Shown piece by piece: positions 1 through 64,000 of a DNA stretch of 64,000 nt. The DNA comes from Cyanophora paradoxa CCMP329 (lineage: Eukaryota > Plantae > Glaucophyta). A program made the translations under genes and the position numbers. The DNA lies in NCBI GenBank assembly GCA_004431415.1, contig QPMI01000201.1:50998-114997 (forward strand), in the 5' to 3' direction. Positions within the stretch are counted from its first letter, which is position 1, and each line of letters opens with the position of its first letter. The notes beneath the pieces were generated by a model, which saw nothing but the letters and a program-made list of their open reading frames with translations, had not been told where the DNA came from and searched no databases.

Positions 1-343
1 TGCAGCGCCCCCTCGATCTCTTCTAGCTTGAATCGCTGCTTCGCATTTTCCGCTACAACGCGCTCCACGTCCGCCAGCGTCCAGCCCCGCAGGCTCTTGT
101 GCGCCAGCACGTCCTCCACCCTAGCGAAGCCATCCGTCCGCATCGCCACGCCTGGGCCGTGCGACGATCATGGAACGCGCCTGCGTGATTGGCTCTTACT
201 CCTGCACCTTCCTTGTCGGCGGCGTGCCGCAGGAGCCACGAGAGCTTCTTACTCAGGCTCACCAGCGGGTCCTCGTCGCGCGCGCCACCGCGGCCGCCAC
301 CGCGGCCGCCACCTCGACCACCGCGGTCTCCGCGACCCGACAT
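1..343 (-). CDS. TPT1: tRNA 2'-phosphotransferase (Tpt1/KptA), 5' part; runs off the window
   Basis: Spliced across GT-AG intron 152-207: LSKKLSWLLRHAADKE-GVAMRTDGFARVEDVL...VVAENAKQRFKL, matching the Tpt1 N-terminal motifs SK.LS.LLRH, DG(F/W) and K.RF. Confidence 0.9.
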
Positions 344-623
344 TCACGCCGCTGGAACTGCGGAACTCCGGGCCGCGTCGGACTTGCGATGGGCAGCTAT
401 GAGCGACACACCCAGACGCGGATATCGATGGGCCCGAAGAATCTTGCGGGCCACCTGCGGCTGGCTGCTGGTGCTCAGTCCGCGGCCGCGGCTCAGATCG
501 ATTGCGGATGAAGTTGGGGGGGATACGCGAATCAACAAACGGTTCAGCGTGAACCCAGCTGCTGAGCTTCCGACAGCATCGCCGCGTGCACGGGCGGCAG
601 CCGAAGGCGAGGGAGCGCCGGAA

Positions 624-3600
624 ATGGATCGCGTGGATGAGACCCCCGCGCGGTCGAGAGTGCTAGAACCCGCTAGCGCCTCCCGCGGGGCCGGGACGCT
701 CAGCCGCTCGATGACCTTCTCGGCATCGACAATTAGAGCGCATCATCAGCCGCTCGAGCCGCCAACGCCTTCTGGCGCGTCGCGGAGGCTAGATTTGGAT
801 GCAGTGCAGGGGCTCGCTCCAGCCGCGACGGGGCCTTCGGCCAAGAGGCAGAAGGCTGAAGAGCCCGTACGCGGCGCCGTCATCATTCGGGGCAACATGG
901 AAAAGTACAGTGCGCAGCATGCAGGGGCCGCTCGACGCGCCTCACGGCGCGCGCCGATCATTCTCCCGGCGCGCAGACGCCATCGGGCAGCCGTGCGTCA
1001 GGATCCAAATCTCGCAGGACGGGACGAAGCTCGTGTGGACGGACGGGTCGGAGAAGAGCGAGCAGCACTTCGAGCTGGGCAGCAGCAAGGCCTACCCGGC
1101 GTGTAGCACACACGAGGAGGTCTTCGAGGGGACGGTCCGCGAGGTCGTCGACAAGTTCGTGCGGGAGGGCTCCAACGCGGCCCTCTGCGCGGTGCGGCCC
1201 GCACCGCGCGCCCCGCCCCGCCCACGCGCTGAGGCCGGGGGCGGGCCGGGGGCGGTGCAGTACGGGCAGACGGGCTCGGGCAAGACGTTCATGATGAGGG
1301 GCGCCGGCGGGGCGGCGGACGGGCGCGGCGGCCTCGTGCACCTGGCCATCCGGCACCTCTTTGCGGCGGCGGCGCGCCCCGGGCGCGAGGTCAGGGTCTC
1401 GAGCTTCCAGGTCGACCAGGACGGGGTCGGGGACCTGCTGCAGCCCGGGGGCCCGCAGCTGAGGCTCTTCGACCACGCCGAGCGGGGTACCGTCGTACGG
1501 GACCTGCGGAGCGAGCCCGTGGCGAGCGCGGAGGCGGCGGTCGCGGTCTTCGAGCGGAGCTGGGAGGGCCGCGCGGTGGCGAGCACGGGCGCTAACGACA
1601 AGAGCTCGCGCTCGCACGCCTTCTTCCGCGTGGAGCTGACGGACCTGCTGCTGGGGACGCGGACGCTGGACCTGGTGGACCTGGCCGGCTCGGAGAACGC
1701 GAAGGTGACGGAGGGCCTGTCGCCGCGCTCCCGCAAGAAGCGCCTCGACGAGGGCGCCGCAATCAACGAGTCCCTCTGCGCCCTCCGCCGCCTCGTCCTC
1801 CAGCTCAAGCAGGCCCGCCGCCCCCGCTCCGCCCCGCCCCGTGCCGCCGGCACCTCTCGCCTGACGGCCCGGCGGGCGGCGGGGCGGCAGGGCGAGTCGG
1901 GGACCTTCCGGGAGCAGGCGCTGACGCGGCTGCTGAAGGGCGCCCTGACGAGCAACTCGGCGACCTGCGTCCTCGCCTGCGTCAAGCCCGAGCCCGAGGC
2001 CGCACCCGAGACCAAGAACACGATCAGCGTGCGCGGCGATCCGCTCCGCGCTGCGCCGCGGATCCGCCCCGATGTGACGGCCGCGGCAGTTCCTGCGGGA
2101 CGTGACGAGCCTGCGGGTGGCGGCGCGGGGCGCCGCTGCCCCCTCTGGCGCCACCTCCGCGCAGCTCGAGACCCTCCGCGTCCGCCCCGCACCGCCCGGC
2201 CCCCCGCCCGCCGAAGACCTCCCCCGGGGCGCCGTACTCACGACCGGCGGCCGCGGGCGCAGGTGGCGCTGGGCGAGGCGGAGGCCGGGGCGGAGGCGGC
2301 GCGCGCCGAGCGGGACGCGGCGCTGCGGGAGGCGCAGGAGGCGGCCAGGCTCGAGGCGGCGCTGCGGGCCGAGCTCGAGGCGGCCCGGCGCGAGGCGGCG
2401 GCGCGCGAGGAGGCGCTCCGGGGCGAGCTCGCCGCCGCCGAGGCCCGCGAGGCCTCCGCCCACCGCGCCGTCTCCGTGCGCCACGCCGCCCCGCCCCGCC
2501 GCACCACTCGAGCGTGGGCCGACGCGGCGGCGCGGGGGCAGCTGGCGCGGCGGGAGGCGGAGCACGCGCGGGCCGAGGCGGAGCAGGCGGCGACGAGCGC
2601 CGGGGAGATCGCCGCGAAGCTCGCCCGCGCCACCGCCGACCTCGCGGCGCGCCCCCGCCCCGGCCCCGCCGCCCGCCTCCGGCCGTCCCGCTGATGCGAG
2701 CGAGGGCAGGCGGCGGAGGAGAGGGCGGCGGGGGCCGCCGCGGAGCGGGAGGAGGCGCTCGCCGAGGCCGGGCGCCTGCGGGCCGCCCTCGAGGCGCGCC
2801 CGCCCCCTCCGCCCTCGACGCCGGCCGCGGGGCCGAGCCGTGCACGCAGGAGGCGGAGGCGGCGGCGGGCCGGGCGGCCGCGGAGCGGGCCTCGGCGGAG
2901 GAGCGGGCGCGCGCAGCCGAGGAGCGGGCCCGCATCGCCGAGGAGGCGGCGGCTCGGGCGGTGCGACCCCGCCCGCGCAGCGCTCCCTGCTGCTCTCGCC
3001 TTAGTCGGCGCGGCAGGGAGCGGAGGCGCGGGAGGCATCGCAGAGGGCGGCGCGCGCTGCTGAGGGCCTGCGGGACAAGCTCGCGGTGCGCGCTGACCTC
3101 CGCCGGGCCCCGCGGCTGCCGGCGGCGGGCGAGGCGGGGCGGCGGGCGCAGCGCATGGAGGAGCGGGCGCTGGCGGCGGAGGTGGAGGCCGCGGAGGCGC
3201 GCGAGGCCGCCGCCGAGGCCGCCGCCGCCCTCCAGGCCCGCCTCGACGTGCGCCCCGCCCGCTCCCGCGCCCCGCTACCCGCCCGCCGACCCTCGCTTCG
3301 GTCGAACAGGCCGCCGAGGCGGCGGCAGAGGCGGCGCGCGCGGAGGCCCTCGGCCGGGCGGAGGAACTGCGCGCCGAGCAGCAGGCGCGGCGGGCGGCAG
3401 AGGCGGCAGCCGAGGCGGTGCGCGCGCAGGGACAAGGCCGGTCGGAAGAAGCGCGCGCGGCGCAGCGGGCGCGGGAGGCTGCGGAAGCGGCGGTCGAGGC
3501 GGCGCGGGCGGAGGCATCTGGCCGGGCGGAGCAGCTGCGCTGCGAGCAGCGGGCGCGGGAGGAGGCGGAGGCGGCGGCGAGGAGGGCAGCCGACTCTGCG

Positions 3601-5749
3601 AGGGCGGCGGCGGAGGCGTCGGTGGCGATGTCCGAGCGCCTCAAAGCCGCGGAAGCGGAGTCCAGCGAAGTGCGTCGGCCCTTTGCAGGCCCCGCGCCCC
3701 GCCGTCGCGCTCTGAGAGAGGGGCCGGCAGCTGCGGGGCCAGCTCGACGCGCGCAATGCAGAGGCCGCCGCGCTCCGCTCCCGTGCCGAGGCGGCCGAGG
3801 CGAGCAGGGCGGAGCTGGAGGCGAAGCTGGAGTCTGCGGAGGCGCAGCTCGAGCGCAGCCGCGCCAGCCTCGCCAACCGCACCCGTAGCGCCGTGCGCTC
3901 GCCTGCCCCGTGCGTCTGCTGCCGCCGAATTCCGCCGACGCCGCCGTCAAACAGGCGGAGGCGAACGCGGAGCTGGGGGCGGCGCGGGAGGCGGCCGCGG
4001 GGCGGGAGCGCGAGCTGGAGGCCCGGCTCGAGGCGGCAAAGGAGGAGCGGGCGACCCTCACCGCGGCCCTGAACGCTGCCCGAGAGGTGCGCATGCGCGT
4101 CCCGCCGGCGCCTTGGCGGGGCCGGCGGGAGCGAGCGGGGGCGGGGCGCAGGAGGCGGGACGGGGGCGGGAGGAGCTGGAGCGGGCGCAGCGGCAGCTGG
4201 AGCGGGCACGGGCGGAGAGCCACGAGGCCTCGCTGGCGCACCGCCGCGAGATGGACTCCCTGCGCGCCGAGCGCGACGCCATCAAGACGACCCTCGAGGC
4301 GCCCCCGCCCCGCCCCGCCCCGCCCCGCTTGCTTCGCCTCGCTCGTCCGACGGAGGCTGACTGAGCGGGGGCGAACGGCAGCTGACGAAGCGGCAGCTCG
4401 AGAACGCGAACCAGCAGCGCGAGCTGCAGACCAATCCCGCGGCGGCCGCCGCCGTTGCCGGCACCCCGAGCCGCCGGCCGGCGGCCTCTGCTGCGGGCGT
4501 CCCGGCCTCCCCCGCCCTCTTCCGCTCGCCGGCCCTGCCGCAGCCGCGGCCGGCCGCGACCCCTGCGGCAGCCGCGGCGGCGCCTGAGACGGTTTCGCCG
4601 GCGCAGCCGGACCCGCTCAATGACTCGCCGGCCGCCGACCCGCCCGCGCAGTCGGGCTACGAGGCGGCCGCCGAGCCGAGCGCGCCGGGCGCAGAGCAGG
4701 GCGCTGAGGAGTCGTCGGAGCGCTCGAGCGGGGGCAGCGCGGCGAGCGGCGAGGGGGCCCGCTCGCGCCGCCGCCGCCGCGAGGGGGCGGACGGGAACCT
4801 CGGGGATGCGCCCGGCGAGGAGAAGCCCGCCAAGCGGCGCGGGGGCGGCGGAAGGCGGCGGGGCCGGCGGAGGAGGAGGCGGAGCTGCGGGCGCTAAAGG
4901 AGGCGAACAGCGTCGTGCACTTCCGTCTCGAGCGGGAGCCGGACGTCAAGGCCAGCGAGGAGATGTACTTCGCCCTCGCCCTCGAGCGCGGGCCCTTCCT
5001 CGCCGGCCCGCAGCCTCCGCAGCCGCCGGCGCCGGCGCGGGAGGGGCGGCGCACGCGGAGCGCGGGGCGGGCCGGCGCGCTGGGGATCAGGGCGGAAGGC
5101 GGGGAGACGGTGCCGCTGCGCGGGGCAGAGGACCCCGTGCCGCGGGACCCCTACCAGGCACTCCTCCACGCCCTCTGGAAGGAAATCACTTCCGTGCGCC
5201 GGCCCCCGCCCCCCCCCCCCCCCCCGTCCCCTCGTGCGAGCCCGCGGGGCGGGACAGAACTCGCCGCACTGGTGGGCGATCTACATGCGGGAGGACATGT
5301 GGAACGTCTACGTGCTGGCGTGCCCCGAGACGGGCGCCGCCATCGCGAGCTTCGAGGCGCTCGCGGAGTACATGCGCGGCAGGGGCGACGCGGGGCTCGC
5401 CCCCGACCGGCCCCTCGTCCTCCGCTTCCGCTTCCGCCCCGACGACAAGGACCTCCAGGAGCGCGCCAGGACCGGCGCCTACGGCAAGCCGCGCCCGCAG
5501 CCGAAGGACCCTGAGAAGGCCCAGAAGCCGAAGACCAAGATCGGGCGCTCGCGGGACGAGAACAGCGACCCGAGCCCCGCGCAGGCGCGCCCTGACCCCG
5601 CCCCGCCCTCCTCGACGGGCGCTGACCGCGAGGCTCGCCCCGGCCGGCAGGCGGCCAGCGCCGGCACCGGCGCCGAGAAGGCGCCGAAGCAGGGCCCCGG
5701 AGCCACCCTCGAGGCCCCGCTCCGCTCGCCCCTTGCCGTCCGCCGCTGA
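624..5749 (+). CDS. Kinesin: N-terminal motor, long coiled coil, unknown C-terminal domain (multi-exon)
   Basis: YGQTGSGKTF (P-loop, 1261), NDKSSRSHA (switch I) and LVDLAGSE (switch II). A/E/R-rich heptads at ~2260-4400. Final exons end at TGA 5749; linkage of the 3' exons to the motor is inferred. Confidence 0.85.
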
Positions 5750-6128
5750 TCGACCGGAGCGGCCCCGCTGCCGGCTAGGACATCTTTTTCGCGTGATAGG
5801 ATCACTTGTTGGGCCCCCCTCTCTCTCGGCCTGCCTTGCTCGGGCCTCCTGTTCTTTGGTTGTAAATGTTTCATCAAGAATCTGCTTGAGCACATAAGCT
5901 GGTGGGGCCGCTGGATCTAGAGGCCTCTACACGAATTGAAACTACACGGAATCTGGCGCCAGCCACAAGGCCGGTGTAAAGTTGGTGCTGGCCCGCGACC
6001 CACGCGGGGCCGCGGGGCCGACGGAAAGAACGCCTCGCGCGGGCGGAAAGTAAAGTAAAAACGGGGGCGCCGTACGCGTGCGGGCTGGGGCCCGCTGGGC
6101 CGGCGGGGCGGGGCGTCGCGCCGGGGCC

Positions 6129-8430
6129 TCACTTCTCGACGATGCGGGCCTTGGTCTCGCGGACGCCGTAGAAGGCGGCGTGGATGGCGGTGAGGGTCCT
6201 CTCCGCGTCGGCGTCGTCGACGCAGAAGGAGATGTTCACCTTCGAGGCGCCCTGCGACATCAGCTGGCAGTCCACGTGGATCGCCTCCAGCGTGTCGAAC
6301 ACCTGCCCCCGCCCCCGGCCGCCTCGGCCCCGCTCCTCTCCGACCACCGCCCGGGGCCGGGGGGGCGCACCTTGCGGAGGATGGCGGACGAGTGCTCGAC
6401 GTTGCCCACCAGCGAGATGATCGCCTTGCCAGAGTGCACGCTCACCGTCGCGAACTGCGCCGCGCCGAGTCGGCGGGCGCGCGGGGGGAGGGACGCCCGG
6501 CGGCGCGGCGCGCCTTGCTCATGGCCGGCTCGATCTGCTGGACGTGCGCGGCGGCGGTCTTCTGGTCCAGCGTGCACGAGACCGAGATTTCCGAGGTGGC
6601 GACGACGTCCTGCGCGGGCGGCCGCCGCACACTCGGATCGCGGCGGGGGGAGAGGGCGGAGGGGACGGCGCTCGCGCACGACGGAGATCTCGAGGTTGCG
6701 GAAGACGTCGAAGACCTGGGCGAGGAAGCCGCTGGCGCCGAGCATGCGCGTGCTCACGACGTCCACGATCGTCACGTTGCGCTTCATCGTCATCGCCGTG
6801 ATCACGGGCCGGTCCTTCGGCGCGCGGTCCCGCACGATGCTCGTGCCCGGGTGCATCGGATCGTACGAGTTCTGCCGCCGACATCACTCGCGCCGCTGCG
6901 GGGCGGGGCGGGGCGGGGCGCGGGTCGGGGCGGGGCGCGGCGGACCTTGACTTTGACGGGGATGTTGGCGCGCATGGCGGGGATGATGGAGAGGGGGTGG
7001 AGGACGTTGGCGCCGAAGTGGGCCATCTCGGCGGCCTCCTCGAAGGAGACGCAGTCGACGGGGAGAGCGTCGCCCACGATGCGCGGGTCCGTCGTCATGA
7101 TCCCGTCCACGTCCTTCCACACCTGGATCTCCTTCATGTGCAGCGCCACGCCGATCACCGACGCCGTCAGGTCCGAGCCACCGCGCCCCAGCGTCGTGAT
7201 GTTCCCGTCCCGGTCCTTCCCGATGAAGCCGGTCACAACGGGCAGCCGCAGGTCGCCGTCCAGCTCGCGCGAGTACGTCATCCGCGACCGGATCAGGTCG
7301 TACGTCTCCGTGTCGACCTCCGCCTGCCCCGCAAGCTCAGCGGGCGCGGCGGCGGCGGGCGGTGGCGTGGGCGGGCGGGACGGACGTTCATGAAGTTGGA
7401 GTCGGTGAGCATGCCGAGATCGAATGCGTCGATGAAGCGCGCCGGGATGCCGCACTTGTCGTTCAGGAAGCGCGCGAAGATGCGCACCGACATCCGCTCG
7501 CCGAACGAGACCAGGTAGTCCCTGCGAGCGAGCGCCCGCGCTCGACCAAGCGAAAGAGAGGGAAAAGAAAGCTGAGCGGAAGATAGGCGCACTTGGTCTT
7601 GGGCGAGAGCTCGCGAATGAGGGAGATGCCGGTGAGGAGGGCCTCGAGCTCGGAGAGGAGCGGGTCAACGTCCTCGGTGCTGATGCCGAGGTCGTGGCAG
7701 GCCTTGTAATGCGAGTCGCGGATGTTCTCGGTGTTGACGGTGCCCTGACGCGCGTGGGCGGGCGATTCGATCCAGATCAGATCCAGGTGCGAGCGCGTGC
7801 AGAGATGGGAGCGGCGGGGGGCAGGGACGGACCTTGAGCGCGTTGTCGCCCGCTGCGAGCAGCTGGTTCGTGGTTTTGCCCATAGCCGAGAGGACCACAA
7901 CCGGGTGCATATCCAGCTGGGTCTTCACCACCTCGACGACGTGCTTGATGCGGTCAGCGTTCATCACCGACGATCCTCCGAACTTCATCACGACGTCCAG
8001 CTTCGGGACGTGGCCGTTGTCTGCGGCATATGCCCTTTCGGTCAAACCGCAGCGCTCCCGACTTGCGCGATTTCTCGCGCGAGGAGAGATTACCCTTCGG
8101 CCGAACGGAGTTCGAGACCTTGCTGTTGCCTTCAGCCTCGCAGCGGATCACGGCAGCCGAACGCTGGGAGCGGGCAAGGTGCGTAGCAGTCGCCGCGCGG
8201 CGGAGCGACCGATTCGCGTCGCTCTGGGGCCGTCCGACCATGGTACGGGCCGTCTTGAGGCCCACGAACGCGGGCATCTGGGCCCGGTGACGAGGAGCGG
8301 CTGACGCGGACGCAGAGCCGGCAAGGCGGGCCGCGGGGCGCTCCGAAAGCGCCACCGTGGCGGAGACAGCCTCCAGACCCGCATACGGGCGCTGAGCGAC
8401 GGGAAGGCTCGTGCTGAACGCGGCCGCCAT
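6129..8430 (-). CDS. lysC: Aspartate kinase with two ACT domains and plastid transit peptide
   Basis: VMKFGGSSV, VVVLSAMGKTT, TTLGRGGSDLTA, WKDVDGIMTTDPR, EMAHFGANVLHP, SQGASKVNISF. N-terminal extension MAAAFSTSLPVAQ. Confidence 0.95.
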
Positions 8431-8669
8431 CCTTTGTTTCGAACTGCCCTGTACCCGGGAGGGTTGCCAACTAGGCCCAACTTGTCCTTGTCGCTCCTAT
8501 GTTCGCAGCGGCAGTCGCAGCGCCGTCGCAGATCCGCTCGGTATGCTAACAAGCTAGCTCTTCGAGCGCAACTGATGCCCGTCTGACCGTCTCGTCGCAG
8601 TCGTCGTTTGCAGGCACGAGCGTCGCCGTCCGCGCCAGCAAGAAGTCCAGCAAGAAGTTCGAAGTCACT

Positions 8670-9302
8670 ATGAGCGCGGCCCCGTTCTCCAAGGTCACTC
8701 TGCCGTTTTGATGTCGGCCGCCGAACTCGAGAACGTCGGCTGGCGCGCTGATGCAACGCGAGCGTAGAAGAAGCCGAGCGACGCGGAGATCGCCCAGTTC
8801 AAGAGCTACCCGGTGCGCGCCTTATCCCCGAAGCTTTTCGCCGTCCTCATGCGTCGGCCGGCGCAGACCTGGGGCTGCGGCGTCTCCAAGTTCGACTGGA
8901 GCTACTCGGACCGCGAGACGTGCTACGTCCTCGAGGGCGATGTGACTGTCACCGACGACAAGGTGCCTCGCTCCAGGACCTGCTCTCGTTTATGCCTAGC
9001 TCTGCGCGCGAACCGCTGGCGGAGCGGCTCACTCGTGCGCCGCCTCGCACCTCGCATTCGCAGACGGGTCAGAGCATCCACGTCGAGGCCGGTATCCTTG
9101 CGCGAGGTCATGCGCGCCCGCGAGAGGCGCCGGCGCTGACCGCGGCCCGCGCGCAGGCGACCTGGCGACCTTCGAGGCGGGCCTCTCCTGCGTTTGGGAC
9201 GTCAAGAAGCCCATCAAGAAGCACTACAAGGTCACTCAGAAGCCCGCGCCGGCCCCGGCGACCGGCCCGGCCCCGTCTGACGCCCTCCCGCAGTTCGGCT
9301 GA
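8670..9302 (+). CDS. Small cupin (EutQ/DUF861-like)
   Basis: Exons give TWGCGVSKFDWSYSDRETCYVLEGDVTV...GDLATFEAGLSCVWDVKKPIKKHYK-FG*. Confidence 0.88.
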
Positions 9303-9634
9303 TCGCCCAGGCGAGATCGCGGCACGTGTTTTTGTCGTACGAGATGTTATGCGGTAAATTTTTAAGCGATACGTTTATAGTAAGAACAGCGGCGGGTCAT
9401 CGTGGTGAAAGTAGGACGGGCGGGAGCTCCGCAGCGCCGGCGCAGGGAGCCCGCCTGGGGCGGGGTGGCGTCACCGCGGGAAGGCCCGTCCCCTCCGGAG
9501 GGGCAGCCGCCCGGGCGCGCACCGGGGCGGGAGAGCGCTCAGGACATCTCCCCCGCCCCACGGCACGCTGCAGCGGCGCCAGTCACCAGCGCCGCGGCGC
9601 CGGCCGCGGCGCCGGCCGCGCCGCGCGGAAAGGG

Positions 9635-10438
9635 TCACCTTCGTATGCAGGGGCAGCAGGGGAAGCAGCCCCTGCGCGCGGAGCTCGTCCCGGCGCGAGA
9701 GGGGCCCGGGGGAGGCCCGGGGGCGCACAGTGCCGCGCTGGCGCCGCCGGCGCGCTTCCCGCTGGGCGCGGGTCTCGAGCGGAGGTGGGCGAGGGCGTGG
9801 TCCGGGGAGCGGGCGTCGAGGGGGAGGGCGGAGAGGGGGTTCCCCTCCAGCGTCAGAACGTCCACGCCCCCGAGCGCGAGCTCCACCGGCAGCGCCTCCA
9901 GCTGGTTCCCCGAGAGGCTAAGCGCCCTCAGCGCGGGGGCGCGGCCCAGCCTGCCGGTCGTCGTCAGCGCATGAGAGGCCGGCCGTCGCGGCAGGCGACC
10001 ACGCGGAAGCGGAGATGACGCACGCAGCGGGCACAGAGCTGAGGAGGTTGTTGCTGAGGTCGAGTACGCGGAGCGTGGGGAGCTGGGCGACCTCGGGCGA
10101 GACGTCCCGGACCGAATTCCCTTTCAGATAGAGCTCCTCCAGCGACACGAGCCTGGAGACCTCCTGCGCGTCCGCGTCGGGCCCGGGGCGCGGCCGGACG
10201 CCAACTGACGAACCGGCGGGATGCTCTCAATCGCGTTCTGCGAAAGGTCCAGCCGTCTGCAAAGCTGATAAGCTTTCTGGAGAAGGCGTGCTATGACGCG
10301 TACGGCGCCGCGTTGCGCGTCGTACCTTATGCGAGAGTAGCCTATCTTCCTCAGTTCGTCGTCGGGCCAGGAGCCAAGCCCGTGTCGATGCCACTCAATG
10401 TCGACGAAGATACCATCATAATCCTTCGCAGTGTGCAT
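9635..10438 (-). CDS. Small leucine-rich repeat protein
   Basis: LDLSQNAIESIP, LYLKGNSVRDVS, LDLSNNLLSSVP, LSLSGNQLEALP, LTLEGNPL. Cys-rich tail GCFPCCPCIRR*; the 3' end is uncertain. Confidence 0.8.
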
Positions 10439-10704
10439 TTCCGCCCAGCCTGGCAGGAGCCCGCCGGCCGGAGTAACTGCCGCCCTGCCTGCGTTGTCCC
10501 TCGTCCGTCCCCCCTGTTCCACACTTGCAGCTCTCGCGTGTCTGATACTCTCTACCGGCTTCGATTAGGGCGCAAGTGCTGTTGTAGCAGCGCGAGTCGT
10601 TTCTACCCCCCTCGCGCCAGCTGAGCGGCTTCCAAATAGTTCGATCGTCCTCCGCCTACGCAACAGGGTTGTCGTTCTCGACAAAGCAGGGCGAGCCTAT
10701 TAAC

Positions 10705-12254
10705 ATGAATGACACCGGTGCATGAAGCCCGATGCCGCTCTAAATCGGTCCAGCGCAGAGGCCGAGTCGTTGTCCGCGAAGCGAACGCCCTGATTCGGCA
10801 TGCAGATATCATTGCGTTCATTGACGCGCCGGACCCGGACAACTTCGTCCAGGTGAGGCGTCGTTTGACTCCCCAAAACCGCGCTCATGCCAGCGCGCCT
10901 CGCAGCTCCTCGCGCTCCGCCGGCTTTACCCGAACTCAAAGCTGTACGTGTCGCTGACTGGCCGGCCCGTCAAGTTCGGCGCGAAGAAGGAGGACGAGAT
11001 CTGGGACTACGACCTGGACGAGTCGCGCCTCGTCCAGCGCATTAACGCGGCGCGCATTTTGAAGTTCCTGGAGACGTGCGGCTGCAAGGTTGATCACGTG
11101 TACGACGGCGGCATCGCGCCCCGCACCCTCGTGCCCCACTGGGTCCACTTCCCTGGTCCGCCCGCGCCCCGGCCCGAGGCGCTCCGGCGCGGCCGACGCG
11201 CCGGCCGCGGGACAGAGTACAAGGGCTTCAACGACATCGACCCGGTGGAGGCGCTGCAGAAGATCCCGGCTCTGCAGCCGGCGGCGAAGCTGATCAAGGC
11301 GATGCTTTCGAGCGAGCGCAAGTTCGTGGCGGTCGTCGGCGGGCCGATGACGGGCCTCTACAACATCCTCGTGCAGTGCCCCAAGGTCGCCGCCACGATC
11401 GCCGAGGTCCACGCCATGTTCGCCACCTGGGGCAAGGTGCCTCGCCTGCTGGAGCCGCGCGCCGCGCCGCCCCTGACGCGCGCGCGCGCTCGCAGGTGGA
11501 GCTGATGCAGTTCGGTGGCGCCCCGCGCGGCGCGCTTCAGTTCAACGCCGCCTGCGACCCGCTCGTGCGCCCCGCGTTGCCCCTCCGCTCGCCTCGCCGT
11601 TGCGCTGGGGCCGAGCGGGGCGTGCGGGGCGGGGGCGCAGGCGGCGCAGTTCGTGCTGACGAGCCTGCCGTGCCCGATCTACCTGGCGCCGACGGAGGTG
11701 ACCCGCGTGGAGGCGATCGCCTTCGCGGACCCCGCCGCCCTGCAGGCCGCCATCGCCAAGGGCGAGGCCGCCGGCGGCGCGGCGGCGGCGAGCGTCAAGG
11801 CCGTCGTCGGCATGTACGAGACCTGGTTCAAGAACGCCTGCGCGCCCCGCAAGGAGATCATCTACATCCACGACCTCGCCCCCGCCCTCACGTGCGCGCC
11901 TCCGCCCCGGCCCCGCTGCACTCGTCTCCCCGTGCCGAGGTGCGGCGGGGGCGGGCAGGGCGGACCGGAAGCTGCGGGAGGCGGTGTACGACTTCGTCCC
12001 AATCGACATCGCCGCCGTCCCCGCGTCCCTCTCCGACGCCGCCCAGTGGGGCGTCATCCAGATGAAGGCGCCCCCCCGCCCCGCCCCGCCCCGCCCCGCC
12101 CCGCCCCGCCCCGCCCCGCCTGAGGCCCGTCTCCGGGGCGCAGGAGCTGGAAGCGGGGCAGCAGGGCGCGCTGCCGCGCTTCGCGGCCAAGGCCTGCAAG
12201 GCGCCGGCAGCCTACCTCGCCGCCCTCCAGGGCATCTTCTCGGCCGGCAACTGA
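10705..12254 (+). CDS. Inosine/uridine-preferring nucleoside hydrolase-like protein (divergent)
   Basis: IIAFIDAPDPDN (N-terminal Asp motif), VGGPMTGL, FNAACDPL-AAQFV and IHDLAPAL, corresponding to the GP.TN, EFN...DP.AA and HD motifs of the family. Confidence 0.65.
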
Positions 12255-12389
12255 GCCCCGGAGCCCCCCTCGCCCCCCGCCCCTCCCGGCCCCCCGCCTC
12301 CTCCACGGATCAACGGAGCTATTGCTGCTATTGTACATGCGAGCCGGGGGCGGGCGCTTGCGGGGGCGGGGGCGGGGGGGCCGGTGGGG

Positions 12390-13742
12390 TCAGGAGTTGG
12401 AGAAGGAGGGGGCGCGCTTCTCGGCGAAGGCGGTCATGCCCTCCTTCTGGTCGCGGGTGGCGAAGGAGGCGTAGAAGAGGCGGCGCTCGAGGAGGAGGCC
12501 GCCCCGCAGGCCCGTCTCCTGCGCCGCGTTCACCGCCTCCTTGGCCATCGCCACTGCGCCCCCGCCCCCGCGCCCCCTCAGTGGGGCCCGCGCTCCAGCC
12601 AGCGCCGGGCGGGGGGGCCCGGGCCCGGGGCGCGCCGATTGGCTGGGAGAAGGAGGCGACGCGGGCGGCGAGCTCGACGGCGGTGTCGAGGAGCTGCGCG
12701 TCGGGGACGACGCGCGAGACGAGGCCGAACTGGAGCGCCTCACGCGCGTCCACGCGGGCCCCCGTCAGCACCATCTCCATCGCCTTCGACTTGCCCACCG
12801 CCCGCGTCAGCCGCTGCGTGCCCCCCATCCCTGCGCCCCCTCAGCTGCAGCCGGTGGCCACGGGCGACGTCGGGCGGGGCGCCTGCGGACCGGGGATGGT
12901 GCCGATCGTAATCTCCGGCTGGCCGAACTGTGCATGCGCATGCAGCGGGGCGTGAGGCGCGCCGGTGCGCACGGGAACGCGGACTTTCGGGGGCCGGCGC
13001 CGGACCTGCGCGGACTCGGCGGCGATGATGATGTCGCACATCATGGCGAGCTCGCAGCCGCCGCCCAGCGCGAAGCCCGAGACGGCGGCGATGATCGGCT
13101 TCCGGATCTTCGCAGGCGCGCGCGTGAGATCAGATCGCCCGAGAGCGCCGCGACGGGCGCCGACCTGCAGCATGTCTTCCCAGTGGCCGAGCATGCTCGT
13201 CTGCGGCGGCGGCGCGCGCGCGCGCGCGTCGGTCGGCGCGCGCCGCGCGGGCACGCCATCGAGCACGCAACCTTGTAGGCCTCGACGAACGTCTTCGGGG
13301 CCATCTCCTTGATATCCGCTCCGGCCGCGAAGGCCTTCTCGCTTCCCGTGAGGACGATCGCCCCGACGCTCTCGTCCGCGTCGGCGGCGCGCAATGCCGC
13401 ATTCAGGTCTTTGATGAGAGCGTCGCACAGGGCGTTGAGCGCCTTTGGCCTGTTGAGCCGCACGATGGACACGCTGCCGCGCCGCTCCACCGTCACGTAC
13501 GTATAAGTTCCGGCTGCCGGGGCGGCGGCCGCCGCCCCCGAGCTGTGACGCACAGCGTCGGCCGGCGCCGTCAGGGCTCGGCCGGTGGGAGTCAGCCGGC
13601 CGAGCGCTGCTGTGATTTGCCGGAGAGCTGGTGCGGCCGCGTACGCGGGCGCCGCTGAAGGCGCGGGCTGGATAGACCTTGCGAGCTTCGTGACCGCTCC
13701 ACAGGCGGATGGAACCCTCCCTCGCGTCACGCAGAGCGCCAT
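12390..13742 (-). CDS. ECHS1: Mitochondrial short-chain enoyl-CoA hydratase
   Basis: [81 protein letters not shown]. Confidence 0.95.
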
Positions 13743-13916
13743 GATCGAGTGCCCTGGCGCGGATCGAGCCTTCAGCGGAGCGAGTCAGAGCGAGGTCGCG
13801 GTACCCCGGGAAGTTCGTCGCAGCGACGTCGCTGCGACGTCGCAAAGGAGTTCGAGGGCCGCGCAACTCGCCAAGAGCGTGTTCGTGAAGCAGCGGAAGT
13901 CCGCCCAGGCTTCAGG

Positions 13917-16900
13917 ATGGCCTACCACTACGTGGTCACGGCGCACAAGCCGACGAATGTGACACACTCCGTCGTCGGCAACTTCACAGGCCCTGATGAG
14001 AACAATCTCATCATCGCGTACGCTACCAATGCGCTCGCAGGCTCCCGCGCTCACTTCCGCGCTCGCAGCAAGTGCACACGGCTCGAGGTGCACAGACTCA
14101 CGCTCGAAGGGCTGTCGCCCGTGCTCGACACAGCGATCTACGGGCGGATCTCAATCCTCGAACTCTTCCGGCCGCCCGTGCGCCGAACGCTGAAACCCCA
14201 CCCGCGTTCCCGCGGCTGAGTGCCGCGCCGCGGGCTCACCTGCGGCCGCGCAGAACGAGAATCAGGACCTGTTGTTCATCGTTACAGAGCGGTACAAGAC
14301 CTGTCTGCTTGCGTACGACCCCAAGACGAAGGAGATCGTAACCAGGGCCTCCGGCGATGTGATGGGTGCGCCGCGGCGGCCGCGCGCGCTCCCAAGCGTG
14401 TGCGCTCAACCATTCTTGCAGATCGCATCGGGCGGCCGACGGACTCCGGGCACATAGGGCTCGTAGACCCGGACAAGCGCGTGATCTGCCTGCACCTGTA
14501 CGACGGGCTCCTCAAGGTCATCCCCATCGATCCGAAAGGAAACCTAAAGGAAGCGTACAACATCCGGTGAGCGGGGCCGCGCGGCGGCGGCGCTGCGGCG
14601 GGGCGCGAGGCGGCGCGGGGCGCAGGCTGGAGGAGCTGCACGTGGTGGACATCAAGTTCCTCCACGGGTGCCCCGGCCGGCCGACCATCTGCGTGCTCTA
14701 CCAGGACACCAAGGAGGCGCGCCACCTCAAGACCTACGAGATCAACCTCAAGGCGCGCCCCGCGCCCCGCCCCCTCGCCGCACCGCGCCGGCGCGCCTGA
14801 CGGCGGGCGCGGCGCAGGAGAAGGATTTCAGCGACGGGCCGTGGCGGCAGCCGAACGTTGAGTCGGGCACCTCCCTCGTCATCCCCATCCCCTCCCCCTT
14901 CGGTCCGCCCCGCGCCCCGGCAACGTCGCCGGCGCCGGCGCCGGCGTCGGAGCGCCGCTGACGCACGCCGGTGCAGGCGGCGTCGTAATCGTCGGAGAAC
15001 AGACGATCACGTACCTGGATGGCACGCACCAGCACAGGTGCCGCCCAGCCCCGCCGCGCCCCGCCGCGCCCGCCCCGCTGAACTTGTCCGGGGCGCGCAG
15101 CCGGTCGATCTCGATGAAGCCGACGCAGGTGAAGGCGTGGGGCATGGTCGATCCCGACGGCTCCCGCATCCTCCTCGTCCGCCCCGCCCCGCGCGCCCCG
15201 CGCGGTGCGCGCCGCCGACGCCCGGGCGCAGGGGGACCACAACGGGAGCATGTGCGTGCTCGTCCTGCAGCACGACGACTCCAAGGTCGCGCGACCGGCG
15301 GGGGGCTCCGGCCTGCGCTGAGGCGGGGCGGGGCGGGGCGGGCAGGTCGCGGACATCAAGCTGGAGCTGCTGGGGGAGACGTCGATCCCGTCGACGATCA
15401 CGTACCTGGACAACGGCGTCGTCTTCGTCGGCTCCTCCTTCGGCGACTCCCAGCTCGTCAAGCTCAACTCCGACAAGGACCAGTACGGCGCGCCCGCCCG
15501 CCCGCCCGCCCGCCGCCCTCCCCGGCCGCCCCCGCCGCCCCCGCTGCCGCCTCGTGACGTGTCCTGCGGCGCAGGCTCGCACGTGGAGGTGCTGGAGACG
15601 TACACGAACCTGGGGCCCATCTCCGACTTCTGCGTCGTCGACCTCGAGCGTCAGGGCCAGGGCCAGGCCCGCCCCCCCGCCGCCCGCCGCCCGCCCGCCG
15701 GTGCCGCGGTCCCGCCCGCCTGACGCGCGGCGCGGCAGGTGGTGACGTGCTCGGGGGCGATGAAGGACGGGAGCCTGCGGGTCGTGCGGAACGGGATCGG
15801 GATCAACGAGCTCTCGGCGGCGGAGCAGCCGGGGATCAAGGGGATGTGGAGCCTGCGGGCGAGCAGCGGGGCGGTGCACGACACGTACCTCGTGCAGGCC
15901 TTCATCGGGGACACGCGCGTGCTGGGCCTCACCGGCGAGGAGCTCTCCGAGGCCGAGATCCCCGGCTTCGCATCGGACGAGGCGACCCTCTACTGCGGCA
16001 ACGTCGAGCCCGACATGTGGCTCCAGGCCACCGGCTCCTCGGTCCGCCTCATCGCGTGCGCCAGCCAGCAGGTCGTCAACCAGTGGACCCCGCCGCCCGG
16101 CCTCAAGATCAACGTCGCCGCCGCCAACGCCACCCAGGTCCCCGCCCCGCCCCGCCCCGCCCCCGACCCGCCCCCGCCCCGCCGGCGCCCCGCGGCGCCC
16201 GACGCGGCGCAGGCGGTGGTGGCGACGGGTGGGGGCAACCTCGTCTACTTCGAGATCGAGGGCGGCAAGCTCGTCGAGAAGAAGTGCGCCCCGCGCCGCC
16301 CCGCTGCCGGCGCTCTCGGCTCCCCCGCCCTCCTCCTCTGACGGCGGCGGCGGCGGGGCAGGCACGTGAAGCTGGAGCACGAGATCGCCTGCGTGAACGT
16401 CAACCCCCTCGGGGACTCCGAGGCCCGCGCCCCCTTCGTCGCCGTCGGCGCGCCCCGCCCCGCCCCGCCTGCCTCCCCGCGCGCCCCCGCGGGGCTGACG
16501 CCGGGGCAGGGATGTGGACGGACCACACCCTGCGCGTCTACTCCCTCCCGGACCTCGCACTCCGCGCCAAGGAGCCCCTCGGCGGCGGTGCGCACGGCCG
16601 GCCGGCTCCGCCCCGCCCCCGCCCGGCGCCGTGTCCGACGCACGCGCTCGCTCGGGCAGAGACGCTGCCGCGCTCTGTGCTCTTCGCGGCGTTCGAGGGG
16701 GCGCCCTACCTCCTCTGCGCCCTCGGCGACGGCCACCTCTTCAACTTCCTCCTCGACCCCGTCCGCCCGCCCCCGCCCCCGCCCCGCCCCGCCCCGTCCC
16801 GGGGCCGACGCGGCGCGCGCGGTTGGGGCGGGGCAGGCGACGGGCCAGCTCTCGGAGCGGAAGAAGGTGTCGCTGGGGACGCAGCCTATCCTCCTCTCGA

Positions 16901-18250
16901 CGTTCCGCTCGAAGAGCACGACGCACGTCTTCGCGGCGTCGGACCGGCCGACGGTCATCTACTCCTCGAACCGCAAGCTCCTCTACTCGAACGTCAACCT
17001 CAAGGAGGTGACGCACATGTGCGCCTTCAACAGCGAGGCCTTCCCCGAGTGCCTCGCCGTCGCCTCCGAGGCCGGCTTCTCCATCGGCACCATCGACGAG
17101 ATCCAGAAGCTCCACATCCGCACCGTCCCCCTCCACGAGCAGCCGCGCCGCATCGCCCACCAGGAGGCCTCCCGCACCTTCGGGCTCCTCACCCTCCGCT
17201 ACGGCGCCGAGGGCCCGGCCGGCGAGGACGCCGAGACCGGCTTCTTCCGCGTCCTCGACGACACCTCGTTCGAGCGTGCGCGCCGCCCCGGCCCCCGCCC
17301 CGCCCCCCTGCCCGACGCCGGCCTCGCCGCGGCGCAGCGCGCTTCACGCGGGAGCTGGACCCGTTCGAGCAGGGCTGCTCCATCGCCTCGTGCTCCTTCG
17401 GGGAGGGCGCGCAGCAGTACTACGTCGTGGGCACGGCGTACGCGATCCCCGAGGAGACGGAGCCGACCAAGGGCCGCATTCTCGTCTTCGCCCTCGTGGA
17501 CGGCAAGCTCCTCGAGGTGGCGCAGCGCGAGACCAAGGGCGCCGTCTACTCGCTGCAGCCGTTCAACGGGAAGCTGCTGGCGGGGATCAACTCGAAGGTG
17601 CAGATCTTCCGGTGGTCGGAGCGGGAGGACGGGCAGCACGAGCTGGAGCCCGAGTGCGGGCACCACGGGCACATCCTCGCCCTCTACATGCAGTCCCGCG
17701 GCGACTTCATCGTCGTCGGCGACCTCATGAAGTCCATCTCCCTCCTCCGTCCGCCCCGCCCCGCCCCGCCCCGCCCCGCCGCGCCCCGCACCCCGCGCTT
17801 CGCCCACGCTGCCCCGCCGCAGTGTACAAGTCGATGGACCAGACGATCGAGGAGATCGCGCGCGACTACTCCGCCAGCTGGATGACCGCCGTCGAGGGCC
17901 CGCCCCTCCGCCCCCCCGCCCCACCCCGCCGGCGCCGCGCGCCGCGCCGGGCCTGACGTCGGGGCGCGCAGTGCTGGACGACGACGTGTTCATCGGGGCG
18001 GAGAACTCGTTCAACCTCTTCACGGTGCGCCGCAACGCCGAGGCGCCGACGGACGAGGAGCGCGCCCGCCTCGAGATCGTCGGCGAGTACCACCTCGGCG
18101 AGTTCGTCAACCGCTTCCGCCACGGTCCGCCCCGCCCCCCCGCCCGCCCCCAGACCGACCGCAGCTCTCTTCCCGCTGCCCCCACTCGCTTGCCATCGCT
18201 GAGCGCCCGCCCCCCAGGCTCCCTCGTGATGCGGCTGCCCGAGTCCGAGT

Positions 18251-18283
<33 letters not shown>

Positions 18284-18713
18284 GGCCCTCCGGGGCGGCG
18301 GCGGGCCCCTCGCAGCTGCCGACGCTGATCTACGGGACGGTGAACGGGGTGATCGGCGTGGTGGCGACGCTGCCGGCGGAGCAGTTCGCGTTCCTGCAGC
18401 GGGTGCAGACGGCGATGGCCAAGGCGGTGCGGGGCGTGGGCGGCTTCGCGCACGAGCACTGGCGCTCCTTCTCGAACGAGCGGAAGACGGTCGAGGCGCG
18501 GGGCTACCTCGACGGCGACCTCATCGAGCTCTTCTCCGACATCAAGCGGCCCGCCCCGCCCCTCTCATCCGCCCCCTCCTCTTCTTCTCCGCGAGGCTTC
18601 GCTGAGGCGCCGGGGGCGGGCGCAGGCCGCAGCAGGAGGAGGTGGCGGCGGCCGTCGGCCTCTCCGTCGAGGAGCTCTCCAAGCGCATCGAGGAGCTCAC
18701 CCGCACCCACTGA
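13917..18713 (+). CDS. DDB1: DNA damage-binding protein 1 (22 exons by manual splicing)
   Basis: [14 protein letters not shown]...[68 protein letters not shown]. Confidence 0.97.
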
Positions 18714-19643
18714 GGCCCCGCCCCCCCCGCGCCCCTCCCTTCTGCCCCGGCCCCCCACCCCCCGCCCCCGCCCCGCCCCGCCCCGCCCCGCCCCGGCCGG
18801 CACCTCGCCGACCCCCTCCCCGCCCCGCTTCTTGGGCGGGCCCGGCCCCGCGTGTACATGTTTGATTTCAAGAGTCCATCCCTGTCATTCGAAGCGCTCG
18901 TCACTTCGTGGGTGAAGGGCCGAACTAACGGTTCTGCTGCACTGCGGCAGTGTCGCATAGATCATCGGATCATTAAAATTATTGAATTACAGGTTAAATA
19001 GATACTATGATATCGATACATTATTTATTAAACTCATTTTTGATCGCACATGGGGACGAAACAGAATTTAAATAGCAACCTTCTTCAGTTCTAGATTCTA
19101 GATCTAGAGCGAGCTCAAGCTACATTGCCGCAGTGTGAGTTGGAGCTGGGGTTCCACACACACATCTTGGACGCCTGGCGATAGCCCTCGGGCACCACCA
19201 CGGATCCGGAGGTAGCCGTCGAGCGCCGGTAGGGCAGCTTGTGCGCATAGATCACCACGCCTGCGACCGCACGCCGTGACGCGTATCATGATCAAAATAT
19301 TGGCACATGTCAGACGGTCAGACTCTCCGAAACGGGCGCTGATTCTATATCTGGTATTATTCTGCACCTCCGTAGTTCGCGTAGAGGACGTTTTGTGCGC
19401 TGCTCACAGCCAGCCCGTAGTGTGGGCTCGACACTTCGAAGCCCGCGAAATCGTCGGCCGACCGCCTATCATAGTATTCCGGCCGTCGTCGTTCAGCCGC
19501 GCGCCCGCGGCGGCAAGGAAATCTAAAGCCAGAAAATTCAACTGCACGCACGCAGTGGTAACTGCCTCATCGGTCATCTCCACTCCCGAACTGCGAGGGC
19601 GCCCCGCAGATTGAGGACAAGCCGCAATGAGGCCTATATACAG

Positions 19644-21501
19644 CTAGGCATTGCCGGCGGACCGGTTGAAAACGCGTATCCCATCCGCCTCGACGTAGAG
19701 GCGCCAGAAGCCCGTCGACACGTTGCCCACAATTGCAATGCCGTCTATCGCTGTCCAGGGCACCGATAGAAACACGGTCGAGGTGTTTGCGACGACGTCC
19801 ACCTGCCCCGGCCCGCGCCAATCACTTTTTTGGGGGGGGAGCGGGGGGCGGGGGCCCGGGGAAGGATGCAGAGAGAGAGGGGGGGGAGGGGGGGGAGGGG
19901 AGGAGGGGAGGGAGGGAGGAGGAGAGGGGCAGGGGGGGGGGGGGGAAGGGAGGTGGAGGAGGGGGCGGGGGGAGGGATGCAGGGGGTGGGGGTGGGGGGG
20001 GGGGGGGGCGGGCGGGCCCAAGAGGGGGATCACCAAGTAAACTTTTTCAGTATCGCTTCCCACGTACAGTTTTCCGCTGTCAAAGGGGTCCGCGACGATG
20101 CCACCGAACGTGGGCCGAGAGAACCGTTGCATTGAGTAGTCAAGAACGGTTACATTGCGGGTCTCCGTGCCTGACACTGTAGGTGAGAGATGGAATTCGA
20201 AGAAGGGCAAAAATATCACCATCAGGGTTCGACTCCCACACTTGGGGGTACTGCAACGTCCCATCTAGCGTGAACCAGCTGCGAGCGTAGTAGACCTTGT
20301 TCCGCTGCGAAACGTACACGACGGAGCGGGCTTCGCCGGTATCGTGGCCGAAGCCATCGCCCGGAGGGGGATTCGGCAGCTTCGTGACGGAGCCCGAGTC
20401 GAGGTCGAGCACTCGCAGTCCCTGCGTGAAGGTGCGCGTGCGCCTCGGACCGTCGGAACAGCGCATATCATGCATATCGTGGCGCACGGGTGCCAGGAAG
20501 AACTGCCGCCCCGGGCCCCGCGAGAGGCCGGTGGTGATCGCACCGCCAGCGTCGGAGAGGACGCTGGCGTGGCACGAGGCGTTCACGCTGGGCGCGGATT
20601 CAAATGTAAGCATACGTTGCTATCAGCGAGATAGCAATAGCTATAGCTATAGGCACCGGAAGATGGCGGGGTTGGTGCCCACGATGAGGTCGCTCTGCGG
20701 GTCCGCGGGGTCCACCAGCTCCAGCGCTGCTCGCGCAGATCATCAGATCAGATCAAACAGAAGGGGAAACTGAAGTGCTAGTCGGGTGGGATCATCGCGA
20801 TCGGATCATTGGCAGGGGATGAGCCGAGAGGCCCCGGGCCCCAGCCGCGGGGGGGGAGGGGGGGGGGAGGGGGGGGGGGGGGCAAGCTTAAGGGGTGAGC
20901 ACCGCACGCGTACGCGAACCAATTATATGGACGAAGAAGGCGTTCGATCCAGTGCCTGAGCGTTCTAGATCAATGTTTGCTCATGATCATTAGCGAACTT
21001 GAACTTTCATAATGTCATTTTTTCAAGCGTGCGCGCAGCTGGCCATGGCCATATGCATGGCCCAGTGGTGCACATGTACATGTACCTTCTTGAACAATAG
21101 TAGTGCCTCCAGTGTCTGATGCGGCAAGAAAGTCTCATCAGTCATGGAAAGCTTCGAAATCTCGCGCGTGCCCGCGGCCGATCGGCGAGCTCACTGGGAC
21201 GGCCAACGCAGTAGCGAGAGGTCCCGGCGGGCATGGAGTCGGGCTCCGCAGGCATGGAAAGTAGGCCACGGCCTGCATGTGTACATGTACATGACATGAG
21301 CAGGAGCATGTGATTATGAGCATGACATCGCCCGGTCGACGTCGCGGGCGGCGTTAGCGTATAACATGAACGTTCCGCGCAGGCAGGAGCACCTTTGGTT
21401 TCGGTTGCACTTGCTGAAGCGCCGTATATTGCAATCGCGCTGGTCACGATCAGAAGCACGTGTACAGCCAACTCTGCAGGCGCTGCTCTTTTGGCTGCCA
21501 T
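19644..21501 (-). CDS. Putative secreted beta-propeller-like protein (model uncertain, possibly degenerate)
   Basis: Hydrophobic signal-like N-terminus (VHVLLIVTSAIAIYGASASA). Beta-rich exons such as LRVLDLDSGSVTKL, VVYVSQRNKVYY and GIVADPFDSGKLYVGS join in frame at plausible GT-AG sites. Confidence 0.4.
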
Positions 21502-21746
21502 CTCGGTAAAGAGTCCGTGCTCGACGCTAACGATCTGTGCCCAAGATTTCTTCTATGCGTGCATCCACCTGAGCCTGAGCCCTGGCCGAGCCTCTACCCC
21601 TACAGCCGCACCGTGACACCGTCGTACCGTCGCACAAGTCGCACCGTCGTCGCACGTACCGTCGCACGATGCCGCTGCACGATGTCATGCACAGCCGACA
21701 GACAAATTCAGACCAGACGACATGTACATGCACAGCCGACATGCAC

Positions 21747-22182
21747 AGTCGATGGACCAGACCATCGAGGAGATCGCGCGCGACTACTCCGCCAGCTGGA
21801 TGACCGCCGTCGAGGTCGCGCCCCGCCCCCCCGGCCGCGGCCCGCCCGTCCGCCCCGCCCGCCGGCGCCGCGCTGTTCCGGGCCTGACGGCGGGGCGCGC
21901 AGTGCTGGACGACGACGTGTTCATCGGGGCGGAGAACTCGTTCAACCTCTTCACCGTGCGCCGCAACGCCGAGGCGCCGACCGTCGGACGGACGAGGAGC
22001 GCGCCCGCCTCGAGATCGTCGGCGAGTTCCACCTCGGCGAGTTCGTCAACCGCTTCCGCCACGGTCCGCCCCGCCCCCCCGCCCGCCCCCAGACCGACCG
22101 CAGCTCTCTTCCCGCTTCCCGCTGGGCGGGCCCGGCCCCACGTGTACATGTTTGATTTCAAGAGCCCATCCCTATTCGAAGC
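21747..22182 (+). pseudogene. Partial genomic duplicate of the DDB1 3' region
   Basis: Near-identical to 17829-~18177 (intron retained), fused to the 3' flank ~18823-18896. Has an 8-bp frameshifting insertion at ~21981. Confidence 0.92.
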
Positions 22183-22942
22183 CGCCGGGCCGCTGAGCGC
22201 TGACTGACGGGCCCGGCCCGACTGACGTCGACCCCGATTAACGTTCTGCTGCATGATAGGTGTCGCGTAAGAGGCCGGGGGCCCGGCCCCCGGCGGCGCC
22301 GGGCCGCGGGCGAGGCATCGTGGCATCAACGCGACACTGCGTGGCACGCATGATGGCCGGCGCCATGGCCGCGGGCATGCGCACTGCAGCATGCTCGGAG
22401 GACATCAGATCTTTTCAAGTTTGGGCCACTGGGCCATTGCATTTTGATCATCAGATCATCAAATCATAAGGTCGATATCTATGTACATAAATGTTTGCAT
22501 TTTGTTTGCCTACCATGGTACTAGGCAACAGACTCAGAGAGACGGGTCATGGCCGTAGCCAAGACGAATCATAGCTAGAGAGACTCAAAGCTTGGTAATC
22601 ACAGGGAACTCTGACGGGCCTCTAGATCTTCTAATGGCCTGTGGCTTGAAACGCAATCACGCCAAGCGCGAATCGGAATTCGGAAAAGCGAGCGAATCGA
22701 TGAACATGCCTCTGACGCGGCTCCAGCAGGCGGAACCCGCGACCTAAATACAAACAAACATATCTATACCCCAGTAGAACACTGCACATACCCAGCCGCG
22801 AAACTACACGCACAACCCCACTGACGAACCCTCCAAAGGAAACTGCCGAACGCTATGCGCAGAAACTTGGTGCGCGAAAGCCGAAGAAGACAATTCCAAG
22901 CTGAAAATTTGGAAACGCGAGCGAGCGGGCCCCCCGAGGGGC

Positions 22943-23989
22943 TCAGAAGCGGAGCCGGCTCTTCTCGGCGCTGTTGCGGCGGCCCAGGGACCCGGGGGAG
23001 TCGAGGGGCCCGCTGGGCCGGCGCACGCTGGGGCTCGGCACGGGCGAGCTGGCGGCGCTGGCCACGCAGCTGCCGGGGCCCGGGAGCACGGCGGCGAGCG
23101 TGCCGCGGATGTTCAGCTCGGCGTCCCAGTTGCCCTCCTCCTCGGGGGGCGCCGCCTGCTGCGCCCCCCGGGCGTCCCCCGGCAGCCGCCCGTTCCACAG
23201 GTACGTCCGCATCACCCCCTCCTTGCCCTTCACCTCGATGTCGCCCCGGCAGACCTGCAGAGCCGTCAGCCAAAGAGGAGGAGGTCTGTCATAAGGTCCC
23301 GAAGAAGCGCGCGTGCGGACCCAGTCGTACTTGTCGGAGAGGAGCTGGTAGGTGGCGGCCGAGGCCTGGATGCGCCCTGGGACCCCCGCGCTCTCCATCC
23401 GCGACGCCACGTTCACCGTGTCGCCCCTGCCGCCCCGTGAGCCGCGCCGCGGCGCCCCGCCCCGCGGCGTCGCCGCGCACCAGAGGTCGTAGAGGAACTT
23501 GGTGGAGCCGATGACGCCGGCCACGACGGGGCCCGAGTGCACCCCCACCCGCACGCTGATCTCCGTCCCGAACCGCCTGCCCCGCCCCGCCCCGCCCCGC
23601 TCGAATCCCGCGCAGCAGAGGGGAGGGAGAGCGTCGGGGCGCACCGGTTGAAGGCGGCGATGACCTGGACGGTGGCGATCGCGAACTCGATGGCGACGTC
23701 GGCGTGGTCGGGCCGCCGCGCCGGCACCCCCGCCGCCGCCATGTAGCAGTCCCCGATCGTCTGCGCCGCGGGGCGGACCCTCAGCCGCGGAGCGGAGCAG
23801 GCAGGGCGGCGGCGGCGCTGGGCCCCGCACCTTTATCTTCTCGCAGCCGGCGCGGGCGCAGACGTGGTCGAGGCGGGAGAAGATGCGGTTCAGCATCTGC
23901 ACGACCTCCGAGGCCGAAAGCTTCGAGGAGAGCGCCGTGAACCCTGCCGGCCGTCGTGTTGGCGGCCGGTCGGACGCGCCGCCGTGGAT

Positions 23990-24020
<31 letters not shown>

Positions 24021-26699
24021 CGGGGCTGGGGGCGGACCGACGATGTCGGCGAAGACGATCGTGGTCTCCTCGAAGAGGTCGGCGAGCGGGTTGCTGTCCG
24101 TCAGCAGCTTCGCCACGACGCTCTCCGGCAGCGTGTTCTTCAGCAGCCGGTCCGCTGCCCCCGCGCGCCGCGATGAGCGGCGCGAGCGCGGCGGGGCGGG
24201 GCGGGGCGAGGGCGGGCGCACCGAGCTGCTTCTCGCGGCGGACCTTCTGCTCGGAGACGCGGAGGGCCTGGCGGCCGCGCCACTGTGCGAGGACGGCCTC
24301 CATCGCCGCGGCGAAGCGCGCGAGGTAGAGGCGGATCTCGTCGTTGAAGAGCCGCCGCGGGTCCGAGCTGAAGGCCCCCAGGTACGCGAACGGCTCCGCC
24401 CCCGCCCCGCCCTCCCCCATCACCGCCGCCACCGCTGCGCAGCGCCGCTCAGACGCCGCTCTCTGTCGTTCGGGAAGGGCGGGGCGGGGCGGGGCGGGCG
24501 GACCGCCCGAATTGGCACCGGCGGCGAGGAGGGCGGCGGGGACGGCGAAGCGGATCTCGCGGCCGGTGTCGGCGATGTGCACGCTCCGCTCGGGGGCCGC
24601 GGCGACGAAGGCCGCCATGGTGCCGGGGCCCAGCGGCAGGCCCCGCTCCCCGCTGCCCCGCCGCGCCGGGGCCGTCGTCGCCACGAGTCCGCCCGAGTGC
24701 AGCTTGGGGCGCGGCGCCGGCTCGGCCTCGTCCCCAACCTCCTCCTCCTCCTCGTCCTCCCCGGCCGGCGCCGGGTCCGCTTGCCGCGTGCGCGTGCGCA
24801 TGGGCAGCGAGGCGGGGCCGGAGGAGGAGGAGGAGGAGGGCCCGGGGGCATGGGGCCGGGCGCGGCCGGCGGAGGCGGGCCCGCGGGCGAAGACGCCGTG
24901 GGCGAGGAAGAGAAAGTCGGCCTCGAGCACCTCCTGCGGCCCCGGGCGCGTCAGCGCCCGCGCCCGCGCCCGCCCCGCCCCGCTCGGCCCCGCCGCCGGC
25001 CGGCCGACCTGGAGGGTGGAGGCGGCGAGGTCGAGGACCTCGTCGGCGAGGTCGAGGGCCATCGCGTGGCGCGAGAAGGCCGCGATGCTCTCCTCCTGGC
25101 GCGAGCGGAAGAGCAGGTGCTTCCCCGCCGCGAAGAGCTCGATCTCCCGCACCACTGCCGGGGCGGGCGGGGCGGGCCCCACGCTCAGCGGAGGAGGGCG
25201 GCGGGGCGGGGCGGGACGGGGCGGGGCGCACCGACGGCGGCGAGGTCCTTGAGGCGGGCGACCTCCACAGGGGCGAGCTCCCGTGGCCTCCGGTCGATGA
25301 TGCACAGCGTCCCCAGGTTCGTCCCGTTCGCCGCCCGCAGCGGCGCCCCCGCGTACTGCGCACGCGCACGCCCGCCGTCGGTCCGGCGCCGGCTCCGCGG
25401 CGGGAGGCGGCGGCGGCGGCGGCGGGCGCACGAATCGGATGAAGGGGTCCCCGGTGACGAGCGCTGCGGGCGGGCTTCGGGTCGGCTCCGGGCGGGAGAG
25501 GGCGGGGAGGGGCGGGCGGGCGGGCGGGGCGGACGGTTGTTGGCGAAGCGCCAGTCCTGGGTCGCGTCATTGATGATCAATGCGTTGCTGTCCTTCTGCA
25601 GGATCGCGTGCCTGCACAGCGCCAGGCCCCGGGGGCGTCGGCCTCGGCCCTCGCCCCGCGAGGCCGGTCGGGGGCGGCCGGGCGGCCGGGGGAAACGGAC
25701 CCGCAGAAGGAGATGTCGCGGCCCGTCTCGAAGCACCCGAGGCCCTCGACGGCCTTGAACCACTGCCGGTTCGCGTCCACCAGCGAGACCAGCGCGATCG
25801 GCACCTGGAAGAGCCCCTTGGCCATCTGCACGATCCTGCGCCGCGCCGCGCCCCGCCCGCTCACGCCCGCTCGCCCCGGGGCCAGGCCAGGCCCGGCCCG
25901 GCCCGCGCGGGCGGGCGGCGCCCCGCACCTCGAGAAGTTGTTGTCGAGGCCCGAGTCCAGGATGTTGTAGGCCCAGAGGGTCTGCAGGGCGGGGCGGGGC
26001 GTCTCAGGCGCCGGCGGCAGCGCGGGGCTCGGGCGGCGGCGGCGGCGCGAGCGCGCCTTGATCCGTTCCTCCTCGTTGTCCGGGACGGGCGGGGCGAGGA
26101 ACTCGTCGAAGCGCTCCAAGCCCTCGGGCATCGGCGGCGGCTCCGAGCCTGGGAGCGCCAACGTCCGTGAGGCGGCGGACTGAGGCGGCGGGGCGAGGGC
26201 GAGACGCACTCACGCCGACGCCGCGGGCGTACGAGGCGACGAACTCCTTGACGCGGGAAGAGGTGCGGACGAGCTGCACAAGATGCTCAAGGTTGGCCCC
26301 CTTCGACATCTGGCCAAAGTAGAGCGAGGCCCGGAACTCTCTGTTCGTGCTCCGGCTCGCCCGCAGCTCCCGCGCCCGCGGCGACTCCCCGTCTGAATCA
26401 TCGGTCGATCGTGCCGACGCCCGCGGCGGCAGGCTCGCCACCAGTAGCTCCCCGTTCGGCAAGTTGGGGTCTGACGGCACGTGCGGCTCCGCCTTGGGCC
26501 GCAGCTCCGGCGTGTGGCTACCAGTTGAGCTACCCGCCGCCAGGCCCAGATGGACGGTCTGCACCGCCAATGCGGAGCTGGGCTGGCGGACCGCGTGCGC
26601 CTCGTCAGAATCGTGCGCGAGCTTTGCGGAGCCCGCCGGATTCCGAGCGGATGGCGAGGCTGCTCTTACGCCGCTCCGGCTGCTGCAGGCGGCGCCCAT
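22943..26699 (-). CDS. GAF-domain class III adenylate cyclase (soluble, probably N-acylated)
   Basis: GAF motifs: EEERIK, VPIALVSLVD..RQWFK, RDISFCGHAI, D.RFANNP, YAGAPL...GTLCIIDRRPR. Cyclase motifs: IVFADIVGFT, EKIKTIGDCYM, YDLWGDTVNVASRMES. The K/D specifiers indicate ATP. N-terminus MGAACS. Confidence 0.9.
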
Positions 26700-27092
26700 C
26701 GAGGCTGATGATTGAGCACGTCAAGCAGAAGAGGTCGGGTGCCGGTCCGGGGTCTCCTTCGCGTCCACCGCGAAACGCTCCACTCCCGTCAAGGCCGCGC
26801 CGGTCGGGTCAGCGCGGTGCGTGCGGCACAAAAGAGAGCTTCCAATCACAAGCTGATTCTAAAGACCCCCAAAAGTGAAGGCGATCAGCCGCCGGTGCTG
26901 CTGCGCGCGATCCACCGTGCTGGCGCGATCCAGATGACCGCAGTCCACGCTTAGCTGGTCGGAAGCACGCGCTCCGGCCCCGGCCCGCGATGCCTGTGTG
27001 CGGCGTCGACACGCGTACGCGTAGGCGCTGCTCTCGGCCAGGCTGCTGCCGGCGGGAGGCCAGCCTCACTGAGTCAGCCGCAGGCCCGCAGC

Positions 27093-27512
27093 CAGGGCTG
27101 TCAAAATTTTACCCCCCCAAAATGGACCAGAAAAGTTTGAGGAATATTCCGGGAACGTTCCCATAAAATTCCACCATACAAAGTCCTGGAAAATTCTCAA
27201 TACCATGCGTTGCGCACCGCAGACACACGTTCAAAGCTACAAAGCACTAAGATAACATCACAATTAGCATTCTGAAAGACACTACACAGCCTTCTTGAGC
27301 TTGGAGACGGAAATGCAAGGCTCATAGTGGGGTCAGGAGGGGGGGGAGGGGGCGCAGAAAAGGGATCATCGGATGAAAATGAATAAAATAATGATTAAAT
27401 TATATTCAATTTCCTAAACTTTTCCCCCTTCACACGGGACCCGAAATTTTTCCCAAAAATTTCTAATATTCCGGGAACGTTCCAGGCTGGAATATTCCGA
27501 CTGACAGCCCTG
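27093..27512. mobile_element. Non-autonomous hAT-type MITE (420 bp)
   Basis: 11-bp TIRs CAGGGCTGTCA (27093) and TGACAGCCCTG (ending 27512). Perfect 8-bp TSD CCCGCAGC at 27085-27092 and 27513-27520. AT-rich interior with repeated AATATTCCGGGAACGTTCC. Confidence 0.92.
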
Positions 27513-27855
27513 CCCGCAGCTGCAGGCTGCAGCGCTGGCGCTAGCACTGTAGAAAGCAGTAGACCAAGCCCAGGAAGGCTTGGACTCTAGCCTTGGAGCC
27601 TTCAAGGGGCTTGGCGGCGAGCCTTGCTAAAAAAACCAAGCGATTCAGGACAAAAAACCCAAAAATAAATTGCACTGTCTCCGCATCTGCATGACGTGAC
27701 AACAACAGCGCTGGTACCCCACCGGTAAGCTGCGGCGTGCGCCCGACGTCGACCGGCGACGTCGACCCGAGCGGCCGCCGCGCGGGGCCGCCGCCGAGAG
27801 GCCCGCGCGTGGGACGTCCGACGGTCGACGGGCGCGCGGGACACCGGACACTACC

Positions 27856-30800
27856 TTAGTACCGGCCGGCCGCGGGCTGGGGTATCGGAGGCGGATTCGG
27901 CGCCGGCCCAGCGCTAGCAGCTGCAGCCGCCGGCGCCAGCGCCGGCGCTGCGGCGGAACAACCGGTGCGGCCGACCAGCCTGGCAGGGGCCAGGCCGGCG
28001 CCGGGCGGGGATTTGTCCTTTTCGCGAAGTTGGCCGCACCCCGAAGAGCCGCCGAGCCTCCCCCTCAAGCGGCGCCGGCGCGGGGGTCGGGCAGGGCGGC
28101 CGGCGGCCCGTCGCCGGCGCCCTCGAGGGCGGCGAGGCGGGCGTGAAGGGCTGCCAGGCGCCCCTCGAGGGCATCCCCCCGCTCCCGCTCCGCAAAGTAC
28201 AGCCGCTTCACCCGCTCGTACCTGCACGCCCGCCCCCAAGCGCGCCACCCCGTCAGATCTGCACGCAGCCGCCCCGCCCCCGCGGCCGGCGCACTTGGGT
28301 AGAGGAACGAGGGGGAGGCCGGACGCGTCCTGCGCGAGTCGCTCCATCTCCTGCGGGGCGGGGCGGCTCGGGGGGCGCAGCCGGGGGCCGGGGCGCGAGG
28401 GGAGCTCGAGCGCGCACGGCGGCGAGCGCGGCGTAGAGGGACCGCAGCTCCGCCCGCTGCCCCGCCTCCTCCTCCGCCTGCCCCGCCCCGCCCGGGCCCC
28501 GTCACGCCCGCCCCCGCAACGCCGGCGCCGGGGCGGGCGGGGCGCCTTCTTCCGCGCGCCGGCCGCCTCGGCCTCGGCGGCGCGGCGGGCCGCCTCGGCC
28601 CGCTCCAGCGCCGCCTCGGCCGCCCTGCGCCCCTCCTCGGCCCGCCCGAGCTGCCCCTCCAGCTCCGCGACCCTGCCGGGCGGGGCGTCAGGCCGGCCGG
28701 TGGGTGGTCAAAGGGACCGCGGCCGGCCCCGCACCTGCTGGCCTCGGCGCCGGGGGAGGCGTGGGATCGGCTGCCGGCGCGGGGCGGGGCCTCGCCGCGC
28801 GGGGCCCAGGGCGAGGCGGCCGGGGAGTGCGACTGGGGCGTCAGCGGGCCGGGGTGCGCCGGCGTCGAGGGCCCGTCCCCCGCAGAGGTCGCGGCCGGCC
28901 CCGGCGCCTCCTGCCACCCGGAGCGCCTCAGGAACGGCGGGAACGGGCGCTCGAGAGGCGCGGGCGGGGCACCTGCGGCACCGGCGGGGCGGGCGGGGCC
29001 GCCTCCTCGCGATTGAGAGCAGTGGCCGGCTCCTGCTCGCGGGGCCGCTCGGGCCCGCCGCGTCGCGGCCGCGCTCCTCCCGCTCCGCCTCCCGGCCCCG
29101 TTCCGAGTCGCGCGGTCGATCCCGCTCGCGCTCCCGCTCCCGCTCCCGCTCGCGCCCCCGCTCGGGCTCGCGCCCCCGCTCGGGCTCGCGTCCGCGCCCT
29201 CGCTCGTCTCCGGAACGGTCTGCCCGCCGCGGGGAGCGCTCTCGTTCTCGCGGCCGAGCGGGGACCTGCGCCGCCGTCAGCCGCCGGGCGGGCGAGCGTG
29301 CCGCAGCGCCTCCTTTTGAAACCGCGCACCGAGTGCGTCGCCCCGGGGGCTCCGCGAGCGGCGCCCCGGCGGGCTGCGGGAACGCCGCTTCCGCGAGAGG
29401 GAACCGGACCGGGACCGGGAGCGGGAGCGGGGCCGGGGCCCCCGGCGGCCCCCGGCGACCGCGACCGCGAGCGAGAGCGGCCGGCCGGCGAGCTCCGCCG
29501 CCGCTTTCTGTCCGGTCCATCCCGGTCCCGCTCGCGCTCGCGCTCGCGCTCCGCTGGCCGGTCGGGCCGAATGCCGCGCAACGCCCGCGCGCCGATGCCG
29601 TTGTCGTGGAGGATCCTGCACACGGTCCTGCGCGGCCCGCGCTCGGGCCGGCGCCGGCGGCGGGAGGGCGGGCGGCGGGTCGCGCACCGCCCGACGAGCG
29701 CGTTGCCGGCGCGGACAGCGTTCGCACAGTCCGCCGCGCGAGTGAACTCGACGGCGACGCCCCTGGGGCCCCGCATGATCGAGCGCCCCAGCGGCCCGAA
29801 CCTGCGCGGATCCAACCTCGAACCGGCGCCGCCGGGGGAGGGGCAGGGCAAGCCGGGCGGGCGGCGCGCACCGCTCGAGGGCGGTTCGGACCTCCGACTC
29901 CCTCAGCTCGGAGGCGCCGCCCTGCGCCGTGACGTACACTACGCGGCCCTCCAGCTCGTCCCGCCCCCGCTCCGCGCTCCCCTCGCCGCTCCGCTCCCGG
30001 CCCCGCTCGCCCTCTCCCCGCTGCTCGGCGGCCGTCGCCGGCGCGTCCCCCGACCCCCGCGCGGAGCTCTCCCGCCGCTCGGGCGGGGACCCCTCGATGC
30101 GGCGCTCCGGGGGCGGGCCGCCCGAGCCGAAGGGGCCCGGCCTCCTCAGTACGGCCAAGTTGCGGTGGACGATTTGCGCGTGGAGCAGGCAGCCGCGCAT
30201 GTGCGGCACGCTCAGCAGCTGCAGCCTGCGACCGCCGTGGGCTCGAGCGCCGCCGGAGCGGCGTGCCCCCGGCGCCGAGCTCACCAGGCGAACATGGCCT
30301 CGCCGACAGTGCAGTACGCGACGCGGGCGGTCTGGTTCGCGCCGCCCTGCGGCGCAGGGAGACTCATGTCCGCGATCCGGCCCCACCGCGTGAGCGCCCG
30401 CTTCAGTTCCAGGATAGCGTCCCCCTCCGCCCAGTCGACGCCTTGGACGACTGCGGCGGGGCGGGGGATGAGAAGCAGGCAAGGCCGCGGCATCGCGGGG
30501 TGCGCGCGCCTCCGAGATCGATGGCGAGCTCGCTAGACAGGTCGTCCAGCGTGGGCGATGTGGCCAATCCCCAGAGCGGCATGTGGGCAGCGAGCACGCA
30601 GTTGAGGTAGTACGTGAAGTTCTGGTCGGACTGCGCCTGCATTCGGAGAGGGCCGGAGAATCGCGCATTGATTGGTAAGAGCGCACCGGAAGCGATGCCG
30701 GGAAGAAGGCCACGAGCCGCCCGAGAACGCCACTGTCATCATGGCGGTCCGCTCTCGCGCGGATCTCGCCTGCACGACGGCTAAGAGCGCGTGGCGTACG

Positions 30801-31066
30801 CGAAAGGTACGCTTCGCACCAGCGATCTCGACCGAGCTGAACAGTAACTCGGCCTCCGTCGGCGGCTCGAGCACGCGAAGGCTGACGATCTCGCAGGGCG
30901 CACAAAACGCACGTAAATGCGTCTCTATTACAGCTGGCGGCAGCGCGACCTTGGCTCCTGCGAATTGGAACCGCAGGCATGCGGCTGCTCCAGCCGCACC
31001 ATCCATCGATCCGAGAGCTCTGCGGCTGTCGCCTCGACTCGGCGACGCGGCTAGCGCTCTTTCCAA
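27856..31066 (-). CDS. RRM-like protein with RE/RS-rich low-complexity region and coiled-coil tail
   Basis: RVVYVT...EVRTALERFGPL...VAVEF...DCANA and LKRALTRWGRI...ARVAY resemble divergent RRMs. ERERER and RSP tracts at 29100-29560. Confidence 0.5.
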
Positions 31067-31350
31067 CGATGCCCCGCTTCGGAGCGCCTCGCGCGCTGAC
31101 CGCTGCTCAGCGGCTCCAATCTGCCGCAGTGCAAGCTGCGCCTTCCCGCACCCCTACCCCTCCCGACCGGCCAGACCGGGCCAGTGTCCTTGAGCCAGCG
31201 CGTGCCACCAGCCAAGACTTGCGGCGAACTCCTCCTCCATTGCATCAGCGTTCTGGCAGCCCGCCGGCAGCGCGCTCCGTGGGCCGAGAACGACGTGCAA
31301 GCTCCGGCGAACGCAGACGGTCCTAGGCCTGTGCTAGCCCACTGCTAGGC

Positions 31351-34161
31351 CTAGGCGGCGGGGCGGGCGGGGAGCTCGGCGCGGGCGCGCTCGACGAGGG
31401 CCCAGAAGGACATCTTGGCGGTGAAGTTGGTCTCGGGGTCCAGCACCTCCGCCAGGTCCAGCGCCATCTGCCGCGGCGTGAGCTGACTTTAAAAAGAGGG
31501 GCGGGCGGGGCGGGCGGGGCGGGCGGGCGTGCCTGGAGGTCGGCGGCGGCGACGCACTGGACGACGAGCGGGGAGATGACGGAGGTGTCGAGGGCGCCGG
31601 CGGGGACCTCCTCCCGCACGTGCGCCACCGCCTCCGGCAGCCGCCCCGCCCGCACCAGCGCCAGCACCACCGCCGAGTGCACGCGCCGCGCCACGCCCTC
31701 CGCCACCGACGGGCTCGCCGCCGCCGCCGCCGAGGCCGGGGCGCCCTTCTTGGGGATGAGGCGGCGCGCGGCGAGCTCCTGGACGAGCCCGCGGGCCTCC
31801 TCCACGAGCGGCGGGGTCGCCCGGCACAGCGCGTCCACCGCCGACGCGTAGTGGTCCGCCCCGGCCTCCACCCCGTACTGCGAGGGATTCAAGGCGCGGA
31901 GCGGAGCCGGCACCCAAGGGCGCGGGCGCACGCGGGAGTCCATGTCGCGCAGGAGGGCGAGGGCGGCGGGGCCGTCCCGGGCGCGCGCGCAGGCGCCCAG
32001 GAGGCCTCCCAGCGTGCGCGCGTCCGGCCGCATCCCCGCCGTCGTCATGTCGTCCAGCGTCTGGCGCCGGCGTGGGCGAGGGGGAGGGCGGGCGGGCGGG
32101 GAGGTGCGGGGCGGCGGACGCGGCGGGCGGAGTCGATGTCGTGATCGCGAGCGAAGGCCTCCACCATCAGGCTCCACGTGATCACCGAGTCCGGGATCTG
32201 GCGCCGCCCGCGCTCAGCAGGCGGGCGGGCGGGCGGGCGGGCGGAGGGCCGGAGGCAGCAGAAAGGCGGCCCCGCACGTTGCGCTCGCGCATCTCGGCGC
32301 GCAGCTCGGCCACGCGGCCCGAGTCGCGCTTCCTCGCGTAGCCCTTCATGAGGACGCCGTAGGCCTCGACCTGCACGTGGGCGCAGGCCCGGCAGCCTCA
32401 GCGGGGCGGCCCAAGCAGGTGGGGCGGGGCGGGGCGCGCGGTGGGGCGGAAGCCAGCGTCGATCATCTGGTTCCAGATGACCTCGGCGCCCGCCACGTCG
32501 CCCCGCTTCACGTGCGCCAGCATCCGCCCGTTGAACGTCACCGCGTCCGGCCTGCCGAGGCCGACCCGGCCGCCGGCGCCGCCGTCAGCGGGCGGGGCGT
32601 GGCTGCGCGGTGTGGAGAAGGCACCGAATGCCGGCGGAGCGCATCTCGGCGAGGATGGCGTCGACGGCGGCGCCGTCCCCGCGCCGCGCGGCCTCCGAGA
32701 TGAAGAGGTTGTAGAGGGCCGCGTTCGCGGGCACCCCCGCCGCCTTCATCTCCCGCCGGTACCCCAGCGCCTGCGCCCGCCCGCCGCGCGCCCCCTCGGA
32801 CGGCGCCCGGGAGGCCGCCGTGGATGGCGGGCTGGCGCACGCGCTCGGGGTCGCCGGCGCGGATGCAGCCGTCGATGAGCGACGTGAAGATGTACACGTT
32901 CTCCTCCAGCTGCACGCGCCGAGCCAATCGTGAGGCAGCGCCGGCGGGGGCGCCGGGCGGGGCGGGCGGGGCGGACCCCGAGCTCGCGCATCTCGCCACG
33001 GAGGCGCTCGACGGTCTCGAAGTCGCCGCGGCGCGCGTAGCCGTCGATGCGGGAGGCGAAGGTCGTCGTGTCGGGGGCGAGCCCCGCGGCGCGCATCTCC
33101 TCGAACGTCTCCTGAGCGCGCTCGTGCTCGCCCCGCTTGTGGTACGCGTCGATCAGCGTGTTGTACACCGTCGTGTCCTCCTGCGCCGGCCTCAGCCCCA
33201 TTTGGGCGGGGGGGGGAGGGGCCCCGCACCTCGAACCCCGCGGCCCGCATCCGCTCGCGCAGCTCCTGTGCCCGGTCGAACTTGCCCTGTCTGCGGTCGG
33301 GCAGCGTCGAGGCGGCTCTCTGGGGAGGCCGGCGCGTGCGGGGGCGGGGGCGGGGGCGGGGGCAGGGCGGGCCTGCAGAAGATGCCGATGAGCGTGCTAA
33401 AGAGGAAGAGGTCCTCCTTGAGGCCGAGCTTGCGCATCTCCTCCCAGGCGTCGAGGGCCTGCCGGTACATCCGCTGCCGCGCGTACGCCGCGATCACCGC
33501 GTTGTAGTACCGCACGTTCGCCTGCACGCCGCTGTCCCGCATCTCCTTCGTCCGGAAGCGCATCGCAAGCTCGTCCCTCCGCAGCATGATGAAGCCCCGC
33601 ACCAGCAGCGAGAAGGTCACCACGTTCGGCTGCACCTCAGCGTTCTGCGCAGGGCGCCCTGTCGGGTGGTGCGTACGGCCCATGGCGAATGCCGAGAGTA
33701 CCTTCATGTCACGCCAGGCGTTTAGAGCGCCCTGGCAGTCCCGCCGCCTGAACGCCGCGTCGATCTTGTTGTTCCACGCTCGCACGGGCTCTGCCGCGCG
33801 CTTCTCGGGTGCCGAGGCGCTGGCGACGACCCGCGACGCGCAACACGGCATCCACTGTTCCCGCGTCCTTCCGGAAGCCCGAGCCGCTGCGGCACCGAGC
33901 AGCTGCCGGGACGACACTAGCAGCGCCTCGCCCGCCGCGTCCGCCTCTGCCGCCTGCCAGAGCAGCCTCCTCGGGCGCAAGCCGCGCCTCGAAGGCGGGG
34001 CGATCTGACGGCCCGGGGGCGGCACCTGGGGCTGCGCTTAGCGCTCGGCGTGTGCGACGGCCGGCGTCACGGCGCACCGCGGCGGATGGCCCTGGACCGA
34101 TAAGATTGCGAGAGGCGAGCGCGTGCACCGCCGACGCCGCGGCCGGCACGGCGAAGAGCAT
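31351..34161 (-). CDS. Pentatricopeptide repeat (PPR) protein, likely organelle-targeted
   Basis: Repeated 35-aa units: PNVVTFSLLVRGF, NVRYYNAVIAAYAR, DTTVYNTLIDAYHKRG, NVYIFTSLIDGCIRAG, YGVLMKGYARK. Starts MLFAVPAAA. Confidence 0.9.
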
Positions 34162-34401
34162 CGCGGATCGATTGGGACGGGTACGGGGGAAGGTCCACGA
34201 CGAGACCCGTACCCTTCGAGGACTTGCCCCCCGTTCGCAATCAAGTTCGGAATCAAGTTCGGTGCGCTCTCTCGCATCGCCTCTTGCCGCCCGGCACCGC
34301 AGTTGCGCTCTAGATCGATCGAAGAGGTCGGCCGGGGCGGCCGTGGCAGTTCGGCGGCGGCTGCGGTTGTCGGTTGTCGCTGATCCTCCGTCCGTGCAGA
34401 A

Positions 34402-35260
34402 ATGGCGTTCGTCGCGAGCATCCCGGCCGTCCGCGTCCAGACCTCCCTCCAGACCCTGAAGGGCGAGTCCCTGAAGGCCCAGAAGCCCGCCGCGGCGAAG
34501 CAGGCTGCTTTCACCGTGGTCGCCCAGGCTGAGGAGAAGAAGGGCCGCCGCGTGAGTTTTCCCCCGCCCGATTGCGCGCTTCTGCCCGCCCCAGCTGCCG
34601 GGCTGCGCGCCGCTCCCGGAACTAGCGCGCATATGACATTAGAATCTTCGTACCGGCGTCGGGCGGCCCTTTCGATGGTCGAAATGTCGTACGAAGCGCT
34701 TACAATCACTTGGTTGCGCAGGAGTTCGTCGCCGCCGCCGGCGCTCTGTTCGTCGCCCTCGCTGGCTCCCCCGCCGCGTTCGCGTACTCCGCGGCCGACG
34801 CCAACGTTACTGGTCAGTTCGATATCCTTCGAATACGCTCTCCATTTCTTTACCGAACGCCTCGCTGATCGGGCCGCGCGCGTAGGCCTCGGCGGCGACC
34901 TGACCAACATTGACATCAACAACGCCAACATCGCCGTCTTCCAGAAGCTCCCTGGCATGTACCCCAACATCGCCAAGAAGATCATCGGCGGCGCCCCCTA
35001 CAAGTCGGTAAGCGAAGCTTGACCCACCGACAGGTCACCGTTCTGTGCTCACTCGAGATCGACAGGTCGCTGAGCTGTACAGCCTCGACCTCACCGAGAA
35101 GCAGAAGGAGACCCTCCGGAAGTACGAGGACAACTTCTACGCTGGCGAGCCCATCGACGCCCTCGGCTACGACGCGATCAACAACGGTGTGGCCGGGACT
35201 GGGGAAGGGCTTCATTGATCGCTTTGTGCTCACGTGTGTTTGACAGGCATCTACAAGTAA
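34402..35260 (+). CDS. psbU: Photosystem II 12-kDa extrinsic protein PsbU, nuclear-encoded
   Basis: Exons 34402-34551, 34722-34812, 34886-35007, 35066-35186, 35247-35260. IDINNANIAVFQKLPGMYPNIAKKII..APY...INNGIYK*. Bipartite presequence MAF...RREF...AFA. Confidence 0.96.
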
Positions 35261-36006
35261 ATGCCTGATCGCCGGCGGCATTGCGAACGGATCAGCAACA
35301 ATTTTTTGGCCCCCTGGCCAAGTTTCTGCTGTCCAATTAGCCCTTAGCTTGCAAGGTTGAGGCGGGCGACGGCGCGGGCTGGCGGCGGCCTCGTTTTTGT
35401 TCGTCGAGACCTGTAGGACTCGTATAATGATGTCGATCGTTTGTTGAGGGGTGCCGACCGCCCCTCAAGTGCATCCTTTCTTTTTCTTTCTTCCGCGGCG
35501 GAACGCGCGATGGGCCTGATGCGTGTTGGCTTGCACTATGTTATGGCGCCGAGCACGAAGACCTTCTTCTCAAAAAAAGCCGGATCCGGAAATCGGCATT
35601 CGCATGCGTATGGTGTGATCCAGCCATCAAACGAGTGCCCGTGCGCGTGTGAACTCGAACGTCTGTGTACTGAGCCTGTGAGCCCGTGGCGAACGCGCAT
35701 GCACAGGCGCCACGTGCACAGACGTCGATATCGATATCGATCCCAGACCGATATCGATATCTAGATTTATATAATTAGATCGAGAATTCTAGATCTTGAC
35801 CAGGATATATATGCATGATCACGATGAAGATAGAAGAAGAAAATCAAGGCTCTGTAGGCTACATGTGCATGCAGCCCAGTTGATCGTTTCGCCGTTTGCA
35901 TGAGAAGCTTGATTTGAAAGCAGGTCAGAGTTGATATGCACACAGCACGGCACAGGCTAGATGTGATGCGGATAGCTGAACAATGGCCTTCTTCATGCCT
36001 TCACTT

Positions 36007-37095
36007 TTACGACCTTGTTGATTGCTTGACGGCACACTGGGCATTCTTTCGTGACTTTCTTCGAGCATTCAGCGCAGACGACTTTGTGCTTGCAAGGCCG
36101 AAACTGCGCAAAAATAGTGTCAGATATCTGTAGAAAACAACAAGCATGAAAATGGCAATTTTAAAAACGCAAACACAAACCTCCCGTGTGATGTCCTCAC
36201 ACCAGCACACGATGCACTGCATATTACATTAGAATGAGTCAAGTTCGGTGCTTGAAGAGCATGTGCACCTTTCCATCTGCATCATCTTTCCCAGATGCGG
36301 CTTCCCTCTTAACACGCGCAACAATTGCATCCACTGCGAACGGTTTGCAACAGAACCCAGAGAGAAAATTCGAGCGGAAGCTCTTACGTTCAGAAGATGT
36401 CTTGCCAATTGCTTCTAGCACAGTGGCCATACCAAGACTCAAATGGAGCTCCCGTTCAAGCAGGCCTGCAACTGCCACACGAGCTGCTGACTCTGATATT
36501 CCTGATGCTGTGACCTGCTAACTTTTAGGCGCGTCAAAAAATGAGAGACGCATCAAATGCTCACTTGTTTGATAACTGCGTACGCTTCAAAGGCCCTTCC
36601 TGCTGCCTTCCCCAGCCAGGAATCGGTCAGGTCGACATGCACGCATTCCGGCCCCGTCGTCAGGTCTACGACGCTCCGCCGTGGTGCTGTAGCATCAGCT
36701 CGGCCCGTGCGAGCCCGCTTGCGCCCCCGAGCAGGAGGCTCGCAGTTTGTCATCAAGAAGTTGAGAACCCTGCGCCCGAGCTAAGCATGGGGCTGCGCGG
36801 AGAACTCTTCAAGGTTGATGAACACGCACTCCTCGGGCTCAGGATCGAGCAGGCCATCAGTAACAGCGAGCTCCCGAAGGGCGGACTGAACGACGGCAGG
36901 GTCAAACTCCGCCAAGCGAACTTGTGCGCTCCGCGTGTCCGCGCTGCTGCTGCCGCTGCTACTGGCGCTTGGCTGTGCTGCAGCGCTCGATCCCTCACCT
37001 CCGTCGTCCGCGGCGCCTCCGCGGCGCTTCTTAGGGGTCGTTCGCTTCGCGCCACCCTTTCTCCTGCCGTGCGCGGGTGATTCTTCCACGTTCAT
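36007..37095 (-). pseudogene. Hypothetical gene with in-frame stop (probable pseudogene)
   Basis: ORF 37095-36781 continues in the same frame after the TAG at 36781-36783 into ORF 36756-36553, then into a spliced exon at ~36510-36240. Lower GC; no recognisable family. Confidence 0.4.
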
Positions 37096-37606
37096 GACGT
37101 GCTCTGAAACCTAGCTGAGGCTCCTCACAGCGGGTGCCGCGCAGTGCGGGTGAGCAGCGCCCGAGAAGTCGGGGTGAACAGCGAGCCACGCAGTCGGGCT
37201 ACAGGGCTCAAGCCTTGAAGATGAGACTTCCGTGCGGCTGCAGTGGCAGGGGCGGCCGCCGGGCCGAGCGATTGGTTGAAACGACTTGCTCCCTTGGTCC
37301 CTTTACCTCAGGGGGGTAGACTTGACAGATACAATTTGATTCGAATTCAAGTCCGAAGTATGTGCACGTGCTACGGCGCTAGCAATTGCATCAAGCTCGA
37401 GTGAGCGCGAGTCACTGAAGGTGCGGCACGTGTACATGTACATATAATAGTAATATTAATAAGCTTCTGAAGCGCTTATATAGCTAGAAACCCTTGAACA
37501 AACCATATCATGATCAATATTGAAAAAGCCTAGTAGCTATAGATTGCCCAGACCTGCGTTTTTAGTACGTGTCCAGGTGCTCATAAGCTCCGAGACAGGC
37601 TGATTG

Positions 37607-39455
37607 CTAAGAGGTCTGCATTGAGCCCAGAGGGGAATTCGAATCCGGCTGGTCAATGACGACTCTGGGCTCCGTCATCTCTTGATCCCCTTCATCCTGA
37701 TCAGCACCCGGGGGGAGGGCGTAGTCCCCATACCTGAGGAAGAACACAGACTCACGATCAACATCCGATCCATGACTTGGGTCAGACTGGAACAAAAAGA
37801 GCTCAAACTCCTGGCTCACTGGATGTTGCAGCGCTCACAGACAAGTGCTGCTCGGCGGGCGCTCTGCTTGGCAAGAATGCGGGTGGTCTCCTCCTGCGGC
37901 GAGAAGAATTTTAATCCATTATCAGGATAAAGATTACGGGAAGCAGTCACGTATGCCATCCTTAACTTGTGCTCGTGCGTATCGCCATGAAGGGGTCAAA
38001 GAAAAGTGATCGGACATAAACAGATACTGCAGACACAGCAGATCTCAAAGGATATTTGGCTGCAGCCTGGACGTTCAGCTTCTGCTCATACACATGCTGT
38101 GCTAGCTCAGCATTCACATCGCCCTTGGTCTTTGCCTGCAATCAAATGTCAAAATCAAAATTTGGCAAGACAGGCAGACGCTTACGTGCGCTGCGCTAAT
38201 TGCACGAAGCTCAGCCTCCAATTCTGCCACGACAGCTTCATCCTGCAGAGACAAGCATTTAATATTACACAAGTCAAATTTGTTTTAAATGAGACAGAGC
38301 TGGGAACCCTTTTGGCTTCTGAGATCAGTTCATCTGTTTCAGCAGGAGCTGACTGCAGGAACTCCAAATTCTGCAGCAAATTATCGAATGAGAGTCTGTA
38401 CATGTTCATGAAATACAGCTGGCGCTGCCAACCTTAGTCATCTCTTCCAGCTGCAGCTGGGCTGAGTTGGCAGCTTCAGCCACATGCACAACCGAAGGAG
38501 CAGGCGCCTTTGCTGCTGGGGCAGCCTCAGGCGGGGTATGCTTCGTTTGCGCTGTAATTGCAATTGATGTCAGCCGGGGAAAGATGAGCATCGTACATGC
38601 ATATTTATGGTTCATGTGCTAGACAACACACCCAATTCTTTGAGCGAAGCCAGTCGACTCTGAAGTTTGTCGAGAGACTTCACATCCTCACGGCTCGCTA
38701 GACGTGAGACAATGCGCTCCGCTGCTGCTTTGCGATCAACTAGTAGCTTCTTCAGGTGCTCTCTGCGTGGATGGCAGTGCATGAGTGCCAATCCATCGAT
38801 CATGCGAAAGGCTTACTGCTCCTTTTGAGTCGTATCGGTTTCCTGCGATTCGGAAAAAGTGAACATTATTTAACAATGTTTTCTCATCAACTTTAAGGCT
38901 AGTGAAAGTTGTCAAGGATTGACCTTCTCGGCGTACTCCTGCATGAAAAATCAGAAGGCAAGGCGAGCATGCGCAGGATCTAGAGCCCTTAGGCTATCAG
39001 TGCTACCTTGTACATCTTGCTCTCTAGCTTGGCGCTCTCGATGCTGCCGAGCAGGGAGTGCGCGTCGCCTCGTTGGCGACGACCTCCGCGGAGCAGGTCT
39101 TTCAGCGTTCGCTCCTTGTCCTCTGAAACCTTTTGCAGCTCGCGCTGCGCTGCGCGAGGTTCGCGCGCACTAAGCACGCGAGCAGGTGATCGCACCCTCC
39201 TCGAGCTGCGCTCTGCAGCCCGCATGCCTGCAGAGCAAGTATGACGTGGGCGCCGTGAAGCGCGCCGCCTGGGGCGGGGCGGGCGCACTTCCCCTCCTCC
39301 TCTACCAGCTGGAGCTCTGCGACGAGTGGCGCGGCGCACGGCATGGCACGCGTGAAGCGCAGGTGACGCCGCGCGGAGACGAGCGAACCTTCGGAGCGCT
39401 TGCGCGCCTCGAGCTCCCCGATCTGTAGGAACAGGGACTCCAGCACGGTCTTCAT
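37607..39455 (-). CDS. Hypothetical coiled-coil protein, many short exons
   Basis: Helical, charged exon segments (MKTVLESLFLQIGELEARK, ELQKVSEDKERTLKDLL, SLDKLQSRLASLKEL) bounded by splice-like sites. Confidence 0.4.
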
Positions 39456-39724
39456 GGCTTCGAGCGGATGCGGGCGAGGAAAAAACAGGATCAAATTTAT
39501 GGGGGGACCCGGGAGAGGACAATAATAGGGGTACACGTCGTCGATGTTGTGGATCGGGGAGCTGCGGAGCGCGCTTGCAGGCCGCCGGAAAGAAGTGGCA
39601 TCTGCGCCCTGGCGCAAAATTGAGCAGTTGTAGCTCCTAGCGCGCTCCTCACGCCCCGTCGACCGCAACCGCGGCACATGCAATTCGTGGTGGGCTTCCC
39701 TGGCCCTAAATCGTGCAGAGAGAG

Positions 39725-42064
39725 ATGTCACTTGGTCCGCAGGAGCCTCAAATGGCGCAAGGGGCGGCGGAGGTGTTCGTTGAGAAAGTCCTTGCCGTAA
39801 GCTCGTCCCACCCGCTTTCCGCACGATCCGGGCCGCGAATGTGCGCTAATATGCGCGTACGCGACATCGCTATGGCTGCAGTACATGGAGGATATTGGCA
39901 AGGTCCGCTTTTGCGCGTGGCCCCCTTTAACTAGCGCTTCGCCCTCCTGACGCGAGCCCGGCCCCGATCATTGCACCCTCTCGCAGCCGATAATCAAGAT
40001 TCCCAGTTCGTTCCCCAGGCAGCGTCTTTCCGTGCCTGCTGACTCGGGTGTATCGCCCTTGATTGCCGTTACTGTGCGCAGCTTTGGGTGCGCCCGCTCC
40101 TTCTGCCCATGCATGATCTATCAATAAGGACACATTTTGAAATCTTTCCGCAGGTCACAAGGAGCTCGATCGTGCGATCAAATTTTCCTTGCTTGGGCAG
40201 CCCCATGCGCACGGCGAGCTAATGAACACCTTCCTTCGCGTTGCGGCACTCGCAGTTTTCACATTGTACGCGCCCCTCCCTGCTCCTTCGCGCACTTCCA
40301 TGCGCTAACGCCCGGCGCAGGTACCAAGAAGTCACCAGTCGCGGTGGCCTGAAACATGTGGTTGAAGCCAAGTGCGCCCTCTCAAGACTTCGTATTAAAT
40401 ACGGCGGATGCTGATATCTCCGTCACAGGCTCTGGCAGGAAGTCAGCAAGGCGCTGGACCTGCCTTCGACGTGCACCGGTGCGGCTCTACGCGCGCTTCA
40501 ACGCGCCGCGCGCGTTAGCCACGCGCTTTGACATGCGTTGCTTTGTGCAGATTCCGGCTACCGGCTGCGGAAGCATTACCAGCAGTGCCTGTTCGACTAC
40601 GAGCGGTGTGTTTGCGTTCTTTGCGCCTCGCCTGCAACGCCGCTGAGTTGTCACCGTGCAGGCGCTTCTTCTTCGGTGCTGCCGCCCCGGGATGCCCGAG
40701 CGAGGCGTCGCGCGCCGGCTGAGGGCGACCCGCGTGCGCAGGGATCGACGACAGCAAGCTAGAGCTGCAGGACGGCGGCTCGGGGAGCTCCAGCAAGGCC
40801 GCCCGGCCCCTGAAGCGCACCGGTGCTTCATTCCGCGTCGCCTCGATGGGACCGATCGCCGTCGCCGTCTGACTCGCTTCGCGCCTCCTTCTCTAGCCTC
40901 CGAGCTCAACGGTCGCGATCGTCCCATCCGCAGCTCCGCCGGTGCGAGTGCTCTCGCTAGCCGAGCCTGAAGGGACCTTCGCTGTGAGGGATGACCCGGG
41001 CGGGCGACTGCAGCGCACTTCTACCGGAGCGAGGGCGCCGAGTCGGACGAGGAGGACAGCGTCAGCGGGCGCGGCTCCGCCGGCAAGCCCGCTTCGCGTC
41101 GGGCCCCCGTCAGCCCGCACCGCCCGCCAGCCGCCCCGCGCCACGTGCACGAGCGCGACGTCGAGCGGCCCTCCGCCGAGAAGCGCCAGCACAGCGCCGA
41201 GAAGCGCCAGCACAGCACCGACGCGCACGCGCCCGCCGCGCCCCCCTGCGCTCCGGCTGCCGGCCAGCAGACCCCGCTGCCGGTCCCCGTGCCCGTGCCG
41301 GCGCCTGTGCACGCCACGCGGCCGCCGCGGCCGGCGGCGGCTCAGGCTGCGGCGGCGCGGCCGGCGGCGGCGCCGGCGACGCGGCCGCTGCTCGGGGCGA
41401 GCGACTCGTCGGACTCTGATGAGGCGCGGAGCCACAAGAGCACCTCGACGGGCGCATCCTCCTCCTCCGCTGGGCCCCGCTCGCCGACGCGTGGCCCGGC
41501 CCCGCACGCGAACGTGCGCCGCGCCCGCTGGCGCCTTTCCCGCCGCTGCCGCGGCTGAGGGCGGCGCAGGGCCCGTGCCCGGAGCGGACGCGCCACGTCA
41601 ACCTGGGGCGCCTTTCCCGCGCTGCTCTCGAGGTGGGTCCGCCCCCCGCGGCGGCCGGCGCCGACCTGACAGGCCGCGCGCGCAGCGCTACCGCAAGACG
41701 TACAAGCTGAAGCCGCTGCCCGAGGATGCCTCGAAGGAGGAGCTCGCCAAGGTGCCCCCCCGCGCTTCCGCCCCGCGCGCCTCGAGAAGCTTCTTTTGGG
41801 TCTGACGCGGGGCGGGCGCGCCACGCGCAGTCGGCGGCGGAGCACTTCGCGCGGCTGGTGCCGCTTGACGAGCGCGGTATCATCGAGGGCTTCCTCCACC
41901 GCCTCAAGAGTGCGCGCCCGGCCATCGCATCCCCGCGCCCGCGCCCCGCCCCGCCCTGCCCCGCCCCGCCATACCCCGCCCCGCCCTACCTCGCCTTGGT
42001 TCGCTTCAGCTGATCACGACGCCGGCGTGTGCGGCTCGCAGACATCGACCTCCACGTGCTCTGA
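39725..42064 (+). CDS. ARID-domain protein with C-terminal SAP30 Sin3-binding domain
   Basis: Spliced ARID: FVEKVLA-YMEDIGK-PIIKIPTLGHKELDLFTLYQEVTSRGGLKHVVEAKLWQEVSKALDLPSTCTDSGYRLRKHYQQCLFDYER. C-terminus: VNLGRLSRAALE-RYRKTYKL...SKEELAK-SAAEHF...DERGIIEGFL. Confidence 0.85.
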
Positions 42065-43021
42065 GGGCCGGGCGGCCCCGCGCCGCCCAGCGCCCCTCGC
42101 GCGCACCTTATCCACGACCAACGCCGATCGCACAGCAAGTTTCAACCCGTTTCATAATGACCTATTTATCTCCTTTCGCATTCGATGCAGTTTCGCATTC
42201 CTATTCCTTTCACATTATAAAGTGGGACAGTCTGATCCCTATGTGACAATACCGTAGAGTACCATATAGTCGGACGTGTACAGCAGCACAATTTTGGTTC
42301 CTGAGTTTACCTTCCCCTTTCCAACCAGTGCTTTTTGCAACGCCGCAGTTCGCCGGTTCTTGAGCTTTGTTTCAAATTTTGCCTCTAGGCACGCGGCATT
42401 GTATAGCAGGGACGATGTATGTTAGTTAATCGCATAGTTGGATGCTCTGCGAGCGCCCGTCCTTGTGCCTCACCGTAGCCTAGTCAGTTGCAGAGTTGTA
42501 GAGTAATCGTAGATAGTTTCAAATTCAGACCCGTTTAGTTCGAATTAACGAGCCTTCAAGCTTTTACGGAGCGGCAGCTGCAGTCTCTGCTGCTGTAGCC
42601 TTCTATGGCTATTATAGATATATCATCTTATACGTATAGCTAGGAACTGGCACAACGTTTAGCCCGGCGCCGGCGTCGGCCCCGCCCCTCGCTAACAGCG
42701 ATTCTCACTTTGATGGACCGTCGGACCCTTCAGGCTTTCACCGTTGGACCGTAGATCGCCACCGGCTAGCAGCTCAGGCCAGGCCCCCGGCCCGGCTCCC
42801 CGTTGTGCCCGTTTCGAGTTTCCAATGTACCGTACCAACCAGTACTTTCAACCTTCTCATTTGCAATTGCAATTGCAGCGCTAGCGCAAATTTCGAGCTC
42901 GAATCCCTACGTTCCTACTAGGCTAGCTATATAGTTGAAAAAGGTCTAGATTGTGGGGCTCCGGATCCGTTCAGGGAGCTTCCACCCTACCTAGCGAGCC
43001 CCACGAGGGGACGCGGGAGGC

Positions 43022-46000
43022 CTAGGACGTGGGGCGCAGCGCGCCCGCGACGCCGGCACCGACGAGGGAGGGCCTGCGGGGGAGGCCGCTGTAGGGGCGG
43101 GAGTTGGGGCGGGAGGAGCGGGAGCTGCTTGGCGGCCTCGGGCGCGCCGGCGGGGGCGCCCCCGGGACGCGGGGCGGCGAGCCTGGGTGGGAGGGGGCGG
43201 ACTGCGGCCGGTGGCTGAGGCCCATGCCGGCCGCCCACGCGCCCGGGGACTGCCAGGACTGGGAGCCCGGGTCCGGGCTCGCCGCCTGGGAGTAGGCGGG
43301 GTTCGAGGCGGCGTCGGCCCCGGGGGCGCCGGAGTCGCGGATCGCGGCCTGGACGATGAAGGGGGCGAGGGTGGCGGCGTCCTTGGCGGTCTGGAGCTGG
43401 GCCTGGAGGAAGGCGACCTCCTCGCGGTGCCGCGCCGCCTGCTCCCGCATCGCCGCCCGGTGCCGCGCCTCCGCCTCCTCCACCCGCCCGTCCACGTCCG
43501 TCCGCTGCCCCGCCATCGCTTGCTGCGGCGCGCGGTCGGCCGGGGCCGAGCGGAGCAGCGCAGAATTCGAATTCGAAACGGGCGAATGACGTACCCCGAG
43601 GGCGGCGTAGATGGTGCGCTCGGCCTCGACCTCGACGAGCCCGCGCTCCAGCTCCTCCTTGGAGCGCTGGTACGCCTCCTTCGCCTGAAAAGGAAGATGA
43701 GATTTGATGGGAGGAGCGGCGAGGCGAGACAGGACCTTGGCGGTGTCCTGGAGGAGCCACTCCTTGTCGCTGACGGCGCGGGCCTGCCGCTCGAGCTCCG
43801 CGGCCAGCGCGTCGCACTTGAGCTTGAGGAAGGCCACCTCGTCCCGCGACTTGGCGCCGGCCTCGCGCGCCCGCGCCGCCTTGGCGCCCGCCCAGTCCGC
43901 GAACCACGCGCACGCCGCGCGGGCCTTGGCCGTGCGCGTCGCGAGGAGCGCGGCGAGGCGCTCGAGGGCGACCTCCTGGCGCTCGACCTCGGCCTGGAGC
44001 CGCTCGCGGTCGCGGAAGGCCCCCGCCCGCAGCTTCGCGTTCAGCCCCCCGACCGCCCCCCGGGCTCCGCGAGCGCCGCCGCCTGGCCCTGCCTCTTGCC
44101 GCCCCTGCTGGAGGCCGCCGCCGCCGCCGCCGCCGCCTCCGCGACGTCGACGGCCTCGCGGCGCTCGACGCGGGCGAGGGCGAGCTCCTCCCGCAGCTCC
44201 CGGTTCGCCGCCTCCTTCTTCTTGAGCGCCTCGCCCAGCTCGGCGATGGTCACCGCCTGCGCCGCCACGCGCCGCTCCGCCTCCGCCAGCGCCGCGATCT
44301 GCTCCGCCCCGCTCCCCGCCGCCCGCGCCCCGGCCGCTGCACCGTCACCCGCTGGCCCGCCGGCGGCTGCGGCCCCGGCCCGGGCCCGCCTCCGCCGCGG
44401 CCCGCTGCTGGCCCCGAGCGCCGCCGCGGCCGCCGCCGCGGCCGCGGCGCGGACGGCGGCCCCGCCGGGCTCGCCGTGGGCGGGCGCGGCGCGGCGCTGG
44501 GATGGGCGGCAGGGCGAGCCGCTCGTCGCCGCCCTCCTCGAAGCTCAGGCCGACCATCGCCGCCGCCGAGCCGCCCCAGCCGGTGGGGGCGGGCCCCCGG
44601 GCGGCGCGACGGGCGGGGCCTGCGGGATGGCGGCGAGGGCGGCGCCCAGGTCGGCCCCCGCGGCGCCGCCGTCGTGGAAGTCCCGCATGCGGCGGGCGCC
44701 CGTCGCCTGCACCGACCGCAGCGTGTAGATCTGCCCGCGGCGTCGGCCCGGCCGGGTACAGCAGAAGGGAGGGCGAGGGAGGGGGGGGGGGGCCGACCTC
44801 GTTCTGGAGGCCGCGGATGGTGACCTCGGCGGCGACGAGCTGCGCCATGCACGCCTGCAGATCCGACTCCGCACGCGCCGCCTGCGCCCCGCCCAGCCGG
44901 CGCGTCGTTGTCGGCCCGCGGCAGCGCGAATGGGGCGGGGCGGGGCGGCGCACGCGAACGCCGGAGTCGGCGACCTCGGCGCGCAGCGGGCCGAGCTGCG
45001 TCTCCTTCCACCGCACCTCGGACGCCAGCTCCTCCCGAGCCGCCTCCGCCTCCTGCCGCCCGGTGAGATGGGCGGGATCGAGCGCGGGGCCGGCGCACGG
45101 CGGTGGCGGCCTGGACGCGGACGCTGGCCTGCTCGGCGGCGGCGGCGGCCTCGGCGCGGGCCGCCGCCAGCGCCTCCTCGCCCCTCCCGATCGCCTCCCG
45201 CGCCTCCATCAGCTCCCGCTCCTTCTTCGCGAGCTGCACGAAGCAGAAAAAGGCGCTCGCTCAGCTCGCTCGCTCGCGCCTGGCGGGCAGCCGAGGACGG
45301 CAGGGCGGAAGGGCGGCACCGTCTGGCGCAGCTCCTCCAGCGCGATCGTGAGCTCCCGCATCCTGCGCGGCGCGGCGCGGCGCGGCGCGCGGTCAAGCCA
45401 CGAGAGAAGAAGGCCGGGCGCTCGAGGAGGAGCGGCGGAGGCGCACTTGTGGGGCGCGCCGGCCGACTCGGCCGAGTTCTTGACGGCGTCCTCGCGGGCG
45501 CGGAGGGCGGCGATGCGGCCCTCGGCGCGCGCCGCCTCCACGGCCGCCTCGAGCCGCTGCACCTCCGCCTCGCGCTCCTCGAGGCGCGCCCGCAGCTCGC
45601 CGCCCTCTCCCGCGAGCCGCGCCGCGTCGGCCATGGCCCGCCCGCGCTCCCGGGGGGCGCCCCGGCCCGCACGGCCTCCAGCGCCGCCTCGAGCGCCCGC
45701 GCCCGCTCCTCGCCCCGCGCCACCAGCGCCTCCAGCGCCGCCACCCGCTCGTCCTCCTCCTCCTCCGCCGAGGCCGCCGCCGCCGCCTCCTCGTGCATCG
45801 CCCGGCCCCGCGCGCTCGACGCCGTCGCAGGCGGCTGGCTGCCGGCCGCCGGTGTGGCGGGGACCGCCGAGGCGGCGGCGGAGGCGGCGCGGCGCTCCGC
45901 ATCGTCCAGGCGCGTCCGCAGGATCTCGACCTCGCCCTCCAGCACCTTGGCCTTGTGCCGCGCCACCGCCTCGTCCGCCCGCGCCGCCGCCTCCGCCGCG

Positions 46001-48572
46001 CGCGCCAGCGCCAGCGGGTCGCGCGCGGCGCCGCCGGGGCCGGCCTTGAGGCGGTGGAGCCCCTGGGAGAGCTCCTCCTCCAGCTGCCGCACGCGCGCCT
46101 GCGACGAGGCGAGCTGCGAGCGGAGGACCGCGAGCTCCTTCTCCAGCGCCCCGGCCCGCTGCCGCGCCGCGTCGGCCTCCGCCGACGCCGCCAGCGCCGC
46201 CGTCGTCGCCGCCAGCGCCTCGCTCTCCGCCGCCGCCGCCTCCTCCTCCCCGCGCGCCGCCGCCGCCGCCTGCGCCGCCGCCGCGGGGTCCCGCTCCGCG
46301 TGCGGCGTCCCCGGCTTCTGCTCGGCCGCGACGGCCTTGGCGAAGGCCGCGCGCGAGGCGGCGAGGGTCGCCAGGCGCTGCCGCAGCGCGACGGCCTCCT
46401 TCTCGAGGGCGCCCGCCGAGATCGCGAGCCGCTCGTTCTCGTTGCGGAGGCGACCGTTCTCCAGCGCGAGGCCCTCGCTGGCCGCCGTGGCGCGCCCCTT
46501 CTCCTCCCCCGCCGCCGCCAGCGCCGCCTCGAGCTCCGTGACGCGCCTGCGCGGACGGCGGCGCCCGCTCAGCGGCGGCGGCGGCGGAAACGAGGCGGCG
46601 TGGCCCGAGCCCGCAGCGCGCACTTTTGGAGGGCGGTCGTCTCGATGTAGGCGGCCGCCCCGAGGTCGTACAGCTGCGCGGGGCCGCTCAGCTAAGTCCG
46701 GGCGGGCGGGCGGGCGGATGTCGAATACGAGTTCTAATCTACGGCGAACTGCACAAATGACTCGAGAAACTCGGGCGGGCGGCCGTGCAGCGGGCGGCGG
46801 GCGGGCGGGCGGGCGGGCGGGCGGAGACTCTAATCTAAGACTCGAGAAACTCGGGCGGGTGGGCGGGCGGGCGGGCGGCGGGCGGTCATGCGGAGCGGGG
46901 TGGCGGGGGAGCGCACGCGCTGGTGGGCGATCTTGAGCTGGTCCTCGCGCTGCCGGTCCCGCGCGAGCGCCGCGAAGAGGTCCGCGAAGCGCTCCGGGCT
47001 CTGCTGGAAGACCGCGAAGTTCCGCGCTGCGATCTGCTCCTGCGGGGAGAGTCGGCGCCGGCGCGGGGCTCATCGCTCGACCCTATATTGGCGATTGCTA
47101 CTAGAGTCTGTTCGGTTGTCGCGGGGGGTCACCTGCGCGTCCAGGGCCGCCCGCAGCGCGTCCATCTCCTTCTCGTCCTCCGCGAGGCGCGCCCGCAGCG
47201 CCTCGGCGGCCGCCTCGACTCCCCCGAGCCGCGCCGCCTCCGCCTCCGCCTCCGCCAGCCGCGCGTCCTTTCCGGAGTCCATCAGCGCGCGCCGCAGCCG
47301 CGCGGCCTCCTCCTGCGCCCGGTGCAGCTCCTCCTGCAGCGTCGCCGCCCGCCGCGCCTCCGCGTCCCCGCGGGAGAGCCCCTCGCGCATGCTCGCGAGC
47401 TGCTCGCGGAGTGCGACGAGGGCCCCGGCCGAGGTCTCCCGCTCCCGCTCCGCCGCCGCCGTCTGCGCCTTCGCCTCTGCCACCTGCGCCTCCAGCTGCC
47501 CCTGCGCGCCCCGCCCCGGCTCAGCCGCCTGCGAAGCTTCTTCGCGGGTCGAAGGGCGGGGCGCACGGAGGCGGCGGAGGCGGCGGCGAGGGCGGCCTGG
47601 AGCCGCTCGAGCTCGGCGGCGCGGGCGTCGAGCTCCTTCTGGAGGTCCCCGATCGTGTCCGCGAGGGAGGCCGTCTTGTGCCGCATGGCCGCCGCCTCCT
47701 CCTCGGCCGCCTCCGCCGCCCGCCGGTGCTTCTCCGCCAGCGCCTGCACCGCCTCCGCCGCCGCCCGAGACGCGAAGTCGACGCCCGCCGCGCTCGGCGC
47801 CGACGCGAACGAGTCGCGCCACTGCCCGTAGTTCGCCTGCGCGCGCGGGGCCGTCGGCGGCGCGCAGCGCAGCGATCGCCCCGCCGGGCAGCGGCTCGCC
47901 CGCAGGTTGTTGAAGAGGAAGCGGTAGAGGTCGTCCACCGGGTGCTCCGTCGAGCTCACGTCCTGGTCCGCGTTGTCTGCGCCCCCGCGTGAGGCGCCGC
48001 TCCGGCGCGGCCACGGCGGAGCCGCTCGCGGGGCGCCCGGGGCGCAGCGCACAGAAGTAGGTCCGGCCCGCCTCGTCCACCTGCTGGCTCCACCCGGCTG
48101 CGCGCGGCGGCGTCGGGACGGCGCCTTGCCCCATGCGTTCGTGGCGCCGGGCGCACGGGGGAGCGGCGAGTTGAGCGCCTCCAGCACGAGCCACATGAAG
48201 TTCTGCTGCAGCGCGGTATCCAGCCCCAGGAAGCTGGCGTAGGCGAGCAGCTCCTGCGAGGCGCGGCATCAATAAATGAGCCATGAACGTCGCCTCCTCC
48301 CGCAGCCCCGTAGCTAGCGGTCCGGCGAGGCACGGGGTCCTAGCTTGAAGACACGGGGCCCGCGTCTTTCGGCGACAAATCGAAAGAATAATGCACTGGA
48401 CATCAGATCCACGCAAGCTGTCTGCTACCGTGACGGGGCTTCGGGGCTTTCGGCGAACTCGCTACGTCGCCGGCGGGTAGGCTCGGCGTGCCAGAGAGCT
48501 CTTTTCTAGCACAAAGCGGACCTGTGTATGAGCCGGACTGGGCCCCGGGGGCCCTTGGGCCTGCGCTTGCAT
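43022..48572 (-). CDS. CEP164-like WW-domain coiled-coil protein (start uncertain)
   Basis: ELLAYASFLGLD...MWLVLEALNSPLP-PGWSQQVDEAGRTYF-YN...STEHPVDDLYR resembles the CEP164-type N-terminal WW region. About 4.5 kb of coiled-coil exons follow. Confidence 0.7.
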
Positions 48573-48886
48573 CGATGCTGTTGTGTACCCCCCGCGGCGC
48601 TCGCCGCGCGCCCCGTAATGCCAGCCGCCCCTGGCCGCGCCAAACAACGCGCGCAGCCCCGCGCAGCCAGCAGCCGGTCAACAATGCCCCGCGCAGCCAG
48701 CAGCCGTTCGTAACCGCCATGGCCGAGGTTGATCATGACCGCGCCGCCGGCGTCGTCGCGGATCGCTAGGCTTGCGAGCGCTACCGGCACCGAACTACGC
48801 TCTTTGCTCGCTCCTTGTTCGTCGCGACGTCGACGTAAACGTAAACGTATCCAACTCCGATCATCGGATCTGGTGCTCACATGCAT

Positions 48887-49423
48887 ATGGGGCGCGATAC
48901 GCCATCACGGGCTTGTAAGAAACCGCCGTCGGACTCCCCGGCCGCGGGCACCCCCAAGCGAAAGAAGCGCTCGACAGAGAGGTCTGTCTCCGTCTGGTGG
49001 CCATGGACGCTGCTGGAGATCCTCACTGATCAGACCGCTTGGAGCGCAGCGTGCAGAGTACGAAGAAGCAGCGCCCTCGCGTTCCGGGTCCCCGAGACCT
49101 GCAAGATCTGGACGAGATCAAATTGCTTGGCTTCGTGCAGTCGACTCGCTTTCACAAGCCCGCAACTGGTGAGCGCCTGACAGCATGCACAGGGTCTGCA
49201 ATTTAGTAAAGGAGTCTGATATAGAAGTGCGATCCAGACTGCCCGAGCTACGCCGCGTTCGACGTGCATGTGCTTTGGTGCAGCGAAGAGGCCTTGATCG
49301 GCCAAGTCATCACGGCCTCGGGGGCATTCCCATCTCTAAGTGCGTGCCAAATCCTCGCCATGGCCGGCCCGTGGCGCTCGCAGCCCCCCTACGGCGCCCA
49401 GCTCAAGGTGCCGTTCTTCCCCG

Positions 49424-49468
<45 letters not shown>

Positions 49469-50419
49469 ACACACACACCCCCCACCCCCACCCCCCACCC
49501 GCCCCCGCCTCTCTTTTCGGCCCGTTCGAGACCGGCTCGGTCCGCGCAGGTGCAGCGCTGGGAAGATATGCAGAAGGGGACCGAGCGGTACAAGTCTTCC
49601 AGCTCAGGCAAGGGTGCCGCTGGTACCCCCCGCCCCCCCCTCCCCTCCCCCTCCCCCCAAACCCTGCGGCTCCCCTTTCCTTCCCCTCTCACGCGCGGCT
49701 CCCCTCTCATCAAGTCTGAGCCATGGCCATTTGCATGCGCAGGACATCAGCTGAATGACGTCATGGGCTTCCTCCTGGTACCCCCGGCGCAGTCCCCGCC
49801 GCCCTACCCCGAAGAGTTCGTCGCGTGGGACCTGGAGACCACCGGCCTCGACCTCCGGAGCGACGAGATCCTGTCGATCGGGGCCGTTCGCTTCCGCGGG
49901 GGGCACCCCACCGAGTGCTTCAGCACGCTGGTCGCCCTCCCGGAGGGCTGGCGGGGAAGGATCCACCCCGAGGCTTTGGCCAAGCACGGCATCACGGCCG
50001 AGAAGGTCCAGGGGGCCCCCTCGGCAAGCGAGGCCATCAAGGCGCTCGTCGACTTCGCCGGGCCGGCTGGGACGTTCGTCGTCGGCCATCGGATCGCTAA
50101 GTTCGACGCGCCGCTCCTCCTCGCCGCCGCCGGGCGCGCCGGCGTTCCGGAGGGGGCCCTCGAGGCGATCCGCGGCTGGGCCGCTATCGACACGATCGAG
50201 CTCTCCGGCCCGTGGGCGCGACGGAGGCGCATCTTCATTGACAGTTTCAAACTCGAGAATCTCGCCGCGCGCTTCAAGATTCCCCTGAGGAAAGCGCACG
50301 ACGCCCTCCAGGACGCCGAGGCGTCGGGCAGGCTCCTCCTCCACCTGATGGAGGAAGGGCAGGCGCTGGCGGACCTCGTCTTCAGGCCCCCCGCGCCCGC
50401 GCCCGCAGCGATAGCCTAG
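48887..50419 (+). CDS. DEDDh (DnaQ-like) 3'-5' exonuclease with N-terminal RecD2-like OB segment
   Basis: Single large exon ~49743-50419: FVAWDLETTGL, VGHRIAKFD, IDT, AHDALQDA. Upstream exons read VITASGAFPSL...AGPWRSQPPYGAQLK-VQRWE. The 5' end is uncertain. Confidence 0.8.
49423..49500. repeat. Poly-C plus (CA)n microsatellite in an intron
   Basis: About 30 C followed by about 12 CA units. Confidence 0.9.
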
Positions 50420-51571
50420 TAGGCGGCGGGCCGCGGCTCCTTTCCCGCGACTTGGCCTCTACATGCTCGATTTTCTAGATTCTGATCATCTCGATCTGTA
50501 CATGTCCAATTGCAACGATCAATTAGTAATCATATGCTAGACCTCGTGCTTCTTGAAATCCTGTATATTAACATGCGAAATTTCAAGTTTTGGAATTGGA
50601 AAGGCTGTCAACGTTTACATTCCGCGCCCACGTCTCAATTAGAGATCTAGAGCCCATGGCGCCGGCCAGTGCACGTGCGGGGCGCGCGCCGCGCGCGGGT
50701 GTGGAAATTAAAGCATGTACATGCAGCCGCTGACTCAGTGAGCATGTACATGTGCCCTGCAGGCTGCAGTGCAGCTGCTCGCCCGGCGGGCCCAACGTTG
50801 ACTTAACTTCGAATTCCGGCGCTGCTCATGATGAGGATCGACAGCTGCAGGGCCCGCGGCCTCCCGCCCATTTAAATAATTGGCGCCGGCCAGATCTAGA
50901 ACTAGATATCGCGTGAATCGCGGCATGATCACGAATACCGCGCGTTAACGATTGATCCGAAGGAACGCACGGGATTCGCAATCATGCGCTTCAAGTTGAC
51001 GTGGGTGACGCGAGCGCTTTGAGCCATTGTTAACTTTTTTACCTTCATTGCCTGTACCCGCCAGATCGCGTTGTTCAGCTCCGAGGTGCCAGCCTGGCAG
51101 CAGCGCTGCAGTGGCAGGCTGGCAGCAGCTGCAGGGCCCGCGGCCGGGCTGGCACTGCGGCAGCAGCAGGTGCTCCCCATTAATATTCGACTCGGGCGAG
51201 CTCGGGAGTCGGGCCGGAGCCGCGCGCGCACACCGATCGCGAGTCGGATCGGAGCCGCGCCGGCGCGGCTCATGATCAGAATCCCGATCAGGCTCATCAT
51301 CATCAACAGGCCTAGCTATAGGCGAGGATCGGATATCGACAGCCTGGCAGGCTCATCATGATCATCATCAACAGGCCCTAGCTATAGGCGCAAGAATCGC
51401 CGGCGCCGCTAAGTCGAGAAGCGGAGCAGCTAGCACGCGCGTACGTACGCGCATCTAGATCTGGCAGAGCCTGGCACTGCCTATAGCTATAGCAAGCCCT
51501 GGCAGCTGAGCTCGCGATCGAGCAGCTGGCGCAACTGATCGCAGCAGGCCCTAGGATCGGATCGCAGCAAA

Positions 51572-54500
51572 ATGGGGTGCGGCGCTAGCAGCTGCAGCTG
51601 CAGTGGTGCCTTGAGCTCCCCAGCTACAACGCTAGCGACGTCGACCGCGAGCGGTCCGCTTCCGCGATCGGACACCATGATCAGCAGTGCGGCTGAAGGC
51701 GAAGCGCGCGCCGATCAAGGCACCGGTACCAGCTCGAGGCATGCGCAGATGCAGCGCGTGGGCGGACTCCACGGCATGTGCGGGCCGGAAGAGCTCCGCG
51801 GGATCGTGCGAGTGGAGGAAGCGCGAACCGTGGCGCAGCTTGCGGGCCTGCTGCGATCGGAGCTCGAGCGCACGCAGATGGCTGACCGCCTACGTACGTA
51901 TGCGGAAGACTCTGAGACTTCGACGTCGACGATCGTGACAACATCAAAACGGAGAGCCTCACATTGCCGGAGATGCTGCCCGCGGTCGAGGACCTGGCGC
52001 GCAGGAAGGAACCGTCAGTGGAAGTGCTCAGGAGGCTCTGCCGGAACGGTGAGCGCGTGCCACGGTGATTGCGATCGGACCCCTAGTTGTAGGCCTAGGC
52101 CTAGGCCTGCAGTTCGGCCCATGGCCATGGACAGCCTAGGCCTCGGCCTGCGCGCGCGCACGGGCCGGGGCGCGCGACGCGTACGGCTAATCACACTCGC
52201 TGGCCAGTGCTGGAAACGACCTTCGCAAATAACCGGATTCTGAGCGACGAGGGCGAGCTCGCGGAGGTCGGCGCGCTGGTCCACACGGGGGACCGGGACA
52301 TCTGCCGCGCGGTACGCGTGCCCGTCGTCGACGTCGCGCCGTCGATCGCCCGCCGATCGCGACGCGCGCAGCTCGTGGCCGCGATCGCCGCGCGGGCGAA
52401 GGAGGCGATCCTCAAGGACCGCGCGGCCCTCTCCGTGCTGGCGGCCCTCGTCGGGCACTTGCCGCCGGAGACCCTCGAGCCCGAAGACTGGGACATGCTG
52501 CTGACCGTCTGCGCCGACCAGGCGAGCGCGCCACGCAGTGGAGGGCCGGGGCCGCGCTGACGTGGACGGCGCCGGCCGGGGCAGGTGAAGGGCTTGGAGG
52601 GGCAGCCGATGGGCCCAAACAACAGCGGCGCCCAAGCCTCCCTCGAACTCACGGCCGCCGTCCTCTCTGCCGCCGAGTCGGTGTCGGGGCCCTCTGCCGC
52701 CCAAGCCCCCGATCGTGATCGTGAGGACGAGGGGACGTCGACGGCCCCAAGGCCTGCAGACGCCGCAGCTCCGGATCTCGCCGCACCAGGTTGGCCGCGG
52801 ACGCCCCGCGCGCACGCGACGCGTACGCCGCTCGACGCCTGATCCGTCAACATCGTCGCGCAGTTGTAGCGGCAGGGCAGCGGGTGCAGATAAACCCGAA
52901 GAAGGTTAACGTTGCCTCGCTGAGGCAGCAGCTCAAAAAGCTGGAGGAGAGGGCAAAGGGAGAGAAGTGGTGGCGGGCAGAGGCAGCGGCGCAGCTCGCG
53001 GAGCAGGCGCTCGCGGGCGTCGGAGAGCGAGACGGGCGCTTCGGCGACGTTGTCCGCAGAGGCAGGGCAGCCGGTGCGCCCCCAATCTAACTCGAAATTC
53101 TCCATCGCGTTCTTCTCCGGTGACGTCCGAGGCCCGGCCGCGCAGGGCGGATTCTGCTGAAGCTGTACTCTGTCGGGAAGATCATCGCCGGGGGCGTCTC
53201 CTCGATGGGCGCAACGACCGTCATCGACCTCCTCCTGTGGCTCAGGGTTCGCCCAGCTTGGCTCTCGTCCGCGAGGCCGCTGGCGACGACCGCGCACGCG
53301 CAGGATCTGGCGGGTGACGACGGCGAGAAGGGAGGGGCGCTGGGCGCCATGCGGGAGCTGTGGGACGACGTCTGCACCGTCGCCGGCAGAGGGACGCAGC
53401 TGCAGGGGCGGGAGGCCTGGTACGCCGCTCTGGCCTCGCGGGCGATCGCGAGGACGGGGGCGGGAGGCTTGCGCCCTCACGTGCACGCTGGCGCGCAGGT
53501 ACGGACAGGCGCGGCTTCTGGGCTTGGTGGCGGCGAGCGGCGGGATGGCGGAGCTGAAGGGGCTGCTGGAGGGCGGGGAGGACGCCGGCGAGGGGGCCCT
53601 CGCCGCCTGCGCAGCCTGCCGCCCCCTCGCCCTCGCCCTCGCGTCCGCCCTCTTCCGCGTGCGTCCCCGTTTTCGTAACGTCCCTCTTCAAAGTAGCGCG
53701 CGGCTGCTGATGGGGCCGGGGCAGGTTGTGGAGGGTCCCGATGGAGCGCAGGCGAAGGTGGCAGCGGAATGGCTCGGGAAGCTCGCGGAGCAGGCGGTGT
53801 CAGCGGGCGGGGCGGGTGGGGCGGACGCGGCGGAGGTTGCGGCCGGGGCGCTCGCGCACGTGGCGTGCATCGACGGCATCGAGGGCGTGGCGCAGGTCGG
53901 CGCAATTGCGCTGAAGCGGCTGGCGGAGCGCGGGGCGGCGATGCAGCCGCTGGCGGGTAGCGTCGGCTGCCTCGCGGCCTTCGCGCGGCGGTCAGAGGCG
54001 GCCGGGGAGCGCGCCGCTGGGGCGCTGAGCTGCGCCTCCGAGCTCATGGAGGAGGTGGGCCTCGACGACGCCGCCCGCGCGACGAAGCAGGCGGCGGGCG
54101 TGGCGACGCAGCTTTCGGAGACCATGCAGCGCGTGCTGGACAACAAACACGTGACTGTCGTCCTGGAAGCCCTCAAGGCACTCGACCGGGCCCCGCGATC
54201 CAACGCTCGCGATCGGCCCATGGCCAAAGCATCGACGCTGCCCAAGTTTCGCCGGGCGCTGCACGCGATTCCCCAGGCGAAGCTCGAGCTCGGGATTAAC
54301 AAGTACCTGAAGAAGGTGCTGGCTGAGCACAAGGAGGCGGTGCGGATCCCGGAGGCGTACCCGGGGACCCTGTGCCGCTGCGCGCCTGACCGGCTGTCGG
54401 GGCGGCGGGGCAGGTAGAGGAGAGCCTGAAGCCAGTGAAGAGCGTGCACGTCCACGGGACGATGAAGGACCTGGAGAAGGTCGACTGGCTCCTCCAGGAC

Positions 54501-57500
54501 CTCTCCAAAGACCTCTGGTGCGGCCCCCGCCCCCGTGGCCGCCCCCGCGCCGCCGCCAGCTTCACGAGCCGGCGCAGTGGGCTGGCGCCGCACGCGCTGC
54601 TTCGCGGCTGCAAGAGCAGCTGCACGGGGAAGGCCTTCGTGCTCGTTGCGGGTGCAGCGTCGGTCCGAGAGGCCGCATGCCTGAAGGCCCTCGACGAGGG
54701 TACGCCGAGCTTGTGGCGGCCGCGCCCGCCGCCTGGTGCTCATGATCATGATTGCTGATGGCGCCCGCAGCAATCGAGGCCGGACGGGACGTGTTCCAGC
54801 TGTACCCGGACGGGGCGCGAGACGCGCTGCTGCGTGTTCCGGACGGCATCGACATGCGCCTCAGCCGCTTCGAGCAGGTTCGCTCTGGATTGATTGGCTT
54901 TAATTTTGAGAGTATATATACTGCCGGGACCGTGCTTATGCAAGCCACCTGCATGCGCAGCTGGAGACGGATTCGGGCCGCTCTCGGGACCCTGTGGAGG
55001 CCTTCATCGGTGTAGTGCAGCGCGCCTGTCGCATCCCGCGCCCTCCGGCGGTCGGCGAGCACAAGGTCACGCCGCGATACCGGTGGCAGCAGCAGCAGCG
55101 AGCTGGCGAATCGATATCGCAGGCGCAGCCTCCTGCCGGCACCCCCGCATGGGCTCTCGCCAAGTCCGCACCTGCGGCCAGCCAGAGCGCCACGCGAGTC
55201 TTCTTCTGCCACGCGCCCGATCGTGAGGACGTGGCGGCCGTCCAGCAGCAGATGGCAACTCTGGCCGAGCTGGAGGCCGGTGTCGACTGCTGGTGCGCGC
55301 GCGCGCCCACCTCCGCTCCGCGCGCATCGCCCGCCCACGCAGGCGCGCGCACCGCAGGTCGGGCATCGAGCACTGGCAGGGAGGCGAGCGCTGGGTCGAT
55401 GTCGGTGCGCGCGGACGGCTGACTTAAAGCTTGACGTTGCCGCGCGCGCGCCGCTCACCGCGCCGCAGTGGCCTGCGCCATCCACAACTGCTCGCACTTC
55501 GTCCTCGCCCTCTCCCCTCTGCTCATCCGCTCTCAGGTCCGCCCACCCTTCCTGAGCGATCCCCGCACTCGCCCGACTCCGCGGCAGCACTGCGAGGAGG
55601 AGTTCGCGTACGCGTGCAGCCGCGACTGCGCGATTCTGGTGCTGCAGCTGAGGCGGGAGGGGAAGGAGGAGGACTGGATCGCAAAGCACCTGCAGCGCGT
55701 GGCGCCCGAGCGCGTGCAGCGAGTCGCGGCCTCGTCAGACCGGGCCGCCCTCGCCCGCGCCCTCAACGCCGGGCCTCGGGCCGCCGAAGGGCGCGCGGTC
55801 GTGTTCGAGCGGCGGGCGGAGCTGTGCGCCCCTCCCTCGGAGGTGCACACGCGGCTTCGAGCTCGCGATCGCGGACGCCAGCGAGCCGACGCGGCGCGCA
55901 GGCAAACGCACTGCGATGGACGGATTCGGACGTCGTTGCCTGGGCCCGCTCGCAAGAGAGCCTCGCGCCGTGCGTCATGATCACGTGGGGCCGGCGCGGC
56001 CCTCGACTGTCCTTGAGCTTGACACTTTCGCGCGCGCGTACAGTTTCGCGGAGCGTCTCTCGCTTCTGAATGGGAGGAGACTGCTTTCCCTCACCGATTC
56101 CGCTTTGCAACAGCTCGGCTTTGATCGCGTTGCCGCGCGCTGGCATCTCCTATCGAAGATCGCCGCTCTATCCAAGTCATCGCTGGCGGGCTGCGACAGG
56201 AAGGTGCTGCGATAGATAATGAACACTGATGGAGTTGGTGTTGATTCCTCAGAGCAGAAGGAGGTGCTGTGCTGGAATGAGGAGGATGTCGTGGAGTGGG
56301 TCGGCTCAATCGGACCCCTCGCGCAGTGCGCACATGCATATGCACACCAGCCAGCGTCACGCGAGGTCGGTGCCGAGCTCAAGGCGCCCCGCAGGTTTGC
56401 GGGGCTCTTCTCGCTGGTGTCGGGGCCGATGCTGCTCTCCATGTCCGACACGGATCTCGAGCGTCTGGGTGTGACAAGCTTCGCGGCCCGCCAGCGGCTG
56501 CTCGAGAAGATTGCCGGCCTCGACCCGGGGCCGGTTCCTCTCTCGACTCCGGCAGAGCCCGCGGGCTCGGAGGCGAAGTCTGCGAGCGATCGCGAGGGCC
56601 CGGAGCCAGCCGCGCGCGTCGTCGATCTCGACGCCCACGGAGCGCTGATTCACAAGGTGTGCATATATGCATGCGCCCGGCACGTCACACTTTGCAATTG
56701 GCATGTCGCCCAGCGTGCTCACAATTTGCATTCGAATTCGATTTGCACTTTCTGCAGTACGCGGAGGCGCAGAAAGCAGAGCTCTCGCGCGACCAGGACC
56801 TCGCCCTCTACGTCCCGCCCCTCTCCACGGCGGACCCGAAACTGCCGCCCGACGTGCCCTCCGTTGACCCGGCCATGCGAATCGAATTCGAACCACGCCT
56901 GACTCTGGCGGCCTCAGAGACACGAGCCCCTCCACGTGAAGGCCGAGGAGTTCCTCTCGGCGCTGCGGCCCCGCCGGCTGCAGCCCGCGGCTGGCGACGT
57001 CGTCGTCAACGTCAACGTCGAGGCAAAGCCCGCGGCCGGCCAGCGGGCCGACGCGAACGCGAGGCCCAAGCGCGTGCTGCTGCTCCTCGGCGGGGCGGGC
57101 ACCTCGAAGAGCACCTTCCTCCGCTCCTTGCAGCGCGACGCCTGCGGCCGATGGGCGAACCCGGGCGACGGCGCCGGCGCCGAGCGCCTGCCGGTGACCG
57201 TGCTCGTCTCGCTGCCGCAGCTCGCCGGCATGAAGGGCGGCGTGGAGGGCGGGCTGCGGCAGCACGTCGCCGACAAGCTCGGCGTCCCGGTGGAAGACCT
57301 GCCGGCCCTCCGGGACAAGTGCTCTTCTCCTCCAGCTTCATCGATATCGTGCACGTGGTTTCTTTCCGTGAAATTAACGGGGCGCCAGGTTCGGGCTCGC
57401 TCTCCTGCTCGACGGGTACGACGAGATGGGCACGACGAGCGGCGTCAACCTCTGGCAGGCGAACGACGTGTCGGTGTGGGCGGACGGCGCCATTCTGACG

Positions 57501-60500
57501 TGCCGGACGGAATTCCTCGCCTCGCTGGTCAAGGGGAAGCCGCCCGAGGTGATCTGCCGCGGCCTCGCGCGCAATTGCTCTGCAATAACGAGAGCAGGAC
57601 TGCTTCGCGCCCAGCGGGGAGGACAAAAGCCCCGGCGCAAAGGGCTTGGCTCAGCTGCACACTGTGCCTTTCGACACGAAGCAGGTGCACAGCGCACTCG
57701 CTCGCCCGGCAGCGAAGTCGAAGCGCGAGCGTTCGTCCTGCGCATGCGCCCAGCGGGAGGAGTACCTGCGGCGGTACTCGGAGCGGCACGCGGGCGAGGA
57801 GGGGGCGTGGACCTTCGAGCGGTACGCGGAGGCCCTCGCGCGGACGCCGGGCCTCGCGGACCTCGCCGAGAACCCCTTCTCCCTCTCCATGCTCGCCCGC
57901 GTCCTCCCGTCAGAGTCCGACTCGCTCCCTGCGTCTAGAGGATAGGCTGATTAAGCTCACGCACGCGTACGCCGTGCGCAGGGCGGAGGCGGGAGGACGG
58001 ATCCGGCTGCGCGATCTCTACCGGCTCTTCCTGCGGGACTGGCTGCTGCGGGAGCTGCACCGCGGGAACGTCAACAGGCAGCGAGACGAGCAAGGTACGA
58101 CTTTTTATCGCTAGCGCTGGCCAACTGGAGCGACGGTCTAATCATGACGTCGCACAAGGCTGGAAGTCGGCGGAAGATGCTTTTGTCGAAGAAGGGACGG
58201 CCTTCTGCAAGCAACTCGCCTCCGTCCTCTTTCGCGTGAGCCTCGCTCCTCGATCACACGTACACACACAGATGTGCTTGTGCACGCACGCAGATGTCGG
58301 CTAGCCATGCGTCCATCCCGGATGTCGACCCGGGCAAGCAAAAGCTGTCGAATCCGAGCTTGGCATCCGAGCAGCGCGCCCTCTCCGAACTGCTGGGCGA
58401 CCGCAGGAAGCTCTTCGTGCGAAACAGCTGCCCGCTGCGGCGGTGGCGGCAGGGCGGCTCGCTCGGCTTCGCGTTCGTGCACAAGACGCTGCAGGAGTTC
58501 CTCTCCGCGGAGGCGCTCCTCGAATCGGTGGGTGCACTCGCTAGAAGAGGGTGGGGGGGGGGAGGGCTGGAGAACGTTAATTAATATTATAACGGCAGTT
58601 CTCCGGTTGAGACTGAATCTTGTACCAATCGTGGGAAATGTCTGCGCGCAGTTGCCGGGCGGGGGTGATCCGAGCAATGTCATCGACATCACATTGAGGA
58701 CGCGGTGTGCCATTTAATATTAATTGCGTGATACAACGTCTCACAGGAACATTGACGTCGACGTCATGATCGATATCTTCGATTCGCAGGAGCATTGTGG
58801 AAGAGTCGACGCTTGTCCGATTCCTGGCGGAGGCCGTTCAGCGCGAGCCGCAGGCCGTCGTTGCAAACGCTCTCGTGCAGATCGTAAAGTCGAGCCGGCC
58901 GCCGGACGCTTCTGGGAAGGCCGTCGAGGATGAAGGGCCGGAGGTCATTGCAGCAGCAAACGCGGCGACCATCCTCGTCGCTGGTTCGTGCCATCGTGTA
59001 CTTCATGCTGTTTGAGCGCATGCCCAGCTAGAGGTTCTTGCGATGGACCGCGCAGGCCACTACTCGCTTGCAGGCCACGACTTGCAGGGTGTGCGTATTC
59101 CCAGGGCGAATCTGTGGCGGCTGGAGGCGGCAGGGGCAAATCTTCAAGGGGCAGACCTGCGGCACTGCGCGATAGGCGAGGCGTGCCTGATGGGCGCGGA
59201 TCTGCGGAAAGCTCGCATGGACGGCTGCCGAGCGATGCAGTGGCCGGCGTTGCTGCACAATAGTCAAGTCAACGCTGTTGCGTGGACACCGGTGCGAGCG
59301 AGAAGGCCGCTGGCGACACGCTACGAAGAATTCCGAGGCTAGCGTGCGGGTGAGGGTGCGCATGCTGACGGGGGGCGCGGGGGCGCGGCGCGCAGGACGG
59401 GAAGCGGATTGTCTCGGGGAGCAAAGACAAATCGGTGCGGGTGTGGGATGCGGAAACAGGGGAGAAATTGCTGCAGCTGCAAGGCCACACGGACGAGGTC
59501 ACCTCGGTGGCGGTGTTGGCGGTGCGCAATTGCAAGGGAGGGGCGGGGCCTGGGCGGTCTGGAGGACGTGCAGCGGGCGTCACGAAAGCAACAGGGCTGG
59601 CGCAGGGCCGCAATAGGGCACAGAGAGCTTTCGGCGACGCCCAACGGGGCCTGATGCGAGCCCATTGCGAGGCCGTTGAGGGCGCTGACGGGGGCGCGGG
59701 GGCGCGGCGCGCAGGATGGGAAGCGGATCGTCTCAGGGAGCATCGACAAATCGGTGCGGGTGTGGGATGCGGAAACAGGGGCGGAGCTGCTGCAGCTGCA
59801 AGGCCACACGAGCACGGTCACCTCCGTGGCGGTGTCGGCGGTGCGCGAGGGAGGGGCGGGTTCGAGGCGGCCCAGAGGACGTGCAGCGGGCTTAATTTGC
59901 GAAGGAAATGGGGCCGGCGCGGGGCCGCGATAGAGCGCGGAGCGCTTCTGGCGACGCCCAACAGGACCGTTGGAGCCGGGGTGAGCGCGTTGTGGGGCCG
60001 TGAGGGGGCTGACGGGGGGCGCGGGGGCGCGGCGCGCAGGACGGGAAGCGGATCGTCTCGGGAAGCCACGACAACTCGGTGCGGGTGTGGGACGCGGAAA
60101 CAGGGGAGACAGTGCTGCAGCTACAAGGGGAAGGCCCCACGGATCGTGTCAGCTCAGTGGCGTTGTCGCCGGTGCGCAAGGGAGGGGTGGGTGCGGGGTG
60201 GCCCGGAGGATGCGCAGCGCGGCACAGCGGGGCCGGCGTGGCCCAGCGGGCCGGGGCCGCGATAGCGCGCGAAGCGCTTCCGACGATACTCGACGGGGTC
60301 CGGGGCGAGCCCATGGCGAGGCCGTGAGGGGGCTGACGGGGGGCGCGGGGGCGCGGCGTGCAGGACGGGAAGCGGATCGTCTCGGGGAGCCACGACAATT
60401 CGGTGTGGGTGTTGAACGCGGAGACAGGGGAGGAATCGAAGCTGGTGCAGCTACAACGGAAAAGCGGCAGGGATCTTTTCAGCTCAGTGGCGATGTCGGC

Positions 60501-63500
60501 GGTGCGCAAGGGAGGGGCGGGTTTGGGGCGGCCCGGAGGACGTGCAGCGCGGCCCAGCGGGGCCGGCGCGGCCCAGCGGGGCCGCGATAGCGCGCGGAGC
60601 GCTTTCGGCGACGCCCAACGGGGCCCGTGGTGAGCGCATTGCAAGGCTGTGAGGGCGCTGACGGGGGCGCGGGGGCGCGGCACGCAGGATGGGAAGTGGA
60701 TCGTCTCGGGGAGCCACGACAATTCGGTGCGGGTGTGGAACACGGAGACAGGGGCGAAGCTGGTGGAGCTGCAAGGCCACAAGAGATGGATCACATCGGT
60801 GGCAGTGTCGGCGGTGCGCGAGGGAGGGGCGCGGGTGGGGCATCCCGGAGGACGTGCAGCGCGGCTTGCATAGGGGATGGGCCCAGCGCTGGGCTGCGAT
60901 AGCGCACGGAGCGCTTCATGATCACGCAATGCCCGTCGGGTCCCGGGGCGAGCGAAAATCGTGGACTTGGGGGCGCTGACGTGGGAGCTGGGGCGCTGAC
61001 AAGGGCGTGGGGGCGCTGACGGGGGCGCGGAGACGCGGCGCGCAGGACGGGAAGCGGATTGTCTCTGGGAGCGGGAACAAAGCGGTGCGGGTGTGGGACG
61101 CAGTGACAGGGGAGACGGTGCTGCTGCTGCGAGGCCACACGGACGCGGTCACCTCGGTGGCGTTGTCGGCGGTGCGCATGCGCAAGGGAGAGGCGGGGGC
61201 GGGGCAGCCCGGAGGACGTGCAGTGCGGCTCTCGATCGCATAGAGGATGGGCCCAGCGCGGGCCGGGGCCGCGATAGCTCGTGGAGCGCTTCACGCAATG
61301 CCCGACGGGGCCCAGGGCGAGCGGTTTGCAAGGCCGTGAGGGCGCTGACGGGGGGCGCGGGGGCCTGTCGCGCAGGACGGGAAGCAGATCGTCTCGGGGA
61401 GCAGGGACAGATCGGTGCGGGTGTGGGATGCGGAAACAGGGGCGGAGCTGCTGCAGCTGCAAGGCCACACGGAATATGTCAACTCGGTGGCGGTGTCGGC
61501 GGTGCGCGAGGGAGGAGAGAGGGGCGGGGTTCTGGGCGGCCCGAAGAACGTGCAGCGGGCATCGCAAAGGGGATGGGGCCGGCGCGGGGCCGCGATAGCA
61601 CACGGAGCGCTTACGGCGACGCCCAATGGGGCCCGGGGCGAGCGCGTTGTGAGGCCGTGAGGGTGCTGACGGGGGCACGGGGGCGCGGCGCGCAGGACGG
61701 GAAGCGGATCGTCTCGGGGAGCCACGACAATTCCGTGCGGGTGTGGAACGCAGAGGCAGGGGAGACGCTGCTGCAGCTGCAAGGCCACACGGACGGTGTC
61801 AACTCGGTGGCGGTGTCGACGGTGCGCGAGGGAGGAGAGAGGGGCGGGGCGGCCCGGAGGATGTTCAGCGGGCGTCGTGAAGGCGACGGGGCCGGCGCGG
61901 GGCCGCGATAGCGCACGGAGCGCTTCCGGCGACGCCCATTTAATATGGGGCCCGTGGTGAGCGCATTGTGAGGCCGTTGAGGGCGCTGACGGGGGCACGG
62001 GGGCCTGTCTCGCAGGATAGGAGGTGGATTGTCTCGGGGGGAAGGGACAAATCGGTGCGGGTGTGGGACGTGGAGACAGGGGCGGAGCTGCTGCAGCTGC
62101 AAGGCCACACGGACTGGGTCACCTCCGTGGCGGTGTCGGCGGTGCGCAAGGGAGGAGCGAGGGGCAGGTTCAAGGCGGTCTAGAGGACGTGCAGCTGGCA
62201 TTGCGAAGCCAAAGGGGCTGGCGGGGTGACGCTAAAGCGCGCGGAGATCTAGAGCGTCCGACGACGCCCAATAGGGCCCGGGGCGAGCGCATTGCAAGGC
62301 TGTGAGGGTGAGGGTGCTGACGGGAGGCGCGGCGCGCAGGACAGGAAGCGGATCGTCTCGGGGAGCCTCGACAACTTGGTGCGGGTTTGGGACGCGGAAA
62401 CAGGGGAGACGCTGCTGCAGCTGCAGGGCCACACAAAGATGGTCTTCTCGGTGGCGGTGTCGGCGGTGCGCGAGGGACGGGTGGGTGCGGGGGCTGGGCG
62501 GGCCAGAGGACGTGCAGCGGGCATTTCGAAGAGGGACGGGCTAACGCACGCGGGCACGCTGAGAGCTTTCGACAATGCCCAACAGGGCCAGGGGCGAGCA
62601 CACTGCAAGGCCGAGAGGGTGAGGGTGCTGACGGGGGGCGCGAGGGCGGGGCGCGCAGGACGGAAAGCGGGTTGTCTCGGGGAGCAAGGATACCTCGGTG
62701 CGGGTGTGGGACGCGGAAACAGGGGAGACGCTGCTGAACCTGGAAGGCCACACGGAATGGGTCACATCGGTGGCGGTGTCGACGGTGCGCGAGGGAGGAG
62801 AGAGGGGCGGGGTTCTGGGAGGCCCGAAGAACGTGCAGCGGGCATCGCAAAGGGGATGGGGCCGGCGCGGGGCCGCAATAGGGCACAGAGTGCTTTCGGC
62901 GACGCCCAATGGGGCCCGGGGCGAGCGCATTGCGTGGCCATGAGGGTGCTGACGGGGGCGCGGGGGCGTGGTGCGCAGGACGGGAAGCGGATCGTCTCGG
63001 GGAGCCATGACAAATCGGTGCGGGTGTGGGACGCGGAAACAGGGGAGACGCTGCTGCTGCTGGAAGGCCACACGGACTGGGTCATCTCCGTGGCGGTGTA
63101 CATGTTGGCGGTGCGCGAGGGAAGGGCGGGGCCTGTGCGGTCTGGAGGACGTGCAGAGGGCGTTGCGAAGCCGACGGGGCAGGCGGGGGGCCGCGATAGC
63201 GCACGGAGCGCTTCCGGCGACGCCCAACGGGGCCCGTGGTGAGCGCATTGCAAGGCCGTGAGGGCGCTGACGGGGGCACGGGGCCTGGCGCGCAGGACGG
63301 GAAGCGGATCGTCTCAGGGAGCATCGACAAATCGGTGCGGGTGTGGGACGCGGAAACAGGGGCGGAGCTGCTGCAGCTGCAAGGCCACACGTACGGTGTC
63401 AACTCGGTGGCGGTGTCGGCGGTGCGCGAGGGAGGAGAGAGGGGCGGGGTTCTGGGAGGCCCGAAAAACGTGCAGTGGGCATCGTAAAGGGGACGGGGCC

Positions 63501-64000
63501 GGCGCGGGGCCGTGATGGCGCGCGGAGCGCTTCCGGCGACGCCCAACGGGGCCCGTAGTGAGCGCATTGCGTGGCCATGAGGGGGCTGACGGGGGCGCGG
63601 GGGCGTTGTGCGCAGGACGGGAAGCGGATCGTCTCGGGGAGCCACGACAACTCGGTGCGGGTGTGGGATGCGGAAACAGGGGCGGAGCTGCTGCTGCTGC
63701 AAGGCCACGCGGACTCGATCACCTCGGTGGCAGTGTCGGCGGTGCGCGAGGGAGGAGAGAGGGGCGGGGTCCTGGGCGGCCCGAAGAACGTGCAGCGGGC
63801 ATCGCAAAGGGGATGGGGCCGGCGCGGGGCCGCAATAGGGCACAGAGTGCTTTCGGCGACGCCCAATGGGGCCCGGGGCGAGCGCATTGCGTGGCCATGA
63901 GGGGGCTGACGGGGGCGCGGGGGCGTGGTGCGCAGGACGGGAAGCGGATCGTCTCGGGGAGCCGCGCCAACTTGCTTACTTGCTGCTGGGGGGGGTGCGG
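51572..64000 (+). CDS. NLR-like protein: ARM-like, TIR (degenerate), TIR, SAM, SAM, STAND/NACHT-like NTPase, pentapeptide, WD40 array; runs off the window
   Basis: TIR2: RVFFCHA...DCW...[14 protein letters not shown]...[11 protein letters not shown]. SAMs: WTDSDVVAW...[17 protein letters not shown] and WNEEDVVEW...[17 protein letters not shown]. Walker [12 protein letters not shown], Walker [54 protein letters not shown], then WD40 exons. The link from start MGCGAS to the next exon is less certain. Confidence 0.88.
59396..64000 (+). repeat. Tandem ~320-bp exon+intron units, one WD40 repeat per exon
   Basis: Exons at 59396-59521, 59715-59840, 60040-60171, 60364-60501, 60688-60813, 61046-61171, 61376-61501, 61696-61821, 62016-62141, 62340-62465, 62659-62784, 62979-63110, 63296-63421, 63616-63741, and 63936- (partial). 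All are CAG|GA(C/T)...|GTGCGC, phase 0, with a CTGAC branch site. Confidence 0.96.

Follow-up and report, generated by a model that had tools for sequence, protein, structure and literature searches.

The tandem array of WD40 exons that reaches the end of the 64,000-nucleotide stretch of Cyanophora paradoxa DNA analyzed here (the window) is probably the C-terminal sensor of an NLR-type (STAND) receptor, one that diversifies in the germline as does Podospora HET-E/NWD and has the exon-per-repeat layout of Ectocarpus receptor genes. The array supplies at least 15 WD40 blades, which probably form two β-propellers. Ligands would bind on the top face, and activation would be NLR-like with a TIR output. 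The domain architecture suggests a role in non-self recognition or immune function.

Anatomy of the WD40 Array

Tandem Repeats Finder, run on the window, placed an array with a period of 320 at 59364–63970 (14.2 copies, score 3539). The 320-bp unit occurs 14 times at 59396–63935 and consists of one phase-0 exon and one homologous intron of ~194 bp. The earlier note on this DNA had claimed at least 14 complete exons of 126 bp (three of 132–138 bp), all multiples of three, and extraction recovered exactly these. The exons lie between upstream flanks ending in cag and downstream flanks beginning with gtgcgc; they are 126, 132, or 138 bp long, in phase 0 in 14 of 14 cases, and contain no stop codon.

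59292–59395, + strand: intron preceding E1 (RNA joint; final 46 nt resemble array introns)
59396–63741, + strand: whole WD40 block E1–E14, with 13 homologous introns of 185–232 nt between the exons
59396–59521, + strand: WD40 exon E1, 126 bp
59715–59840, + strand: WD40 exon E2, 126 bp
60040–60171, + strand: WD40 exon E3, 132 bp
60364–60501, + strand: WD40 exon E4, 138 bp
60688–60813, + strand: WD40 exon E5, 126 bp
61046–61171, + strand: WD40 exon E6, 126 bp
61376–61501, + strand: WD40 exon E7, 126 bp
61696–61821, + strand: WD40 exon E8, 126 bp
62016–62141, + strand: WD40 exon E9, 126 bp
62340–62465, + strand: WD40 exon E10, 126 bp
62659–62784, + strand: WD40 exon E11, 126 bp
62979–63110, + strand: WD40 exon E12, 132 bp
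63296–63421, + strand: WD40 exon E13, 126 bp
63616–63741, + strand: WD40 exon E14, 126 bp
63742–63935, + strand: intron 14 (3 of 194 positions differ from intron 11, 62785–62978)
63936–63962, + strand: incomplete 15th WD40 exon, start only (identical to E12 for 28 nt; departs from the repeat pattern 27 nt in)

By translation each exon encodes one WD40 unit, and E1 alone scores 36.7 bits against Pfam WD40 (cut-off 27); the description of one unit per symmetric phase-0 exon, with shared splice signals, holds for all 14. The repeat consensus keeps D11, W17, and H31, plus the strand-b serines at positions 7 and 9, such that the DH[S/T]W tetrad is in place. Exons E3 and E4 are degenerate, having in-frame insertions and lacking the GH dipeptide, with E4 lacking the WD as well. 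Pairwise nucleotide identity among all 14 exons is 72–93% (mean 83%), the array introns are ~80% identical (maximum 98.5%), and at the amino acid level the canonical repeats are on average 75% identical in pairwise comparison. Array exons and array introns alike have a GC skew of +0.30, and the remaining window has one of −0.01.

The resemblance of the intron preceding E1 to array introns was seen by blastn, in which an intron 7 query matched 59350–59395. No further exon or intron copies occur outside the array on either strand of the window, and there are no spare, inactivated, or reverse-strand repeat exons, as a tblastn query with one repeat hit the 15 exons, in their order, and nothing else. 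At the end of the window (64000), the last bin has single-copy DNA depth. This copy of the gene could be truncated, since its array is interrupted at exon 15 and its 3' end lies outside the data.

The Gene around the Array

The array forms the C-terminal end of a gene that runs from 52207 to past 64000 and encodes, in order, a TIR-homologous region, two SAM domains, a NACHT-like ATPase, pentapeptide repeats, and WD40 repeats. Because the ATPase and TIR domains are split by introns, we relied on colinearity with the paralog P0001.

52207–54877, + strand: N-terminal region of the same gene, colinear with P0001 residues 25–699 (tblastn of P0001 against the window)
54985–55740, + strand: TIR-homologous region, intron-split, colinear with P0001 residues 719–905 (tblastn)
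55899–56521, + strand: two SAM domains, colinear with P0001 residues 921–1063
56758–58526, + strand: NACHT-like STAND ATPase module in several exons, matched by tblastn to P0001 residues 1096–1528
57089–57115, + strand: Walker A, GGAGTSKST, from the sequence
57402–57425, + strand: Walker B, LLLDGYDE, from the sequence
58091–58154 and 58236–58293, + strand: ATPase introns, GT..AG joints in RNA-like contigs
58651–58703 and 58789–58983, + strand: two linker exons, from an RNA-like contig, frames checked
59056–59291, + strand: exon with pentapeptide repeats and the first WD strand (…VNAVAWTP), Pfam Pentapeptide E 2.8e-8

The SAM and pentapeptide Pfam matches fall on the window itself (SAM_1, E 3.8e-8 on 56219–56902, with a weak SAM match on 55916–56215), and the three-part order also follows from colinearity with P0001. 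Exons were searched singly, and paralog proteins served for folding. Run exon by exon on the ATPase and TIR regions, Pfam yielded nothing useful, with no TIR match on the window's own pieces. In P0001, which matches Pfam TIR, SAM, and pentapeptide families and has the order TIR, SAM, ATPase, pentapeptide, WD40, residues 787–865 match TIR_2 (E 6.4e-10) inside the stretch colinear with the TIR-homologous region of the window; residues 1–780 match no Pfam family. The Walker A and B motifs are invariant in nine paralogs. Toward the array, a single RNA-like contig (run X19) links 58294–58526, 58651–58703, and 58789–58984, and the joint from 59290 to 59395 is GT..AG in an RNA-like contig of run X17.

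Class of the ATPase and Extent of the Family

The Pfam NACHT family (PF05729, gathering score 26.7 bits) had no match on the exons of the window and scored 15.3–26.1 bits in the paralogs, under the cut-off in all of them; in five paralogs it ranked first or nearly first among P-loop families, with AAA_16 slightly ahead in P0001. A profile of nine paralog ATPase modules gave only generic P-loop matches (E >0.04) to the sequences of solved structures. Fold comparison was carried out on P0001 as the closest paralog, 58% identical to the window over the ATPase region. An AlphaFold2 model of P0001 residues 1100–1560, made with 9 paralogs (pLDDT 79, pTM 0.80), was searched with Foldseek, and the 49 best matches were all NACHT NLRs, NLRC4 being first (E 8.6e-11, TMq 0.55–0.57) and followed by NOD2, NLRP9, and NLRP3. 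We consider the class settled as NACHT-like by the predicted fold of this paralog.

All eukaryotic relatives identified belong to Cyanophora paradoxa, the family having expanded inside one species. The only relative found outside Cyanophora is P0012 (locus L001), an intronless gene of bacterial type in which NACHT is followed by pentapeptide repeats and then by WD40. The arrays of the paralogs carry 14–15 stretches matched by Pfam WD40, and P0005, P0008, and P0009 have a C-terminal tail. Among paralogs the WD scaffold is 72–92% identical and the ATPase regions are 39–58% identical. We found no published description of this Cyanophora NACHT/WD40/TIR family in the literature.

Variable Positions and Probable Selection

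Variation is concentrated at repeat positions 10, 12, 33, 34, and 36, in the b–c turn and d–a loop, and the residues previously listed at SGS-x-D-x and GH-xxx-V-x agree with the sequence. Three of these positions, 10, 34, and 36, coincide with D-1, R1-2, and R1, the hotspots on the top face in Wu et al. 2012 (PMC3419727). In Podospora NWD repeats, two loop pairs are under positive selection (Paoletti et al. 2007, PMC1805685); the variable sites match both pairs, in the b–c turn and in the d–a loop, each around a conserved residue, as expected from the proposal that variation clusters at Podospora-type ligand-face positions. Structural mapping was taken from paralog models. In the AlphaFold2 model of P0009 (pLDDT 82.5), which has four strands per repeat, positions 10–12 form the b–c turn and 30–34 the d–a loop. 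The paralogs P0005, P0008, and P0009 are variable at the same positions.

The homologous introns are copied along with the exons and hence provide a built-in neutral yardstick, as well as markers of recombination tracts. Diversity is 0.20–0.215 in introns and 0.176 at four-fold sites. Scaffold codons are constrained (pN 0.086), and the five variable codons have a pN of 0.488; dN at these five is 3.4-fold the dS across all codons and 3.1-fold the intron distance. Only 2 of 100,000 random draws of intron columns reached the diversity of the variable codons. The five codons, 12% of the exon, hold 49% of the differences within the 12 closest exon pairs, and the five-residue combinations are all distinct among the 11 canonical exons. 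The reading frame is likewise maintained: just 47 of 5000 neutral simulations left the 11 canonical exons without a stop, and exon indels are all multiples of three, as against 16 of 23 intron gap runs that are not.

Synonymous change within the five variable codons is high as well (pS 0.47), giving a within-class dN/dS of only 1.08; this ratio is uninformative because the five codons are saturated and have too few synonymous sites (~3.5). Local mutation bias at the variable codons is less likely than selection.

Recombination between Repeat Units

Recombination between units is detectable: in the PHI test, none of 2000 permutations was at or under the observed value. Units 11 and 14 are nearly identical over a stretch with two arms.

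62780–63006, + strand: one arm of the tract, covering the end of E11, intron 11, and the start of E12
~63737–63963, + strand: partner arm of the tract, with intron 14 corresponding to intron 11

Across the 194-nt intron the arms have 3 differences, and the start of the next exon is identical, whereas the 126-nt exons just upstream have ~24 differences. Introns are better conserved than exons in this pair of units only, and we read this as one recent conversion or duplication tract, not as selection acting on introns. Repeats are 74–79% identical within genes versus 53–61% between genes, with the exception of the paralogs P0005 and P0008, which are 77% identical to each other and lie on a common contig. 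Simple neighbor-by-neighbor duplication has left no sign, as unit identity is flat (0.80–0.82) at most distances.

A model for the array begins with tandem amplification of the entire 320-bp exon-plus-intron unit, which would account for each repeat having its own phase-0 exon and for the homology of the introns. Unequal crossing-over and gene conversion among units would then keep the scaffold uniform and move variants around, while selection, or less likely local mutation bias, would keep the five residues of each blade different.

Transcription, Splicing, and Assembly

Transcription and splicing are shown by RNA-like contigs, from which introns are missing precisely at four predicted borders within the array and at five upstream of it, all GT..AG. 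The joints precisely excise 60172–60363, 61172–61375, and 63111–63295. All unambiguous RNA joints connect neighbors (the exon preceding E1 to E1, E3 to E4, E6 to E7, and E12 to E13), in low-depth contigs that reach joints and not isoform counts.

Three joints in RNA contigs connect non-neighbors; back-splicing, exon skipping, and an extra copy were considered for them and rejected. A joint from E4 to E4 was dropped, as E4 and E5 have an identical 32-nt stretch; so was one from E14 to E6, as the E5/E6 and E14/E15 junctions have 18 + 14 = 32 nt in common. With contigs built from 31-letter words, identities of 32 nt make mis-joins possible in both cases. The third, from E11 to E15, was dropped because one of its sides is 29 nt long, with 28 of these common to E12 and E15.

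Unit-specific contigs from two independent DNA runs are identical to the window, at a depth of 47–71 as compared with 61–68 in the single-copy flank, and both runs have single-copy depth over all 30 bins and zero differences; the runs, which consist of short-read contigs possibly from one strain, are identical where comparable.

Alternative Explanations

The array might instead have arisen by a recent repeat expansion of the ordinary kind, in a WD40 protein with a scaffold or regulatory role, the variable residues then reflecting relaxed constraint on surface loops. Relaxed constraint lifts change to the neutral level at most, and so the level seen at the five codons, 3.1–3.4 times that of introns or synonymous sites, counts against this explanation, as do the hypervariability of the same positions in independent paralog arrays, the NLR architecture with its TIR-homologous region, and the enlargement of the family within one species. 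We regard the explanation as unlikely, even though the within-class dN/dS is only 1.08, repetitive WD40 proteins with variable hotspots are common in bacteria and fungi and are seen as young duplications (PMC5587647), and the closest solved structure, 2ymu, is such a protein. Still less probable is that the array is an assembly artefact, its drawn structure being the product of collapsed or wrongly joined repeats. Short-read DNA contigs do break here (220–405 nt, with many short-sided joints), exon 15 ends abruptly, and Podospora arrays of such kind are not assemblable from Illumina data (PMC12222747). However, every unit is distinct in sequence, four exon junctions are spanned by RNA contigs in the drawn order, and the concern about an artefact was answered by the two DNA runs, in which the array matches the window at single-copy depth; we give this explanation almost no weight.

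In combinatorial alternative splicing, a further alternative, cells would skip or choose among interchangeable exons and obtain many receptor isoforms from one gene. Symmetric phase 0 in all exons means that any skip remains in frame, the splice signals are identical, and alternative splicing has been reported in ROCO genes of brown algae (PMC11378527). The unambiguous joints are nevertheless between neighbors only, and the three odd ones are trivially explained by common stretches or ambiguous placement, which makes such splicing quite improbable. Of the earlier proposal of exon shuffling and/or combinatorial splicing, then, exchange at the DNA level stands, through the PHI test and the one tract, and mixing by splicing is without support. 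Programmed or somatic DNA rearrangement, by which homologous G-skewed introns would recombine in clonal lineages and generate cell-to-cell receptor diversity, is most improbable. The intron identity, the mosaic structure detected by the PHI test, and a GC skew that might favor R-loops upon transcription are compatible with it. However, unit-specific contigs are unchanged and single-copy in the two DNA runs, the skew reflects one unit copied 14 times and is hence one observation, and G-quadruplex motifs (7 on the array coding strand) are no denser than in other 4.5-kb stretches of the window; no recombinase or other rearrangement machinery was identified. A broader form, in which the array is a substrate for rapid within-clone diversification through intron recombination during transcription or through regulated exon choice, is scarcely more plausible; in that case the sensor arrays carried or expressed would differ among the cells of a single culture. 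Germline diversification of an NLR-type sensor remains our preferred explanation.

Significance

Hypervariable repeat sensors homogenized by recombination were known from fungal NLRs, and exon-per-repeat receptor genes from brown algae. Here both features are combined in a glaucophyte TIR-SAM-NACHT-WD40 family, which brings Archaeplastida, and a unicellular organism, into the range of this design for recognition repertoires, and argues for repeated origin of the strategy wherever STAND receptors face fast-changing ligands. Intron-less fungal arrays have no built-in neutral yardstick of the kind described above, which makes the Cyanophora family a tractable case for study. A further question posed by the family is what TIR-bearing receptors would recognize in a free-living alga, whether viruses, bacteria, or conspecifics. 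The value of these results is tempered by the principle being already known, the function being inferred, and splice-based or somatic diversification being without support here.

Comparison with Known Systems

As in the HET-E/HET-D/NWD (HNWD) proteins of Podospora anserina, a NACHT-type ATPase is followed by a long array of similar 42-residue WD40 repeats, which are closer within a gene than between genes and bear traces of exchange. Concerted evolution of the HNWD type is seen in the within- versus between-gene identities, the PHI test, and the recent tract, and excess non-synonymous change is found at the paired top-face positions. RIP is a fungal process and is unexpected in Cyanophora. In both systems hypervariable residue pairs surround a conserved residue in the b–c turn and d–a loop of the top face (PMC1805685). 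The Cyanophora gene differs in having a TIR-homologous region and SAM domains at its N-terminus, where Podospora has HET, and a pentapeptide segment before the WD40 repeats. Its repeats sit on individual exons accompanied by homologous introns, making the recombining unit 320 bp of exon plus intron, whereas the fungal arrays are intron-less. Repeat identity is also lower (75% amino acid identity as compared with about 85%), and this mean lies below the fungal criterion for high internal conservation, which demands ≥85% identity among repeats across a minimum of 100 residues (Dyrka et al. 2014, PMC4986451).

The exon-per-repeat precedent invoked for brown algae is real. In Ectocarpus ROCO-LRR and NB-ARC-TPR genes (Zambounis et al. 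2012, PMC3341825), every repeat occupies its own phase-0 exon of uniform length, ligand-face residues are under positive selection, and diversity has been proposed to stem from exon duplication or shuffling. The layout of one repeat per phase-0 exon in candidate STAND/ROCO receptors is common to both, four of the array borders here being confirmed by RNA. The Cyanophora repeats are WD40, which require a closed propeller, in contrast to the open LRR and TPR solenoids of Ectocarpus; the introns contain no repeat exons that are inactivated or on the reverse strand; and the host is a unicellular glaucophyte with a NACHT-like ATPase.

Bacterial repetitive WD40 proteins such as 2ymu, the best structural match of the paralog model (44% identity, E 2.3e-55), resemble the array in having near-identical repeats with variable hotspots, in this instance in a 14-blade double propeller, although the bacterial genes are intronless. 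According to Hu et al. 2017 (PMC5587647), highly repetitive WD40 proteins occur in bacteria, fungi, and some protists, whereas animals and plants yielded none. Descent of the Cyanophora family from a bacterial gene is only a hypothesis.

With animal NLRs, the sequence identity of the ATPase is only 12–16%, and the sensor is WD40 rather than LRR; Apaf-1 for its part has NB-ARC in place of a NACHT-like ATPase. The modeled ATPase of the paralog family nonetheless superposes on the NACHT modules of NLRC4, NOD2, and NLRP3, and Apaf-1 also senses through WD40 repeats, arranged in two propellers (structure-match ranks 25, 38, and 45). The succession of effector, ATPase, and repeats is common to the Cyanophora gene, animal NLRs, and Apaf-1.

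Organization of the array and its gene

The window has one tandem array, at 59364–63970 (Tandem Repeats Finder period 320, 14.2 copies, score 3539), and no copies of its exons or introns were found in the rest of the window on either strand. Its units, each an exon with the following intron, were cut out at the splice borders to give 14 complete exons (E1–E14), eleven of which are 126 bp, two 132 bp, and one 138 bp in length. All 14 are in phase 0, are bordered by ...cag on the 5' side and gtgcgc on the 3' side, and have no stop codons; one exon alone exceeds the Pfam cut-off for WD40. The array introns (185–232 nt) can be aligned with one another end to end. All checkable details of the array in the earlier note (exon number, lengths, phase, borders, and WD40 match) were correct. 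The partial E15 starts at 63936, is the same as E12 over 28 nt, and leaves the repeat pattern after about 27 nt (63962–64000), the window ending at 64000.

E3 and E4 (60040–60501) are degenerate blades, lengthened in frame by 6 and 12 inserted nt. Their GH dipeptide is gone (GEGPTDRV and RKSGRDLF), WD has become VL-N in E4, and both are still spliced into RNA (E3-to-E4 joint). Intron 5 is the longest (232 nt) because of an internal tandem repeat (60969–61030, period 20, 3.1 copies), which is a duplicated branch and acceptor-proximal motif (…ggggcgctgac…). The coding (non-template) strand of the array is strongly G-rich, with a GC skew over 59396–63935 of +0.30 in exons and +0.32 in introns, compared with −0.01 in window 1–51000 and 0.04–0.15 in segments of the gene 5' of the array; its G-quadruplex motif density is ordinary.

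Two SAM domains lie 5' of the array on the same strand, and a single upstream exon encodes pentapeptide repeats and the first WD strand. The gene is colinear with P0001, a Cyanophora paradoxa paralog and the closest relative in the protein search with the Walker A exon described below, which has Pfam matches to TIR_2, SAM, pentapeptide, and WD40; a TIR module is predicted in the window copy by this homology, in place of a direct Pfam match. The ATPase part (56854–58293) has very small introns, two of 58 and 64 nt with RNA support and two predicted ones of 64 and 70 nt, as compared with ~194 nt in the array.

Features of the putative receptor gene and its upstream neighbor
49340–50419, + strand, ORF of 359 residues immediately 5' of the putative receptor gene; Pfam RNase_T (DEDD 3'-5' exonuclease), E 4.2e-16; Pro/His/Thr-rich, low-complexity N-terminal start
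52207–59521, colinear with P0001 (residue 25 through the C terminus)
57089–57115, same strand as the array, P-loop GGAGTSKST
57402–57425, same strand as the array, Walker B motif LLLDGYDE

The array in DNA and RNA

Parts of the window occur in 20 public sequencing runs, all from one organism. Four of these, two of DNA and two probably of RNA, were compared with 58001–64000. Unit-specific contigs showed zero differences from the window in both DNA runs, at a depth of 47–71 versus 61–68 in the unique flank. This identity at single-copy depth speaks against a repeat that the assembly had collapsed or made up, and counters the assembly artefact that the earlier note had named as a possible refutation. 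Nine introns, five upstream and four involving the array, are missing from RNA-like contigs exactly at their GT..AG borders, indicating that the gene is expressed and its transcripts are spliced at the predicted borders. The array is thus real DNA and is expressed, and another of the refutations named, a lack of transcripts, failed.

Introns spliced out in RNA-like contigs
58091–58154, upstream of the array
58236–58293, upstream of the array
58527–58650, upstream of the array
58704–58788, upstream of the array
58984–59055, upstream of the array
59292–59395, before E1
60172–60363, E3–E4
61172–61375, E6–E7
63111–63295, E12–E13

Three RNA joints connect non-neighboring exons (E4 to E4, E14 to E6, and E11 to E15), as exon skipping or back-splicing might produce. 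The RNA contigs, in which rare isoforms could be missed, were assembled from 31-letter words, and each joint falls at a shared stretch: an identical 32-nt stretch is common to E4 and E5, the E5|E6 and E14|E15 junctions have 18+14 = 32 nt in common, and one side of the E11–E15 joint is 29 nt, of which 28 are common to E12 and E15. These stretches trivially explain all three joints, and we take none of them as a sign of skipping or back-splicing. The combinatorial splicing proposed earlier, and splice-based or somatic diversification generally, are unsupported.

Contigs of two DNA runs align with the ends of introns 13 and 14 and then, at 63602 and 63922, run into unrelated sequence, suggesting that the same intron is also present at another locus or in a structural variant.

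A divergent NACHT-like ATPase

The Walker A exon had only 12 relatives at E < 0.001 among 1.84 billion representative proteins, 11 of them from the glaucophyte Cyanophora paradoxa. The only non-Cyanophora relative, P0012, is encoded by a bacterial-type gene that lacks introns; its modules run P-loop, pentapeptide, NACHT, pentapeptide, WD40, and its WD repeats are nearly identical to one another. In its region (L001 3001–7833 and 7807–9580; 75-kb contig, GCA_016307145.1) the gene comes after another NACHT-WD40 gene and adjoins phage lysis (holin, lysozyme) and tail-assembly genes.

In the paralogs tested, Pfam NACHT always stayed under its cut-off (15–26 bits versus 26.7), and was the top or near-top P-loop family, with AAA_16 slightly ahead in P0001. 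A nine-module ATPase profile had no match among solved-structure sequences. In an AlphaFold2 model of the ATPase module (pLDDT 79, pTM 0.80), the 49 best Foldseek matches were exclusively NACHT NLRs, led by NLRC4 (E 8.6e-11, TMq 0.55–0.57), followed by NOD2, NLRP9, and NLRP3. Based on domain order and these modeled fold matches, we call the gene a putative receptor of the NLR type, whose NACHT-like ATPase is divergent.

Variation is concentrated at five codons

When the 14 exon translations are aligned, scaffold columns hardly vary, entropy is high at positions 10 and 12 of the repeat (S-G-S-x-D-x) and 33, 34, and 36 (G-H-T-x-x-V-x), and variation is moderate at 23, 24, and 27, bearing out the two variable motif stretches noted earlier from the sequence. 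The 11 canonical (126-bp) exons have 11 distinct five-residue combinations. Introns are copied along with the exons and so serve as a neutral yardstick.

Diversity within the array
Introns, mean pairwise diversity 0.20–0.215
Four-fold sites of invariant scaffold codons, diversity 0.176
Scaffold codons, pN 0.086, dN/dS 0.45
Five variable codons, pN 0.488

At the five codons dN is 3.4 times the all-codon dS and 3.1 times the intron distance, and only 2 of 100000 random ten-column intron draws matched the diversity at their first and second positions. In the 12 closest exon pairs, 49% of nucleotide differences fall within these codons, which make up 12% of the exon. The expected excess of dN over dS holds relative to all codons, but pS inside the five codons is also high (0.47, resting on ~3.5 sites in saturated codons), as local mutation bias would have it, and such a bias is formally still conceivable.

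The exons are clearly maintained as coding sequence. Neutral simulation predicts a stop codon in ~4 of 11 exons, and only 47 of 5000 simulations had none, as is the case here. Exon indels are all in-frame, whereas 16 of 23 intron gap runs are out-of-frame.

Variable residues map to the predicted propeller top

Wu et al. 2012 (PMC3419727) gave sequence rules that place R1 between the two bulky residues that open strand a, and D-1 directly ahead of the tetrad Asp; they found that R1, R1-2, and D-1 account for most top-face contacts in 29 complexes. By these rules, R1 is position 36, R1-2 is 34, and D-1 is 10. In Podospora, Paoletti et al. 2007 (PMC1805685) found two selected pairs at the propeller top, each with a conserved residue inside; the d-a loop carries the first pair and the b-c turn the second. 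The pairs 34-V35-36 and 10-D11-12 have the same pattern, in agreement with the earlier assignment to Podospora ligand-face sites.

The fold was mapped on the WD region of the paralog P0009, using an alignment of 13 further segments from four family arrays, including shifted P0009 segments. The best solved match of the model (pLDDT 82.5) was 2ymu, "a highly repetitive propeller structure" (44% identity, E 2.3e-55), and next came double seven-bladed propellers and Apaf-1.

Repeat positions in the P0009 model
4–9, strand b
10–12, b-c turn
13–18, strand c
24–29, strand d
30–34, d-a loop
35–40, strand a

Exchange among repeats and paralogs

The PHI test rejected a recombination-free history of the window array (observed 0.517 versus 0.583 ± 0.013; 0 of 2000 permutations), and identity does not drop with distance between units. 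One recent event is directly visible: introns 11 and 14 have 3 mismatches over 194 positions and the exons after them start identically, as compared with ~24 of 126 differences between the exons just upstream. Introns are better conserved than exons in this pair alone, the whole-array identities being 80% (introns) and 83% (exons). Units have thus exchanged sequence, as had been proposed.

The paralogs P0005, P0008, and P0009 have 14–17 repeats each, hypervariable at the same positions. Repeats are 74–79% identical within genes versus 53–61% between genes, except for P0005 and P0008 (both on contig tig00021070), whose repeats are 77% identical between genes, as high as within each; these two also have the same WD repeat type and C-terminal tail. 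Their likeness suggests inter-locus exchange or recent gene duplication. Repeat scaffold consensuses of window and paralogs are 72–92% identical, and the ATPase regions only 39–58%. The repeats evolve in concert, and the variable-site pattern is family-wide.

Discussion

Building on the anatomy, expression, site pattern, and recombination observed, we propose that the array arose by tandem amplification of one exon-plus-intron unit, which would account for one repeat per exon, uniform phase, and homologous introns without calling for numerous intron gains. Between units, unequal crossing-over and conversion would homogenize the scaffold and redistribute variants, while diversifying selection would maintain differences among blades at the five top-face residues. 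By analogy with the Podospora HET-E/NWD receptors and other NLRs, a ligand on the propeller face might release the NACHT-like ATPase, with signaling then through the SAM and TIR-homologous modules, and the protein may function in non-self recognition.

No published description of such genes in Cyanophora was found in the literature; Chlamydomonas NACHT-WD40 proteins have been listed, without analysis of repeat variation (PMC4773052). The array shows the same behavior as fungal HNWD genes, but its gene has no HET domain, its repeat identity is under the fungal 85% criterion (PMC4986451), and introns lie inside the array. It shares its fold and repetitiveness with bacterial highly repetitive WD40 proteins (PMC5587647), but has introns and a eukaryotic host. 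The exon-per-repeat precedent cited earlier from brown algae is real: Ectocarpus ROCO-LRR and NB-ARC-TPR genes (PMC3341825) have the same layout, whereas the Cyanophora introns are without spare or inverted exons and its repeats close into a propeller instead of building an open solenoid. The diversification principle has already been established for fungi and for brown algae; the Cyanophora array extends receptor diversification of the HNWD kind to a glaucophyte, with introns that provide internal neutral markers.
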